The notes below the pieces were generated by a model. The model saw nothing but the letters and a program-made list of their open reading frames with translations, had not been told where the DNA came from and did not search any database. A stretch of 64,000 nucleotides of DNA, from the IMG/VR virus record IMGVR_UViG_3300043446_003193, positions 62,001-126,000 of that record. The stretch is one strand, 5' to 3'. The position numbers and the translations under genes are program-made. Each line of letters opens with the position of its first letter. Position 1 is the first letter of the stretch. Positions 1 to 64,000 of the stretch are shown one piece after another.

Positions 1-22
1 GCCATAACTTATTATTCTTTTA

Positions 23-220
23 TTAAAATTGTGAACCACTTACTTGTAGTACCGTGTATTCGTTTAATTGTTTTCTAAATTCTTTGTTTTTTGTGTAAAG
101 GTCTAATGTTCTATTTACTAATTTTTGAAAATTTATACCACCCTGTATTGATGTTATTTTAAAATCTTCATCATATAACTTTTGTATAACCTTAACAGTT
201 GTTAATTTTAATTCTGCCAT
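23..220 (-). CDS. Small hypothetical protein (65 aa, MAELKLTTVKV...)
   Basis: ATG at 220 preferred over the track start, which overlaps the upstream gene; fits the co-directional operon. Confidence 0.6.
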   Translation of the reverse strand: MAELKLTTVKVIQKLYDEDFKITSIQGGINFQKLVNRTLDLYTKNKEFRKQLNEYTVLQVSGSQF

Positions 221-260
221 AATTGTTGATAATTTATATATACATATATATGATATAAAA

Positions 261-1127
261 TTATTTTCCATTACAATATTTTCCGTAGAACTCACACCAT
301 CCACATAATTTTGACGGTTTTGTTATATATTCAATATCCGTTCTATAATTACCATCTTTATCAAACACAGTTTCTACAAATTCAGTAAATCCTTTCCATG
401 CTTTGTTTATAGACGGTTTACCATTGGCAGGAACATGTCTACTCATTCTATGTGTTGGTATATCTTCAACTACTTCAACTTTTCTTTTTAAGATAATAAA
501 TTCAACATCAATCATATCTTCAGAAATACCAATTAATTCTGCATAAAATTTCTTATACAAAAGTATTTGTGAATTTTTAACAGCATCCGATTTTTGATAT
601 TTACTCCAACCTCTTGTAGATGTTTTAAAATCTATAATTTTATACTTTCCGGTAAATGTATCTCTAATAATTAAATCTATAAAACCCATAAAGTTTACAT
701 TCTCTGCAATCTTTGTGTTTATAGGTTGTTCAATCGCTACTAATTCATCGTGCTTTAACGAAAAGAATTTATTAAAGTTTTTAGGTTTTTGAAACCAATC
801 TAATAGAACATTTCCATCTTCTAAAAACTCTACCATTTCTTCTTTTGTACAAATTGTAGTGTTTCCAATTTCTCCGCCGGATTCTTTTAAGTATGCATCT
901 CTCATTCTTTCTTTTAGATATACTTTTAAGTCAATCATTTTATCCGCTTGGGATTTTGATATTCTTAAACATTTCTCTAAATAGTTTTGTAGAGTTTCGT
1001 GCATTGCTGTTCCGAAAATACTATGGATGTTTGAACTAGATTCGGATAATCCATCTATATAACTTAATTTGTATTGTTGTGGACATGTATGCCACATACT
1101 ATATTGTGAAAATGATACTCTTGCCAT
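261..1127 (-). CDS. Cas4/RecB-like PD-(D/E)XK exonuclease with probable 4Fe-4S cluster
   Basis: GFIDLI...IIDFKTS...QILLY nuclease motifs; N-terminal TCP Cys plus C-terminal CGWC-x6-C. Confidence 0.8.
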   Translation of the reverse strand: MARVSFSQYSMWHTCPQQYKLSYIDGLSESSSNIHSIFGTAMHETLQNYLEKCLRISKSQADKMIDLKVYLKERMRDAYLKESGGEIGNTTICTKEEMVEFLEDGNVLLDWFQKPKNFNKFFSLKHDELVAIEQPINTKIAENVNFMGFIDLIIRDTFTGKYKIIDFKTSTRGWSKYQKSDAVKNSQILLYKKFYAELIGISEDMIDVEFIILKRKVEVVEDIPTHRMSRHVPANGKPSINKAWKGFTEFVETVFDKDGNYRTDIEYITKPSKLCGWCEFYGKYCNGK

Positions 1128-1131
1128 AGAT

Positions 1132-1163
1132 GTAATATAACTAAATTATTTGGATTTACCAAA
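1132..1163 (-). promoter_or_regulatory. Bacteroidota-type promoter TTTG-N20-TATATTAC
   Basis: Read from the sequence; the -7 box ends 4 nt before the ATG at 1127. Confidence 0.65.
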
Positions 1164-1616
1164 TTATATCTTAAGTTTTAATTTAGTTACTTGCTTCTTA
1201 TCTACTGCATATTTTTCACAAACATATTTGATATATTCTCTACCTTCTCTGGTTGAATAAAGAATTTCTATATAATCGTTTGCTTGAACTTCCGAACAAT
1301 CGTATTCCTTTTTAATTAAATCAACTAAAAAAGATTCATACTTATCTTCTGATTTTCCTTTAATATATTTTAAATAATATTTACCTTTTGGTATGACACT
1401 AATATACAACTTATACATTTCCTTTGGTTGTAGTGTTTGCGTTAAAGGAAGTAAAGTTGCAATCAGTTCAACCCATTCAGGTTTCATAGAAAGAAAACGA
1501 TTAATCATAAAATTACTCCATGATTTTAAATCTTCTTCCGTTAGTTTATCAAAGTACTTTGGGTCTTGTTCGGTTGTTACTGCATTAATATGGTCAAATA
1601 ACTTTTTGGCTGCCAT
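1164..1616 (-). CDS. Clamp loader small subunit (T4 gp62-like)
   Basis: LFDHINAVT...WSNFMINRFLSM pattern, size, and position near the gp44-like gene. Confidence 0.65.
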   Translation of the reverse strand: MAAKKLFDHINAVTTEQDPKYFDKLTEEDLKSWSNFMINRFLSMKPEWVELIATLLPLTQTLQPKEMYKLYISVIPKGKYYLKYIKGKSEDKYESFLVDLIKKEYDCSEVQANDYIEILYSTREGREYIKYVCEKYAVDKKQVTKLKLKI

Positions 1617-1858
1617 TATTCAATGATTTTTGTTTCTTGTAATTCTTGTGGTAATAACTCATTTAAAGGTTTACCACAACTCGCACAAAGATATAATTCA
1701 ATTGGCATTACTGAATCTTTTGCTCCACCTGTCAATAGACGTGATATTTTTTTAAATCTATATCCTGGCATAAATACTTTTCCACCACAATCACATTCCA
1801 TGTCTCTTGCATCATTTAAGTTAAAATTAGGTGGTAATTGGTTCATTTGCTCTTGCAT
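1616..1858 (-). CDS. Zn-ribbon hypothetical protein
   Basis: CDCGG...CASCG Cys pairs; TAATG coupling to the next gene. Confidence 0.65.
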   Translation of the reverse strand: MQEQMNQLPPNFNLNDARDMECDCGGKVFMPGYRFKKISRLLTGGAKDSVMPIELYLCASCGKPLNELLPQELQETKIIE

Positions 1859-1864
1859 AATTTT

Positions 1865-2812
1865 TTATTTTATAATGTTTAATATTTGTATAATTGTTGA
1901 AGTGAATACGATTTCTTTATCCACCACTAATGCATCTTTTGATAATCCTTCTGCAATTGTAACTATCACATTTGCTGTATTTCCACTTGCATAATCATCA
2001 ACCTTATCATACAACATTGAATACATTTCTGAATAATCATTTAATTTATTATCCGCAACTGCTTGTCTAATTTTCATAAACACATTTCTCTTATCATCAT
2101 TTGATTTCAAAAGGTCAATCAATTTAGTTTGGAAATTTGATTCAACCATAATCTGATGGTCAACTTTCAATTCACCTTTTGCAGATTGTAATTGACAAGT
2201 ATTAAGTATTCTTCTAATATCTGGATAATAAGAATTGATAATATCCGCCATATTCTTTGGTTCATACTTAATGTTTTCAGCCTCTAAAATTTTAGCTACT
2301 TGAACTGCTACATCCTTTTTTGTAGGTGGAGTAATTGCAAATGATTGACATCTACTTTTGATTGGGTCAATAATCTTTTCGTGATAATTACAAGTTAAGA
2401 TAAAACGGCAATGTTTACTAAATGTTTCCATTAAGTTACGAAGGATTGCCTGTGCTCCAGGTGTCATATAATCAAACTCATCTAAGATAATAATCTTAAA
2501 TCCTGCAAAACCCATTGATGATGCAAAGTTCTTTACTTTGTTACGAACTGTGTCCACATTATTTTCATCTGATGCATTGATAATCATGCTATCACACTTA
2601 ATTGTATTTACTATTAACTTTGCTAATGTGGTCTTACCTGTCCCTGCTTTGCCATACAAAAGTAAATGTGGAATATCGTTATTATCCAAATATTGTTGTA
2701 TTGTTTCTTTTACAGTTTCATTTCCTACATATTCGGAAAGTGTTTGTGGGCGATACTTTTCTACCCATAATGTATGTTCTCTTTTAGAGACATCGTTTGC
2801 GAAAAAACTCAT
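1865..2812 (-). CDS. gp44: Clamp loader large subunit (gp44/RFC-like AAA+ ATPase)
   Basis: WVEKYRP RFC box, GKAGTGKT Walker A, ILDEFD Walker B, SRC motif. Confidence 0.93.
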   Translation of the reverse strand: MSFFANDVSKREHTLWVEKYRPQTLSEYVGNETVKETIQQYLDNNDIPHLLLYGKAGTGKTTLAKLIVNTIKCDSMIINASDENNVDTVRNKVKNFASSMGFAGFKIIILDEFDYMTPGAQAILRNLMETFSKHCRFILTCNYHEKIIDPIKSRCQSFAITPPTKKDVAVQVAKILEAENIKYEPKNMADIINSYYPDIRRILNTCQLQSAKGELKVDHQIMVESNFQTKLIDLLKSNDDKRNVFMKIRQAVADNKLNDYSEMYSMLYDKVDDYASGNTANVIVTIAEGLSKDALVVDKEIVFTSTIIQILNIIK

Positions 2813-2824
2813 ATTATTATTTTT

Positions 2825-3259
2825 TTATTTACCAGTTGAACCGAATCCGCCTTCACCTCTTTCTGAATCAGAAAGTTCATCAACTTCCACAAATTCAATC
2901 GGTGGGTAAGGTATAATTATTATTTGTGCAACTCTATCACCAACCATGTAGATATGCCCACCATCAATTTTATTTACGCCTTTTTTATTAAATGTTGCTT
3001 GTAATTCTCCTCTATAACCACTATCAATCACACCCACCGAATTACTTAATGTTAAATCGGTATTTCTTATTGATGAACGAGGAAATACCAATCCTACAAA
3101 TCCTTCTGGTATTTCTAAAGCAATTCCCAATCCATATGTAATTTGTGTTGAAGTTTCTAATATAATTGACGTTGCTACTAAATCTAATCCCGCATCACTA
3201 TTTTTTGCGTATTTTGGGATTACTGCGTTTTCTTTTAATTTCTTTATGTTTATCTTCAT
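2825..3259 (-). CDS. dut: Trimeric dUTPase
   Basis: AGLDL, PRSS, GVIDSGYRGE, RVAQ and RGEGGFGSTG motifs; start moved to ATG 3259 (MKINIKK). Confidence 0.95.
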   Translation of the reverse strand: MKINIKKLKENAVIPKYAKNSDAGLDLVATSIILETSTQITYGLGIALEIPEGFVGLVFPRSSIRNTDLTLSNSVGVIDSGYRGELQATFNKKGVNKIDGGHIYMVGDRVAQIIIIPYPPIEFVEVDELSDSERGEGGFGSTGK

Positions 3260-3272
3260 TTTTTTATTTTTA

Positions 3273-3303
3273 CTAATATACAAATAATTTTTTAAAATGC
3301 AAA
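3273..3303 (-). promoter_or_regulatory. Bacteroidota-type promoter TTTG-N19-TATATTAG
   Basis: Read from the sequence upstream of dut. Confidence 0.55.
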
Positions 3304-5847
3304 GAATTTCTTTGCAGTTTGTGCACCTTCGGATGCTTTTTCCCATTTAAGAGCGTTATAAAAATCATCTAATTTATTTTCTAATTCCGATTTATATATC
3401 TCATCCCTATCAATGTATGTTTCTATAAATTCCATAACTTCTTTAGGGTCATTATAATCTTTAAATGCTAATCCTTCTAGTCCTAATGGATTTTGTCTTA
3501 GATATACCCATTTTACTTTATCACCATCTCTGATTGGTTCGTGTTTATATGGACAATTGAAGAACTTTAATAATCTATTGTATGCTATTCCGGCTTTAAC
3601 GTGTGCAGGTGTTCCTTTTTCAAATTCTGCAACCGGTTTACCCTTTTCCCATCTTCCATTGTCATACTTACTTAACTCTTTAATTGCACCACCCTTTGCA
3701 ATTGTATTTACAGGAAGTTCTGGTAAACTCTTTTTAAATTTTAATAATGTATCATCAATATATTCATTGTTTTTACCCATTAGAATATCTTTTAACATTG
3801 TAGACATGAACTTCTGAAATGCTTTTGGAAATGAGGAACGAACTACATCCAATCCTTTTACATCCAACTTATCACATGGAATACCATTTTTCAAAATCAT
3901 CCATTGTGCATATCTTTTCTTTGCTACCCAAAATCCGGCTTTACTGATATACTCTTTCTTAATTTCAAATCTATGTTTCTCTTTTGGAATACAGAAAAAT
4001 CTTTCTGCTAATAGGTCATAAAATTTATTAAGGAATGTTTGTGTTTCTTCTGCAATAGTATTTACCTCTTGTGCCATTCTCTTCTCATCAAAGTTCTTAT
4101 AATCAGGGTATCTATGTTTTACCAAAGGTTCTGCCATCATATAGATTGAATCCGTATCAATATACACATTGTAATCTTCTTTCGTACCCAACTCTTTCCA
4201 ATATTTGATGTTAGCCATTTCGGCAGTTTTCTTAATTACTGTTTGACCAGTAATTGTAACCGCTTCCGCATTATCAATATCATAGAAACGAAATGCAGGT
4301 AATCCTAACACACCATACATTGAGTTCAAAAGAATCTTTTGTACCAATTGTCTTTTAGCGTAAAACTCATACTTTTCATTATCACCCGCTTCACCATATT
4401 TCTTTTCTAATTTTCTGAACTCAACCCTTTGTTGAAACCATGTATTAAGAATATCCGCAATCAAACCTGGTTTATCCTGATTATAAAGTACTCCATTTGC
4501 AGCGATACCCAAATTACTATCTTTGATTACATCTGCAAGTTCCTGTTTTGTATATTCATATTCATCACCATCCTTACCGATTATTTTATACATCCTATCT
4601 TCACCTTTAATCCATTGTTCCGGGTCCCAATTTTGTACCTTACCAATCTTTGTTTCTGGACTGATATTTAGGGTCATAATGATTGATGGATATAGAGATG
4701 TTAAATCCAAGTCATAAATCCAATCATACTTTCCAACGATAGGTTCTTTAACATATGCTCCGATGAACTTCTCTTCGTTGTTATCACGAAGTGCCTGCAT
4801 TCTTTCTTTCCTATCTTTTGGTTTATTTGGTGATACTAAATTTTTAGTTTTTAGATATGCCAAACATGCTCCTTCTAAGTACTTTGATGAATAAATGTAA
4901 TCTTCATATGGAACGAATCCGGCGTGACAAATCGCTCTACATAAATCAATGAATTGTAATTTACTATCCATTGCTACAACAAGGTCTACGTCCACAATAT
5001 TATATTCAATGAATTTTTCTAAATCCTCTTCAAATAAGTCATCCAAACTTCCTTCATACTCTACCTTACCTCTACCCAATTCTTTGGTTGCAATGTGGTT
5101 AAGGGTGTATGAACTTTCTAAACCATAGTTATAGTTTTTATAAAGATTGATGTAATCTAAAATTGATACACCACCAAAACTCCATTTCTCTCTATATGGA
5201 GACCAGAAAGTTTGTCCGATTGGAGATAATCTTTTTGCATGACCTTCTCCACATACATTTTTTAAACGATTGTAAAGATATGGAATATCAAAAAAATCTA
5301 TATTCCAACCAGTTAAAATAGTTGGGTTAATTTCCTCGTAATAATTAAGGAAAGCAAGTAAGAGATTTTTCTCGTTGTCGTAAATGTGAATAACAACTTT
5401 TCTCCCATCTTTGCTAAAATTGTTTGCATTATTTTTAACTTTTTTATGTTTATCTAAAACAAATACATCAAAAACACCAGTTGCCCCATCATGAGCAGCA
5501 ATTGCTGTAATTTCATTTTGAGCTTCTCGTGTATTTGGAAGACCTGTAATCATTTCTACCTCAATATCAAATGTCATTACTCTATGTCCATTTGAAGGTA
5601 AATCGGAATCATACATATCAACCAACACTCTCGTTGTTTCTGGTACATCACTTTCAAATAAATCTTCGGATTCTTCTTTTTCCCATTTGCTAATTCTAGT
5701 CAAACGGTCTCCGTTCATTGAAAGATGTTGACCCATAGGGTCTTTTTTGTAGGCATACTTTCGGTATGGTAAGGTGAAGTAACCTTTTTCATCGTCCCAT
5801 AAATGAATTAAGTTTCTTTGCCTTTCGTAGAATATGTTTTGATACAT
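3292..5847 (-). CDS. gp43: Family B DNA polymerase (T4 gp43-like)
   Basis: Exonuclease motifs FDIE and TGWNIDFFD; polymerase motifs DLTSLYPSII, KILLNSMYG, YIDTDS, KKRY. Confidence 0.96.
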   Translation of the reverse strand: MYQNIFYERQRNLIHLWDDEKGYFTLPYRKYAYKKDPMGQHLSMNGDRLTRISKWEKEESEDLFESDVPETTRVLVDMYDSDLPSNGHRVMTFDIEVEMITGLPNTREAQNEITAIAAHDGATGVFDVFVLDKHKKVKNNANNFSKDGRKVVIHIYDNEKNLLLAFLNYYEEINPTILTGWNIDFFDIPYLYNRLKNVCGEGHAKRLSPIGQTFWSPYREKWSFGGVSILDYINLYKNYNYGLESSYTLNHIATKELGRGKVEYEGSLDDLFEEDLEKFIEYNIVDVDLVVAMDSKLQFIDLCRAICHAGFVPYEDYIYSSKYLEGACLAYLKTKNLVSPNKPKDRKERMQALRDNNEEKFIGAYVKEPIVGKYDWIYDLDLTSLYPSIIMTLNISPETKIGKVQNWDPEQWIKGEDRMYKIIGKDGDEYEYTKQELADVIKDSNLGIAANGVLYNQDKPGLIADILNTWFQQRVEFRKLEKKYGEAGDNEKYEFYAKRQLVQKILLNSMYGVLGLPAFRFYDIDNAEAVTITGQTVIKKTAEMANIKYWKELGTKEDYNVYIDTDSIYMMAEPLVKHRYPDYKNFDEKRMAQEVNTIAEETQTFLNKFYDLLAERFFCIPKEKHRFEIKKEYISKAGFWVAKKRYAQWMILKNGIPCDKLDVKGLDVVRSSFPKAFQKFMSTMLKDILMGKNNEYIDDTLLKFKKSLPELPVNTIAKGGAIKELSKYDNGRWEKGKPVAEFEKGTPAHVKAGIAYNRLLKFFNCPYKHEPIRDGDKVKWVYLRQNPLGLEGLAFKDYNDPKEVMEFIETYIDRDEIYKSELENKLDDFYNALKWEKASEGAQTAKKFFAF

Positions 5848-5855
5848 TTTTTATA

Positions 5856-7427
5856 TTATGGTTTGTAAAATATAAAGATTGGTTCGTATTTGTAAAACTG
5901 ACCTTCAATCTTCATACTATTTTTTGCTTTTGATAAATCCATTCCTGTCATCGGACTCATCGTCATTCTTAATTTTCCTCTATACTCCATTCCTAATTCA
6001 ACTAGAATATCAATTGAATCTTGCTCTAATGGGAAAAATTTATCCGTTCCAATTTTTATATCTGCAATATTCCAACAAATGTATCTATCATTTTTAAGAT
6101 ATTCAAATGCAGTTGTTAGTGTAGGTCGTAAGAAACCATCTCTCCAACTTTCATATGAACTAAATTTCTTAAATGATTGTGTATCATCATCGGAATATCT
6201 TTCTCTATCAAAGTATGGTGGAGAAGTAAATACAAAATCTAATTCACCTTTATACTTTTGAAATCTTTCTTCTAAGTGAATAATTTCAGAGCCAGTTGTA
6301 AAAATTTCGTAAGTATTTGCATGTCCCCAAAACGGGTTTGATGCTCCAGGTACTTTATTGTTAAAGAATTCTGCAAGATACTCATATCTAGTTTTTCCGA
6401 TTTCAGGTATTTGATTTTCTGTATTAGGGTCATTTCCTATATAATGTATATTTCTATCATCAACACTCAATGCTCCTAAAATTCTACCACCCCATCCAGC
6501 AGATGGGTCGTAAATATTAATCTTCTTTTGGTCTTTGATGTGGTTTGTAAATCTTTGGTAAAGATATTTTGCAGTTAGTGGTGGAAAATTTACCGCTGCT
6601 TGAGTTCCCATACCAATTCTAAATGCCGCAGTTGCCTCAGGGAATATAGTTTGTCCTAATGGATAAATTTTAATTTGAATTGGTTGTTTTGGAATATCAT
6701 ATAGATTATCAATATTCTCACCCCAATCTGCAGTTTTTAATGAAGATATGTTTTCATACTTCAATATACCCGCTGCATAAAGTTCTTTAACCTCTTGTGC
6801 AGTAATTGGTGGTGATGGAACTTTACTATCTGCTTGAGATAAACAAAATCCATGTCCTTCTAAGCTTTCACCAGATACCCATTTCTCAATCCATTCTTTA
6901 CCACTTTGGATATGTGAGTTATGAAATTCAGGATGATTTAAATGTAAAGTTTTAGAAAAACGATACATACCATCTTGTCTTGTCAATCTATTCATTTGTT
7001 TAATGAACTCTGGAAGATATTCATCATTTGCAAATACATCATATATAGATGGTTTTGGTTTATCATAAGTTGAACCACCAATACCTGTCTTATACATTGC
7101 AGGGAAGAATTGATTAACTGGTGTAGCAAACTTATTAAAGTTAAAGATGACTTCATTTCCTTCATCATCTTTTTCTTCAAACTCATTTACTTTATAAGTT
7201 TGTAGTCTTGAAAACTGCTCAATCATTTCTGATTCATCAACACCAATTCTAGGTGGTGCACCGGTTTCATTCCACTTTCTTACTGCTAATTCACGAAAGA
7301 ATGCCACCCACTCTCCGAACTTAGGGAATGGCATTTTAAGAACATCTTCGTATTTTAAGTTTACTTCTGGAGAGTAAATCCAATCGTTCTTTTCGTAAAA
7401 GTATTTTTTAGGATAATTAAAACTCAT
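5856..7427 (-). CDS. SAM-dependent DNA amino-methyltransferase-like protein, paralogue 1
   Basis: Motif I YDPSAGWGGR, motif IV FTSPPYF; long N-terminal extension. Confidence 0.8.
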   Translation of the reverse strand: MSFNYPKKYFYEKNDWIYSPEVNLKYEDVLKMPFPKFGEWVAFFRELAVRKWNETGAPPRIGVDESEMIEQFSRLQTYKVNEFEEKDDEGNEVIFNFNKFATPVNQFFPAMYKTGIGGSTYDKPKPSIYDVFANDEYLPEFIKQMNRLTRQDGMYRFSKTLHLNHPEFHNSHIQSGKEWIEKWVSGESLEGHGFCLSQADSKVPSPPITAQEVKELYAAGILKYENISSLKTADWGENIDNLYDIPKQPIQIKIYPLGQTIFPEATAAFRIGMGTQAAVNFPPLTAKYLYQRFTNHIKDQKKINIYDPSAGWGGRILGALSVDDRNIHYIGNDPNTENQIPEIGKTRYEYLAEFFNNKVPGASNPFWGHANTYEIFTTGSEIIHLEERFQKYKGELDFVFTSPPYFDRERYSDDDTQSFKKFSSYESWRDGFLRPTLTTAFEYLKNDRYICWNIADIKIGTDKFFPLEQDSIDILVELGMEYRGKLRMTMSPMTGMDLSKAKNSMKIEGQFYKYEPIFIFYKP

Positions 7428-8146
7428 TATGCAGTTAATTGAACTTCTACTAAATAATATTTTGAAGTAAAGTCATCAACTTTAAATTCAGCGTGAGCCA
7501 AACCTGCAGTTGAAACTTTTAAAGTAACTGAAGTTGCCTCTTTGTTTGCTGTAAGGATTTCTTTGAAATACTTTGCAGAGAAAGAGATTGGTTTAATTTG
7601 TTTTGTAAAATCTTTTTGTGCTGTAAATTCAATTCTATTTGAATTAACATTTGAATATCCTAATACAATTTTTAATTGCTCATCTGCTGATAAAATTGTA
7701 AAAGTATCAACATCACTTAATGCGTTTTTCGCTTTGATAAATTTATCAATAAACTTCGCATCAAATCCGATTTCAACATCCCATTCTGGAATACTTTTTA
7801 ATTCAGGAACAGATGGAATAACTGCCAAATCTGCTAATTGGAATTGTAATTTAGTATCACCATTCTTAATGAATAAGTTTACTGCTTTACCTTCAACTTG
7901 TTGAACATCAAATTCAATATCTTCGTCAGCTACTGATAACAATTTTGTTAATTGTGATGTTGTGTATACACCTAATTCTGGTGTTGTTTGTGTGAAATTA
8001 TCTAATTCAACTTCACCTAATACTGTTTTATCATCTGAGATAAAACGAGTAACTAATTTACCATCTGTCGCTTTCCAAGAAACAGATTCTACTAATCCAG
8101 CCAAATTATACTTTTGGATAAATCGTGTAACTCTTACTTTGTTCAT
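7427..8146 (-). CDS. gp45: Sliding clamp (T4 gp45-like)
   Basis: 239 aa, two-domain clamp-like pattern, ends KYYLVEV; lies in a replisome cluster with the clamp loader. Confidence 0.75.
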   Translation of the reverse strand: MNKVRVTRFIQKYNLAGLVESVSWKATDGKLVTRFISDDKTVLGEVELDNFTQTTPELGVYTTSQLTKLLSVADEDIEFDVQQVEGKAVNLFIKNGDTKLQFQLADLAVIPSVPELKSIPEWDVEIGFDAKFIDKFIKAKNALSDVDTFTILSADEQLKIVLGYSNVNSNRIEFTAQKDFTKQIKPISFSAKYFKEILTANKEATSVTLKVSTAGLAHAEFKVDDFTSKYYLVEVQLTA

Positions 8147-8174
8147 ACTTTTTTGTTTTAAATTTTATGTTTGT

Positions 8175-8206
8175 TAAATATAACACTTTTTTTTGATAAT
8201 ACCAAA
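8175..8206 (-). promoter_or_regulatory. Bacteroidota-type promoter TTTG-N20-TATATTTA
   Basis: Read from the sequence upstream of the clamp gene. Confidence 0.65.
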
Positions 8207-9436
8207 TTATATTTTTTTCCATATCCATATAGGTTCGCAGAATGTTTTATCACCTGCTTCTTCTGCTTTTTTGAGTGCTTCTTCGGTGTATCTATCTTCA
8301 TCACCTTCTATAATTGAAGCTGCACCTGCACTACCTGGTCTCTTTGCCATTTCCATACCCAAACATCCTTGATATTCTGCACCCAAAGATTGAATAAAAT
8401 CATTCATTGGATTACATATTTCTTTATATCCTTTACCATCACCTTTAGAACTTGCGTATACATCTGCAATATTGATTGCTAAATATCCACCTTTACGAAT
8501 TGTAGGCCATACATTTGAAATTGTTTTATGTAAAAATAATGTATTCCAATCATCTATATTTTTATATCGTACCCAACTTTGAGTATCATCATATGAATAC
8601 CTTTCTACATTAAAATATGGTGGGGAACTGAATACAATATCAAAGTGTTCTTTATACATTGAAAGGTCTGCATCTTCTGCCGGTGATTCAATAAAATCGG
8701 CTTTCTTTTCAGTTTCAAAAAACCCGTTATTCTTTGTATAAAATTCTGCTTGTTGTCTATAAATTGGATGATTTTCTTTACGAGGATCAATACCTACATA
8801 ATGTTTTCCTTTTTCACTTGCAAAGAAACCACACATTCTATCACCCCATCCTGCTGATATATCCAAAACATTCTCAGCTTCCACGTAATCATACAATGCT
8901 TTGGCAACATTAGGTTTAAATTGAGAACATATGTATTTTCTTAAACTCAAACATACCCTCAAAGCTGCTTTATCTATTTCATCAAATTTAAGAGTATACA
9001 ATCCACCCATAAGAGTGGTCATAAATTCTTTACTTGTCCAAGTTCTCAATGGACCAGGTGAAACTGTACCATCAACACTCCAACGATTTTGTTGTTGGAA
9101 AAAATTAGATGCTTCGTTTCCGGTATTCAATCTTCTAAAGTATTGTGGTTTTCCTTGAAAATCTAAACTATATCTAAAATCGGATGCTTTTCTTGGAAAC
9201 CATTCACCTTCGGTAAGTAGTTCTCTCCAACGAATTCCTTTTAATTTAAGATATTCTTTTCTTGCTTCTTCTTCGGTAATTTCCGCATATGGAAGTGGGT
9301 ACTCCATGCAAATATCTGCAAGAGATTCTTTAACATCTTCTCTATCAAATGTTTTTTGTATATATTCCCACTCTTCTTCATTGATATGAAGATATGGTTC
9401 CATTCCTTTAAATTTATTAAAATATTCTATGAACAT
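8207..9436 (-). CDS. SAM-dependent DNA amino-methyltransferase-like protein, paralogue 2
   Basis: LDISAGWGDR and FSSPPYF motifs; start overlaps the GNAT stop. Confidence 0.8.
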   Translation of the reverse strand: MFIEYFNKFKGMEPYLHINEEEWEYIQKTFDREDVKESLADICMEYPLPYAEITEEEARKEYLKLKGIRWRELLTEGEWFPRKASDFRYSLDFQGKPQYFRRLNTGNEASNFFQQQNRWSVDGTVSPGPLRTWTSKEFMTTLMGGLYTLKFDEIDKAALRVCLSLRKYICSQFKPNVAKALYDYVEAENVLDISAGWGDRMCGFFASEKGKHYVGIDPRKENHPIYRQQAEFYTKNNGFFETEKKADFIESPAEDADLSMYKEHFDIVFSSPPYFNVERYSYDDTQSWVRYKNIDDWNTLFLHKTISNVWPTIRKGGYLAINIADVYASSKGDGKGYKEICNPMNDFIQSLGAEYQGCLGMEMAKRPGSAGAASIIEGDEDRYTEEALKKAEEAGDKTFCEPIWIWKKI

Positions 9437-9948
9437 ACTGTCTCAATATTTTTATCAGCAACTAACCTCAATCTAAAAACAATACCAGGTATTATACCAT
9501 CTTTTTTAGATGTCCAGTATATTTCACTATCCTTTACAAATCCGTTTCTATAATAGAATTCAACTGCTCTCGTATTAAACTCTCTTACGGTTAAGAACAA
9601 ATTTTCTGCATGTTGTGATTTACAATATTCTATAAATTTATTAAGAACTCTAACTGATGCTCCAGTTACTGAGTGATTACTTGCAATCTGATGTAAAATA
9701 TAATCACCTTTCTTTTTATAAGTGGTTGCGTTTCTACTCATCTTACCATTACTACCATATCTACCAAAAGTAACTACAACACCATCTTGCAGTATTATAC
9801 CACCTTTTTCAATATATTTTTCCAACTTAAAACCTTGCTTATGTAGGTGTGGAAATATTTCAGGATACAAATCAATAATAGCAGAAGCCTGATTTACTGC
9901 TTCTGTCATTTCTGTTGTACCTTTTTCTGCTTTTATAAAATTAAGCAT
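9427..9948 (-). CDS. GNAT-family acetyltransferase
   Basis: C-terminal LTVREFNTRAVEFYYRNGF GNAT signature; ATG at 9948 overlaps the AsnB-like stop. Confidence 0.8.
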   Translation of the reverse strand: MLNFIKAEKGTTEMTEAVNQASAIIDLYPEIFPHLHKQGFKLEKYIEKGGIILQDGVVVTFGRYGSNGKMSRNATTYKKKGDYILHQIASNHSVTGASVRVLNKFIEYCKSQHAENLFLTVREFNTRAVEFYYRNGFVKDSEIYWTSKKDGIIPGIVFRLRLVADKNIETVCS

Positions 9949-11398
9949 ATTCAAAAAATTTATTTAAGTTTAATTTGTCTTTATATGAATATAAGGAATT
10001 TAATTGAGATTTCAAAATATCTTTTCTGGCTTCCATCATATCGCCTGTTCTTGCACCTTTTGCAAAAAATACTTTTGGTCTAAAAAGAAGTTCATCTGAT
10101 ATTTCACCTTTAAATGCGGCTCTCAATAGTGGTTTCATATGACCGTTTTCCTTTTGATATAGTGGTGGAATGTTTAATGTATATTCCACAAATGGTCTCC
10201 AACTATATGGTGTACGAACTTCTACCGTCCCACCCCACATAATAGATTGGTTTGTTGTTAAGAAATTGGTTTTATGTACATCCTCTACTAACTTTCTCCT
10301 AGCCTTATCATAATCTTCAGGTTTGTAATGAAACGCTTGAATGTGTCCATAACTACCCCATATCTCATCGGATAGGTCACCACTAAATACTACTTTAAAT
10401 CCCAACTCATTTATCTTTTTACCCAATGCTATTTGAGCAATTGCAGAACCAACATTTTGCCATCTACTTTGTTCTATCACATAAAGTGTTTCATCTATTG
10501 CATCTAATACATCCTGTTCGCTTAATATAATTTCATGTAACTTAACACCAAATTCTTTTGCAGCTATTCTGGCATATTTTATATCATCATTCTTTGTATC
10601 ACCATCTCCCATTGATACTACAAATGCTTCAATATCAGGTTTAATTTTAGAAAGTAAATAGGTTGTAATTACTGAATCAATTCCACCACTAAGGATTGTA
10701 CAAATAGGAACATCTGATACCATTTTAACCCTTACAGCTTCTTCCATCATTGTTCTAATATTCTTAACAATAGTTTCTCTATCATCATTTATTATTTCAT
10801 TTGGAAGTTTATAATAAGTTTGTGTTGAATGTTCTAATGTATTATAATCATATTCTAAATAAGTACCTGGATAAACGGCCTTTACTTGCTTCTCATATAA
10901 TTCTGAAATTGGTAATCCTTTCTTTTCCGAACAAAATACTAATTTACCGTCATTATCAATTGCATACCATAAAGGTAATTCACCAACATAATCTCTAACA
11001 ACAAATATTTTATTAAGTTTTGTATCAACTATTGCAAATGAAAACATACCATCTAATAATTCAAATGATTTTGTTCCAAATTCACAATAAGCGTTTAGGA
11101 TGATTTCAGTATCAGATTTTGTTTTGAACTTTGTTTTTAAACCTTTTTTTAATTCTTTTGTTTCTATACTATCCCAAAGTTCACCATTGTAAACAATACA
11201 TACGGTCTTATCTTCATTCCACATTGGTTGATTTGCAGATGAAGATAAGTCCTGTATTGAAAGACGATTGTGTCCAACATAAACGTTGTCCACTTTATCT
11301 ACTTTAGAAGCATCTCTGCCTCTATGAATTATTTTATTTAATTGGGTATAGGTTTGTTCCTCAGAGGTAAACCAATTACCGCCTATTATTCCACACAT
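9941..11398 (-). CDS. asnB: Asparagine synthetase B-like amidotransferase (Ntn glutaminase plus PP-loop synthetase)
   Basis: MCGI N-terminal Cys, HNRLSI, NQPM, YNGE, SDTE, SGGIDS PP-loop; SGDLSDEIWGSY in place of the usual SGEGxDExFGGY. Confidence 0.88.
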   Translation of the reverse strand: MCGIIGGNWFTSEEQTYTQLNKIIHRGRDASKVDKVDNVYVGHNRLSIQDLSSSANQPMWNEDKTVCIVYNGELWDSIETKELKKGLKTKFKTKSDTEIILNAYCEFGTKSFELLDGMFSFAIVDTKLNKIFVVRDYVGELPLWYAIDNDGKLVFCSEKKGLPISELYEKQVKAVYPGTYLEYDYNTLEHSTQTYYKLPNEIINDDRETIVKNIRTMMEEAVRVKMVSDVPICTILSGGIDSVITTYLLSKIKPDIEAFVVSMGDGDTKNDDIKYARIAAKEFGVKLHEIILSEQDVLDAIDETLYVIEQSRWQNVGSAIAQIALGKKINELGFKVVFSGDLSDEIWGSYGHIQAFHYKPEDYDKARRKLVEDVHKTNFLTTNQSIMWGGTVEVRTPYSWRPFVEYTLNIPPLYQKENGHMKPLLRAAFKGEISDELLFRPKVFFAKGARTGDMMEARKDILKSQLNSLYSYKDKLNLNKFFEYA

Positions 11399-11402
11399 AT
11401 AA

Positions 11403-11434
11403 CTAATTTACGAAAAATAATTGATATTACCAAC
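11403..11434 (-). promoter_or_regulatory. Bacteroidota-type promoter GTTG-N20-TAAATTAG
   Basis: Read from the sequence; same spacer ending (TTTTTCG) as two other copies; 4 nt from the asnB-like ATG. Confidence 0.55.
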
Positions 11435-11697
11435 TATTTTACTGCTTCGTTTATTGCATTAACGTAAGCAATTTTTGATGAAAGACCAGTGAACCTATTT
11501 ATTTCAACTCCATCTTTTACAATTACAACGGTTGGTACTGAGCGTACTCCGTATTTTTCGGTTTCATCACTATATTCATCAATATCAATATCTTCAAATT
11601 TTACATTTGAAAATTGACCTTTGATTTCATTCATTACCGGTGCTAATGCTCTACACGGACCACACCATACTGCTGAGAATTTTTTAACTGTTACCAT
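11434..11697 (-). CDS. trxA: Thioredoxin
   Basis: WCGPC active site, GVRSVPT; adjacent to the RNR. Confidence 0.93.
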   Translation of the reverse strand: MVTVKKFSAVWCGPCRALAPVMNEIKGQFSNVKFEDIDIDEYSDETEKYGVRSVPTVVIVKDGVEINRFTGLSSKIAYVNAINEAVK

Positions 11698-11887
11698 TTT
11701 CTTTTTCTTTTTCTTTTGTATTTGTATTTCCTTTTATACCAATTGGAACATATGGACAATGGCGGCAGCCACTCCCACAGCAATAACCTCTTTCAAGGTG
11801 ATACTTAGGAGTGAACACCACTTTACCATTTTCCAAATAATATAACGATTCATCATTTTTATTTAATTTCACAAGCACCTCCTGCAC
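11684..11887 (-). CDS. Small Cys-rich protein (DUF5522-like)
   Basis: RGYCCGSGCRHCPY motif; GTG start uncertain (11887 or 11878), overlaps the RNR 3' end. Confidence 0.7.
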   Translation of the reverse strand: MQEVLVKLNKNDESLYYLENGKVVFTPKYHLERGYCCGSGCRHCPYVPIGIKGNTNTKEKEKENGNS

Positions 11888-13715
11888 AAGCTAATTCACC
11901 ACTTAAATCTGTATTATCTTCCAATTCTACAACTTTACTTAGGTCAACATCATGTAATGTTTTCATAAGTTCTTCATACTTTTCTTTTGTACAATCTTCA
12001 AATGGGGCTTGAATATAAGTTCCACCATCATAAGGTAATACTGAAAGTCCGTTGTAAGAATCTTTGTTCTCCCACATCCATTCACCAACTGCATCCCACT
12101 CATGTTCTCTAATAGAAATTGTTGCAGATACATTGTGTGAATTGTTTCCTGTTCTATGTCCAGGTTTAATCCATTCTTGATGAACTCTCTTAACTCTTTC
12201 TAATAATTGAATTGGAGATTCAGTACGGAAGATTGCGTTTTCAGGTGCTTTTTGTGGAATACCGATTACTGCCGTATCATGTGGTCTAAAATATTCATCT
12301 TCAATCAATTCTGGATGATTTACTAATAAGTGAGTGTAAATACTTTCGTTCTTACCTACTCTTACTCTACGAATGTAGTAATCATTATGCCAAGCGTGAA
12401 TTCCAGATGATGTACCTAAAGTTAATGATGTTGTTCCGGCAGGCTTAACAGTCGTTGTTCTTGCTGAATGGTTGATACCTAAAATATCTGCTACTCTTAT
12501 ATTTTCTTCTTTAACTGCTTTTGCTGCAGCTTTCATGTCTAATTTTAAAACTGCACCACTACCGATACCTGTCATAGATACACCAATAAGTGCGTCCTTT
12601 TCAGTTGTTCTTTGCCAGATTGGTCTTAGGTAATGGAAATCGGTATAACCCGCTTGTAATGTTCCGATGAATGATGCTGCTTTTACTCTTGCATTCAAAT
12701 CATCCTGGTCAACTACATCACTTACATTTACTTCACATAAGTTACAGAATTGAAAAGGTCTTAATGCAATCTCACAACAAGGATTAGTTCCCCAATCTTT
12801 ATCATTTGATAAGTAGATACCAGGCTCACCTGCACCACTTGCTTCAATTCTTTTCCACAAATCCATAAAATATGTTTTTGTGATTTTATGTCTCATTAAT
12901 ACTGCTGAGTTATTTGCTCTACCTCTTTGTGGATTATTTTCCCACCAAGCACCACTCTTACAACTAATCATCTTATCATCATTTGCAGAGAATAAAGAAA
13001 TAAGTGCTGCTCTACGGATACCACCTGCTAATACTGCATCAGCAATGTGACAAATAATATCATGTACTTCAATTGGTTCTAATTTATCACTATCTTTTTT
13101 GGCATCTAAGATACCTTCAATCTTAATTAAACATTCTTTTAGGGGTTGAGGACCTGGTGCTTTACCACCTGATGTAATCAATCTTGCACCTTTTGGACGG
13201 ATATCTCTAAAATCAAATACTGGTTTACTTCCACCAAAGAAATATGCTTTAATTAAAACAGATATTGCATCTGCCCATCCTTCAATAGAATCACCAATAA
13301 GAAATCTTCTTGTTTTATCTTGATTTGGTTTTCTAATTTCTGGTAATTGATCAACGTGATGTTTTTGTACTGAATATCCTACACCAGTTCCACCTAATAA
13401 TAAGAACATAATTTCGGAGAACACTCTCCAATCATCTGCAGGTGCAAATGCACAATTATAAATTCTATTTGGACTTATTTCAATTGGTTTACCTGCGAAC
13501 TGCATTGAACGCATAGAAGGTAAAACCTTTTTATCATAAACAAATTTGTAGTTATCTCTAATCTCTTGCTCTAATTGTGGATATTTTTTAATATGCATCT
13601 CCATATTACGGGTTACCAACTCTTCCCATGTTTCTCTTCTGTTTAATTCTGGTCTAAACTTTGCGTACTTCATATAGACCGTAATGTCTGATAAAATTCT
13701 TTGTGAAATGTCCAT
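11859..13715 (-). CDS. nrdJ: Class II (adenosylcobalamin-dependent) ribonucleotide reductase, monomeric RTPR type
   Basis: PSMRSMQFAG, TNPCCEI, TVKPAGT, C-terminal ACAGGACE redox pair; no beta-subunit gene nearby. Confidence 0.88.
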   Translation of the reverse strand: MDISQRILSDITVYMKYAKFRPELNRRETWEELVTRNMEMHIKKYPQLEQEIRDNYKFVYDKKVLPSMRSMQFAGKPIEISPNRIYNCAFAPADDWRVFSEIMFLLLGGTGVGYSVQKHHVDQLPEIRKPNQDKTRRFLIGDSIEGWADAISVLIKAYFFGGSKPVFDFRDIRPKGARLITSGGKAPGPQPLKECLIKIEGILDAKKDSDKLEPIEVHDIICHIADAVLAGGIRRAALISLFSANDDKMISCKSGAWWENNPQRGRANNSAVLMRHKITKTYFMDLWKRIEASGAGEPGIYLSNDKDWGTNPCCEIALRPFQFCNLCEVNVSDVVDQDDLNARVKAASFIGTLQAGYTDFHYLRPIWQRTTEKDALIGVSMTGIGSGAVLKLDMKAAAKAVKEENIRVADILGINHSARTTTVKPAGTTSLTLGTSSGIHAWHNDYYIRRVRVGKNESIYTHLLVNHPELIEDEYFRPHDTAVIGIPQKAPENAIFRTESPIQLLERVKRVHQEWIKPGHRTGNNSHNVSATISIREHEWDAVGEWMWENKDSYNGLSVLPYDGGTYIQAPFEDCTKEKYEELMKTLHDVDLSKVVELEDNTDLSGELACAGGACEIK

Positions 13716-13740
13716 TTTGTAATTTTTTTAGTAAATAATT

Positions 13741-13834
13741 TTTTTCAGAAAAACCTGAAATTAAAAAGATATATATGGAGTCTACCCGTCAATAGTCTCG
13801 TTTTCTTTAGTTAATTTTAGGTTTTTTTGAAAAA
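13741..13834. repeat. Long imperfect inverted repeat in the nrdJ leader
   Basis: Arms 13741-13764 and 13811-13834 are complementary at 22 of 24 positions. Confidence 0.8.
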
Positions 13835-13873
13835 TATTTATTAGTTGTTTTTTTATTTTTTTCATACTTATGC

Positions 13874-14929
13874 TTAATTTTTAGTAAACACAAATATTGG
13901 TTCTAATTTAGTTCCGTTTCCAGCTACCGAAGATAATATAAGGTACAAAATGTCAGTTTTTGTAAATCCCAATTCTTCTGCAATTCTAACGGTTTCCGTT
14001 TCAATTTGTTTATATTTTGGAGTGTTTGCAATGTTTATTAACATCTTTCCTCCCACTTTTAAACCAGTATGACAATTTGCCATAGTTTGTTTTAAAAATC
14101 CGTTTAACCAATCGGTTTCATTTGGAAACTTTTTATACGATTGAGTTTCTTCATCTGAATATTTTTCCGTATCAAAATATGGTGGTGAAGTAAAACACAA
14201 ATCCAAACTTTGTTCATCTGGTATAAATTCTTCCGAACCCATTTTATGGAGTATTATCTCCTTATTAAAGAAGTTTAATTCATCTTTTAATCGTATTAAC
14301 CCTTCGTATGTTTTAGTTGAAGGATCAGTTCCTATGTAGGTTTTACACCTACTTGTAAGGAATCCGGTCAATCTACCACCCCATCCACAACTCATGTCCC
14401 AAACGGTTTCTCCACCATAGTTGTTATAAATCCATTTGGCTACCGATGGACGAAAGTTACTTACTGATTGATTTCCTCCATAGATTTTAAAATTCTGTCT
14501 TAATCGGTTTAAAGTAAATGTACCGTTTCCATGTTTCAATTGCCAATCCCAAGTTTTTCTAATAACCTCTTTTAATTTGTTATCATCATTCCAATAATCA
14601 ATTGGTTTCATTGTATTGTTACCACATGCTACTTCAACCCAATGTGGAAAATAACTCCATGCTAATGATAGGCAATGCATGGTTTGTTCTAATTTTCCAT
14701 CTTTATAAATTGTATTTTCATCAAAATTAATCAATGATTTCAATTGGTTTAGTTTTTCATGCTTTGAAACATTATAATGTGGAAATCCTTTTTTTCGGTG
14801 ATAATCAAATATAATTTTTTCAGCATGTTCTCTATCAGTTACCTCAAATATGTTTGTGGTAATTTTATGATATTCTAAATCTAAATCATCAACTTCAATA
14901 AACTTACTAAAACTATTATAATTTATCAT
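13874..14929 (-). CDS. SAM-dependent DNA amino-methyltransferase-like protein, paralogue 3
   Basis: WDMSCGWGGR and FTSPPYF motifs; TAATG-coupled to the helicase. Confidence 0.8.
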   Translation of the reverse strand: MINYNSFSKFIEVDDLDLEYHKITTNIFEVTDREHAEKIIFDYHRKKGFPHYNVSKHEKLNQLKSLINFDENTIYKDGKLEQTMHCLSLAWSYFPHWVEVACGNNTMKPIDYWNDDNKLKEVIRKTWDWQLKHGNGTFTLNRLRQNFKIYGGNQSVSNFRPSVAKWIYNNYGGETVWDMSCGWGGRLTGFLTSRCKTYIGTDPSTKTYEGLIRLKDELNFFNKEIILHKMGSEEFIPDEQSLDLCFTSPPYFDTEKYSDEETQSYKKFPNETDWLNGFLKQTMANCHTGLKVGGKMLINIANTPKYKQIETETVRIAEELGFTKTDILYLILSSVAGNGTKLEPIFVFTKN

Positions 14930-16287
14930 TATCCCATATTCTCTACATACTTTTTGTGTAGTAGTTTCTTTTCAAGTCCTTCACCATTTTTACTTTCTTT
15001 TGTCGCCATCATACCATCAACCGAAGTTGCTGCAAATACATCCATTACACCGTGGAAGGTATCAATCTTTGCAGGGAATGTCATACCATCTGGTCCAAAT
15101 CTATTTTTTACAATATGAATACGACCTGTATTAGATAATTTATCTTTGGTCTTTCTACTCACACTCATAATGAAATCTGCAGTTTGAACTTTCTTATAAG
15201 AATCACCCACACTATCCGCTTGAATAACCTCATGGTCTATCGCTGCTCTATTTGTTTGTGTTGCTGTCCAAACAGGTATTCCCGTTTCACCACTCAAACC
15301 TCTTAGTTCTTCATAAATACCACCCAACTCTGCGTATAAACCATCACTACCCCTATTACCACTCTTTAATAAATCGGCATAATCAATGATAATAAGTTGT
15401 GGATTGAATCCAGTTGTTTTAACTTTTTCAATATGTGCAGATAAGGTTTTTGCTGATGCAAATTGTGGTGGATAGTATTTGATTTTTACCCTACCTTCCG
15501 TTTGTTTAACTTTACGAATGATTTCGGCTTTATTCATTTTTTGGTCTGCAGTAGTGATACCTGTAAGAATTGTGATATATCTTTGTCCTACATAACTTTC
15601 AGATAATTCCAAAGTGTAGTGTAATACATTAACACCTCTTTGTAATGCCGCACATGCTATTTTAGATAAGAACCAACTTTTACCGATACCAGATGGAGCC
15701 ATTACTACACCTAATTCACCAGGTCCTAAACCACCATCCATTAGTTCATCAATAACATCCCATCCGGTCCCAACTGAACTTCTTTTAACATTTTCTAAAA
15801 TAGATTCAAAATCATCAATAAAATCTAAACCCAAATCATTTTCCACACCTACTTTAGATGCGGCCATCATTGTATCTATGATTTTATCATAATTACCTGC
15901 TTTGAGAAGGTCTACCGATTTCAATAGAGCTTCTTTAACTTTCTGATTCTTTGCAAATGTAAGGTATTCTTTTTTTACATATGGTATATCTTCTGCACCA
16001 ACTTGTAGGTATACCGCTTTTAATTGTTCAATTGTGGTTTGTTTAAGAACTTTATCCTCAATTTCACCAACTTTAATCTTGAACACTTCCATTGTCGGAA
16101 TTGCACGATATTCATCAAAGTAGTTTTGTACTTCTTTTACAATCCATTGATTTGCCTGAGATTCAAAGAAATTTGGTTTAGTAATTTCAGTTACCTGTTC
16201 TAAAAACTTAGCATCTGTGATAAGTGAAGCAACAACTTTAGATTGATACGATTGGCCATATTTGACTAGTGTATCTACTGCTTCCAT
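14929..16287 (-). CDS. dnaB: Replicative DnaB-like helicase (T4 gp41-like)
   Basis: APSGIGKS Walker A, IIIDYADLL, TATQTNR, KNRFG. Confidence 0.92.
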   Translation of the reverse strand: MEAVDTLVKYGQSYQSKVVASLITDAKFLEQVTEITKPNFFESQANQWIVKEVQNYFDEYRAIPTMEVFKIKVGEIEDKVLKQTTIEQLKAVYLQVGAEDIPYVKKEYLTFAKNQKVKEALLKSVDLLKAGNYDKIIDTMMAASKVGVENDLGLDFIDDFESILENVKRSSVGTGWDVIDELMDGGLGPGELGVVMAPSGIGKSWFLSKIACAALQRGVNVLHYTLELSESYVGQRYITILTGITTADQKMNKAEIIRKVKQTEGRVKIKYYPPQFASAKTLSAHIEKVKTTGFNPQLIIIDYADLLKSGNRGSDGLYAELGGIYEELRGLSGETGIPVWTATQTNRAAIDHEVIQADSVGDSYKKVQTADFIMSVSRKTKDKLSNTGRIHIVKNRFGPDGMTFPAKIDTFHGVMDVFAATSVDGMMATKESKNGEGLEKKLLHKKYVENMG

Positions 16288-16544
16288 TATCCTTTCATTA
16301 AATAGTTATCAATACCTTCTGCTTCTCTTTGTTTTTCTTTTAGTTTCTTTCTCTTAAGAGCTTTTTCAGAAATTGTTTCTTCTTTCTTTTCAATTTCTTC
16401 TACCTGCTTTTGTGTAGGTTTTGGTCTAGTTGCTTTCCATTCTGATTTTGCAACATACTGCCAAGTGTGGCCTGCCATTTGATAAGCCTGTTTATCATCA
16501 ACTCTGATGATATTTCCTGTTTCTTTGTTTTTAAGACACTTCAT
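16287..16544 (-). CDS. Hypothetical basic protein
   Basis: ORF tightly packed in the operon with TAATG coupling. Confidence 0.6.
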   Translation of the reverse strand: MKCLKNKETGNIIRVDDKQAYQMAGHTWQYVAKSEWKATRPKPTQKQVEEIEKKEETISEKALKRKKLKEKQREAEGIDNYLMKG

Positions 16545-16565
16545 AGTTTACCTCCATGTTTTTTG

Positions 16566-16883
16566 TTATCTAATAACCATTAATAATTCTGATTCTCTTA
16601 ATAAGATGTATTTGTTACCACCTACTTTGATTTCTACTCCTTGATGATATGGTGGTAGAATTACTTCATCGCCTACCTTTACTGTCATTGGGATTGCTAC
16701 ACCGGCTTGAGTATATAATCCATCACCAACTGCTTCTACTTTTGCTCTTTTTACATCTTCTGATTTTGCACTATCTGGAATAATAATTCCACCTGCTGTT
16801 TTTGATTCATCTTTAACATCCAATTCGGTCAATAAAACTCTATCACCTAATGGTTTTGCTAATTTGTCTGCTGCTTTTGCCAT
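16566..16883 (-). CDS. groES: Co-chaperonin GroES
   Basis: KPLGDRVL, GGIIIPD mobile loop, VKVGD, LLRESEL. Confidence 0.93.
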   Translation of the reverse strand: MAKAADKLAKPLGDRVLLTELDVKDESKTAGGIIIPDSAKSEDVKRAKVEAVGDGLYTQAGVAIPMTVKVGDEVILPPYHQGVEIKVGGNKYILLRESELLMVIR

Positions 16884-16887
16884 AACT

Positions 16888-17103
16888 TTATTTTATTATT
16901 TTGTTTACTAAATTATTCCAATCCTGTCTTTCTATTTTATCTGCATTATACATTTCAAATTCATCTTTATCTTTATCGTTTCTAATAGTAATGATATGAT
17001 ACTCATTATTCATATCGGATTTGTATACTATTTCAGAAACATTTCTTTGTTCTGCATCGGTCATTGAATTACGAAATCTCATTACAAATACTGGTTTTGC
17101 CAT
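16888..17103 (-). CDS. Hypothetical protein
   Basis: 71 aa ORF filling the gap between neighbours. Confidence 0.6.
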   Translation of the reverse strand: MAKPVFVMRFRNSMTDAEQRNVSEIVYKSDMNNEYHIITIRNDKDKDEFEMYNADKIERQDWNNLVNKIIK

Positions 17104-17106
17104 AAC

Positions 17107-18159
17107 TTAAAATTTTGCGATGTGACTAAATGTTGATTGTAACCAATCTAATACATTTGGAAATCCTTCAAGCATTCTATGTTTTAATCCTAATTTTAGG
17201 AATGCTTGTTTATCAAATTTTGGAGTTGGTTCATCGTATCTATCCATAATTTTCATACGAAGATTACCACTAAACTCCGGTTCAGATAACTGCATCAATC
17301 TACGATTTCTTTCGCAAATTGCCAAATTATTTAAAAACAATTCATGTGCTTTACTTTGTTTATCCAAAGATTCAACATATTCAATCATACTTTCAGTTGT
17401 ATGATATGTTTCTTCTGTTAGAATTGGAAAACTTTTTATAATTGATTTTATTCCCAAACCATTGATACCGCCTACATTGTCAGATTTATCACCATCAATC
17501 ATTCTGAAATTAATGAAATTGTGTGGATGAATACCAAACTCTTCTAACACCTCGTCAATGTTATAAATTTTCTTTTTAGACGGAGAATAAACACTTACAT
17601 CTTTGTTTACCAATTGTAAGAAATCTTTATCGGTACTCATTAGTATAACTTTCTCACCTTCTTGCTTTAATTGAGTTGAAATGTATGCCATAACATCATC
17701 TGCTTCAATTCCATCATATACCATAACGGTAACAGGTAGACAAGTTAATAGTTCAGCAAGTCCGACCATTTGACGTTTCATAGAAACTTGTTCATCTTCT
17801 TCATTCATCAAATCGGTATATGCCCTATTTAATCTAATTTTGTTTTTACCTCTTTCAGATTTGTAACCCGAATATATTTGTTTTCTGCTGTTTGACCCAC
17901 CTTTACCGTCAAATGTAATAATAACTCTAGTTGGATTAAGAGTACGGATTGCAAAGCCGATACTCTTTAAAGTACCGACTATGCCTCCAATGTGGTCACC
18001 ATTATCGTTTAGATTTGGTGCGGTTGACCAGGAACGGATGAAGGTATTAAGACCATCAATAACCAATGTTTTAGAATTTCTATGTAAATCACCAAACTCA
18101 TTGTGTTCCCTATCTATTTCTTTTAGTATATTTAAATACTTTGCTTTAATCTGACTCAT
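17107..18159 (-). CDS. 5'-3' exonuclease / RNase H (T4 rnh, FEN-like)
   Basis: IDGLN, FDGKGG, YKSER, EADD, STDKDFLQL, GDKSDNVGGI motifs; start moved to ATG 18159. Confidence 0.9.
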   Translation of the reverse strand: MSQIKAKYLNILKEIDREHNEFGDLHRNSKTLVIDGLNTFIRSWSTAPNLNDNGDHIGGIVGTLKSIGFAIRTLNPTRVIITFDGKGGSNSRKQIYSGYKSERGKNKIRLNRAYTDLMNEEDEQVSMKRQMVGLAELLTCLPVTVMVYDGIEADDVMAYISTQLKQEGEKVILMSTDKDFLQLVNKDVSVYSPSKKKIYNIDEVLEEFGIHPHNFINFRMIDGDKSDNVGGINGLGIKSIIKSFPILTEETYHTTESMIEYVESLDKQSKAHELFLNNLAICERNRRLMQLSEPEFSGNLRMKIMDRYDEPTPKFDKQAFLKLGLKHRMLEGFPNVLDWLQSTFSHIAKF

Positions 18160-19249
18160 TTGCTTCGTCCGTTGTAATTTCAACTTCTTCCGATGCGGAA
18201 TTTTTGTATTGTAATATTGTTGCCTCACAAATCCTACGATAGATTTGATCCTTTAATTCTTCGTTTTCTAACATCTTAGGAAAATCCTTAGATTGAAACT
18301 TCATAACTTCACCACTATCAGTATCAATGTATTCATACCATGCACCGGCTTGCTTTACGATTTTACCATCCTTCATAACTGCCAACCAGCCACCATAGTT
18401 ATCAATACCTCTGTCAAAGAAAATGTCAAAGTCTGCATGTCTCAATGGTGGTCCCATTCTGTTTTTAATAACCTGACAACGAACTTTGATACCCACTATT
18501 CTATCACCTTGTTTCAATTGTCCCATATTCTTCAATCTCAATCTAACTGAACTATGAAATGCTAATGCCTTGCCACCCGATGTTGTCCAAGGGTCACCGA
18601 ACATTGCGTTCATCTTTTGTCTCAATTGGTTTGTGAATACTAGAGCGATGGATTGTCTACCAATCATATTGGTAATTTTTCTCATTGCTTTTGAAATGAT
18701 AATAGCTTTATCGGTTGCGTAACCATCTTTATCATAATCAGCTTCCATCTCTTTCTTTGAAGATGCTGCTGCTACTGAGTCAACTACGATTGTAACTAAT
18801 CTATCTTTGTCTCCCGTTCTAACCTTTTCAATAATTGTTTCACATGCTTCAAAGATTCCCTCAACGGTGTCTACTGAAACATACAATAATTTTGAAATAT
18901 CTACTCCGATTGCTTCTAAGTATTCTCTACTTACAGCAGTTTCGGTATCAATTAATACAGCTACTCCACCTTTGCGTTGTGTTTCAGCAAGGAGATGGGC
19001 GGAGAGCAGAGATTTTCCACTCTGCTCTAAACCCGTAATCTCACTAATACGTCCAACAGGGAAGCCGCCATAAGGTCTATTAGAGATTGCAACATCCAAC
19101 ATAGCATTACCAGTTGAAATCCAATCCTTAACATTGGTAGGAGCATCACCACCTTCATCAGTTAGAAAGTAGGCAATCTTACCATCCTTATTTTGTTTGT
19201 TTAATGAATCTGCAAGAATACTTGCTAAATCCTCTTCTCTTTTGGCCAT
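18146..19249 (-). CDS. recA: RecA/UvsX-like recombinase
   Basis: GLEQSGKS Walker A, VVDSVAA, FTNQLR, TSGGKALAFHSSVRL. Confidence 0.95.
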   Translation of the reverse strand: MAKREEDLASILADSLNKQNKDGKIAYFLTDEGGDAPTNVKDWISTGNAMLDVAISNRPYGGFPVGRISEITGLEQSGKSLLSAHLLAETQRKGGVAVLIDTETAVSREYLEAIGVDISKLLYVSVDTVEGIFEACETIIEKVRTGDKDRLVTIVVDSVAAASSKKEMEADYDKDGYATDKAIIISKAMRKITNMIGRQSIALVFTNQLRQKMNAMFGDPWTTSGGKALAFHSSVRLRLKNMGQLKQGDRIVGIKVRCQVIKNRMGPPLRHADFDIFFDRGIDNYGGWLAVMKDGKIVKQAGAWYEYIDTDSGEVMKFQSKDFPKMLENEELKDQIYRRICEATILQYKNSASEEVEITTDEANESD

Positions 19250-19262
19250 TGTAACCTAATTA

Positions 19263-20111
19263 TTAATTGTTAAATAAATCATCAAATGCTGATGCTACAT
19301 CATCCTTTGCTTTAGGAGTTTCATCTTCCCAAGGCAAATCGTTTGGTAAAGAACCAATACCTACACCAGGAATTTCTTTTGCTTCCGATGTTTTTGCAGG
19401 TTGTGCTTTTGGTTTTGGTGCTTCCAATTCCTCAACAATATCATCATCTACTCCAGATGGTGAAGATGGGTTTAACCAATTTTCTAAAATTGTTTTCAAT
19501 TCTGCGTAAGATAACTCCTGATATAATTCAGTAATTTCTTTTTGATTTTCTAATAAAGATTTAATCGTTGCAGGGTCTTCGTGCAATTTAGTTGTTGCAG
19601 GTTTAACTCTGATTGTTGTTGTAGGATAAGATGCGTTAGATTCTTCCGCTGAAGTTACTTCCAATACAATATCTCTACCTGTGATTGGGTCAGTAATATC
19701 ACCGTAATCAGGGTCTGCAATATAACCTAAGATATCTTGGTAAACTGTCTTACCAAATCCCCAAAACTTAACACCTTCGTTTTCTTTACCTCTTACGATA
19801 ACTGGTACGAAAGTTCTTAATTTTGGTTCCATTTTTTTACCTGCTTTCCAATCATCAGTATCACCTGTTCTCTTAAGTTTTTCTGCAAACTCAACGATAG
19901 GGTCAGGTCTACCAAATGACATTGGACTCAAATAAGTCTTGTTGTTAATGTTGTAGTGAAAATAAAGTTCAATAAAAGGAATGTCTTTGTTGAACTTGTA
20001 CGGAACGATTCTAACTTGTGATTTTCCGTTAGCCGGTTTGTAAATTGAATCCGACTTTTTAGTGTTGTTTTGTAAAGAGCTAAATCTCTTTAGTGCCAAT
20101 GAAATGTCCAT
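19263..20111 (-). CDS. gp32: Single-stranded DNA-binding protein (T4 gp32-like)
   Basis: VRIVPY...ELYFHY...DPI, KFWGFGKTVY, DITDP pattern; acidic C-terminus ending FDDLFNN. Confidence 0.8.
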   Translation of the reverse strand: MDISLALKRFSSLQNNTKKSDSIYKPANGKSQVRIVPYKFNKDIPFIELYFHYNINNKTYLSPMSFGRPDPIVEFAEKLKRTGDTDDWKAGKKMEPKLRTFVPVIVRGKENEGVKFWGFGKTVYQDILGYIADPDYGDITDPITGRDIVLEVTSAEESNASYPTTTIRVKPATTKLHEDPATIKSLLENQKEITELYQELSYAELKTILENWLNPSSPSGVDDDIVEELEAPKPKAQPAKTSEAKEIPGVGIGSLPNDLPWEDETPKAKDDVASAFDDLFNN

Positions 20112-20209
20112 TGTTTTGTTGTTTTAGGGTTTAAAAATTTGTTTTAAAGTTTAAGGTTTTATCGCGATTTCCTTATATCTAAATATAACCTTTTTTGCTT
20201 TTATTACTA

Positions 20210-20241
20210 TAAATATACGACTATTTTTTGGATTTTCCAAA
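20210..20241 (-). promoter_or_regulatory. Bacteroidota-type promoter TTTG-N20-TATATTTA
   Basis: Read from the sequence upstream of the SSB gene. Confidence 0.65.
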
Positions 20242-20242
20242 T

Positions 20243-20656
20243 TTATTTTGCCCATTTTCCCCTCTGTACTAATTGGGCAATTATACCATAAACTGATAGG
20301 TCTTGGTAGGTATCTTGGATAGATTCACCCACCTCATCTGGTTGTCCCAAAACTATCAATTGTTTCAATCTTTGGATTTTATCGTTAATTCTAAACCAAA
20401 GGCCTGTAAGTGATAATTTTATATCTTCTTTGGTTTGTAGTGAAGTTCCAACGGAGATATTTCCTGGTCCATAATTTCTTTGTTTTTTACAAAATGTTTC
20501 GTACATTTCGTCTTGAATTTTCTTAAATTCAATCATCATTTCGGGATATTCCCTTTCGCAAAATTCTACTGCTGATTCTTCTTTCATATAACTTGTTTTT
20601 ACTTTTCTTATATCCGATATCGGTGGTGGGTTCGGAATTCTTGGTGAATATAACAT
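20243..20656 (-). CDS. DUF1599 / nucleotide-modification-associated domain 1-like protein
   Basis: KKQRNYG...RINDKIQRL...DTYQDLSVYGII pattern; start uncertain (20656 or 20587). Confidence 0.65.
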   Translation of the reverse strand: MLYSPRIPNPPPISDIRKVKTSYMKEESAVEFCEREYPEMMIEFKKIQDEMYETFCKKQRNYGPGNISVGTSLQTKEDIKLSLTGLWFRINDKIQRLKQLIVLGQPDEVGESIQDTYQDLSVYGIIAQLVQRGKWAK

Positions 20657-20660
20657 AATT

Positions 20661-20963
20661 TTATTTTTTCCAAAATTGATACCATTTTTTCTTTTTAACT
20701 TCTGGCTTTGCAAAGGGTTGCGTATTATCCCAAATGTTTACCATTCCTCCATATCTAACCATCATCATTTGACAAAATAATTGATGATATTGTGGTGGGA
20801 TTTTTTCAAAGTCTGCTAGGATTTTTACATCTAATGTAACACCTTGACCATCTCCTGTCATTAACTTTAGATAATCGTGCATTTCTACGACAGTACTACT
20901 TTTTACTGACAAATGTGCCCCATCTCCAATATGAAATTCACCTTTTTGTTGTTTTGGTGCCAT
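20661..20963 (-). CDS. Hypothetical protein
   Basis: Packed ORF in the operon. Confidence 0.6.
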   Translation of the reverse strand: MAPKQQKGEFHIGDGAHLSVKSSTVVEMHDYLKLMTGDGQGVTLDVKILADFEKIPPQYHQLFCQMMMVRYGGMVNIWDNTQPFAKPEVKKKKWYQFWKK

Positions 20964-20965
20964 AA

Positions 20966-21226
20966 CTATTTTTTACTGTCCCAATACATTTGTCTAACTT
21001 TTGCTCCTAATTCGGCATCGTTAGGTGTATCTAAAATTGTTCTACTATTTACTGTGATTAGGTTTCTATCTTCACCTAAATAACATTCTCTACACAACTG
21101 TCCTGCTCCTTCTACATATCCATGTCGGAAATCAATGTGAGTTGTTTTTAATGTTGTTGTTTTCTTTCCACACATTATACAATCTTCGTAAATGTCTTCA
21201 AATGGTATTTCTAACTGTTTTGACAT
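20966..21226 (-). CDS. Zn-finger hypothetical protein
   Basis: CIMC...CREC Cys pairs. Confidence 0.6.
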   Translation of the reverse strand: MSKQLEIPFEDIYEDCIMCGKKTTTLKTTHIDFRHGYVEGAGQLCRECYLGEDRNLITVNSRTILDTPNDAELGAKVRQMYWDSKK

Positions 21227-21229
21227 AAT

Positions 21230-21544
21230 TTATACTTTTTGTTTATTTAATTTATCTTTAAGTTTCATTACTAATGCGCATGACTCATACTCCTCAAAAT
21301 CAATCAGCGTCTGTAAATTTTCATCTAAAAGGTCTTGAAACTCTCTACTATCAATTGAGAGTGTAATAACAATAATGTTTTTAATTAAGACTTTTGCAAA
21401 ATCAACCCTTTTCTTCTTATATCTAATACCATACTGAATCCCATCAACTATCGCTTTGGAAATCTGCCTTCTATGCATTTCAAAAATATCGGAAGGCTCA
21501 TCGGCATGTATTTCAATAGGAGCGTATTTTTTCATTTTTGTCAT
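21230..21544 (-). CDS. Hypothetical protein with UVR-like C-terminal helix
   Basis: FEEYESCALVMKLKDKL resembles the UVR motif. Confidence 0.55.
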   Translation of the reverse strand: MTKMKKYAPIEIHADEPSDIFEMHRRQISKAIVDGIQYGIRYKKKRVDFAKVLIKNIIVITLSIDSREFQDLLDENLQTLIDFEEYESCALVMKLKDKLNKQKV

Positions 21545-21548
21545 AAAT

Positions 21549-21580
21549 CAAATATAACAAAAATATTTTAATTCTCCAAA
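21549..21580 (-). promoter_or_regulatory. Consensus Bacteroidota promoter TTTG-N20-TATATTTG
   Basis: Exact TTTG / TAnnTTTG match; 4 nt from the ATG at 21544. Confidence 0.75.
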
Positions 21581-21975
21581 TTTTGTGTATTGAAACTTTT
21601 AAAAACTTTTGTAGATATTTTTTTGTATCCTACATTAGATGTAGTAAGAATACAATTTCTGAACTCTTCCCAATCAATCATATATGAATTATCAACCTGT
21701 CCACCTGTTTTTTCCTTAACTACTTCGTTAAGTGCATTAATAGTGTATATTGTATTTGATTGTTTTTTTCTATGTACTAAGATGGTTTTCCATTCGGAAG
21801 GTATTGCATTAGAACCTTTTTCAACATTAAATGTAATAAATGCTTCTTCAGGTCTCAACTTACTTTCTAAGATGAAAACATTTGGGTTAGTTAGTGTATA
21901 GTTACTTAATATAAAATCTACCGATTTATCTAACTCATCCTTTGTCGTAAATAGGCAAAGTAATTGTGTGTTCAT
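21568..21975 (-). CDS. Hypothetical protein
   Basis: 135 aa ORF, TAATG-coupled to the upstream gene. Confidence 0.65.
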   Translation of the reverse strand: MNTQLLCLFTTKDELDKSVDFILSNYTLTNPNVFILESKLRPEEAFITFNVEKGSNAIPSEWKTILVHRKKQSNTIYTINALNEVVKEKTGGQVDNSYMIDWEEFRNCILTTSNVGYKKISTKVFKSFNTQNLEN

Positions 21976-24059
21976 TATCTTTTATTTATTTTAGCATCTA
22001 TTTCTCTACATGCATCTTCAAAATCTTTAGTTGGTTTACATTGTAGTCCTACTACACCATTATATCCAACTCCCTTCTCTCTCATTTCTATACTTGCTAA
22101 TTTAATAGGTTTTTCTGGTTTTTTACCTTTTGCAGAATACACAATTGATGCTACTCCGTTTACAACTTTGATTGATAAAAATTCTTTAATACTATTCCAA
22201 TCATCTGTTCCAAACATTTCTTGCATATGAGCTTGTGTAATATACATACTATCTATCTGCATTGTTTCTACACCTTCAACCATAGTTTTCATAGGAATTG
22301 CTTCTTGTAATTTTCTCAATAACATTCCCTGAAATTCTTTATCAGTTGCCATTTTTTCAGCAGATTCTTTCATAAAATCATAAGTAATCTGTCTGTGTGA
22401 ATCAATCCATTTTCTATCACCACTATATTCTGCTAATACTTTATTGTAAACCAAAACTGCTTTCTTAAATTCTTTTTCACTCATTGTTCCTAAGAATTTT
22501 CTAAACTCATCTACATCTAATGTCTTGGTTTTACTCAAATACTTAGCAACTTTTCTTACCAATTGTTCATCATTTTTATCAATAAACAACGGGTCGTTTT
22601 GACCTTTTTCCCTACAAGCTTTAATTGCTCTACCTAAATCTGAAGATGGGATTTCTCTGGTTTGTAAAAATCCTTTTTCTGCAGATGCCATTTGTTTTTC
22701 TTGTAATTCTGTATTTTTAACAGGTGCTTTTGAAAGAGCTTGTTCTGATAATTGTCTTAATTCTGCATCTTCTGCTTTACCAAAACGAGGGTCTTTAGCA
22801 TCCTTCATATTTTTTAATTCATTAGCTCTCTTTTCTTTTTGAGCACCTAATGTGTAGAACCAGTTTTCAGCATCACCTAAACCGGCATTTAATAAATAAA
22901 TTTGCCAATCCTTCTTACAACTGATTTCAATATTTTGAATTTGTCCTTTTATCTTAACCTGTGCGTTGATATCTGTTGAATCTCCTTTATCATCATAGTT
23001 TGCACCCAATGCTTCTTGTTGTGCTCTAACATCCCAAGTCATACCGGTAACTTCCCAATTTCCTTTACCATATTGTCTATCCATATTTTTGATAAACGCA
23101 TCGTGAGCACCCGCCATTTGTTTAATCCAACTTCTATCTAAAATTGGAACTCCACCTGCCGCTTCAATTGCATCTGCATTTGCTTCCAATGATTTTATAA
23201 ATTCTGCTCTTGCTGCCATTCCAGCTTGAGTTGGTGGGAACGAATATACCGCCTGCATTGCCAATTCGTTAGCTTGAGCAGATACTTGTCCTGCACCATA
23301 TTGGTCAGTAATCATTCCGATTGGTGGTTCAAATGTACCTTGTTTAGACATTTTAAGTAATGAACGAAGGGCATCATATCCAGCCGGTGGTAATTTACTT
23401 TGTAAAAATTTAGCCAATGCAGGAGGATAATCATATTTACTAACTACTTGACCAGGATATGCTTTCTTAAATGCCGCTATTGCCTTTTCTGTTGAAATTC
23501 CAGAAGGAGGTAAAAATTTATTTCTATTAGCCGCTTTCTTTTGGTCTAGAGTTTTTGAACCTTTAGTTCCGTATTTTTGTTTTGGAGCCACTACAACTGC
23601 ACCCTTTTCTACATCTACATTTTTAGGTGTTGTATCTTTTGTTTTTTTCTCTTTTGCCTTTTCAGCATCTGTTGTTGTAATATTTGCTTTAGGTGCTGTT
23701 TGTTGTTTTCCTACTTTTGGAGCAGGTTTTCCTGCAGCAGGTTTTTCTTTTGGTAATTGACCACCATTTGCCTTTTTAGCTTTACTAATTTCAGCAGATG
23801 TTGGTATATCGTGGATTGCAGGGTCCATTTTAGAAACCACATAGATGTTTCCTGATTTTTTGTTCTTAACTACATCCTCTTCGTTTAAATACGAAAAATA
23901 TACTCTTGCTTTCTGTGCCATTTCGTTAGCATCTGAAACCCCATTTTCTTTTAGGATTTGAGCAAGTTTTGTAACCTGTTCCTCTTTTGTCAAGTCTATA
24001 ATACCACTTTCTACTCTGTATTCTAACTCTTTAAGGATTTCTTGAAAATTTATTGACAT
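21975..24059 (-). CDS. Large hypothetical protein, possible restriction-endonuclease-fold domain
   Basis: 694 aa; Lys/Pro/Ala-rich linker; DSTDI-x12-EISCK motif; preceded by the late-type motif. Confidence 0.55.
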   Translation of the reverse strand: MSINFQEILKELEYRVESGIIDLTKEEQVTKLAQILKENGVSDANEMAQKARVYFSYLNEEDVVKNKKSGNIYVVSKMDPAIHDIPTSAEISKAKKANGGQLPKEKPAAGKPAPKVGKQQTAPKANITTTDAEKAKEKKTKDTTPKNVDVEKGAVVVAPKQKYGTKGSKTLDQKKAANRNKFLPPSGISTEKAIAAFKKAYPGQVVSKYDYPPALAKFLQSKLPPAGYDALRSLLKMSKQGTFEPPIGMITDQYGAGQVSAQANELAMQAVYSFPPTQAGMAARAEFIKSLEANADAIEAAGGVPILDRSWIKQMAGAHDAFIKNMDRQYGKGNWEVTGMTWDVRAQQEALGANYDDKGDSTDINAQVKIKGQIQNIEISCKKDWQIYLLNAGLGDAENWFYTLGAQKEKRANELKNMKDAKDPRFGKAEDAELRQLSEQALSKAPVKNTELQEKQMASAEKGFLQTREIPSSDLGRAIKACREKGQNDPLFIDKNDEQLVRKVAKYLSKTKTLDVDEFRKFLGTMSEKEFKKAVLVYNKVLAEYSGDRKWIDSHRQITYDFMKESAEKMATDKEFQGMLLRKLQEAIPMKTMVEGVETMQIDSMYITQAHMQEMFGTDDWNSIKEFLSIKVVNGVASIVYSAKGKKPEKPIKLASIEMREKGVGYNGVVGLQCKPTKDFEDACREIDAKINKR

Positions 24060-24107
24060 ATCTATTCTATTATCTTAAGTATAATTATATGATATAAATA
24101 TAATTTT

Positions 24108-25376
24108 TTAGTCTATTACCACTAAATCGTTGTAATTCTTTCCTTCGTAACTTCGGACCGGAAACCCACCCCTTTCCATTATCTCCTTAACCCCATTCAA
24201 TACCTCTTCTCTTTCAATCGGATGTGTATCTATAAGAAACGCATCATATGTGTATAGAATGAACTTGCTCATCTTACCTTCTAAGAAATCTAATACCTCT
24301 CTAATTTTCATATAATTCACTTCAGTCTCTAAGGCCTGTAACAGGTAACTAAACACCTTTTGTTCGGTTGCGGCTTCAATCCTACTAAAATGTATTTCTC
24401 TTTTATATAAGAGTGTCGTTAGTTTTCCAGAAATGATGAACTTTTGGTGTACTTCTCTTATCCACTCATCTACCTTTTGAAAAAACGGAATCCCTCTCGC
24501 CTTATCATCTAATCCCCCATAAAGATAACGGAAGGTTAATAACTTCGCTTCCTCATACCCAACCCCATAAAGGTCGGCAAGGTGTTGGTGAGCGGTAACC
24601 CCTTTAGGAAATTCGTATCCAACTATTTTCGCAATTAGGCGGATGTGATACGATTCGTAATCAAATTGTATTAGGGTTCCGTTGTGGTGACGGGATATAA
24701 TGGATTCTCTCGTTCCATCTCCTTTATTAAGGGCAGACCAGTTTACGTTTAGATGACGATTGGATGGACGACCGGTGATTGTGTATGGATTGTATTGTGT
24801 GTAAACGATACCACCTCTTTTGATATAAGCGGGATTGAAAGCAAAACTATCAATAAATTTTTCCTCTACGACCTTTACCCCAGCCCCTTCCAGCCTTCCC
24901 AATGTTTGTATTGCTTTGGAATATTTTAAATTCGGTTCTGTTCTTAGGGTTGGTAATGGAATTGTTTTTAGAACTTCGTACCACTTCATTAATGGTATAC
25001 AATCATTGAGTTCTTTATAATCATTTCTATACCCCTTATAAACTGATCCTACGAACTCGCTGAATATAAATGGTTTCCCATACTCTTCAAAGTATAACCA
25101 TTCAAAATCATATCCTAATCCACCAAGATACCTACTATCTAAAACGACAGTATCTTCGTTGATAAATTCCGATACATTAATCATTGGTAGTTTACCAGCA
25201 TCTATATGATGAAAATTAATAATACCGTCTTCCGATTTTGTTCTATAATAAAGAAACGACATAACTGTTCCTAATGGATGTGCTCTATGAGAACTCCAAA
25301 CGGGTATCAATAATTCTACTTTTGGTTTTGTAGATATTAGTTGTTTTAGTGTAGATTTTGTTTCAATTAAGTTCAT
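24108..25376 (-). CDS. Degenerate family A DNA polymerase (polymerase domain only)
   Basis: TITGRPS, motif A FDYESYHIRL, motif B AKLLTFRYLYGG, motif C YTYDAF. Confidence 0.75.
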   Translation of the reverse strand: MNLIETKSTLKQLISTKPKVELLIPVWSSHRAHPLGTVMSFLYYRTKSEDGIINFHHIDAGKLPMINVSEFINEDTVVLDSRYLGGLGYDFEWLYFEEYGKPFIFSEFVGSVYKGYRNDYKELNDCIPLMKWYEVLKTIPLPTLRTEPNLKYSKAIQTLGRLEGAGVKVVEEKFIDSFAFNPAYIKRGGIVYTQYNPYTITGRPSNRHLNVNWSALNKGDGTRESIISRHHNGTLIQFDYESYHIRLIAKIVGYEFPKGVTAHQHLADLYGVGYEEAKLLTFRYLYGGLDDKARGIPFFQKVDEWIREVHQKFIISGKLTTLLYKREIHFSRIEAATEQKVFSYLLQALETEVNYMKIREVLDFLEGKMSKFILYTYDAFLIDTHPIEREEVLNGVKEIMERGGFPVRSYEGKNYNDLVVID

Positions 25377-25382
25377 ACGAAC

Positions 25383-25413
25383 TCAATATACGAAAAATAT
25401 TTGTATTTACAAA
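25383..25413 (-). promoter_or_regulatory. Bacteroidota-type promoter TTTG-N19-TATATTGA
   Basis: Read from the sequence; 6 nt from the ATG of the PolA-like gene. Confidence 0.6.
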
Positions 25414-25414
25414 G

Positions 25415-25789
25415 TTATTTATGAAATTGTAATAGGTTAGGTAAATACAAACCTATGTTTTTTATTTTTGCAGCTGCAATAGAAATTGTTGCTTTGTTTG
25501 AGTTTCTAACACCCATATCATCAATACCACCTTCCACTTTATAAGTAGTATCAATTGGTCCAGATATTCTCCAATACATTTTTATAGCTAACCAAAATGG
25601 GTTTTCTAAATGTTGTGCATATACATTCTGGTCTACTTCGTACACATGTCCGTTTGAATCATTTGCTTTTTGAACAAAATATCTTTGAATGAATCCATTT
25701 GAATAATCATACTTTGTTGGAATTGGTACAATTGTTTTTGGGAATTGTATAGTAAATTGTTCTATATTTTGTGCTACATCTTTATACAT
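25415..25789 (-). CDS. Hypothetical protein (baseplate-adjacent)
   Basis: 124 aa ORF at the end of the structural operon. Confidence 0.6.
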   Translation of the reverse strand: MYKDVAQNIEQFTIQFPKTIVPIPTKYDYSNGFIQRYFVQKANDSNGHVYEVDQNVYAQHLENPFWLAIKMYWRISGPIDTTYKVEGGIDDMGVRNSNKATISIAAAKIKNIGLYLPNLLQFHK

Positions 25790-25799
25790 ACAATTTATT

Positions 25800-28211
25800 T
25801 TATGATATGATTAACCACATCGCTTCTATTTGTGTTGTCCAACCTTGAACATCAATTTGATGGGTAACATTTGTTATTTGAAATACTCCGTTTTGATTAT
25901 ATATTTCAGGTACACCATTTGCTCTAAAATATTCACCGGTACTTAATCCTGATATTCCGTTTATTGTTAAGTTTATAGTTGTATTTGTTAATGTTTTATT
26001 CTCTTTTTCAGGAGATATTTTTAATTCTTTTAAAACATTATTTTTATCATTTAAAATAAGTATTTCTATTTTACCACTACCACCTGTTTCTTTTGGTATT
26101 TTGAATTTTATAACTTTTGAATCAATTATAGAACTTGCAGAAGGTTGTTTTTCTGTTACCTTTTTATCTTTTTTTGCTTCTTTTTTTGCTTCAGCATCAT
26201 CAAATGGTTTTTTATTTTCTGCCTGCTTTAATTCTTCATCTACATATCTTTTTACAATAAATAATTCAACACCATCTACTGAATAATATCCATCTGCATT
26301 GTGGTATCTATTTGCTTTTGCATCATCTGTATCTAAAATTGGAATTGAGTATGCTGTTCCAACTTTTAAATCTTTATCTTTTAATTTTAATTGTTTTAAT
26401 GCATCTTCAACTGCAGTAGCGGTTTGGAATACAGTTTGGCCTGCAACAAGATTTCCTAAATCCATTTGTATTGTACATTCCTTTACAATACTATTGATAC
26501 CATTTGTTTTAAATCTATATACATCATTTGATTTTATCTTATTATTATCTTGATCAGTAAGTTCATAAAACTTTCTATCAATTATAGTCATAGGGCCGCC
26601 ACCACTATCACCATGTATAGGTGCAACAACTAAACTAAATACCCCATATGAATTGTTATTTATCAAAGCCAAAATTGCATTTATAAAATCCGCTTTTGTT
26701 TGTGATTTTTGCCACGTCTCTACAACTTGTTCATAATTAACAAATATATTTAAAGCATTTCCTATATTTTTAGTTGATCCATATTTTTTAAAATCAGATT
26801 CTACTTTTTTAGTTTTAGGATTATATGCCATAGTTGGTATTTCAACATCTCCAGATATTTTAAAATCTAATCCATTTATTCTACAATCTCTAACATTTTT
26901 TTCATCTAATTGTAATTCATCTCTTTTATCTTTATCTGATCCAATTAGTATAGTTGGTAATTTACCTGGAAATAAAATGTCCTGACTTGATGCTATTAAT
27001 TTATTTTTGTAGTTACAAGGTATTCCTTTTACGGTTTTACCCGCTACTTTTATATCCTGTCCTTCTAATATGTAACCTTTTCCAAATATTCCACTATTCT
27101 TAGCACTATGGTTAACAAGGTGCTCAACAATAAAATCAAGTGTAACATATCTTAATTCACTAACATTTGAATCCTTAGCTAAATCTTGTGGTTTTATAAA
27201 ATTAAATGTATGTACTTTTAAATAATCAGATGATATATTTAATTTTGGAATATTTAAATCAATTCTAAGTTGTCTTAAAATAATTTCTTCTTTTGATAAT
27301 ACTCTATCTCCTTCTTTTGCCGTTATTTTAGATACATCGGAAGTAATTGAAGATGGAATCGCCATTGATACAGTATTACCTGCTGATAACTCCAACATAA
27401 CATTATAAGTTCCATTATCTCCCATTTCTATTGTAAAGGTTGTAACCTTACCCGCAAACACATCATAGTTACCTCGTGTATCTATTAGTTTATTATGATA
27501 TACGGCTTGTTCATCTAAATTTAATGAAAAATATTTTGGAAATTCTGTTTGAGCATACTTTTTATAATCATTCTTTGGAACTAATACATTTTCAATTGTA
27601 GGTAAATCTATTGGTTCAATTATTGGACCGAATATGGTATCTTTACCATTTAATCCTCTAGCTTTTTTGTATTCTTTTAATAAACTTTCCTTTAAAGTAA
27701 AGTTATTTCCAAATTCCAATAAAATATTATAGCCAGGTCTACAAAAAAACAATTCAAACATTTCCAATTGTTTTAATGTAAAAAGTGTTAAATTGATTTG
27801 AGCAGTTTTTAATGCGTTATTATCTCCATCAGTATTTATTGAAATAGAACTTATAATAGGACTAGGTCTTCTTGCTCCAGACTCACCATCTAAATCAACT
27901 GTTATAGGTTTTCCATCCAAATCAACTCCAATGTTTGTACCAGTAAACCATTGACCTGTTGGATTGGTATTCATTGCATATATTACATCCGGAGTTATAC
28001 TACTTTGAATTATACAACCATGATAAGTTGTTGTTCCAGATGGATTATCACCTGTTACTGCTGATTCGTATGTTTTTGTTTTTGAAACTGTCGCAGATGA
28101 TGTTAATATAGCAAAAGGAACTTTAAGAGCTTCCATTTCTGGTATCTGCTCTCTTTTTTTAAATTCTTCTACTATCCATTCTTTGATTGGTTGTAAATAC
28201 GGAAACCCCAT
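25800..28211 (-). CDS. Putative baseplate hub / tail-associated protein
   Basis: 803 aa; C-terminal GVFQITNVTHQI...WTTQIEA typical of gp27/gpD-like hubs; position downstream of the tape measure. Confidence 0.55.
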   Translation of the reverse strand: MGFPYLQPIKEWIVEEFKKREQIPEMEALKVPFAILTSSATVSKTKTYESAVTGDNPSGTTTYHGCIIQSSITPDVIYAMNTNPTGQWFTGTNIGVDLDGKPITVDLDGESGARRPSPIISSISINTDGDNNALKTAQINLTLFTLKQLEMFELFFCRPGYNILLEFGNNFTLKESLLKEYKKARGLNGKDTIFGPIIEPIDLPTIENVLVPKNDYKKYAQTEFPKYFSLNLDEQAVYHNKLIDTRGNYDVFAGKVTTFTIEMGDNGTYNVMLELSAGNTVSMAIPSSITSDVSKITAKEGDRVLSKEEIILRQLRIDLNIPKLNISSDYLKVHTFNFIKPQDLAKDSNVSELRYVTLDFIVEHLVNHSAKNSGIFGKGYILEGQDIKVAGKTVKGIPCNYKNKLIASSQDILFPGKLPTILIGSDKDKRDELQLDEKNVRDCRINGLDFKISGDVEIPTMAYNPKTKKVESDFKKYGSTKNIGNALNIFVNYEQVVETWQKSQTKADFINAILALINNNSYGVFSLVVAPIHGDSGGGPMTIIDRKFYELTDQDNNKIKSNDVYRFKTNGINSIVKECTIQMDLGNLVAGQTVFQTATAVEDALKQLKLKDKDLKVGTAYSIPILDTDDAKANRYHNADGYYSVDGVELFIVKRYVDEELKQAENKKPFDDAEAKKEAKKDKKVTEKQPSASSIIDSKVIKFKIPKETGGSGKIEILILNDKNNVLKELKISPEKENKTLTNTTINLTINGISGLSTGEYFRANGVPEIYNQNGVFQITNVTHQIDVQGWTTQIEAMWLIIS

Positions 28212-28504
28212 TATTTATTTATTTTTTGTAAATCAGAAAGTATTTCATTTATGTTTGAAGGTATTCTTAATTGTATTCCTTCTTCTACAAAAAAGTTAGC
28301 ATCATTTAAATTATTAGCAGTTGCAATAACCCACCACATAGCGGGATTATTATAATACTTATTTGCTAATAGATCCAATCTATCACCTGCTTCCGAAATA
28401 ATATATAAATCATTATTATTTGGTTTTATTTTAGGATAAATTGTACTTGCTAAATAATTTTTACCCACATCGGATTTTAATATTTCAGAATTTTTATACC
28501 TCAT
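28211..28504 (-). CDS. LysM-like baseplate protein (gp53/gpX-like)
   Basis: GDRLDLLANKYYNNPAMWWVIATANNL. Confidence 0.75.
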   Translation of the reverse strand: MRYKNSEILKSDVGKNYLASTIYPKIKPNNNDLYIISEAGDRLDLLANKYYNNPAMWWVIATANNLNDANFFVEEGIQLRIPSNINEILSDLQKINK

Positions 28505-28510
28505 TTTTTA

Positions 28511-29959
28511 TTATTTTAATCCAACTTTTCCACCAGATACTGTAATTTCTGCTAAATCTTCTACTTCTTGTAATTTATCTTTTGGAGTAGGTTTTGTTTT
28601 TTCAGATAAAGTATCATTTACAACACTTTGATCATCTAAAGTTCTAAAATTGTAACCAAATACTTTTTTACCTTTGATATCTGTTATATTATAATTATTT
28701 ATACTTTCAATTATTTTCATTCCAAATTGAACATTTATAACATTTGGTAATAATTCTATCGCACCATCTGCAGTTGTTGATGTTGTCCATGCAGTAGTAT
28801 CATCTACTGAAAAAGATAATGTATCTACTATTCCAAGTATATCCGAATATAATGATTTAATACTCAATCTAATAAAATTAGGTGCAAACATAACTTGTCC
28901 ACTATCTAACGATATTGAATTTGAGTATTTGGTTTGAACTAATTCTCTAAATGGATATGCCAATTTTGTTAAATATTCTAATTTTTCAACTAAACTTTGT
29001 TTTGATGCTCTATCGTAATAATATAATTTAAAATCAAAAGTTAAACTTCTTTCAACTCCACCATAAGTGTATACTTTAAAAGGAGAACCTAAAAATTTAT
29101 AATCTTGTATTTCAGGTGATACTGTTTCATTCAATCCACTAATAGTTGCATTAAAAAACATTGCCTTTGGTTCACCTAATACATGTATTTTTATATATGA
29201 TGTTGATGATTCAATTAATTTTGTTTCTGTTTTACTGTCAATTGGGGTTGATGAAATATTACTATTCATTATTAATTCATTCAAATCATCCCAATTATTA
29301 CTGGTTTCATCCCTTTCTTTTAATTTTATTTGAACATATTCTTCTCTACCGGTGTATTTGTTTGTTATTCTATCATATACAGGATAATGTGGTATTGATT
29401 TTCCACCGTTAGTAGCATAAAATGTTTTTGTTTTATCAATTTTTTTACCAAATCTATCTTCTTGATATTTTGCTCCGTATTCTGAGTTTTTTTCTTGACT
29501 TCTTGCTTTTAAATCATCTTTTAAAGTATTCAACCCTTTCTTACTTCCACCTATATTATTAATAGCACTAACTGCCGCTTGTTTTAATAATCCGGCTGGA
29601 TTAGTAGCTCCTTGTTTTAATTTAGAAAATATTGAAGCGGGTGCGGGTGATTTTTTTACAAAATATTCTGTTTCAGCTTCTACTGCGTTTTTTAATCCTT
29701 CTTTGGTTTTAAATAAAGATATTGGTTTTGCTATAAAAGTATCATTCCTAAAAATAGTATCAGATGGTCTATTTGCAGAACCACCCAATGCTCCACCTAT
29801 TTGATTACCTATTAAATCAGCTAATGCATTAGGAGAAGATGCTAATAAAGCGGCTCCTCTTGGTGGATTGATTAACCCCAAACTATTAATACGAACATTT
29901 TCTGATTTTCCGTATAATTCTTTTTGTCTACTTTTAAATAATTCTTTTATAGTCGGCAT
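28511..29959 (-). CDS. Putative tail tube initiator / baseplate protein (gp48/gp54-like C-terminal domain)
   Basis: YTYGGVERSLTFDFKLY...PNFIRLSI tube-fold-like pattern; position after the tape measure. Confidence 0.55.
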   Translation of the reverse strand: MPTIKELFKSRQKELYGKSENVRINSLGLINPPRGAALLASSPNALADLIGNQIGGALGGSANRPSDTIFRNDTFIAKPISLFKTKEGLKNAVEAETEYFVKKSPAPASIFSKLKQGATNPAGLLKQAAVSAINNIGGSKKGLNTLKDDLKARSQEKNSEYGAKYQEDRFGKKIDKTKTFYATNGGKSIPHYPVYDRITNKYTGREEYVQIKLKERDETSNNWDDLNELIMNSNISSTPIDSKTETKLIESSTSYIKIHVLGEPKAMFFNATISGLNETVSPEIQDYKFLGSPFKVYTYGGVERSLTFDFKLYYYDRASKQSLVEKLEYLTKLAYPFRELVQTKYSNSISLDSGQVMFAPNFIRLSIKSLYSDILGIVDTLSFSVDDTTAWTTSTTADGAIELLPNVINVQFGMKIIESINNYNITDIKGKKVFGYNFRTLDDQSVVNDTLSEKTKPTPKDKLQEVEDLAEITVSGGKVGLK

Positions 29960-29964
29960 CGTTA

Positions 29965-32730
29965 TTAAGGTTTAGTTTGTGAATTAGCAGTATATAGTGC
30001 TGCTGCTTTATTATACATTGCACTACTAATTTTCTTACCATCTAAGTATACTTGTGAATTTCCAGTAAAATCACTATCTGCATCAATTGCAAGTATATCT
30101 AATAATCTTGTCATTTCAAGCAACTGTGATATTATTGCTGCTCTAAATTGTTCTTCCGTTCCGTTTGCAATGGTTTCTAATTCGTTTTGTTCTTTTATTA
30201 TTCTTTGGGTTTCTGCATCCTGTTTTTTCTTTTCTTCTGCTGCTTTTAATGCCTCGTCTTGTTTTTTAGCATCTTCACTAAACCAATTATCCCAAATTCC
30301 TTTAATTCCACCTATTACCCCACCAACAGCTCCACCAACTGCAGTTCCAATTCCAGGTATAACACTTCCAATTGCTGCTCCATATCCACCATATTCCAAT
30401 GCAGTTGCACCAACTTTCATTCCTTTACCTTGATTAACTTTACTTCTATCTGCTTCTGCCATACCCTGTGCTTCTCTTTCTCCTCCAAAATAATCACCAG
30501 CCATAGATGCGGCTGTTCCGATTATTCCCGCTACACCTCCCTTTAAAATTCCCTTAGTCAATCCTTTCATAACGCCTTTAACTCCAACTTTACCTGCAGT
30601 TTGTAAACCAGTTTTTGCAACAGCACCAGCCGTTGATTTTCCGGCCTGTTGAAGTGCTAACTCTCTTGCTTCTTTACCCGCAAATCCTGCTAATATTTGT
30701 TTTTGTGAGAATTTTTTAACACCAGTTTCGGCTACTTCACTAGCTGCTTTTTTACCAAATATACTGGCTACTTTAGGTCCTGCTTTTTTAAATATCGTCT
30801 TTCCAATAGTACTTGCAAGAGCTACTCCACCTACTGCAACTAAAATGAATCCTAATGTTCTTAACATTTCACTAAGTTGAGTATTGAATTCAAGTTCTTT
30901 TTTAGCTTGTTCTGCTTTAGCTTGTGCGCTCCACATAGCATTAGCTGCTTCTGCATTTGCAAATTTTACACTTATTTCACCGGTTTTGAATTGTTGTGCA
31001 ATTCCGGTCATTATATTTGCTATATTATTTAATGACCCTAATTGTTTTTGTTGTTCAGTTTCTAATGGCCCACCTTTACCACCTTTTCCAATTTTCATTA
31101 TAGTTTCCATGTCCATTCCAGTTGCTTCTTGTAAAGACTGTCTTTGGAACATATTCAACTTATTTAAATCAATTCCTTTTAATTGCTGTTGTAATGCTTG
31201 AGCCGCTCCTGCTGCATCACCACCTGCAAATTTTTGTCTAACTTGAGAAAGGTCTACTTGTCTACCTAATAATGCCGATAACTGCATTTCTGATTTGATA
31301 CTATCTTTATAATTTAGTACCATTTTTTGTCCAGCTTGTAAAACTTTTTGTGCCGCAACTCCCATTACTCTAAGTGTTGCAACTTGTTTTATTAAACTTT
31401 GCTCATTACCATAATTATTTTGTAATAAAGCTTCAGATGATTCTGCTAAATCTTCGTATAAAGCGTTAATAGGAACACCGGTTGCTTTTGCCATACTCTC
31501 AGCCATTCCTAAAGAATTAACTGCTGCTTTTCCACTTAAATCTCCTACAATTCTAAATGTATTTGCAACACCTCCTAATTGTTCAGATGATACGCCAGTT
31601 CTTGCTGCAATCATCGCTATATCTGCTCCTGCTTCCTGTGCATTCTTTCCAGCTAATCCTAAATTATTAGATGCGAATTTTGTTGCTGCTCCAAAATCTT
31701 GTCCAGATACTCCCAATTTGGCCATTTGGGCCTGTAATGCTCCTGATATTTTTACATTTTGACCAAGATTCATTCCAACCTTTGTCAATTCTACATTAAG
31801 ATCAATAATACTTTCTTGCAACTTTTTGTTCATTTGTAATTGAACTTCAGTTGGCATTCCAAATAAAGATATTCCTTTGGCGTCAAATATAGTTTTCATC
31901 AAAGAACCTAAAGCGGCTCCTAATGCAAAAATACCACCTATCATAGTCATTTTACTAAGACCACTCAATGCATTTACTAATCCAGATGCACCTGATATTC
32001 CACCGGCTGCTTCCGCAGCAACTCCTGCTATTCCTTTTTGTAATTCTTGTACAGCCTTTTTACCCTCTGAAAACGCTTTTACCATTTCATGGGTAGAACC
32101 ACTTACGGATTTCATTTCATTGTATAACTTTTTAGCCTCTTCATTGGTTAAATCCATTGTATCAAGGAAAGAATCCATTTCTTCACCTGCATATTTTATA
32201 CGAGATGCTAATTGTTCTGCATCAATTTTGCCAGTTTTGAATTCTCTCATTGCTTTGGTGACAGTATTACTATAATCACCCATTGCTTTGTTAGCTTCTC
32301 TGGCAGCTGCTGCTCCTTCTTTTGTTTTGAATGCTTGTTTATCTAATTGTAATCCTATTTTTCCAATTAGACCTTCCATTGCGTTGAAAGCCTGTGCGGT
32401 TTTATTACTTTGACTTCTAATTAATGTCTGATTTCTAGACATTTTTTTAGCAATTGATAATGCTTCTTGAGCACCATCAACTTCTTCCTGCACTAAATCT
32501 CTAGCTTCTTTTCTTAGCTTTACTTCCTTCGTATATAGTTTTAATTTTTCAATTAAATCCTTTCTAAGAGCTTCATCTATTTTTTGTCCTTTGGCTTTTT
32601 CTACATTTAACTGTTTTAACGTGGCAAGTGTTTCCCTTTGAACATCTCCCAATGATTCATCGGTTGCATTTCCTGTTTTTGCAAACCCACCCGCTTCGTT
32701 TCTTAAAGTTGTATACTTTGATTTAGCCAT
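29965..32730 (-). CDS. Tape measure protein
   Basis: 921 aa helical Ala/Gly/Lys-rich protein with hydrophobic Gly-rich repeats; follows the tail chaperone. Confidence 0.8.
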   Translation of the reverse strand: MAKSKYTTLRNEAGGFAKTGNATDESLGDVQRETLATLKQLNVEKAKGQKIDEALRKDLIEKLKLYTKEVKLRKEARDLVQEEVDGAQEALSIAKKMSRNQTLIRSQSNKTAQAFNAMEGLIGKIGLQLDKQAFKTKEGAAAAREANKAMGDYSNTVTKAMREFKTGKIDAEQLASRIKYAGEEMDSFLDTMDLTNEEAKKLYNEMKSVSGSTHEMVKAFSEGKKAVQELQKGIAGVAAEAAGGISGASGLVNALSGLSKMTMIGGIFALGAALGSLMKTIFDAKGISLFGMPTEVQLQMNKKLQESIIDLNVELTKVGMNLGQNVKISGALQAQMAKLGVSGQDFGAATKFASNNLGLAGKNAQEAGADIAMIAARTGVSSEQLGGVANTFRIVGDLSGKAAVNSLGMAESMAKATGVPINALYEDLAESSEALLQNNYGNEQSLIKQVATLRVMGVAAQKVLQAGQKMVLNYKDSIKSEMQLSALLGRQVDLSQVRQKFAGGDAAGAAQALQQQLKGIDLNKLNMFQRQSLQEATGMDMETIMKIGKGGKGGPLETEQQKQLGSLNNIANIMTGIAQQFKTGEISVKFANAEAANAMWSAQAKAEQAKKELEFNTQLSEMLRTLGFILVAVGGVALASTIGKTIFKKAGPKVASIFGKKAASEVAETGVKKFSQKQILAGFAGKEARELALQQAGKSTAGAVAKTGLQTAGKVGVKGVMKGLTKGILKGGVAGIIGTAASMAGDYFGGEREAQGMAEADRSKVNQGKGMKVGATALEYGGYGAAIGSVIPGIGTAVGGAVGGVIGGIKGIWDNWFSEDAKKQDEALKAAEEKKKQDAETQRIIKEQNELETIANGTEEQFRAAIISQLLEMTRLLDILAIDADSDFTGNSQVYLDGKKISSAMYNKAAALYTANSQTKP

Positions 32731-32742
32731 TTATAAAAGATA

Positions 32743-32982
32743 TTATTTTATATCATTAACATCTATACCTTTACTTTTTAAATAAGGTTTAGCTGTTTTA
32801 TCAACATCTTTTTCTATATCAGCAATGTGTTGGTCAAATTTTTTCCAAACATTTTTTAATGATGGATATTTTTTGAATGTTCTTTCAATCCAACCATCTT
32901 GTTGATTTTTTGATTTATTTTTATAATAATCAACAAATAAATCTGTAAAATCTTCAAATTCTTTTAATGTAATTTTGGACAT
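32743..32982 (-). CDS. Hypothetical protein
   Basis: 79 aa ORF with its own upstream TATTTATA motif. Confidence 0.6.
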   Translation of the reverse strand: MSKITLKEFEDFTDLFVDYYKNKSKNQQDGWIERTFKKYPSLKNVWKKFDQHIADIEKDVDKTAKPYLKSKGIDVNDIK

Positions 32983-33026
32983 AGTTATAGTTTTCTATTT
33001 CATATAAATATAAAATAAGTAATTAA

Positions 33027-33245
33027 TTATCGCCTTTTCCCTGCTTTGTTATTTGTATTAACCTTTTTAAGAGATTCTGATTCTGATTTTTTAGTTTCTA
33101 ACAACTTATTAAAATAGAATTTTCTAAATTTGACGGGCATATTATACACATCACCCCAACTAAACCCACCATTAGAGTAATATAATAAATCAAAAATCTC
33201 CGTATGAAGTATTACCGAATAATTAGATGGAAGGGTAAAAAAAGT
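33027..33245 (-). CDS. gp51-like / tail chaperone C-terminal extension, probably reached by frameshift
   Basis: LHTEIFDLLYYSNGGFSWGDVYNMP ORF in the +1 frame overlapping the chaperone end; no ATG upstream of this segment. Confidence 0.6.
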   Translation of the reverse strand, partial: TFFTLPSNYSVILHTEIFDLLYYSNGGFSWGDVYNMPVKFRKFYFNKLLETKKSESESLKKVNTNNKAGKRR

Positions 33246-34059
33246 CAAGTCCGAATGGGACTTGGAGAGCCTCCTTCTCACCGGTAATAGGGCTTACATA
33301 ATCAAATGTAAAATCAATATCAGGAGTGATATCTTTAATGTGATTTCTAAATACTCTTGAATCCGATGCTAAAAATTGATTATTAACAAATTTTGCAATT
33401 GTACCCAAATCTCTTTCACCATTAACTGATGTAATGATGTATCTCAATCTGGTTGTAATTTCTGATGTGTTATCTTTGTTAATCTTAGAAATTGCATTTA
33501 AATCTGCATCAATTTTCTTTTCTAAACCATGAGTTAATAATTGATAAGTCAATTTTGTACCATTCTTTAAAGTGAATTCGTACTCATTGTTTCTGTTTAA
33601 TCTACTGAAGTCAATTTCTTTTGTTTTCAATTGACTCATATCAACTGTATAATTAACAACATCTTCCGTAATTGGGTCTGTTATTTGGACTGTATAATCT
33701 GGACCATATGATAGAACTCTACTAGCAATTAAGATAGCATTCTTATCACCAATTAAAAGGTCATCTGCTTTAACACCATCTTCAATTACTACTGCTTCTA
33801 ATAATTTATCTAAAAGAATTCCTTTTTTAATTAAATTAGGAGATGCAAGAATATCTTCTTCTTTTGCAGTCATTAATTTAATTGTAACTTCACCTTTAGA
33901 TAATGGATGACCTTCTGGATAACCCAACCCTTGAGATGGTAAGGTAATTGTTTCGGTTGGGAAATCGTATGATTTTTTAGGTGTAGATGAAACGGATGGG
34001 GTAGTTTGTGTAGTTGCACCCAATCCTCTTGTAACTTGTTGTTCAATATTTTCGCTCAT
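33223..34059 (-). CDS. Tail/baseplate assembly chaperone (T4 gp26-like)
   Basis: LPSQG...MTAKEEDIL...LLIGDKNAILIASR pattern; between tube and tape measure. Confidence 0.7.
   Translation of the reverse strand: MSENIEQQVTRGLGATTQTTPSVSSTPKKSYDFPTETITLPSQGLGYPEGHPLSKGEVTIKLMTAKEEDILASPNLIKKGILLDKLLEAVVIEDGVKADDLLIGDKNAILIASRVLSYGPDYTVQITDPITEDVVNYTVDMSQLKTKEIDFSRLNRNNEYEFTLKNGTKLTYQLLTHGLEKKIDADLNAISKINKDNTSEITTRLRYIITSVNGERDLGTIAKFVNNQFLASDSRVFRNHIKDITPDIDFTFDYVSPITGEKEALQVPFGLDFFYPSI
33237..33264 (-). other. Hairpin (CAAGTCC-CATTC-GGACTTG) followed by a T7 run
   Basis: Perfect 7 bp stem ending 2 nt before TTT TTT T at the junction of two overlapping frames. Confidence 0.7.
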
Positions 34060-34097
34060 AATATAACTTTGTGTTTAATAATATATATACACTTTTT

Positions 34098-34136
34098 AAA
34101 AAAATAAAAGGGGATATCATTTCTGATTCCCCTTTT
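34098..34136 (-). terminator. Intrinsic terminator after the tail tube gene
   Basis: AAAAGGGGAATCA-GAAA-TGATATCCCCTTTT stem (one bulge, GNRA loop) followed by ATTTTTTT. Confidence 0.8.
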
Positions 34137-34159
34137 ACATCTGTATCTCTTTACTAAAA

Positions 34160-34648
34160 TTAGTACTCTAAAATTGCGTAGTCGTATGCCAAAGTTAATT
34201 CAATTGATAACGGGTCGTTAGAAGCCCAATCCAATTCACCAAAGTTTGCTTGAGTGATAAATGCTCCTTTTAATGTCCATTGCTCAATCTTATCACCAAC
34301 TGGTCCTAATAAGTAGAAAGTAACATCTTTCTTATAGAAAGCTGCATAACCATCTCTACCTGTCAAAGATTCATGTGATTGACGAACCCACTCCATAACT
34401 TGCTGTGCTCCTGATGGAACGATTGGGTCATAAAGAGTAATGTTTACATCATCCCAAGTTGATTTTCCTTTAATCTTTCTCTTCACGTTGATGTGGTCTA
34501 ACTCAACTACTTCAGAAGTGAAAGTTGGTCTATTTGCTGTTTTGATAATGTATGATTCAATACCATTGATTTCCATAATGAATCTGTTACCAAGTTTTGG
34601 TTCAAAATTCTTATAAAACATCTTATCAAACTCTAATATTTCTGGCAT
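34160..34648 (-). CDS. gp19: Tail tube protein (T4 gp19-like)
   Basis: NRFIMEI...RPTF...LYDPI...QWTLKGAF...LTLAYDYA; follows the sheath. Confidence 0.9.
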   Translation of the reverse strand: MPEILEFDKMFYKNFEPKLGNRFIMEINGIESYIIKTANRPTFTSEVVELDHINVKRKIKGKSTWDDVNITLYDPIVPSGAQQVMEWVRQSHESLTGRDGYAAFYKKDVTFYLLGPVGDKIEQWTLKGAFITQANFGELDWASNDPLSIELTLAYDYAILEY

Positions 34649-34695
34649 TTTACTTTATTTTTATGTTGTTCTTTTATAAATATCTATTTTTCAAA

Positions 34696-36936
34696 TTATC
34701 CGTTAAAACTTGCACCAGTTGGTAAGATGTTGAAATCAATTTGAATGAATTCAGCTGTCTTAGTTGGTTGTAAGAAGATAGCTCCTTTCATAATGTTTCT
34801 ATCAATTACATCTGGTGTGTTGTTTGTATCATCCATTACAACTCTGAAAGCGTATAAACCTTGTCTTTGTTGGATTGATTCTAAGTAAGGATTAACAATG
34901 TTTAAGAATCTGTTTCTAGTTTCAGAAGTATTTTGTTCAAATACTAAATATCTTGAAGTAGAAGCGATGTACTTTCTAACAGTTAATAATAATCTTCTTA
35001 CATTGATTCTATCTAATGCAGATGGTTTATCTTGTAATGTTTTTTGTCCGAATACTACGATTCCTTGACCAGGGAACTGAACGATTGGGTTTACCTTTCC
35101 TTCGTATAATGTATCTTTTTCAGATTGAGTTAATCTATTCAATACACTTACTGCTCCTGTCAAACCACCTCTATTCAAACCTGCTGGTGCGAACCATTCT
35201 GCTGCTACTCTATCGTTTGCCGCAAATACGCCAGGTAATAATACTGATGGTGGAACTGTGATTAATTTGTTTGTGTTTACATCAATTGTTTTAATCCAAG
35301 GGTAGTAGAAAGCCGCGTAGTTAGAATCAACTTCACCTGCTTTAGTTACAGTTGTACTTAATGAATCGTTTGAACTACCTGCATCTGCAATATAAAATGC
35401 GTCAGCTCTTTCTTCAACCATATCCAAAATATCTGTAAATACTACATTGTGATTATTCTTATTGATACCAGGTGCTACAATCATATTGATATCCCACTCA
35501 TCTGCATTTGATAATGCTGCGATTTGTTTACCATATGCTACTGAACCACTTGCAGTTGATGTAGAACAATCAAGACCTTGTGTGTTGCTTGGTGTGATAT
35601 CAGAACCTTTGTAGATTGGAGTTGCTGGTGATTGACCATCAAATCCTTCTTGGAAACCTACTAAGAATTGTGCTACTGTTGAACCTACTGCCAATGAACC
35701 TCCGTTAGATGCATCCAATCCAAATACTGAATTTGAACCAGTTGTTGCTCCGTTAGGAATTGGTTTTAAGTAGATTTTGTTATCATCTTTAGTTACTGTT
35801 GTATCTAAATCAATACCACCATATTGTGTTGAACTTGCTGCTAAATAAACTACTGAAGGGATATTTGCTACTTGCAATGCCGAACCACTTACTGGTAATT
35901 GGTATGCAGAGTGTGCAAATGGTACTGCTTGAATTGGTGCGTTTTCGTTTAAGTTTGCAACTCTAATATATTTTGAGTTGTTTACCCAATCACCAGTTTC
36001 AGAAATTTTACCACTAGCATCAATTGATAACTTTCTATCACCAATTACTCTACTAATAAAGTTAGGAGAGTTAGGGTCTAAAGTTATATTAGCAAATGTT
36101 TCTAATACATTTTTCTTTTTATTTGTATCAGCAAATGCTCTTACTACTACTGTAAATGTACCATAATCAGTACCATTTACAGAACCTGCTGCTTTAATAT
36201 TTGTGATACCAACTTTTACTTTTGTATTTGCTGCATTACCTGCACCGATTGTTTCAAAATTGAAAAGAGAATGTCTTTCACCACTAATAGTTTGAGATAA
36301 AATAGTTGGAGTAGAAGCTTCTTGAGCATCAAATCCGAAATCTTGATCACCTAATGCTACAACACTTGCAGTTGCATTGCTATCCAAAGTAACACCGTGT
36401 CCTTTGAATAAACCATAAACATATCCACCTTTTGAACCGAATGGAGATGTACCAAATAATGCTTCAACATTATTAGTATCTTCACTATCTAAAGATGATG
36501 TACCAACAAATCCTAATTCAGAACCAGTGATAATAAAATCACCATTACCTAAGTTAGTAATAGTTGTTCCTGTAAATCCAGTTGAATCAGTATCTGTATT
36601 AAAGATGATACCAACTGATGCAGTTACACTACCACTTGCTACTGTAAATAATAAAGGATTTTGTTCAGTATATCCACCGATACCTGCTACTCTACAAATT
36701 GTTGCTGTACCTGCTTCTCTTAAATAGTTTTGAACTGCTAAAGGAGTATAATAAGTGTCATCAACATTTCCGAACAATGTTTCAAATTCTGATTGAGAGT
36801 TTACAATTGTTGGAACTAACGGTCCTTCTTTGAAAGGTCCGATGAATGCTGCACCGATTTCAGCTACACCTTGTTGTAAAAATGATAGGTCGTTTTCCTT
36901 TGTGAATACGCCTGGTGATACTATTTTCTCTGCCAT
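34696..36936 (-). CDS. gp18: Contractile tail sheath protein (T4 gp18-like)
   Basis: SPGVFTKE N-terminus; WFAPAGLNRG, GQKTLQ, DRINVRRLL, PTKTAEFI. Confidence 0.95.
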   Translation of the reverse strand: MAEKIVSPGVFTKENDLSFLQQGVAEIGAAFIGPFKEGPLVPTIVNSQSEFETLFGNVDDTYYTPLAVQNYLREAGTATICRVAGIGGYTEQNPLLFTVASGSVTASVGIIFNTDTDSTGFTGTTITNLGNGDFIITGSELGFVGTSSLDSEDTNNVEALFGTSPFGSKGGYVYGLFKGHGVTLDSNATASVVALGDQDFGFDAQEASTPTILSQTISGERHSLFNFETIGAGNAANTKVKVGITNIKAAGSVNGTDYGTFTVVVRAFADTNKKKNVLETFANITLDPNSPNFISRVIGDRKLSIDASGKISETGDWVNNSKYIRVANLNENAPIQAVPFAHSAYQLPVSGSALQVANIPSVVYLAASSTQYGGIDLDTTVTKDDNKIYLKPIPNGATTGSNSVFGLDASNGGSLAVGSTVAQFLVGFQEGFDGQSPATPIYKGSDITPSNTQGLDCSTSTASGSVAYGKQIAALSNADEWDINMIVAPGINKNNHNVVFTDILDMVEERADAFYIADAGSSNDSLSTTVTKAGEVDSNYAAFYYPWIKTIDVNTNKLITVPPSVLLPGVFAANDRVAAEWFAPAGLNRGGLTGAVSVLNRLTQSEKDTLYEGKVNPIVQFPGQGIVVFGQKTLQDKPSALDRINVRRLLLTVRKYIASTSRYLVFEQNTSETRNRFLNIVNPYLESIQQRQGLYAFRVVMDDTNNTPDVIDRNIMKGAIFLQPTKTAEFIQIDFNILPTGASFNG

Positions 36937-36982
36937 TTTATATGCTTTAATTTAAATTTATTAATTCTCAATATAAATATAA

Positions 36983-37024
36983 ATTAAAAGTTCAAAACAT
37001 TTATTTATGTAATGAACTTTTAAT
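36983..37024. repeat. Perfect 12 bp inverted repeat upstream of the sheath gene
   Basis: ATTAAAAGTTCA-N18-TGAACTTTTAAT. Confidence 0.75.
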
Positions 37025-37054
37025 CTAAAAGGGAATTATATGTGGTGTAAACTA

Positions 37055-37513
37055 CTATTCAGTAGGTGCTTTCACTAATTTGAAGAATACATTTAAGTTT
37101 CCTTCAGTTTCTACATTTGCCAATTCTGATAATTCAAATGGACGGTATTCAATTTCTTTCTCTTCTGATAATAATTTATCGTACTCTTGATTAAATTCAA
37201 TAAAGTTTGAAGTTAATGAACGAGAAATAACATTTCCTTCTTCATCTTTTACTTCGTCGTACATTTTGATGAAAACTTGTCCATCTTCTTCCGTACCTAA
37301 CTTTTTGATTAATTCTTCTCTTAATTTTTCAACGCTTTCTTTTTCAGTTGCAACTTTCTTTCCTAATTCGTTTAACCAGAATTTAGCAACTAATGAAAGT
37401 TTTTCGTTTAATAAACCTTTTGATGTAACTTCTCCTGTTTGTTGATTTTTAACACCGAATAATTCTGCTTCCAATGTTAAGAATTCATGTAACTTAAGAC
37501 TAATTTTTTCCAT
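37055..37513 (-). CDS. Hypothetical acidic protein, possible fibre chaperone
   Basis: 152 aa, Glu/Lys-rich; lies between the fibre array and the sheath. Confidence 0.6.
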   Translation of the reverse strand: MEKISLKLHEFLTLEAELFGVKNQQTGEVTSKGLLNEKLSLVAKFWLNELGKKVATEKESVEKLREELIKKLGTEEDGQVFIKMYDEVKDEEGNVISRSLTSNFIEFNQEYDKLLSEEKEIEYRPFELSELANVETEGNLNVFFKLVKAPTE

Positions 37514-37590
37514 AATTCAATTTTAGTTTTGTTTTGTTTGTATATAAATATATATTGTAATTTTTTTTGAAAAATGTACTTTATTATTTA

Positions 37591-39942
37591 TTATATTATT
37601 CTTTTCAAAAATATTGTTGTTCCCGCGCCTGTATAATTACTGTTATATCCTGCTATCTTAAAACGAATTGTATATGAACCACCCGTACCAATACATGAAG
37701 ATTCTACCGAGCTTTGATACATACATACATTTATTGTTAAATTACCACCACCAGAACCATATAAAGTTCTTGGTTGTGCACTTTCTTGACACCATACTAA
37801 ATAATCTGTTACAGCAGCTCCACTATAACCAGTTCCTATTAGTAATCTTCCATAATAAAAATCATAATAGGTAGCTCCTCCTGCATTTGCATTAGCAACA
37901 AGAGCTACTTCATATAAACCAACTCCATTTCTTGTTATTGTATCAAATATTGCTGTTCCTGTTCCAGAACCTGCGGTAAGTGTACTATATCCTGCTCCAA
38001 AGTAAGCAGGAGAATAAAATCCAGCAGATGAATATACTGTTCCGGATACATCTAATTTATATCCAGGACTACTCGTACCCACACCAAGATTACATTGAAC
38101 TATAAAATGTCCCATACAATTACCATATCCAACCCAATGACCGTTAGAATTATATATACCTCCCCTCCTATCACTTCCTTGGTCACCTGCATATGATATA
38201 AATGTACTATAATTACCAGAAGATGTACATACTCTAAAACCCCAATTGGTATCATTATCATTAGTTACTCCCCAATTATAGGTATTTGACATTCCTATAC
38301 AACCATTTACTGTAAGTGTTTTACTGGGTGAAGTACAATTTATACCTACACTTCCACCATTTGGATTCAATATTAAACAATAATTTGTACCTAAACCATC
38401 TGCATTAGTAGATTGTATCCAAGCATAAGTTGGAGAAACATTCATACCAAAATCCATTGTTTCACCATATAGCCCAACAGCAGGTCTTAATCTTAATATA
38501 CCACATTGAGATGTACCAGTTGTAGATGGTATACCTTGACCTGTACCAGTTGCTCCTTGGTTAACCGTTAATCTTTGGGTTGGAGTAGAAGTGCCAATTC
38601 CCATACAACCTCCTTGTATCCAGCTATCTCCATCTGTTCTTAATCTTATATATCCAGCCGCAAATGTACCACTTTCTGTACATCTACCCATATCTAAAAT
38701 AGAATGTCCTTGTGTACCATTACTGATAAAACTAAATAAATTATTGTTTGTAGTAGATGCAATTCTTGCGGATGTTGCGTTTGCTGCTAATACTTTTACT
38801 TGCAATGCACTTGCTGCATCATCAGTTACAGAATTAACTAATATTTTTGATAAACAAGCTCCTCCAGCTGTACATATTCCAGCATCAAATTTTGCAAATG
38901 CAGTACTACCATCAATAGTCATACCGGATACCCAAACTCCCGTATCATTTACTATACCAATTCTAGCATATCTATCTGTTGTAGCATCGCTTCTTCTTAA
39001 TTGAATACCACCACCATATCCTTCATTCCAAATACAGTATGTTGCTAAATTAGCAGGAAATACTAAATTACCTGATGACCTTATACCACTAGTTCCTGCG
39101 GCAATTCCCAATCCACAGACACTATTAGCAAAACACGCAGTTCCACTTCCTTTCAAATTTGCATTTACACAAACCGTAGTTCCATCATCAATTATGCAAC
39201 TATCATAGAGATGATCACCACCTCCACTCTTTGCAACATAGTTACAAGTTAAAGTGGTTTCGGTTCCTAAAGTTGCTGCTCTTGGACCGCTCATTAATAC
39301 TCCACCAGAATATCCTACTCCACTTGGGTTAGAATATATCCATCTGTTACATGTACTATCCCATAACATACTTCCAGTTACTCCATTTGCACTTCCACTA
39401 TCTTGTACGCTAATTCCGCCATATCTTACAGCGGGATTTGCAGTGTTTAAGTTTACAACATTAGTTCCGATTGAAACGGATGATGCCGAAATGTATTGGA
39501 TAGATGAGCTACCTTGAACTATAAAGTCACCTGCTATCCAAGTTGTACCGGATATAATCTGATTACCATAAAATGTATTTGAACCAGTACTTGCTAAAGA
39601 ACCGGTCTTATTTTCTAGTTCTGTCAGACGAGTATTTGCAGAAGTAGTAAAAGTATTAGTTGTATAAATAGAACTACTAAACGATTCCAATGAGGTTATT
39701 CTTGCAATGTTTGAAGCAGTAACGGTTTCAATTGAACTTACTCTATTATTTACCGAAGAACTAAATGTTGCAGTGTTACCAATGCCAAAAACGGAACCAG
39801 TAAATGATCCAGTAATAGAAGTAGCAACAACACTTCCACTTGTTTGAATTGAAGAGGACGGTGATGATGTTAAACTTACATTATTATTTACGTCGTAAGA
39901 TATTACATTTACTAAACCAGATTGTTGTCTATTTTTTCCCAT
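37591..39942 (-). CDS. Tail fibre-like protein (shared module, Cys-rich)
   Basis: Ser/Thr/Gly-rich, GIGTxTP beta-repeat motifs, shared TGSLASTGSNTF module. Confidence 0.7.
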   Translation of the reverse strand: MGKNRQQSGLVNVISYDVNNNVSLTSSPSSSIQTSGSVVATSITGSFTGSVFGIGNTATFSSSVNNRVSSIETVTASNIARITSLESFSSSIYTTNTFTTSANTRLTELENKTGSLASTGSNTFYGNQIISGTTWIAGDFIVQGSSSIQYISASSVSIGTNVVNLNTANPAVRYGGISVQDSGSANGVTGSMLWDSTCNRWIYSNPSGVGYSGGVLMSGPRAATLGTETTLTCNYVAKSGGGDHLYDSCIIDDGTTVCVNANLKGSGTACFANSVCGLGIAAGTSGIRSSGNLVFPANLATYCIWNEGYGGGIQLRRSDATTDRYARIGIVNDTGVWVSGMTIDGSTAFAKFDAGICTAGGACLSKILVNSVTDDAASALQVKVLAANATSARIASTTNNNLFSFISNGTQGHSILDMGRCTESGTFAAGYIRLRTDGDSWIQGGCMGIGTSTPTQRLTVNQGATGTGQGIPSTTGTSQCGILRLRPAVGLYGETMDFGMNVSPTYAWIQSTNADGLGTNYCLILNPNGGSVGINCTSPSKTLTVNGCIGMSNTYNWGVTNDNDTNWGFRVCTSSGNYSTFISYAGDQGSDRRGGIYNSNGHWVGYGNCMGHFIVQCNLGVGTSSPGYKLDVSGTVYSSAGFYSPAYFGAGYSTLTAGSGTGTAIFDTITRNGVGLYEVALVANANAGGATYYDFYYGRLLIGTGYSGAAVTDYLVWCQESAQPRTLYGSGGGNLTINVCMYQSSVESSCIGTGGSYTIRFKIAGYNSNYTGAGTTIFLKRII

Positions 39943-39954
39943 TTTTGTTTTTTA

Positions 39955-42276
39955 TTATACTCTATTTAATTGCCAAATATATCCCGCTGAACCAGCATAT
40001 GTTGTACCTAATGCTTGGGTTGGTCTAGATGAATCTAACACTTTAATTCTATATGCTTGGAATGGAACATCATTTGTATACCAGAAAGTAAATATTGTAC
40101 CATCCGTACATCCACTTGCATTTCCACCCATATTCTGACAGTTATTACTATTACTACATAGAAATGCCAAAGAAGTCCAAGTACCATTAGTTGCAAATCC
40201 CGATGCATTTCCCGAATTATTTGAACCTTGTAATTCAAAATATCCCCAAGAGTTAGCATGTATCCATACTTTTAATTGATTTACTGCTCTTGCTGCACCT
40301 AAATTAACTGCCCAATAACCAGGAAAATCGGTTATACCACAATGTCCTCCGTGTGTTGCAAATTGATAACTCGTATTAGAAGTAGGCATTGAAGGTGTAG
40401 CGGGTCCATATATAGTAATACATGCTGAACCCTGTCCTTGTAATCCTAATGTTCCAGCTGCTCTATAAACATCATGACACATTGAAAGATTATTAAAACA
40501 AAAGCCGGTTGCCAAATCTCCACTTCCCATTTGTACCCAAGTACTTCCGTTATAAAATTCCATTAAATTATATGATGTATTATATCTCATCATTCCGGTA
40601 CATGCCGATGGTCTTTGAGCAGTTGTTCCATTATTTGGTAAAAATCCTCCAGTACCTCCAAATGAAATATTTCCTGTTGCATTTGCTCCTATTAATTGTA
40701 TATAACAACTACCATCTGAACGATATGAGTCTAGTCTAAAAGTTGGATTTGTACTTGAATTAGGTCCTAATACACCAATTCTCGCACCGCCACTATAATA
40801 ATCTAAGTATACTTCCGATGCTTTTGATGTTTGTGCTGTTCCTGTAACGTGTATAGCTCCATTAACTTCTAATTTATCTATTGGTGATGTTGTGCCTATA
40901 CCAACATATCCACTACAATTAATGTACATTCTTTCAGTACACGTACTTCCTGCAAAAAATCCAATATTATTATTTCCGTTAGGACCACAAGATACCAATG
41001 CCAATTGTCCACTTGAACCGGCACCATAATCAACGGTCATACCAAAGAATTCATTTGCTGTTTTAAATGAATAAATTTTAGCTGCACATGCATATCCTTT
41101 ACTACTATTGAAGAAATCAATACCACCATATCCACAATCGGATGTACGATAATTTGAATAAGGAATTATACTACATGCTATTCTTAAAGTTGTAATAGTT
41201 GAATCCGTAGATATTATATTAGGTGTACATACCTGACAACCAATAGTAATAATACCAGTTTGCCATATTTTCAATCTTTCATTATATGTTCCACCACCTT
41301 CGCCATTATAAAATCCAATAGATTGACCAAGATCAGATTGTATTATTGAATATCCACCAGAACCTTTACAAACCGTTAATCCAAATGTTACTTCATCGGA
41401 TACTCTTAAAGAAGTTGCTGTAAGTGATGGTGAACATATTCTTCCACCAAAACATGCAGTTCCTGTTCCTACCAAATTATTTTTAATACAAGTAGTAGTT
41501 CCATTATCTATAATACATGAATCATATAAATGAAAACCACTTTGTACTTTTGGTATTGAATTTGTTGTTAAACGAGTCTCATTACCAACACTATCGTATG
41601 TTTCTGGACCAGTAATGACCGTTGATGAAGTTACCGCTACATTTCCTTGATGTATGAATATCCATTCATTATCGGTTGAATCAAAATAAAGTGAACCACT
41701 TTTACCACTTGCACTACCACTATCTATTGCCGAAATACCTGCAAATCTTACTGCAGGATTTGCCGTATTTAAGTTTACAACATTTGTCCCAATTGAAACG
41801 GAAGATGCTGAGATATATTGGATTGAAGAACTTCCTTGCACAACCAAATCATTTGCAACAAAAACACTTCCAGAAAATATTTGAGTTCCAATAAAGGTGT
41901 TTGAACCAGTGCTTGCTAATGAGCCAGTTTTATTTTCTAAAGATGATAATCTACTTAAATTTGATGCCGAAACCGTTTCTATTGAATTTAATCTTGCAGA
42001 AGTAGATGATGTAAATGTTTCTATACTACCAATTCTTGCAATGTTTGAAGCAGTAACTTCATGTATACTAACTAAGTCGGACGATATAGATGAAGAAAAA
42101 CTTACAACATTACCAATACCATATACAGATCCAGTAAATGAACCAGTAATAGAAATCGCTTCAATACTACCACTTAATTCCAAAGATGAAGATACAGAAC
42201 TTCCGATAATAAGATTATTATTATTATCAAATTGTATTTGTGTTGCTAATTTACCTGTATTCCTTGTTTTTCCCAT
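39955..42276 (-). CDS. Tail fibre-like protein (shared module, Cys-rich, discoidin-like C-terminus)
   Basis: Shared module; C-terminal WAVNLG...LQGSN...AYRIKV resembles an F5/8-type fold. Confidence 0.7.
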   Translation of the reverse strand: MGKTRNTGKLATQIQFDNNNNLIIGSSVSSSLELSGSIEAISITGSFTGSVYGIGNVVSFSSSISSDLVSIHEVTASNIARIGSIETFTSSTSARLNSIETVSASNLSRLSSLENKTGSLASTGSNTFIGTQIFSGSVFVANDLVVQGSSSIQYISASSVSIGTNVVNLNTANPAVRFAGISAIDSGSASGKSGSLYFDSTDNEWIFIHQGNVAVTSSTVITGPETYDSVGNETRLTTNSIPKVQSGFHLYDSCIIDNGTTTCIKNNLVGTGTACFGGRICSPSLTATSLRVSDEVTFGLTVCKGSGGYSIIQSDLGQSIGFYNGEGGGTYNERLKIWQTGIITIGCQVCTPNIISTDSTITTLRIACSIIPYSNYRTSDCGYGGIDFFNSSKGYACAAKIYSFKTANEFFGMTVDYGAGSSGQLALVSCGPNGNNNIGFFAGSTCTERMYINCSGYVGIGTTSPIDKLEVNGAIHVTGTAQTSKASEVYLDYYSGGARIGVLGPNSSTNPTFRLDSYRSDGSCYIQLIGANATGNISFGGTGGFLPNNGTTAQRPSACTGMMRYNTSYNLMEFYNGSTWVQMGSGDLATGFCFNNLSMCHDVYRAAGTLGLQGQGSACITIYGPATPSMPTSNTSYQFATHGGHCGITDFPGYWAVNLGAARAVNQLKVWIHANSWGYFELQGSNNSGNASGFATNGTWTSLAFLCSNSNNCQNMGGNASGCTDGTIFTFWYTNDVPFQAYRIKVLDSSRPTQALGTTYAGSAGYIWQLNRV

Positions 42277-42291
42277 TTTTTATAAATATTT

Positions 42292-45200
42292 TTATTGTGC
42301 TATCTCCATTATTGTCCAAGTAAAATTTCCAACAGTAGCTGCATCAAATCCTGCAGATGCGTAATACGGATTCCACTCATAATAAGCTCCACTACTTCCG
42401 GTTGTTCCAATTCTAAATATAATTGTTTTTGTTGTTGTTCCCCAAGAATTAGCCGTACCATTTAATGAAATAATACCACCATTTTGTCCATTAGGACCAA
42501 AATTATATAAATATTGACCAGATTTAACCAAAATTGTACCATCAGTATGATTTGCAGCCCATAAATAAAAATGATCAGATACATTTGATCTTTCCCACAT
42601 AACAACACTATTTGTCATTATTAATATTTTTGATGTTGCTGATTTTGGTGTAAATGTTGTTTGTGCTATGTTTAATCCCTGATTATATGCCGGTGTACTA
42701 CCCCCTGCTTCATTTGTTCCCATGCTTGAACCAGTACCTTGTGCTCCGGATGAAACTGTTGCGTTTCCTGTTACAACTTGAATTGGTGTTCCAGGTGCGA
42801 ATATATTACAAGTAAAATTAGCAAAACCACTTTTATCAATAGTAACTACTTTACCGGCTCCAGTATACATTGCAATATACGCACAACTACAATTGGTATA
42901 TGGTACTTGGAATTCATTAATATTATGATTATATGCAATTGCACCCACATTTGTATTATTTCTAGCAAAATTTATTGAACTATATGAACACCCTGCTGCT
43001 ACATCTATTTTAACCTGATTATCATTTAATCCCAAAATATGAAGAGTACTTCCAGGAGTTGTTGTACCAATTCCCACTCTTCCACCACTAGAACCATTTA
43101 AAATCAAACAAGATGCTTCAATTGCTAATTTTTTATATTCATTATCACCATAATTATCTATATAAGAAGCGTTACCCGCTGATTGAAAATATAATCTAGA
43201 GTTACCCACATCATTTGTACCACCTAATCTTATTGAAGCCGTGCAAGATGAACCAGTATTTAATATTTGTAAATCACACATACATACTCTACCATAAAAT
43301 TTAGCAATACCATCATTAAATACCCTAAATAAAGCAGCAGTATCTTCATAATTATTTAATCCCCAAGCTCCACCATTTGCAGTGGTTCCTGCATTATGAA
43401 AAACAATTTGATTATTACCTGCATAAAATAGTCTTGAAAAAGTACTATTGTTAGATTTTACAAATACAGTATCTCTATTACAACCATCTATATAAAGTTG
43501 ACAAGATAGTGTAACTGCTCCAGTATTTGCAATTGATATTCTATTATTATTTGCGGTTTGTAATGCTAATGCTGCCTGGCTATTTATTAATATATTTCCG
43601 GTAGAATTTGATGCTTCCATTCCACCTAATTGAGTAATTCCATTATAAAAATAAACACCAGAATAGCCAGTTGTGCAGCCATTATTTATTGAAATTGCGG
43701 GATATTGTCCTGCTCCAGTACATGCATTGTTATTACATATTTCCAATTGGAATCTAGGAGTACATGTACCCATACCCACTTTACCACTACTACTAATAAA
43801 TAAATCAGGAGTAACACCAGCATCTTGTGTACTAAATTGTAAATTTCTACCAATACCCGATGATGTTGTTGTTGACTTAAATCTATTATAATTTGGTAAC
43901 GAACCATCAAAGAAAAAACTACCACTATCATCCATTACTTGGAATTTTCCAGCTGGTGAATTTGTATTAATACCTACACTTCCACTCATTTCCCAAATAC
44001 AACTATCATATAAATGGTCACCACCTCCAGACTTTGCTACATAATTACAGGTGAGTGTTGTTTCCGTACCAAAAGTTGCTGCTCTTGGTCCGCTCATCAA
44101 CACACCACCACTATAACCAACACCTGAAGGATTAGAATATATCCAACGATTACAAGTACTATCCCATAATAAACTTCCGGTTACACCATTTGCACTTCCG
44201 CTATCTTGTACACTTATACCTGCATATCTAACGGAAGGGTTTGCAGTGTTTAGGTTTACTATGTTTGTTCCAATACTTACTGAACTTGCTGAAATATATT
44301 GAATAGATGAAGAACCTTGTACTATAAAATCTCCAGCTATCCAAGTTGTACCAGATATGATTTGTGTGCCATAGAATGTGTTACTTCCAGTACTTGCTAA
44401 ACTTCCTGTTTTATTTTCTAAAGAATTTAGTCTTGAAGTTGCCGAAGAAGTAAATGTATTAGTAGCCGAATTACTTGCTGTAAATGAATTAAGTGATGAA
44501 AGTATTCCTATTACTTGAGCAGAAGATGAAACTGTGCCTACCGGTAAAGAATTAACTAAATTGATACTTCCACTATTAAGAGTGTCCGTTGTAACTATAC
44601 TTTGTGCAGTAATTGTATTTGTAACTTGTCCTTGTGGGTTTACTAAATAAATTGAACCACTTCCAACATATATGTGTCGGAACGGTTTATCAGTAGTACC
44701 TAAATCATATGCACCACTTACTGCAGGGATAATACTTCCACCAGCAATTATAGATGAACCACTTATAGAAATTACACTACTACCACTAATTCCACTTTGA
44801 GAACTAAAATATGCAAATTGTCCGGCTTCTCCACCACCACCAATACCACTAAACGCACCAATTTGGTTATTATATACAAAAATATCTATCACTTCTCCAC
44901 CAGTCGCAGCTTCTGTTAATATAATTGATGTTCCGTTATTTGCAGTATATTCTTCACTCGCCAAATGAGAACCATTGAAATATACATCAATAAGTCCAGG
45001 TGTATAATCTACTAAAAATGTAGTTTGTGATGCCGATGCTGTAAATGATGTTTTTGTTCTTAATGCGTTTTGTTCAACACCACTAACTGGTCTAAATGTT
45101 ACCAATTCAACAATATCTCCCGTTTGGTTTGAACCAGTTGTTAGAGTTATTGTACTTCCATTGATATCACTAAATTCAGTTGAATCTAATTTTGTACCAT

Positions 45201-45594
45201 TATAATAAACTTGTACTAAACCAGTTAAATATCCGTATGATGAATTGAATACAGTTTGTCCGGCAGTTGCAACAAATCTTTCAGTATTTAAGATTGCATT
45301 ACTTCCACTTATTGCTATTAGTTGTCCACCACTTATCGCAGCAACATAATTTACACCACTCCCACTTAAGTCCGAAACAAATAATGAACCAGTGATTGTA
45401 GTTGTTGTATTAATATTAAATCCACCGGTGCTTGAAATTGATGCTGTATATGAACCTGTACCGATTTGAGATGGGTTCAATCCTTCAATTCTACTAACAA
45501 TTGATGCACTTAATGCGGACAATTCTGATGCTGATATTACATTTTCTCCGTTAATTGAAAGTGAACCAGTGACTCTTAGGTTATGTTGTCTCAT
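42292..45594 (-). CDS. Large tail fibre-like protein
   Basis: Two TAGQTVF/SASQTTF...NG repeats, shared module, GIGTTTP repeats. Confidence 0.7.
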   Translation of the reverse strand: MRQHNLRVTGSLSINGENVISASELSALSASIVSRIEGLNPSQIGTGSYTASISSTGGFNINTTTTITGSLFVSDLSGSGVNYVAAISGGQLIAISGSNAILNTERFVATAGQTVFNSSYGYLTGLVQVYYNGTKLDSTEFSDINGSTITLTTGSNQTGDIVELVTFRPVSGVEQNALRTKTSFTASASQTTFLVDYTPGLIDVYFNGSHLASEEYTANNGTSIILTEAATGGEVIDIFVYNNQIGAFSGIGGGGEAGQFAYFSSQSGISGSSVISISGSSIIAGGSIIPAVSGAYDLGTTDKPFRHIYVGSGSIYLVNPQGQVTNTITAQSIVTTDTLNSGSINLVNSLPVGTVSSSAQVIGILSSLNSFTASNSATNTFTSSATSRLNSLENKTGSLASTGSNTFYGTQIISGTTWIAGDFIVQGSSSIQYISASSVSIGTNIVNLNTANPSVRYAGISVQDSGSANGVTGSLLWDSTCNRWIYSNPSGVGYSGGVLMSGPRAATFGTETTLTCNYVAKSGGGDHLYDSCIWEMSGSVGINTNSPAGKFQVMDDSGSFFFDGSLPNYNRFKSTTTSSGIGRNLQFSTQDAGVTPDLFISSSGKVGMGTCTPRFQLEICNNNACTGAGQYPAISINNGCTTGYSGVYFYNGITQLGGMEASNSTGNILINSQAALALQTANNNRISIANTGAVTLSCQLYIDGCNRDTVFVKSNNSTFSRLFYAGNNQIVFHNAGTTANGGAWGLNNYEDTAALFRVFNDGIAKFYGRVCMCDLQILNTGSSCTASIRLGGTNDVGNSRLYFQSAGNASYIDNYGDNEYKKLAIEASCLILNGSSGGRVGIGTTTPGSTLHILGLNDNQVKIDVAAGCSYSSINFARNNTNVGAIAYNHNINEFQVPYTNCSCAYIAMYTGAGKVVTIDKSGFANFTCNIFAPGTPIQVVTGNATVSSGAQGTGSSMGTNEAGGSTPAYNQGLNIAQTTFTPKSATSKILIMTNSVVMWERSNVSDHFYLWAANHTDGTILVKSGQYLYNFGPNGQNGGIISLNGTANSWGTTTKTIIFRIGTTGSSGAYYEWNPYYASAGFDAATVGNFTWTIMEIAQ

Positions 45595-45655
45595 TCGTAG
45601 TTATTCTCTGTTTAATTAATACTACATATAAGTATTTAATTTCTTCCGAATTGAG

Positions 45656-45817
45656 TTAAGGAATATAAATGTGTGCAGTATCTTCGTTTATATTACTAAA
45701 ATGTATTGGTGAAGATATTTTTACACCATTACTTAAATTTAATATTAGGTATGTCAAAGTAATTGCTGCTAAAATTTTAATCAATTCTAAACTACTTTTG
45801 AATTCTATTGTTTTCAT
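45656..45817 (-). CDS. Small hydrophobic hypothetical protein (53 aa)
   Basis: ATG 11 nt after the upstream stop; one hydrophobic stretch (LIKILAAITLTYLILNL). Confidence 0.4.
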   Translation of the reverse strand: MKTIEFKSSLELIKILAAITLTYLILNLSNGVKISSPIHFSNINEDTAHIYIP

Positions 45818-45827
45818 ATTATTATTT

Positions 45828-46679
45828 TTAATATCCAAATCTTGCTTTTGTTACATTATAATTATTTAATATCTCTGCATCGGATAATGCTCTATTATAT
45901 ATAAAATATGTAGCAATTGCACCATTATTAAATTCACCAGGAGTGTTATCTGCTTTAGTGTGTGCACCAATTAAATATGTTTTATTTGGTTTGTTTTGTA
46001 CTCCCGATTTAGATGTACTTGTATATAGTGAACCATTTATGTACATTTTTTGTGTAGTTCCATCAAATGTTTGTGCCAAATTATACCACGTATTATATGA
46101 ATATGTAGAATGTAAATCACTATTTGATGTACCACCACCTGTTGTAATTCTTGTACTCATATATCCAATTGCAAGTCCGTTTAGATAAATTTCAACACCT
46201 TGATATACTGAACTTTCATATCCAGTACCACCTAATATCATTACTTTTTCAGAATATGTATTATTATTAAACCAAATTTGAGTTGTGGAATAATCCGTTG
46301 CAGGTGAAGAAGATAAACTCATATATCCTCCACCTAAATAAGATGCAGCAGGTGCGTATGTTCCAGTAAATTGATAATATCTAATATTACCGGAAGTTTG
46401 AATTACAGGATTTGATCCACCATTATATGAATTTGGTAATGCATAATATCCAGTATTTAATAAATTATACCAAGCACTATTATTTGCATATGTTGCATTT
46501 TTTGCATCCAAATACCAAGTCATTCCACTAGTTACTACACCGGTACCATAAAATTCACTCATTCCATCAGGTGTTGATTTTCCCATCGTATTACTTAAAG
46601 ACCTCAACGAATATGAAGGACTCCCTAATTCCGAAGCTATTTGACCGATTGATATACATCCGCTACTTTGTAATGCCAT
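45828..46679 (-). CDS. Concanavalin A/LamG-like lectin-domain virion protein
   Basis: LDAKN...WYNLAQTFDG...MYING...YNRALSDAEILNNY LamG pattern. Confidence 0.8.
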   Translation of the reverse strand: MALQSSGCISIGQIASELGSPSYSLRSLSNTMGKSTPDGMSEFYGTGVVTSGMTWYLDAKNATYANNSAWYNLLNTGYYALPNSYNGGSNPVIQTSGNIRYYQFTGTYAPAASYLGGGYMSLSSSPATDYSTTQIWFNNNTYSEKVMILGGTGYESSVYQGVEIYLNGLAIGYMSTRITTGGGTSNSDLHSTYSYNTWYNLAQTFDGTTQKMYINGSLYTSTSKSGVQNKPNKTYLIGAHTKADNTPGEFNNGAIATYFIYNRALSDAEILNNYNVTKARFGY

Positions 46680-49033
46680 TATAATCCTTTTGGTTTTTTA
46701 AGATTTTCTACTTCTATTGTAAGATTATCTATTTTAATTTGTTGTTCTTTAATTGCTTCTACCAATAATGCCGTCATATTTCCATAAGATACTCCATATC
46801 TATCTTGTTCTTTGTTATATGTTACTACTTCTGGAACTACATTTTGAACTTCTTGTGCTATGAAACCAATCTTAGTTGATTTATCTTCCAAATCAGTTCT
46901 ATTATACGAAACACCTCTCAATCTTAATACTTTATCTAATGGGTCGGTTATTGTTACTATATTTTCTTTAATTCTTCTATCGGAATATGCTACAACATCT
47001 CCAGATGCAGTTGCTGTACCACCACTACTTACACTAAATAATACTACCGTCCAAGCGTAGTCCACAACTTCAAAACTTCTAGAAGATGAACTATTACCAC
47101 CCAGTTGAACAGTCATTGTACCTTGGTTTCTATCGGATGCCCTACCTATCCACGCTTCACCTGTATTTGTTGTGCTATTTGGAAAAGTTCCCAAAGTAAT
47201 TTTTCCAGAGAATGATGAATATCCAGCACTTGTAATATTAAAAAATGCCGTATCATCTCTTCCAATTGAGTATTTATCCGTACCTTGTGCATTTGCACCT
47301 ACACCCATATCCCAATAATGATTTGCTGCACCATCCGATGCCATTCTTACTTTTGCTCCCGTATTTGTACCAGTAAATCCATTAACACCATTTGCAACAT
47401 AAGAAATGTGTGGATTTATATGCATTACCCATCTATCTTGATGACTACCATAAAGTGTTGGATATGTCGTACTACCTGCCCAACTGGCTTGAATATTTCC
47501 CAATGTTGCGGTATATGACCCACCATTTATTGCAGTTACTGCTCCAGTTGAAGTTACTGATCCAAATGTTGGACCAGAAGTTGTTAGTAATGCCTGATTG
47601 ATATATGTTCCAAATCCAGATGTAGATGATAATGTAATTTGCCCACTACCACTAACTACCGTTTCTGCATTCAATTTTGTTTTTACTCTTGCATCGGTAT
47701 AATATAAGTTGGTGTTTTCTGATAAATTTGCAGTAGTAAATCCACTTAAAGATATTTGAGATGAACCTGAAACAATTCCAGCAGGTATTGAACTTAATGA
47801 TGAATAAATAACTTGCCCACTACCACTTACAACACCGGAAGGTAATTGAGCACTTCCACTCCATACACCTGCCAAATTTGTTGCAGTTATAGTTGATGAT
47901 ACTTTTAAACTACCAGTTATTTCAGTATTTAATTTTAATCCAATAGTTGTACCATCATCATAAATTGCAGATGAAGAAATATGATCATCACCAACTGCTT
48001 TGACAATATAATTGTTAACTAATCCTAATTCGCTACCTAAAGTTTGTGATTGTGGTCCTGCTATAAATTTTGCAGATGTATATCCACTTCCACTTGGATT
48101 TTGATACAACCAGTTATTATTGGTTGAATCCCAAAGTATTGAACCAGTAAGACCGGTACTACCACTATCTATTACACTTATACCCGCATAACGAACTGCA
48201 GGATTTGCAGTATTTAGAACTACTTTATTTGTTCCAATATTAACCGAACTACCTGTAATATTTTGAATTGATGAACTTCCTTGTACAATTAAATCGGTAG
48301 TAATATATAATGAACCACTAAATACTTGAGTACCAATAAATGTGTTTGAACCCGTTGTTGCTAGCGAACCAGTTTTATTTTCTAAGTTTGTAAGACGAGT
48401 ATTTTGAGTTGTATTTAAATTATCTACCGATGCAGATGTGGTTTCTAATGCACTTAATCTTGCATTTTGAGTAGTATTTGTAGTGTCTACTGATGCCGAT
48501 TTTGTTTCTAATGCATTTATTCTAGCTGTATTTGATGATGTTATAGTTTCAATACTACCTAATCTTGCAGAAGTAGATGAAGTAAATGTATTTATTGCTC
48601 CTACCGAAACATTTACACTTGCTGATGTTGTTTGTAAAGAAGATAATACTGTATTTGTAGAAGATGTATAAGAATTAAATGATGCTGATGTTGCGTAATC
48701 ACTTACTTGTCCTACCGAAGATGATTGTGCAATATTTTGTGTTACTGATCCGGTACTGTCTACAAATGCAATAGAAGATGTGGTAATTACAACACTACCA
48801 ATTTGAATACCACCACCTGGAGCAGAACTTATTGTTGATTTTACACTACCACTATCTACAAAATTAATTGAACCGGTAGATACATAAATTTCTTTAAAGT
48901 ATTTATCAACACTTCCTAAATTACGAATGTTATTAGTATCTGGAATAATGTTACCACTTACTATTATATTTTGAAAAGAAGAACTGGCATTTACCGTTAG
49001 TGATCCGGTTATTTGAGCATCATTTATTAACAT
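46679..49033 (-). CDS. Tail fibre with C-terminal intramolecular chaperone (peptidase S74-like)
   Basis: YSDRRIKENI...GFIAQEV...LLVEAIKEQQ; shared module; no Cys seen. Confidence 0.85.
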   Translation of the reverse strand: MLINDAQITGSLTVNASSSFQNIIVSGNIIPDTNNIRNLGSVDKYFKEIYVSTGSINFVDSGSVKSTISSAPGGGIQIGSVVITTSSIAFVDSTGSVTQNIAQSSSVGQVSDYATSASFNSYTSSTNTVLSSLQTTSASVNVSVGAINTFTSSTSARLGSIETITSSNTARINALETKSASVDTTNTTQNARLSALETTSASVDNLNTTQNTRLTNLENKTGSLATTGSNTFIGTQVFSGSLYITTDLIVQGSSSIQNITGSSVNIGTNKVVLNTANPAVRYAGISVIDSGSTGLTGSILWDSTNNNWLYQNPSGSGYTSAKFIAGPQSQTLGSELGLVNNYIVKAVGDDHISSSAIYDDGTTIGLKLNTEITGSLKVSSTITATNLAGVWSGSAQLPSGVVSGSGQVIYSSLSSIPAGIVSGSSQISLSGFTTANLSENTNLYYTDARVKTKLNAETVVSGSGQITLSSTSGFGTYINQALLTTSGPTFGSVTSTGAVTAINGGSYTATLGNIQASWAGSTTYPTLYGSHQDRWVMHINPHISYVANGVNGFTGTNTGAKVRMASDGAANHYWDMGVGANAQGTDKYSIGRDDTAFFNITSAGYSSFSGKITLGTFPNSTTNTGEAWIGRASDRNQGTMTVQLGGNSSSSRSFEVVDYAWTVVLFSVSSGGTATASGDVVAYSDRRIKENIVTITDPLDKVLRLRGVSYNRTDLEDKSTKIGFIAQEVQNVVPEVVTYNKEQDRYGVSYGNMTALLVEAIKEQQIKIDNLTIEVENLKKPKGL

Positions 49034-49077
49034 CTATATTCTGTTTTTGAATATAAATATCAATTTTTACTATTAAA

Positions 49078-49830
49078 TTACTTCTTATTGTACTGGCTAA
49101 GTATCTGTCTTGCCGAACTTTCATCCATATACGGATAAAGTCTATGATATCCCAATGTACCTAATTCAAATTTTGATTCAACACTAAATTTCTTAGATAC
49201 TTCAATTGGTGCATAATTTCCGATATTATACTTAATTAATCTTAAACAAAAGAATATATCTTCTGCAAAAAATGATGCTGTTGAATATTGTCCCAATTGT
49301 ATTAGTTCTTGTAAATCTGTTTCCCATCCAAAGTTTCTGCACACATATTCCATTATTCTAGGATTTCTAATTGATAATCCACCATTTTGAATTGTTTTAT
49401 CACCAACCCAATTATAACAAGGTGCACCAATATAATCCCAATCTAAGAATTCTTCAATACCTTCTCTTAAAAGACCAGTATCGGTTTGGAATATTAAAAT
49501 TCTTTCGTATTCGTATAAATCAATCCAAAAGTTTCTATCAGTTAAGAATAGACAATAATTTAACAATGGTTTTAAATGAGGATTGTTTTTTAATAATTCA
49601 TCAAATCCTGCAATATTTTGTATTGTTTTTGGAATTGGTAAATTAGACGGATATCTTCGGAAATGAATATTATCTTCTTTTAATAACTTTCTATATTCCT
49701 TTTCAGTGCTTTCTGATGTGTAAATGATTATATCAGTATCTTTTGGTAAATACTTCATATGTTCTTTTACAATCTTATAAAATTCTGCAATCTTTCTATC
49801 TTCAATTATAACTGCTCCTAATTTTTTCAT
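49078..49830 (-). CDS. Glycosyltransferase-like protein (DUF5672-like)
   Basis: ILIFQTD...WDYIGAP...NGGLSIRN...EDIFF; start moved to ATG 49830. Confidence 0.75.
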   Translation of the reverse strand: MKKLGAVIIEDRKIAEFYKIVKEHMKYLPKDTDIIIYTSESTEKEYRKLLKEDNIHFRRYPSNLPIPKTIQNIAGFDELLKNNPHLKPLLNYCLFLTDRNFWIDLYEYERILIFQTDTGLLREGIEEFLDWDYIGAPCYNWVGDKTIQNGGLSIRNPRIMEYVCRNFGWETDLQELIQLGQYSTASFFAEDIFFCLRLIKYNIGNYAPIEVSKKFSVESKFELGTLGYHRLYPYMDESSARQILSQYNKK

Positions 49831-49832
49831 AA

Positions 49833-50540
49833 CTATATTTCGTTTTCCCAATTTGTTAAAGGTGATAACCATTTAGTTTCCCCATGTGTAGAATAGCCAG
49901 GAATAGATGATACCAATCTTCTACCTTTTTTAGTTAGGTCTCCCCACATTTGAAAATCATGTGGATATTCTCCTGCTGTCCATTGTCTTAAAACCGCTTC
50001 ATCTTCTTTTAGAGTTTTTACTTTTGCAGCAAATGTCATTGTAGTTGAATTAGTAATCTTAAAATGTGATAACTCACCACAATAAACTCTCGTAAATTCT
50101 GCTCTACCCTCACAATAAGGATTTCCACCTTCAATTGGATTTAAGTATTTATCTCTATGGTCATAAAGTGTAACATAATCCATTCCTAAATTCAAACCAT
50201 CTTCTAATACTTTTTGGGAACCGTCTTTATGTAAATAATCATCTTCTAAAAAGTAAACAATTTCATCTCCCTCTAAAACAAATACTTCCGTTTGTCCTAA
50301 TGCATGTGATAGTGCTAAATTAAATGTTCCAGCTCCATGTCCTATTTGAACTATTTGTGCTTTACCACTATAAATCTTTTCTATTTCTGATTTAAGATTT
50401 TCCGAAACACCATCCATTATAAGTAAAAAATCTTCTTGTCCGAAATGTTTAAGTGCATTTTTAAGACAATTGATTTTAGTAATATAATCGGGCTTCTCTT
50501 TTTGATATCCACCTTCTGATATTCTATAAATAACTTTCAT
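49833..50540 (-). CDS. GT-A fold (GT2-like) glycosyltransferase
   Basis: YFLEDDYLH DxD-type motif, LYDH, STHG. Confidence 0.7.
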   Translation of the reverse strand: MKVIYRISEGGYQKEKPDYITKINCLKNALKHFGQEDFLLIMDGVSENLKSEIEKIYSGKAQIVQIGHGAGTFNLALSHALGQTEVFVLEGDEIVYFLEDDYLHKDGSQKVLEDGLNLGMDYVTLYDHRDKYLNPIEGGNPYCEGRAEFTRVYCGELSHFKITNSTTMTFAAKVKTLKEDEAVLRQWTAGEYPHDFQMWGDLTKKGRRLVSSIPGYSTHGETKWLSPLTNWENEI

Positions 50541-51052
50541 TAACCTCTTTTTATAACTCTAAAACCATTATTGTTTGTTACAGTTTCACATTCTACCCAA
50601 TGAGGATTTGCTTCCATAAATTCTTCAATTGCTCTATTCATATCATTTGCCCATTCGGTATCATGAAATGCAATATATTTTCTGGCTTTATTTCCATGCA
50701 ATTCTAATTCACCCTTCATTTGGTCGTAGTTGTGTTCGGTATCTATAAACAATAAATCGGTTTCTTCTATTTGAATTTCTAATGTGCTTTTTTCTATGAA
50801 CTGAAAATCTATTCCTAATTGGTTTGTTGTATCGTAAACATCATTAATATTTTCCGATGTTCTAATATCATAACAAATTAATTTTTTAGGATTTGAACCA
50901 ACCCAACCCCAAGTTGAAACAACATCTCTAACTCCAAATTCAGTTATATGTTCACATTCTTTCCCATATTTTAACATAAGGGGAAAGTGTTCACAAATAT
51001 CACAACCGGAATTACTTAGTTCTTCTATTTTTTCAGTTACATTAATTATCAT
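50540..51052 (-). CDS. Small-molecule/glycan SAM methyltransferase (Methyltransf_24-like)
   Basis: EFGVR, DLLFIDTEH, IAFHDT. Confidence 0.75.
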   Translation of the reverse strand: MIINVTEKIEELSNSGCDICEHFPLMLKYGKECEHITEFGVRDVVSTWGWVGSNPKKLICYDIRTSENINDVYDTTNQLGIDFQFIEKSTLEIQIEETDLLFIDTEHNYDQMKGELELHGNKARKYIAFHDTEWANDMNRAIEEFMEANPHWVECETVTNNNGFRVIKRG

Positions 51053-51951
51053 TAGAACTTATTTACTTCATTGATTATTTGTGATACATCAAACATTTCG
51101 TCTTGAGAACCATAAGGACACTCGTGAAATTGTCCGTCTAATGAATAATCAAAATAAAGTGAATCAATTCTCTTTGTATTTCCAATTGGTTCTTTTGCTT
51201 CAATATTTTTGTGTATTTCGTAACCAAACATTTTAGGATGTGTTCCAATCCATAAAACTACTGATGGTAATTTGAATGCCGCTGCTGCGTGTTGTAAACA
51301 AGAATCAATTAGGACTCTTTTTGCTGAAACTTTTAATAGAGAGAACAATTCGGTATTACTCATCTGACGAGTAATTGTTTCTACTGCCGGATGATTTACT
51401 GATTGAGATTCGTGCTTACAAATTTGAATGATATGATATTGTTGTCCAAATTGTTGAACCAATGCTTCTACAACTGTTTTCGGCATGTCTCTTGTCCATG
51501 CATAGATTGGTTGTCCATCCATAATTGGGCCTCCGTTTGTATGCAATAACATAATCGGACGAGAACGCTGCCATTGTAAGTGCATTTGATTTTGTGTCAT
51601 ATTCAAATACAATTCTGGCAAATCTTCTTTCTTATTAAAAGGTAAATCATACATCTTATGCCAAGTTTCCGTTAGAGGAGTTTGTTGCATCATATGTTGT
51701 GATTCAAAATAAGGTTCTCTTCTTAAGACAATAGTATCTTTGCCATTGATATAATCATCCCAAAAATAAGGAGATACACCTAATCTATAAACTCTATGTA
51801 TGTAAGGATTGTTTAAAAATATCTCTGGGAAAGAACATACTACGATTAACTTTCTATCTGGATATTTTTTGTAAATATTTTTAAGGATTGCAGTAGATGC
51901 TACATTTTTACCTAGTCCACCTTCAACGTGGAAAATAACGAATTTGTCCAT
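51052..51951 (-). CDS. GT-B fold (GT9-like) glycosyltransferase
   Basis: GGLGKNV N-terminus; LIDSCLQHAAAAF..PSVVLW pattern of the heptosyltransferase family. Confidence 0.7.
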   Translation of the reverse strand: MDKFVIFHVEGGLGKNVASTAILKNIYKKYPDRKLIVVCSFPEIFLNNPYIHRVYRLGVSPYFWDDYINGKDTIVLRREPYFESQHMMQQTPLTETWHKMYDLPFNKKEDLPELYLNMTQNQMHLQWQRSRPIMLLHTNGGPIMDGQPIYAWTRDMPKTVVEALVQQFGQQYHIIQICKHESQSVNHPAVETITRQMSNTELFSLLKVSAKRVLIDSCLQHAAAAFKLPSVVLWIGTHPKMFGYEIHKNIEAKEPIGNTKRIDSLYFDYSLDGQFHECPYGSQDEMFDVSQIINEVNKF

Positions 51952-51978
51952 TTATAACTTTTTAATGTTTTATAGAAA

Positions 51979-52010
51979 TAAATATACGAAAAATAATTTA
52001 GAATACCAAA
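51979..52010 (-). promoter_or_regulatory. Bacteroidota-type promoter TTTG-N20-TATATTTA
   Basis: The only clear copy found inside the structural region; directly upstream of the glycosyltransferase cassette. Confidence 0.65.
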
Positions 52011-52016
52011 AATAAA

Positions 52017-52706
52017 TTATCCCTTTAAATTAGTAGATACTAAATATGATGTTCCGGTATAATACATACCACTTGACCCATCATTAAATTTAACATCTTC
52101 TAAATTATATCCGTTTGGTAAACCATTTCTATTATTCATATCACCTAACCATGTACCTAATTGATAATCTCCATTTGGTTCGGTATAAACAGTATCTCTC
52201 AACCACCATCTTCCATAATCTTTTACTTGCCAATCGGATGCACCTGTTCCATAAAAATATGGATTTCTCATTATATTACCTGTATAATCACCTGAATTTG
52301 ATGTGGATGTTCTATAAATACCAGGAACTGCTGATAAATAGGTATACCCAGTATCTCCAACTACATTGCTAAGAAAGTTTCTCATTGCTCTCCAATGATA
52401 TTTACTTCTTGGCATAATTAAATCTAATCCCAACGCAGTTCCACTATGTACTGCTGTATATGAATTTACTGATATACCACCTGTTATTACATAAAAATCA
52501 TATCCACCGCCTTCTTCTACCATGTCAACATACATTTGTAATGGATTTGGCATAAATTCAGATTGTATCCAATAATAACCAGAAGATTTGTGTGGATAAT
52601 TTCTTGCTAAATCCATACCACTTCTAGCCGGTCTGCTTGATGATGAACCATCTGCAGGTAAAGCATGTGATGAACTTATTATTAAACCTCCTACATCAAA
52701 TGGCAT
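52017..52706 (-). CDS. Fibrinogen-like (FReD-type) domain protein, paralogue A
   Basis: SGYYWI...PLQMYVDM..EGGGYDFY matches the fibrinogen-domain N-terminal motif. Confidence 0.6.
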   Translation of the reverse strand: MPFDVGGLIISSSHALPADGSSSSRPARSGMDLARNYPHKSSGYYWIQSEFMPNPLQMYVDMVEEGGGYDFYVITGGISVNSYTAVHSGTALGLDLIMPRSKYHWRAMRNFLSNVVGDTGYTYLSAVPGIYRTSTSNSGDYTGNIMRNPYFYGTGASDWQVKDYGRWWLRDTVYTEPNGDYQLGTWLGDMNNRNGLPNGYNLEDVKFNDGSSGMYYTGTSYLVSTNLKG

Positions 52707-52709
52707 ATC

Positions 52710-53456
52710 TTATCCTTTTAAATTTGTAGATAATAAATAGCTTGTACCCGTTGAATATGTACCACCATCATTAAATCCAGTCAAACTTCCATCAGAATTT
52801 AATGCGTATCCTGCTGCATATAATCCTAAAAATCCATAAGCGTATTGGTCACCATTTGGTTCACCAAATGTGGCATCTTTTAACCACCATCTGCCTAAAT
52901 CAGGTACTTTCCAATCTGGTGGTCCTGATGCGTAATAATTTGGATTTCTCATAACATATGAAGTATAGTTACCATTCATATATGCTGGATATGAGCCTGC
53001 TGCAACAGTTGATGATGTTGCGTATAATTTACCAACTATTTGCATATATCCTGATAAATTTCCTAATACATTATTTGCGTATCTATACATAGCTTTAAAA
53101 TGTCCTTGACTTCTTGGATATATTAAATCCAATCCCAGTGCAGTTCCACTATGATTTGCATTTGCATAAGATACAGCAGTTCCACCACTTATTGGATAAA
53201 AATCCCATCCACCACCATCACAATCACTATCCAAATTTACATACATTTGTAATGGATTTGGCATTTTTTCATTTTGTATCCAATAATATCCACTAGTTTT
53301 TGATGGGTAGTTTCTTTTTATATCCAATCCACTTCTAGCAGGATATGAACTAGAACTACCATCTGGTGCTAATTGTTTTGATGAATCAATAATCAATGTT
53401 CCTCCAATATCTATCGGCATAATTTTATATTTTTTTAGGTGTAGCACATTCTGCAC
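52710..53456 (-). CDS. Fibrinogen-like (FReD-type) domain protein, paralogue B
   Basis: SGYYWI...PLQMYVNL...GGGWDFY; colinear with paralogue A; true start probably MPIDIGG. Confidence 0.6.
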   Translation of the reverse strand: MQNVLHLKKYKIMPIDIGGTLIIDSSKQLAPDGSSSSYPARSGLDIKRNYPSKTSGYYWIQNEKMPNPLQMYVNLDSDCDGGGWDFYPISGGTAVSYANANHSGTALGLDLIYPRSQGHFKAMYRYANNVLGNLSGYMQIVGKLYATSSTVAAGSYPAYMNGNYTSYVMRNPNYYASGPPDWKVPDLGRWWLKDATFGEPNGDQYAYGFLGLYAAGYALNSDGSLTGFNDGGTYSTGTSYLLSTNLKG

Positions 53457-55866
53457 AAACTTGCTCTAACATAAATCTGTACACTTTACATTGTTTATTA
53501 TTATATAAGAATAAATCATTTTCTCCTTCTACTATGGTATAATCTCCTATACCATTTGATAAGTCCAAATCGGATGTATATACAGTGCTCCATCTATAAG
53601 AAGAACTTCCTAAATTTTGAGTTCCATTTGCTCCAGGTCTAACAGTACCATCACCTACTATAACTAATTTATTATCATAGTTATAAAACCCAAATGATAA
53701 ATTATTACTTGAACTTTGGTCACCAACATAATTGAAAACCATTTTACCCAAATTATAAGACGCCTCTTGTTTTCCTATATTAAATGATAATCCACCACCA
53801 GTTTGACCGGATGCTAATAATGTAACAAAATCAGCATATCCACTACTTAAAGAATAAGTTGTTGTGAATCTACTTATTTGACTTCCAGATGTACATACAT
53901 GCAATGGTACTGATGGTGTTTGTATACCAATTCCTATATACCCATTTCCAGATACATAAAGAGCATCTATTGCATTTGCTCTTAATTTCATAAACCCACA
54001 TGCAGGTGTTGCGCAATGAATATATTCTACTGCACCTGCAGTTGTACCACCCGTTGGTGCTGAGAAATAAATTCTACCGTATCCAGTATCAGGAGAAAGT
54101 ATGTTTATACCTGTTATAGAAGTACTTTCAATTTGTAAACCACCTGTAAGAGAATATGCACTTGCTCCACTATTACCTTGACAAAGTTTAAGTAAATTAT
54201 TTGTTAATACAAATCTATCAATATTTGAACCAGTGGTTCTATCTACAATAGCAAATTGACAACTATTTCTTGATTGTATAGACCAACCACCACTATTAGT
54301 TGCTCCACCTTTTAAATACATTCCAGCATCCCCACCTGTTGCAACTAAACATAACATATTATATCCATCTGATGATGTATTTAATATCAGATTTGTAGAA
54401 CAGATAGTATTGGAAAAACAAGATATACCAGTAGTTGTTATTTGGAAGCGCGTAGCTGTATCATTTGATAAATCCCAGTTACTTCTTACTTCAAAATTAC
54501 CAGTTGTTGTATTTCTACCAAATGACCAAACTGTTCCAGTTTTACCCGCTGCAAAATAAGCGTTTCCAGAAGTATCTCCACAAACTTCTACTTGAATTAC
54601 TGCTTTATCTGATGAGGTACTACCACAATTATAATGATAAAGTCTATGGTCTCCGAATCCTTGTATAGATAAAGTATAAGTAGGTGCAATATTTATACCA
54701 ACACAACTATATCTATCCGCTCCTAATTTTATATACCCACAAGCGTTTGTATTTGCATCTATACCTGGTGTTAAAAATAAATGATTGCTTGTTCCACCTG
54801 CCGTTCTTATTGATGCGGCTTTATCTGCGGTTATAGCTCCACCTTGTTCACTAATAATTAAACCATTACAAGAATTTGCACCTCTTTGTAAAAATATACT
54901 ACCATTACACGCTACTAGTGAAGGTGCACATATTGTACCAGTAAAACATGCAGTACCTGTTCCTACCAAATTATTTTTAATACAAGTTGTAGTACCATTA
55001 TCAAAAATACAAGAATCAGTAATATGAAAACTATTAGTTGATTTTGGAATTACATTTGTTGTCAAACGGGTTTCATTTCCTACACTATCATATGTTTCAG
55101 GACCAGTAATCACCGTAGAAGATGTTACTGCTACGTTTCCCTGATGTACAAATATCCATTCGTTATCTGTTGAGTCAAAATAAAGTGAACCACTTGTTCC
55201 GGCAGCTGAACCACTATCTATTGCTGAAATACCTGCAAATCTAATTGATGGATTTGATGTATTTAATAATATAGTATTTGTACCAACACTTACTGCTGAA
55301 GCAGTTATATTTTGAAGAGATGATGAACCCTGAACTACTAAGTTGTTTTGAATAAAAAGAGTTCCACTTATTGTTTGATTACCAATAAAGGTATTTGAAC
55401 CCGTTGTTGCCAAACTTCCAGTTTTATTCTCTAAGTTTGTAAGACGAGTGTTTTGTGTGGTATTAAGAGTATCAACACTTGCCGATGTAGTTTCTAATGC
55501 ACTCAATCTTGCATTTTGAGTAGTGTTAGTAGTATCTACTGATGCTGATTTGGTTTCCAATGCTCCTATTCTTGCTAAGTTAGATGCAGTTATAGTTTCA
55601 ATAGACCCTAATCTTGCTAAGTTAGATGCAGTAATGGTTTCAATGCTACCTAATCTTGCGGAAGTAGATGATGTAAATGTTTCAATAGAACTCAATCTAC
55701 CATCTTGTGAACTCGTTGTTGATTGTATTCCAGTAATTACTTGATTAATAGATGAACTAAATATTTGTACATCTACTCCACTAACTGTCCCTATTACTCC
55801 ATTGGTAACTGTTAATGATCCTGTTATGATTAATGATCCTGATACGGTTGGGTTGTATTGTAGCAT
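53425..55866 (-). CDS. Tail fibre-like protein (shared module, Cys-rich)
   Basis: Shared module, 14-aa stalk repeats, C-terminal YTIVEGENDLFLYN domain. Confidence 0.7.
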   Translation of the reverse strand: MLQYNPTVSGSLIITGSLTVTNGVIGTVSGVDVQIFSSSINQVITGIQSTTSSQDGRLSSIETFTSSTSARLGSIETITASNLARLGSIETITASNLARIGALETKSASVDTTNTTQNARLSALETTSASVDTLNTTQNTRLTNLENKTGSLATTGSNTFIGNQTISGTLFIQNNLVVQGSSSLQNITASAVSVGTNTILLNTSNPSIRFAGISAIDSGSAAGTSGSLYFDSTDNEWIFVHQGNVAVTSSTVITGPETYDSVGNETRLTTNVIPKSTNSFHITDSCIFDNGTTTCIKNNLVGTGTACFTGTICAPSLVACNGSIFLQRGANSCNGLIISEQGGAITADKAASIRTAGGTSNHLFLTPGIDANTNACGYIKLGADRYSCVGINIAPTYTLSIQGFGDHRLYHYNCGSTSSDKAVIQVEVCGDTSGNAYFAAGKTGTVWSFGRNTTTGNFEVRSNWDLSNDTATRFQITTTGISCFSNTICSTNLILNTSSDGYNMLCLVATGGDAGMYLKGGATNSGGWSIQSRNSCQFAIVDRTTGSNIDRFVLTNNLLKLCQGNSGASAYSLTGGLQIESTSITGINILSPDTGYGRIYFSAPTGGTTAGAVEYIHCATPACGFMKLRANAIDALYVSGNGYIGIGIQTPSVPLHVCTSGSQISRFTTTYSLSSGYADFVTLLASGQTGGGLSFNIGKQEASYNLGKMVFNYVGDQSSSNNLSFGFYNYDNKLVIVGDGTVRPGANGTQNLGSSSYRWSTVYTSDLDLSNGIGDYTIVEGENDLFLYNNKQCKVYRFMLEQVCAECATPKKI
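55570..55659. repeat. 42-nt tandem duplication in the fibre stalk
   Basis: Units 55570-55611 and 55612-55653 encode the repeated TITASNLARLGSIE unit. Confidence 0.8.
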
Positions 55867-55906
55867 TTAGTTAGTCCGATTTGTTATTTTTTATAAATAT
55901 TATCTA

Positions 55907-56254
55907 TTATGGTTTATTAGGCCAATTTATAATATCAGTTACATTTGTTATAGTTGATATTAAATCTCTTAATTCTTGTCTATAAGTTTGCCACTCCACT
56001 TTTTTTTCTTCACTTAATGGAGAATCAATGTTTTGTGTCCAATCGGATTCTGCTAATCTCTTATCTCTTTCTAATCTTACAAAATTTTTATGATTTTCTA
56101 ATATTATATTTTCTAATTCTTCAGATGTAGCCAAACTAATATCATCTGGAATAGGCATATTTAATATTATTGGATTGGCAACAAGATTATCATAATTTTT
56201 ATTGATATATTCTACTGAACCGTCTTCTTTTTCTATTTTTATAAAATCACTCAT
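55907..56254 (-). CDS. Tail fibre assembly chaperone
   Basis: RLERDKRLAESDWTQ...WQTYRQELRDL...WPNKP. Confidence 0.8.
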   Translation of the reverse strand: MSDFIKIEKEDGSVEYINKNYDNLVANPIILNMPIPDDISLATSEELENIILENHKNFVRLERDKRLAESDWTQNIDSPLSEEKKVEWQTYRQELRDLISTITNVTDIINWPNKP

Positions 56255-56266
56255 AATATTAAAATT

Positions 56267-56725
56267 TTAACTATAATAACTTGTAGCTGATTGATTTTGT
56301 GCATATTCAATTATACCAACGGCACCTAAATCCAAACTATGTGAACCTATAAAAATGTTTATTCTACCTTCACTATACCCATCATTACCACTATCAAATT
56401 TAAAACACATATAATTTGGAGAAGCTATTTTGTAAATATTTGATAATGTAGTTGAACCCGTATTATAAATGTACTTATTTAAGATATCAGTACCACTATA
56501 TAAATAACATCCAGCGTGTCCAAAAATTGTACCTCTATTATATAAATATCCCCAATAATAAAAAGATAACATTGCACTACCTGATATCAAATTTGTTTTT
56601 ACATCTAAGTACCTGTTTCCTGCTCTTAATGTAAATTCACCAATGTGTTGCATCATTGGCATGCCTGATCTAGCCCATGTGTTTGTACTTGTTGCATCAC
56701 TAATTACTCTTTGAAATATTGCCAT
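56267..56725 (-). CDS. Hypothetical virion protein
   Basis: 152 aa beta-rich ORF in the fibre array. Confidence 0.55.
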   Translation of the reverse strand: MAIFQRVISDATSTNTWARSGMPMMQHIGEFTLRAGNRYLDVKTNLISGSAMLSFYYWGYLYNRGTIFGHAGCYLYSGTDILNKYIYNTGSTTLSNIYKIASPNYMCFKFDSGNDGYSEGRINIFIGSHSLDLGAVGIIEYAQNQSATSYYS

Positions 56726-56728
56726 AAT

Positions 56729-59098
56729 TTATATAATTTCTTGTAATTGAATTTTGAATTTTTTATTATTTTTGTTGTTGATGATATATAAGTTTTCAGA
56801 ACCCTCTTGTATTGTCCAATTACCATTTGTACCATCAATATCATTACCACCACATTTACCTTCATTACTTAAATGTAAGTCGTTTGTATATATGTGAGCC
56901 CAAGCACAAGTTGAAGTTCCTAAACAATATGTATTATTAGCAGATGGTGCTAAGTTTACAGATACTTGAATACCATCATCTGCAATGTGTAGTTTTAGAG
57001 TTTGATTTGATAATAATCCACCTGTCCAAAATAAGTGTCCTTTACCTGCTGATAAATTTCCACCATATTGATAATAGTTTGTATAGTCAGCTGCCGTACC
57101 GGCTCTATTACCTCTTATAATAATACTATGATTTGCATCTGCTGCGTATATCCATCCATATCCACTACTATTTACAATTCCAATATCACCACAAGTTTTA
57201 GAACTACTAACAATCAATCCGTTTCCTGCACAAACTGTTGATGAAAAACATGCAATACCAGTTCCATAGAAACTTGCGTATTCGGTTGGTGCACCGTTTA
57301 CAAATGCTATTCTTTGGCCACCAACACTAGCATATTGAACTATATACGTGTTTGATGTATTCCCTAAATATAAACCAGATGCTGATCCATCTGCTCTGTT
57401 AATTCCTATACATCCCCCATTTGTTTGAATTTGGCAACCAAAAGTAGTTATACCGTTTGCTGCAATAGTAAGTCTAGTTTGACCAGTAGTTTGAAATAAT
57501 AATCCACCATATGTCATAGCCGATCTATATGATGTACCTATTTTACCATCACATCCACTAATTCCTACATAAATACCAGCATCATTTCCACCTGCTCCTT
57601 CAAACCAAGCTACATCACAAGATGCTATACCTTTAACTTGTAATGTTTGGTATACTCCTCCTGTTGTGCTCCAAGCTTGTCCAACTCCTATACAATTTAT
57701 TACCGCTTGTGGTGCACAAATTGTATTAGAAAAACAAGAAACACCATTGGTAGTATCTATTTTCAATAAACTAGTAAAAGTAAAAGAACATCCTGCTGCC
57801 TGGCATGCGGCACCTTGAAATAATATATTTTGATTATATCCACTAACAACTATTCCGGCTGATCCGTATGATCCATTTTTAATATAAGATGTACCATTAT
57901 AGTAACCATTTGATGTAATATACATTTCTGGCAATCCAATGTAATTGGCTATATTATTTCCATTTCTACCTTCAATAATAGGTGCTACTGGATTTCCCCA
58001 ACCACTTAAAGTTGAAATACCTGATCCAAATCTATCTCCTAAAACATTACCACAAATTATAGATTGGGATGTACAAATTGTATTAGAAAAACAAGCTACA
58101 CCATTGGTATCTATTTTTAATCTAGAATTTGTATTATTAGAATAAAATACCAAATTTTTATTTGTAGATGTACTAGATGCGTAAACAAAAGTATCATTTG
58201 GATCACTATAAATTGAAAGTGGATTTGAACTTGTACATCCAAAATAATTTGTATTTGCAAATGCGTATATTGATGATCCAGCGATAACCGTACTTCCAAA
58301 ACACGCAGTTCCTGTTCCTACCAAATTATTTTTAATACAAGTTGTAGTCCCGTTATCAATAATACAAGAATCTACAATGTGGAATCCACTTTGTACTTTT
58401 GGAATGATGTTTGTCGTTAATTTAGTTTCATTACCTAAATTATCATATGTTTCAGGACCAGTAATCATTATAGATGAAGTTACTGCCAAATTTCCCTGAT
58501 GAACAAATATCCATTCGTCATCTCTTGAATCAAAATATAATGAGCCACTCTTTCCTGCAGCTGAACCACTATCTACAGCCGATATTCCTGCATATCTTAC
58601 AGATGGATTAGCAGTATTTAATAGAACAGTATTTGTACCTATACTTACCGCAGAAGCAGTAATGTTTTGAAGTGAAGAAGAACCCTGAACTACTAAGTTA
58701 TTTTGAATGTAAACAGTTCCACTTATAATTTGGTCTCCAATAAGTGTATTACTTCCAGTACTTGCCAAACTACCAGTTTTATTTTCTAAATTAGTAAGAC
58801 GAGTATTTTGAGTAGTATTTGTAGTATCTACTGATGCTGATTTGGTTTCTAATGCATTTATTCTAGCTACATTTGAAGCAGTAATTGTTTCAATAGAACT
58901 CAATCTTGCGGAAGTAGAAGATGTAAATGTATTAGTTCCAGATATACTCGCAGTAAATGTATTGGTAGATGACGTAAATGTATTATTTGCATTTATATCA
59001 ATTCCGGCAATAGATCCACTAAATGAACCCGTTAGGGATACATTTGAACCAGTTGCTACCGTTGTTGTTCCTTTTAATTGTGGCGAATATATCTTCAT
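56729..59098 (-). CDS. Tail fibre-like protein (shared module, Cys-rich)
   Basis: Shared module; C-terminal WTIQEGSENLYIIN domain. Confidence 0.7.
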   Translation of the reverse strand: MKIYSPQLKGTTTVATGSNVSLTGSFSGSIAGIDINANNTFTSSTNTFTASISGTNTFTSSTSARLSSIETITASNVARINALETKSASVDTTNTTQNTRLTNLENKTGSLASTGSNTLIGDQIISGTVYIQNNLVVQGSSSLQNITASAVSIGTNTVLLNTANPSVRYAGISAVDSGSAAGKSGSLYFDSRDDEWIFVHQGNLAVTSSIMITGPETYDNLGNETKLTTNIIPKVQSGFHIVDSCIIDNGTTTCIKNNLVGTGTACFGSTVIAGSSIYAFANTNYFGCTSSNPLSIYSDPNDTFVYASSTSTNKNLVFYSNNTNSRLKIDTNGVACFSNTICTSQSIICGNVLGDRFGSGISTLSGWGNPVAPIIEGRNGNNIANYIGLPEMYITSNGYYNGTSYIKNGSYGSAGIVVSGYNQNILFQGAACQAAGCSFTFTSLLKIDTTNGVSCFSNTICAPQAVINCIGVGQAWSTTGGVYQTLQVKGIASCDVAWFEGAGGNDAGIYVGISGCDGKIGTSYRSAMTYGGLLFQTTGQTRLTIAANGITTFGCQIQTNGGCIGINRADGSASGLYLGNTSNTYIVQYASVGGQRIAFVNGAPTEYASFYGTGIACFSSTVCAGNGLIVSSSKTCGDIGIVNSSGYGWIYAADANHSIIIRGNRAGTAADYTNYYQYGGNLSAGKGHLFWTGGLLSNQTLKLHIADDGIQVSVNLAPSANNTYCLGTSTCAWAHIYTNDLHLSNEGKCGGNDIDGTNGNWTIQEGSENLYIINNKNNKKFKIQLQEII

Positions 59099-59123
59099 TC
59101 TTTAATTCTTTTTTATAAATATT

Positions 59124-60728
59124 TTATTTTGTTTTAAGTTCGTCCAATTCTTTTCTTAATTTTTGAACTTCGGACAATAATACAATTGACAATTTTTCAT
59201 AGTCAACATTTCTTACTACTTTATTATCTTCTTCATCTTTCAATATTGCCAATTCTGGATAAACTTCTGCTACATCTTCCGCTATCAAACCTATTTGTGT
59301 TCCTGATTTTAATTCTTTTCCTAAATGACACCATTCATCTTTGTATTGATATGTCACAGGAGTCAATTTCATAAACATACAACTATCGGTATTATATTGA
59401 CAAATAGATTGTTTATATTCACAAGAAGAACCTGCTGCGTAAAATGCTCCGTTTACATATAATTTGTAAGTAGTATTAATATTAGCAGCATTTACAGAAA
59501 CATTACCACATGCTCCCACTAAAAATCTAGGATTACCACTATAATCTTCTCCTTTTATAATTTCATTTGTTGCATTTGAACCCGCTTTAACATATAATCC
59601 TGCAGAATCACCTGTTTTAGTATTATATAATCTAACCAAATAATCACCAATACTACATTGTACATCTAATTTATAAGCAGGACAAACTACACCAATTCCA
59701 ACATGTCCATTATTCATAAAACGAACATTCTCAGTAAATACTGATCCGCAATATTGACCAAAAGTTATGCCACCACACTGTTCACCAGCAGTACCGGTAT
59801 ACATTAAAAATTGACTGTTTCTTATACCAAACCCATATCTATCATTTACCGAACCATTATCATATACAAGAAGTTTACAATCGTTTATTATACTTCCTAA
59901 ACTAACTTGTCCACATGGTGTTATATTGTTTACACCAACATATCCATTACTAGCTAAATGCAATCTTCTTATGCCATTTGATTGAATTGAAAATGGAGTA
60001 GCACCGGTGGTTCCAATTAAACCTTCCGATTCGGTATATGCTCCTAAACTATCAGAACTACTTGCTCTCTGTAGTCTTAATTCAGCATAAGTAGTAGATG
60101 ATCTTTGAAAAAATATAGCCGGTTGATATATACATTGATGGTGTGAATCAAGGTACATAAACATATGTTCACCGGTTGATCTAAAAATTGTTTGGTTTCT
60201 AAGAGTATTTTCAACTGTCAAACCATCTAATGAAGTTGTTGAATATACATGTAGTTTGGATGATGGGGATGTTGTACCCATTCCAATATATCCATTATTT
60301 TTTATACTTAATGCAACACACGCTGTGTTCATTAAAATATTAAAATTATTATCGTACGCTCGTATATAGTGTGAACTTGTAGAATTTTGCAATCTTATTT
60401 CAGGACCAGAACCTCCTGCTTGGCAAATATGCAGCATTTCAGTAGGAGCGTATGTACCAATACCAACATGTCCACCCCAATCAAATGTTACAGCAGCATT
60501 TGCACCATCAACTCCTTCTCTATAAAAAATTAAATTACAATATCCTTGTGAAAAATTTGTACCAGTTGAATATATTGACCAGGTTTGTCCATTAACACTC
60601 GTGTTTTTTAATTGAATTGCCGCATCTCCTACAGCCGAACCTTGTGCTGTAAATCCTAAACCTGGAGTATCCGTTCCTGCTCCTATTTTACCAGAGGCTG
60701 TCCATGTACCATTTACACAATATGCCAT
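59124..60728 (-). CDS. Tail fibre-like protein with degenerate S74-like chaperone
   Basis: GIGTxxP repeats; PVTYQYK...IGLIAEDV...VDYEKLSIVLL; lacks the shared module. Confidence 0.75.
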   Translation of the reverse strand: MAYCVNGTWTASGKIGAGTDTPGLGFTAQGSAVGDAAIQLKNTSVNGQTWSIYSTGTNFSQGYCNLIFYREGVDGANAAVTFDWGGHVGIGTYAPTEMLHICQAGGSGPEIRLQNSTSSHYIRAYDNNFNILMNTACVALSIKNNGYIGMGTTSPSSKLHVYSTTSLDGLTVENTLRNQTIFRSTGEHMFMYLDSHHQCIYQPAIFFQRSSTTYAELRLQRASSSDSLGAYTESEGLIGTTGATPFSIQSNGIRRLHLASNGYVGVNNITPCGQVSLGSIINDCKLLVYDNGSVNDRYGFGIRNSQFLMYTGTAGEQCGGITFGQYCGSVFTENVRFMNNGHVGIGVVCPAYKLDVQCSIGDYLVRLYNTKTGDSAGLYVKAGSNATNEIIKGEDYSGNPRFLVGACGNVSVNAANINTTYKLYVNGAFYAAGSSCEYKQSICQYNTDSCMFMKLTPVTYQYKDEWCHLGKELKSGTQIGLIAEDVAEVYPELAILKDEEDNKVVRNVDYEKLSIVLLSEVQKLRKELDELKTK

Positions 60729-60734
60729 AATCTA

Positions 60735-63700
60735 TTACTTTATTTCTATTAAGTTAAATTTATATTTTTTACAACTTATTTGATTTATAATAAATAAGTC
60801 ATTTTCTCCTTCTTGTATTAACCAACTACCTCTTGTACCATCTACATAATTTGCACATTCATAATTTAAGTTACTCAATCTTAAGTCATTTGTTCCGATT
60901 GTTTTAGCAGTTAAATCACAAGCAAAACAAGCAACACCATTTGATGCTATTCTAAATCTTTCAGTAATAGAACTTGCATTTCCTCCTGTAAAAAATGATA
61001 TTCTTGCGTTTGTTCCTAATGCCGAAACATCCAATTGATCAGCACTTACATTAAATCCATATCTTTGACCATTTGAAGGGCTTTCTCCATAAAGTAATAA
61101 AGAAGGTAAACCAGCAGTACCACTTTGTCCACATATGTGCAATGTAGATAAAGGTAAAGAAGTTCCTATACCAACACAACTCCCACTTTCATAAATTGCA
61201 CTATCATAAAGATGATCACCACCACCTGATTTTGCTATGTAGTTGCAAGTCAAAGTAGTTTCAGTTCCAAAAGTTGCTGCTCTTGGTCCACTCATAATAA
61301 TACCACCACTATATCCTACTCCAGATGGATTTGAGTATAACCAACGATTACATACTGAATCCCAAAGAATTGATCCAGTTACACCTGCAGAACTTCCACT
61401 ATCTTGTACACTTATACCTGCATATCTAACTGCAGGTGTTGAAGTATTTAAAGTTACAATATTTGTTCCAATACTTACTGAACTCGCTGAAATATACTGA
61501 ATAGATGAAGAACCTATTACTATTAAGTCGCCGGTTACATATGTTGAACCACTCATAATAGTAGTTCCTTTGAATGTATTACTTCCGGTTGTTGCTAAAG
61601 AACCAGTTAGTGATTCAATACTATTTAATCTATTTGTTTGTACTAAATCAGTTGTTGCAATAGAAGAACTAAATGTTGAATAGTTATTAGTTAAAGTTAC
61701 ATCAACTTGTGATGAACCAGATACAACACCATTATTTGCGTATATTGAACCACTAAATCCTGTTGAACATATGTTACCGCTAAATTTACCAGTACCTTCA
61801 ACATATAATGTGTATCCGGTATTTGCGTATTCGTTATTAATGTTTACACTTCTGCTGTAAAAATTTGCTATCGTTTGTCCGGCAACAATTGTTCTAATAT
61901 TTGTAGTTTGACTATTATTTGTATCAAAGTATGTATTATTACTCCAACCCAATCCATATCCAGGTTGTATTCTAGCACCTTGTTCTAAATTAGAAAATCC
62001 TCCAATATATAAATCATCCCAAAGATGTGTAGGGTCTCCTAAACTATATGCACTATATGTTACATTAGTTGCAGGTATTACATTTTGATTTAATGAATTT
62101 AAGTAAGATGCAGTTAATGAATTTACTGCGTTTGAAGCAGTTACATATGCTATTGGTGTCCAACTTGCAGTATAAGGTGAACCTGCTGAAACTTGTAAAA
62201 CATATCCTGCATAAGATGAACTAATAGAAGGTAAGTCACCACCTATTGTACCAATTGCCCAACCTGCTGCCGCTTCAGGGAATGTAATTAGAGATGAAGT
62301 GTTATCCGTTAATACAATTGTTTGAGGAATTATTTTCTCGTAATTACTGTCAAATGTTTGGATATTAACAAATCTATCTCCAAAATTATGTTCAAATCTC
62401 CATTCTAAAGAAGATGTAAAACTTTGTTTAACTGTTCTACCATTCACTTCAATTATACCACCAATACCTGCTACCGCGTATCCAGCAACTGGTGTACCAA
62501 ATTCTAAAACTAAAGTATTCACATCAGTTGCAGTAATGGTTTGTGGAAGAACTATTTGTCCGGAATTATTATAAACCGTTACATTTGGATATTGTACATT
62601 TAAATTATGCGTGAATGTCCAAGTTGCTGCAGAGGTAGTTTGTGTATGTATTTTTCCACCTCCAGTTAATCCGGTCAATAGAGAACCATCACCTTTGAAT
62701 GAACCAGTAAATGAACCAGTGAACGGGTCTGTTAAGGTTACAAATTGTGCAGATCCAGATATTAATGTAGGTTTTTCAGTTAATTCAGTAAATGTAATTG
62801 GTGTACCTACTTGTCTATATCTTAAATCTAAAGATGCTGTTGTTTGTTCTGAACCACTAATAATTCCGCCTGGTTTATTTGCAATATTGTCCCAAGTTGT
62901 TTGAGTTATTGAACCGCTTAAAACATATCTATTATCGTATGAAGCGGTCAATTGTGCAGATGAACTTACTAAACCATTTGATGCAGATATTGGGCCCGTT
63001 ACTTGTAAAGTACCATTAACTATTATTTTATTTCCACCCGTTTGAGTAATAATAGAATCGGAAATGTGGTCATCTCCACTTGCTACCGGAAGATATCCAG
63101 TTGTTAAACCAATTTCATTTCCCAAAGAACCCGTATTTTTAGGTCCTGCTATTAATATTGCCGAACTATATGCTGCTCCAGATGGATTTTCGTATATCCA
63201 ATGATTATTTACCGAATCCCACCAAAGAGAACCGGTTCCAGATGTACTTCCAGAATCTTGTACACTTATACCACCAAAACGAACTGCAGGTGTTGCTGTA
63301 TTTAATAAAACCGTATTTGTTCCAATACTTACTGCCGAACCCGTAATATTTTGAATTGATGATGTACCTTGAACAATTAAATTTTCAGTTACATATAAAG
63401 AACCACTCATTATTTGTGTTCCTTTAAATGTATTTGAACCAGTTGTTGCAAATGAAGATTCAATTACATCTAATCTTGTATCAATTGATGCGGATAAAAC
63501 ATTTGTACTTGCTGCACTTGCACTAAATGATGTTGCAACGGAGGAACTAAAGTCTCCAGTAACAGTTGAAACCGAAGCAGATAATGCTGAAATATTTGCA
63601 TTACTTGCACTTATTGATGTTGCAACGGAAGAAGAAAATGATTGTGTAAATGAATTAATAGCAGATAACGAAGTATCAACCGATGCCGATTTTGCTTCCA

Positions 63701-63878
63701 AAGAATTTAATCTCAATGCCTGTGAACCACTATCTGTTGATAATTCATTAAGCCTTTGATTAATTGAAGCGGAAGCAGCTAAAAACGAAGACGATACTGC
63801 TGTATATCTAGGTATTTCTGCTGTTTGTCCGGCTTGCTGTATTAAGGAACCGGTTATAATAGGACTATCTAAAATCAT
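60735..63878 (-). CDS. Large tail fibre-like protein with two copies of the shared module
   Basis: Module at both ends; two WTFTHNL/WRFEHNF repeats; C-terminal WLIQEGENDLFIIN domain. Confidence 0.7.
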   Translation of the reverse strand: MILDSPIITGSLIQQAGQTAEIPRYTAVSSSFLAASASINQRLNELSTDSGSQALRLNSLEAKSASVDTSLSAINSFTQSFSSSVATSISASNANISALSASVSTVTGDFSSSVATSFSASAASTNVLSASIDTRLDVIESSFATTGSNTFKGTQIMSGSLYVTENLIVQGTSSIQNITGSAVSIGTNTVLLNTATPAVRFGGISVQDSGSTSGTGSLWWDSVNNHWIYENPSGAAYSSAILIAGPKNTGSLGNEIGLTTGYLPVASGDDHISDSIITQTGGNKIIVNGTLQVTGPISASNGLVSSSAQLTASYDNRYVLSGSITQTTWDNIANKPGGIISGSEQTTASLDLRYRQVGTPITFTELTEKPTLISGSAQFVTLTDPFTGSFTGSFKGDGSLLTGLTGGGKIHTQTTSAATWTFTHNLNVQYPNVTVYNNSGQIVLPQTITATDVNTLVLEFGTPVAGYAVAGIGGIIEVNGRTVKQSFTSSLEWRFEHNFGDRFVNIQTFDSNYEKIIPQTIVLTDNTSSLITFPEAAAGWAIGTIGGDLPSISSSYAGYVLQVSAGSPYTASWTPIAYVTASNAVNSLTASYLNSLNQNVIPATNVTYSAYSLGDPTHLWDDLYIGGFSNLEQGARIQPGYGLGWSNNTYFDTNNSQTTNIRTIVAGQTIANFYSRSVNINNEYANTGYTLYVEGTGKFSGNICSTGFSGSIYANNGVVSGSSQVDVTLTNNYSTFSSSIATTDLVQTNRLNSIESLTGSLATTGSNTFKGTTIMSGSTYVTGDLIVIGSSSIQYISASSVSIGTNIVTLNTSTPAVRYAGISVQDSGSSAGVTGSILWDSVCNRWLYSNPSGVGYSGGIIMSGPRAATFGTETTLTCNYIAKSGGGDHLYDSAIYESGSCVGIGTSLPLSTLHICGQSGTAGLPSLLLYGESPSNGQRYGFNVSADQLDVSALGTNARISFFTGGNASSITERFRIASNGVACFACDLTAKTIGTNDLRLSNLNYECANYVDGTRGSWLIQEGENDLFIINQISCKKYKFNLIEIK

Positions 63879-63912
63879 TTCTCCGTTTTATTTAAGTATA
63901 AATATCTTTATG

Positions 63913-63999
63913 TTATGGTTTTGGGTATTTTGCTTTTACTTCTAAACATTTTTGTATATAAGCATCAATTTGTTCTTGATCTCCTTTTACAATCCCATC
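63913..63999 (-). CDS. 3' end of a CDS running off the window (...DGIVKGDQEQIDAYIQKCLEVKAKYPKP)
   Basis: Translated by hand; VKAKYPKP endings are typical of small fibre-associated phage proteins. Confidence 0.65.
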   Translation of the reverse strand, partial: DGIVKGDQEQIDAYIQKCLEVKAKYPKP

Positions 64000-64000
64000 T

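What the first reader, a model, noticed from the sequence alone, without database searches (positions are those of the whole stretch)
49078..52010. Four-gene glycan-building cassette with a host-type promoter inside the fibre array
Seen: GT9-like, methyltransferase, GT2-like and DUF5672-like genes are tightly coupled (two TAATG overlaps) behind their own TTTG-N20-TATATTTA promoter, flanked by very Ser/Thr-rich fibres and lectin-like genes. Inference: either a phage-encoded pathway that glycosylates and methylates virion fibres, or early remodelling of host LPS/capsule for superinfection exclusion. The early-type promoter fits both pre-loading of enzymes and host-surface conversion.
Basis: partly seen in the sequence, partly recalled or inferred. 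Interest (0 to 1): 0.65.

Follow-up and report, generated by a model that had tools for sequence, protein, structure and literature searches.

The report
Phage three-glycosyltransferase cassette beside tail fibres
An uncultivated freshwater phage carries, among its tail-fibre genes, a conserved operon of three sugar-adding enzymes plus an optional methylating enzyme; it probably decorates the phage's own fibres with a short sugar chain, but the target is not shown.

Summary
Four tightly packed minus-strand genes (51951→49078) sit behind their own promoter, inside a Ser/Thr-rich fibre array of a 209-kb freshwater phage.

- **Gene 1** is a remote GT9 (heptosyltransferase-family) relative: hhalign 95%, E 3e-8, against E. 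coli WaaC/F/Q/U.
- **Gene 2** is a CmcI/Methyltransf_24-like methyltransferase.
- **Gene 3** is a GT-A glycosyltransferase with an invariant ExD motif. The model has pLDDT 97 and Z 15 to GnT-I/POMGnT1. The family has no Pfam model.
- **Gene 4** is DUF5672, which folds like retaining GT-A enzymes (GT8, GT6, GT15; Z 14).

The conserved unit in about 25 related contigs is the three glycosyltransferases. The methyltransferase is an accessory insert, cleanly absent in contigs from four other metagenomes.

The promoter belongs to a 20-member family (TTGGTA-N17-TATATT) that otherwise precedes replication and metabolic genes. It also carries 9 of 10 bases of the late box TATATTTATA. Half of the relatives keep only that late box, so "early-type" is only partly right.

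In relatives the cassette always lies between fibre genes and the tail-sheath module. All four enzymes lack hydrophobic segments, and the genome has no hydroxymethylase. Virion (fibre) glycosylation is the best reading (about 0.45). Host-surface remodelling remains open.

The parts
51979..52010 (-). Cassette promoter: TTTGGTA (-33/-35-like), 17-nt spacer, then TATATTTATT (-7/-10-like). The second element matches 9 of 10 bases of the late box TATATTTATA.
   Evidence: Sequence. One of 20 equally spaced TTGG-N19-TATATT sites, all on the coding strand. A promoter is conserved upstream of the first gene in relatives, either in this form or as the late box alone.
51052..51951 (-). GT9-like glycosyltransferase (299 aa). 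A remote relative of ADP-heptose:LPS heptosyltransferases, presumably GT-B fold.
   Evidence: hhalign against E. coli WaaC/F/Q/U: probability 95%, E 3.4e-8, 225 columns. The control against GT4 WaaG/WaaB gave 0.15%. TIGR02193 E 3.6e-4. Pfam GT9 reached only 14.8 bits against a cut-off of 22. 9 of 30 nearest atlas clusters carry PF01075. Invariant D216-S217...H221...A225 aligns with the WaaC DTGLSHLTAA motif.
50540..51052 (-). Accessory SAM-methyltransferase-like gene (170 aa), of the Methyltransf_24 / rhamnosyl-O-methyltransferase-CmcI type.
   Evidence: 13 of 18 homologues hit Methyltransf_24 and 9 of 18 hit RMNT_CmcI (best E 5e-5). The family profile hits the genome's own bona fide Methyltransf_24 protein. 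The gene is present only in the window and L006 among related loci. Contigs in four runs skip exactly 50540-51051/2.
49833..50540 (-). GT-A fold glycosyltransferase (235 aa) with E99-D100-D101 (E99 and D101 invariant). Belongs to a large family without a Pfam model.
   Evidence: AF2 pLDDT 97. Foldseek/VIA: GnT-I and POMGnT1 (GT13) at Z 15, rmsd 3.0, 186 residues aligned; also LH3, WrtF and GalNAc-T2. E99 and D101 are invariant. 1075 cluster representatives, with fusions to DUF5672, GT1, GT2, TOD1/MUCI70 and FkbM.
49078..49830 (-). DUF5672 protein (250 aa). GT-A fold resembling retaining glycosyltransferases.
   Evidence: PF18922 E 1.7e-25, 90 bits. AF2 pLDDT 89. VIA: LARGE1 GT8 domain Z 14.2; Kre2p, XXYLT1 and LgtC Z 13.3-13.5; glycogenin and GT6 Z about 12.5. 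BFVD: DUF5672 domains in multi-domain glycosyltransferases of giant viruses.
49052..49061 (-). GATATTTATA, a 9-of-10 match to the late box, 16 nt upstream of the ATG of the next fibre gene.
   Evidence: Sequence, compared with the late-box family. This is a weak single site.
46679..49033 (-). Downstream tail fibre (784 aa, 27% Ser+Thr) with a C-terminal Peptidase_S74 chaperone. Candidate acceptor (context only).
   Evidence: Pfam and PHROGs; composition.
52017..53456 (-). Two paralogous virion structural proteins (229 and 248 aa) directly upstream of the cassette (context only).
   Evidence: phrog_15727 'virion structural protein', E about 1e-65 for each.

Best explanation
**What it is.** The locus is a conserved phage operon of three soluble glycosyltransferases:
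- a GT9-like, presumably GT-B, enzyme;
- a GT-A enzyme with a DxD-type (E-D-D) motif, structurally closest to inverting GT13;
- a DUF5672 GT-A enzyme that resembles retaining GT8/GT6 enzymes.

In this strain a small SAM-dependent O-methyltransferase-like gene has been inserted between the first two.

**How it most likely works (inferred).** The enzymes use host nucleotide sugars in the cytoplasm. Each adds one residue, building a short glycan of up to three sugars, methyl-capped in this strain. The acceptor is most likely Ser/Thr of the phage's own virion proteins, probably the neighbouring tail fibres, before assembly.

**Expression.** The cassette has its own promoter, which combines a host-type -33/-7 pair with the phage's late box. 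It can therefore be transcribed from early on and through the late period, when the fibres are made.

**Shown versus inferred.** Shown here: enzyme classes, operon structure, conservation, the variable methyltransferase and the promoter family. Inferred: acceptor, sugars, order of action and timing.
For: **Enzyme identities:**

**Same pathway:** the gene-3 domain is fused to DUF5672 in 3 of 10 longer homologues. In the others it is fused to GT1, GT2, TOD1/MUCI70 or FkbM methyltransferase domains.

**Conserved position in the virion module:**
- About 25 related contigs carry GT9-like, GT-A and DUF5672 genes in the same order.
- Where the flanks are visible, the cassette lies between fibre genes and the p152 / tail-sheath / tube module.
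- A distant GT9-like homologue directly follows the tail-fibre gene in the unrelated Pelagibacter phage HTVC111P.

**Promoter:** a late-box core precedes the cassette in nearly all relatives. In this genome that box precedes the sheath, fibre, adaptor and endolysin genes.

**Soluble enzymes:** none of the four proteins has a hydrophobic segment, so they are soluble rather than Gtr-like membrane enzymes.

**DNA target unlikely:** the genome has no thymidylate-synthase-type hydroxymethylase, so there is no hydroxymethyl base to glycosylate.

**Candidate acceptors:** the flanking fibres have 23-34% Ser+Thr.

**Precedents:**
- GT-B heptosyltransferases related to WaaC O-heptosylate serines of repeat adhesins (PMC4358343).
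- Phage-encoded glycosyltransferases glycosylate mycobacteriophage capsid and tail proteins (Freeman 2023, as cited in PMC12619734).
Against: - No experiment or read data bears on the acceptor, and no RNA run holds the locus.
- In this phage the promoter has the -33 element that otherwise marks replication and metabolic genes. That fits an early, host-directed role equally well.
- GT9 enzymes classically act on the LPS inner core.
- Homologues at about 40% identity in marine phages sit among tailoring enzymes (carbamoyltransferase, 2OG oxygenase) rather than beside fibres. In Microcystis phage Mel-JY01 the GT-A homologue lies in a non-structural GT/MT cluster.
- Fibre regions are hot spots for accessory genes, so position alone is weak evidence.
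- The genome has a second, larger glycan locus elsewhere.
- The GT9-like and methyltransferase folds were not modelled.
Confidence: 0.45

Rival explanations
1. Host-envelope remodelling. The enzymes extend or cap the host's LPS core or another surface glycan soon after infection. This would block superinfection or stop progeny from sticking to debris.
For: - The host-type -33/-7 promoter is shared with replication and auxiliary-metabolism genes.
- The first gene has GT9 ancestry, and sources name it 'ADP-heptose:LPS heptosyltransferase'.
- GT9 is present in Bacteroides thetaiotaomicron among the control genomes.
- LPS-core glycosyltransferases are soluble or peripheral cytoplasmic enzymes, so the absence of membrane segments does not exclude this reading.
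Against: - In half of the relatives only the late box is present. Late expression is too late for surface conversion in a lytic cycle.
- The position inside the virion module is conserved.
- There is no flippase, ligase or bactoprenol-linked enzyme, and the proteins have no membrane segment.
- The phage has another, promoter-less glycan operon downstream of early genes that would suit this role better.
Confidence: 0.25
2. An accessory (moron-like) glycan-tailoring module with another acceptor. Candidates are a capsid or sheath protein, a small molecule, or a glycoconjugate made together with the second glycan locus at genome 50-60 kb. On this reading its place beside the fibres is incidental.
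For: - The slot between the first and second glycosyltransferase genes is variable: a methyltransferase, a 291-aa unknown ORF, or nothing. Gene 3 has been lost in L005/L029.
- Distant homologues lie in tailoring clusters away from fibres.
- The second locus holds three GT2 genes, a Methyltransf_24 gene and a HAD/NTP-transferase gene.
Against: Order and position hold across relatives down to about 50% identity, and the cassette has its own promoter. That argues for a stable role tied to the structural module.
Confidence: 0.2
3. DNA hypermodification. The glycosyltransferases glycosylate modified bases in phage DNA, as in T-even phages.
For: The promoter carries the -33 element typical of early genes in this genome, as with T4 DNA glucosyltransferases. 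Phage DNA glycosylation by diverse glycosyltransferases is known (Pyle 2024, as cited in PMC12619734).
Against: - A search for PF00303 (dCMP/dUMP hydroxymethylase family) found nothing in a genome rated 100% complete.
- The cassette lies in the structural module.
- The known T4 enzymes belong to other families (own knowledge).
Confidence: 0.04

Closest known systems
Mycobacteriophage virion glycosylation operons (Freeman et al. 2023, Cell Host Microbe; cited in PMC12619734)
   Same: Phage-encoded soluble glycosyltransferases sit next to structural genes and are proposed or shown to decorate virion proteins in the cytoplasm.
   Different: - The host phylum differs (Bacteroidota inferred here).
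- The enzyme families differ (GT9-like, GT13-like and DUF5672).
- The neighbours here are fibres, not capsid or tail tube.
- No glycan has been demonstrated here.
LPS heptosyltransferases WaaC/WaaF/WaaQ (CAZy GT9, PF01075)
   Same: There is profile-level homology over about 225 columns, and the C-terminal D-S/T-x-x-x-H-x-A-A nucleotide-sugar motif is kept.
   Different: The window protein is below Pfam's threshold. It is 299 aa rather than 320-350 aa, is phage-encoded, and its donor and acceptor are unknown.
Bacterial autotransporter heptosyltransferases TibC/AAH (PMC4358343)
   Same: They show that a WaaC-like GT-B enzyme can O-glycosylate serines of repetitive Ser-rich fibrous proteins in the cytoplasm. 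This is the mechanism proposed here for gene 1.
   Different: TibC has an iron-finger and forms dodecamers. Neither feature was tested, and no specific sequence similarity to TibC was shown.
Chlorovirus and giant-virus multi-domain glycosyltransferases (own knowledge: PBCV-1 A064R carries two rhamnosyltransferase domains plus a methyltransferase domain)
   Same: The logic is the same: several glycosyltransferase modules plus an O-methyl-capping module that build a virion glycan. DUF5672 domains occur in giant-virus multi-domain glycosyltransferases.
   Different: Here the modules are separate genes in a bacteriophage, and homology to A064R was not tested.
Serotype-converting Gtr clusters of temperate phages
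   Same: They are phage genes that alter a glycan and are linked to superinfection exclusion.
   Different: Gtr systems use membrane proteins (GtrA, GtrB, GtrC) and bactoprenol. None of the four proteins here has a hydrophobic segment, and the phage looks lytic.

Membership tests
CAZy GT9 / Pfam PF01075 (gene 1) | Score above the curated family threshold | tested here: not met
   14.8 bits against a cut-off of 22. 15.5 bits in the six-frame search. Only 2 of 20 homologues reach E<0.1.
CAZy GT9 / Pfam PF01075 (gene 1) | Homology to bona fide heptosyltransferases across both halves, specific relative to other GT-B families | tested here: met
   hhalign probability 95%, E 3.4e-8, 225 columns against WaaC/F/Q/U. 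The control against GT4 WaaG/WaaB gave 0.15%.
CAZy GT9 / Pfam PF01075 (gene 1) | C-terminal nucleotide-sugar motif D-(S/T)-G-x-x-H-x-A-A-A | tested here: met
   IDSCLQHAAAA, with D216, S217, H221 and A225 invariant. It aligns to VDTGLSHLTAA of WaaC.
CAZy GT9 / Pfam PF01075 (gene 1) | GT-B fold; ADP-heptose as donor | not tested
The donor cannot be read from the sequence.
GT-A glycosyltransferases (gene 3) | GT-A Rossmann-like fold | tested here: met
   pLDDT 97. Z 15.0, rmsd 3.0 and 186 residues aligned to GnT-I. Foldseek probability 1.0.
GT-A glycosyltransferases (gene 3) | DxD metal/nucleotide motif after strand beta-4 | tested here: met
   E99-D100-D101 lies at the end of strand 94-99. E99 and D101 are invariant in 55 sequences.
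Pfam GT2 families PF00535 / PF10111 (gene 3) | Score above the curated family threshold | tested here: not met
   PF10111 scored 14.6 bits against a cut-off of 27.3. Fused relatives reach only about 23 bits on PF00535. The profile against PDB gave GT2 enzymes at E about 0.01.
Methyltransf_24 / RMNT_CmcI class I methyltransferases (gene 2) | Family HMM match | tested here: inconclusive
   The window protein scored 16.9 bits against a cut-off of 26.3. 13 of 18 homologues match Methyltransf_24 and 9 of 18 match RMNT_CmcI, all below the cut-off (best E 5e-5).
Methyltransf_24 / RMNT_CmcI class I methyltransferases (gene 2) | SAM-binding motif I, the acidic residue after beta-2, and the D..H / H-D metal motifs | tested here: inconclusive
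   Invariant E38-x-G40, D62, D104-T-x-H107 and H130-D131 are present. Their assignment to these motifs is by eye, and the fold was not modelled.
Pfam DUF5672 (gene 4) | Score above the curated family threshold | tested here: met
   90 bits against a cut-off of 24.4.
Retaining GT-A enzymes, GT8-like (gene 4) | Fold similarity and the DxD motif | tested here: inconclusive
   The fold is met: Z 14.2 to LARGE1 and 13.3 to LgtC. Only one Asp (D117, D-T/S-G/A) is invariant at the DxD position.
Phage virion glycosylation system | Glycan covalently attached to virion proteins and dependent on the phage glycosyltransferases | not testable with these tools
   Only context is available.
Gtr-type serotype conversion | Membrane flippase, bactoprenol glycosyltransferase and membrane glycosyltransferase | tested here: not met
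   None of the four proteins has a hydrophobic stretch of 15 residues or more.
T-even-type DNA glycosylation | Hydroxymethyl-pyrimidine pathway in the same genome | tested here: not met
   PF00303 is absent from the 209-kb genome rated 100% complete, while the controls ring in 10 of 14 genomes.

The most novel reading that the evidence does not exclude
An abundant lineage of freshwater Bacteroidota myophages O-glycosylates its large tail-fibre repertoire. It does so with a dedicated trio of enzymes: a GT9-like initiator, an inverting GT-A enzyme and a retaining DUF5672 enzyme. Strains switch glycan tailoring on or off (methyl cap, other inserts) by gaining or losing genes in a fixed slot. The result would be a variable virion 'serotype' that tunes adsorption or shields fibres from host defences or proteases. 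This would also give DUF5672, and the unnamed GT-A family, their first assigned function.
Probability: 0.3. Interest if true: 0.7.

Novelty: new variant of a known kind. Interest (0 to 1): 0.45.

Why it matters
**Why it would matter if true**
- Virion glycosylation by phage-encoded enzymes has been demonstrated mainly in mycobacteriophages. A conserved fibre-side glycosyltransferase module in very abundant freshwater phages would extend it to phages of Gram-negative Bacteroidota. Each protein has thousands of metagenomic homologues.
- It would bear directly on host recognition, since the neighbours are receptor-binding fibres.

**Concrete annotations delivered now**
- DUF5672 is assigned a retaining-type GT-A fold.
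- A large GT-A family that lacks a Pfam model is recognised.
- Two promoter classes are defined for this phage.

**If the host-surface reading is right instead,** the cassette would be an example of LPS editing by a lytic phage.

Tried and rejected
- **DNA search.** blastn of the locus against 50,697 phage records found no match.
- **Single sequences against PDB.** Nothing useful.
- **GT9-like profiles against PDB.** No hit. Pfam voting over homologues was weak, 2 of 20. Only profile-profile comparison resolved this gene.
- **Methyltransferase profile against PDB.** No meaningful hit.
- **Generic sigma-70 and terminator scan.** At or below chance, with no minus-strand terminator. Read-through from upstream fibre genes therefore cannot be excluded.
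- **DUF5672 scan of 185,579 prokaryote genomes by peptide patterns.** No relative found; the scan is limited by its patterns.
- **Relatives of a virus record.** These cannot be drawn.
- **"Moraphage" identity (PMC12619734).** Rejected, because the genome has no HSP70.
- **DNA glycosylation.** Rejected for lack of PF00303.
- **Nucleotide-sugar genes.** There is no NAD-dependent epimerase/dehydratase gene. One HAD/NTP-transferase fusion lies outside the cassette.
- **Contexts of GT-A/DUF5672 fusion proteins.** The contigs were too short to inform.
- **Cluster look-up.** It gave no organism names.
- **RNA evidence.** No RNA run holds the locus, so expression and timing rest on promoter motifs alone.
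Full report
**Setting**

The window is bases 62001-126000 of a 209,443-bp IMG/VR virus record rated 100% complete. GC content is about 31%. Every gene lies on the minus strand.

The tail sheath is closest to Microcystis phage Mel-JY01 (46%) and Flavobacterium phage immuto (41%). The DNA occurs in freshwater metagenomes from at least 12 studies.

Start codons are not preceded by Shine-Dalgarno motifs (8% against a 10% background). They are preceded by adenines at -13 to -11 (64-74%) and at -3 (62%). This is the Bacteroidota pattern described for Flavobacterium johnsoniae (PMC6847099). A Bacteroidota host is therefore inferred, not shown.

**The observation**

Four minus-strand ORFs run from 51951 to 49078: 299, 170, 235 and 250 aa.
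- The first two junctions are TAATG overlaps.
- The third junction is TAG-TT-ATG.
- The fourth gene starts at 49830 (MKKL...), as in the relatives, not at the overlapping ATG at 49872.

TTTG-N20-TATATTTA sits 29 nt upstream of the first ATG.

**What the proteins are**

*Gene 4* is a clear DUF5672 member (PF18922, 90 bits).
- Its AF2 model (pLDDT 89) is a GT-A fold.
- It is closest to retaining glycosyltransferases: the LARGE1 GT8 domain (Z 14.2, rmsd 3.8, 213 residues), Kre2p, XXYLT1 and LgtC (Z 13.3-13.5), and GT6 enzymes and glycogenin (Z about 12.5).
- Among viral models it matches DUF5672 domains inside multi-domain glycosyltransferases of giant viruses.
- Only one Asp (D117) is invariant where GT-A enzymes carry DxD.

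*Gene 3* has no Pfam family but belongs to a large family: 4438 word-search hits and 1075 cluster representatives.
- Its model (pLDDT 97) is GT-A.
- It is nearest GnT-I and POMGnT1 (GT13; Z 15.0, rmsd 3.0, 186 residues), then WrtF, the LH3 glycosyltransferase domain and GalNAc-T2.
- E99-D100-D101 lies at the DxD position, and E99 and D101 are invariant.
- A profile search of PDB gives only weak GT2 hits: SunS, TarS and SpsA, E about 0.01.
- Longer homologues fuse this domain to DUF5672 (3 of 10), or to GT1, GT2, TOD1/MUCI70, DUF6492 or an FkbM methyltransferase. These fusions tie genes 3 and 4 to one glycan pathway.

*Gene 1* is below threshold for GT9 (14.8 bits against 22; TIGR02193 E 3.6e-4), and its profiles find nothing in PDB.
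- A profile-profile comparison with E. coli WaaC, WaaF, WaaQ and WaaU gives probability 95%, E 3.4e-8, over 225 columns.
- The control against GT4 enzymes WaaG and WaaB gives 0.15%.
- The invariant IDSCLQHAAAA aligns with the WaaC nucleotide-sugar motif.
- 9 of the 30 nearest atlas clusters carry PF01075.
- It is therefore a remote GT9-family relative. Its fold was not modelled.

*Gene 2* is sub-threshold for Methyltransf_24.
- 13 of 18 homologues hit Methyltransf_24 and 9 of 18 hit RMNT_CmcI (rhamnosyl O-methyltransferase/CmcI).
- The family profile also finds the genome's own bona fide Methyltransf_24 protein.

None of the four proteins has a hydrophobic segment.

**Conservation and the variable slot**

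About 25 IMG/VR contigs carry GT9-like, GT-A and DUF5672 genes in this order, at 51-94% identity.
- The methyltransferase is present only in the window and, at 36% identity, in L006.
- L015 has an unrelated 291-aa ORF in the same slot.
- L005/L029 lack gene 3.

Contigs from four runs of four other studies join 50540 directly to 51051/51052, which removes exactly the methyltransferase ORF. Depth is lowest over that gene. The conserved unit is therefore three glycosyltransferases, and the methyltransferase is a strain-level insert.

**Position**

In the relatives the cassette lies between fibre gene(s) with Peptidase_S74 ends and a module of small ORF, p152, small ORF, tail sheath and tube.

In this phage and its nearest kin (L003, L004), additional fibre genes separate the cassette from that module, so it lies inside the array. 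The array of Ser/Thr-rich proteins (21-34% Ser+Thr; genome mean 14%) spans about 46 kb.

A distant GT9-like homologue directly follows the tail-fibre gene of Pelagibacter phage HTVC111P.

Other contexts point the other way:
- The 40%-identity homologues in marine phages sit with a glycosyltransferase, a 2OG oxygenase, phrog_27463 and a NodU-like carbamoyltransferase.
- The Mel-JY01 homologue of gene 3 lies in an eight-gene GT/MT cluster beside GuaB.

**Promoter**

Two motif families are strongly strand-biased in this genome.

| Class | Motif | Coding strand | Other strand | Shuffles |
|---|---|---|---|---|
| A | TTGG-N18-20-TATATT | 27 sites | 3 | about 2.5 |
| B | TATATTTATA | 21 sites | 0 | about 3.2 |

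*Class A.* Twenty sites have identical spacing.
- Their sequence, aTTTGGtaat...TATATTt, fits the Bacteroidota -33/-7 TTTG/TAnnTTTG type (PMC6847099), though the final G is often missing.
- The annotated genes downstream are an exonuclease, an SSB, an endonuclease, CobS/T-like proteins, a NifU-like protein and a phosphohydrolase.

*Class B.* These sites lie 12-56 nt (one 96 nt) before start codons and have no -33 element.
- They precede the tail sheath, a 1224-aa fibre, an adaptor-like protein and the endolysin.
- Calling A "early/middle" and B "late" is an inference from these gene functions.

*The cassette promoter* is class A, but its second element, TATATTTATT, is also 9 of 10 bases of class B.
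- Upstream of the first gene, nine related loci (eight distinct contigs) have class A.
- Eight relatives have only the late box.
- The four most distant loci have neither.

The conserved feature is therefore the late-type core, and this phage adds a -33 element. No terminator flanks the cassette. The next fibre gene has GATATTTATA 16 nt before its ATG.

**Interpretation**

The enzyme content predicts stepwise addition of up to three sugars by three mechanistically different transferases, with optional O-methyl capping.

Several observations favour glycosylation of virion proteins, most plausibly the fibres, in the cytoplasm:
- the enzymes are soluble;
- the place in the virion module is conserved;
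- the late-box core is conserved;
- the neighbours are Ser/Thr-rich;
- the GT9-like family is independently linked to a tail fibre in HTVC111P;
- there is no hydroxymethylase.

Precedents exist. WaaC-like heptosyltransferases O-glycosylate serines of repeat adhesins (PMC4358343). Phage glycosyltransferases decorate mycobacteriophage virions (cited in PMC12619734).

Host-surface remodelling remains a serious rival, because of the -33 element and the GT9 ancestry. DNA glycosylation is unlikely. No data here identify the acceptor, the sugars or the order of action.

**Second glycan locus**

Just upstream of the window (genome about 50.4-60.5 kb) lies a tightly packed run of about 13 genes. It includes:
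- three bona fide GT2 genes;
- a weak GT1-like gene;
- a true Methyltransf_24 gene;
- a HAD_2/NTP-transferase fusion, which could make a nucleotide sugar.

It has no clear internal promoter of either class: one irregularly spaced class-A-like match lies inside an ORF, and a late box sits at its downstream end. It may supply donors, or it may serve a different target.

**Verdict**

The locus is a new variant of a known kind: a phage glycosyltransferase cassette associated with structural genes. Interest is moderate.

Noticed in passing
L068:1921-11978 (genome 50,420-60,477; just upstream of the window start): A second, larger glycan locus of about 13 tightly packed genes. It holds three bona fide GT2 genes (PF00535 E 1e-18, 1e-11 and 6e-10), a weak GT1-like gene, a Methyltransf_24 gene (E 1e-12), a HAD_2 + NTP_transferase fusion (456 aa) and several unknowns. 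It has no clear internal promoter of either class.
   Followed up: partly
window 1162, 8205, 20240, 21579, 52009 (first base, minus strand); 15 more sites in the rest of the genome: A promoter family TTGGTA-N17-TATATT (Bacteroidota-like -33/-7). It has 20 equally spaced sites, all on the coding strand, in front of exonuclease, SSB, endonuclease, NifU-like, CobS/T-like and phosphohydrolase genes.
   Followed up: yes
window 20217, 24102, 33012, 36981, 37552 (minus strand); 16 more genome-wide: A late-type box, TATATTTATA, reminiscent of the T4 late promoter TATAAATA. It has 21 sites on the coding strand and none on the other, mostly 12-56 nt before start codons. It precedes the tail sheath, a fibre, an adaptor-like protein and the endolysin.
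   Followed up: yes
whole genome (window 1-64000 included): All genes of the 209-kb genome are on one strand. There is no Shine-Dalgarno signal (8% against a 10% background). Adenines are enriched at -13 to -11 (up to 74%) and at -3 (62%). This is the Bacteroidota translation-initiation pattern and points to a Flavobacteriia-like freshwater host.
   Followed up: partly
window 37591-64000 and on to genome 145,649: A fibre array of about 46 kb with some 15 or more large Ser/Thr-rich proteins (21-34% Ser+Thr). Several of them share a conserved N-terminal/shaft segment at 45-75% identity, and some end in Peptidase_S74 chaperone domains.
   Followed up: partly
window 52017-52706 and 52710-53456: A tandem paralogue pair of phrog_15727 'virion structural protein', with sub-threshold hits to the fibrillar collagen C-terminal domain (COLFI). 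Their role is unknown.
   Followed up: no
window 55907-56254: A small protein with a Phage_tail_APC (tail assembly chaperone) domain (E 1.5e-17) sits between two fibre genes.
   Followed up: no
L015:4426-5301: In one relative, the slot that holds the methyltransferase here is occupied by an unrelated 291-aa ORF with no detected similarity to any protein of this genome. This suggests a swappable tailoring position.
   Followed up: no
L002:6699-7625 and L010:5292-6110: In marine phages, the 40%-identity GT9-like homologue is always adjacent to a phrog_27463 protein of unknown function. In AG-345-L05 it is also next to a NodU-like carbamoyltransferase, a 2OG-Fe(II) oxygenase and another glycosyltransferase.
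   Followed up: partly
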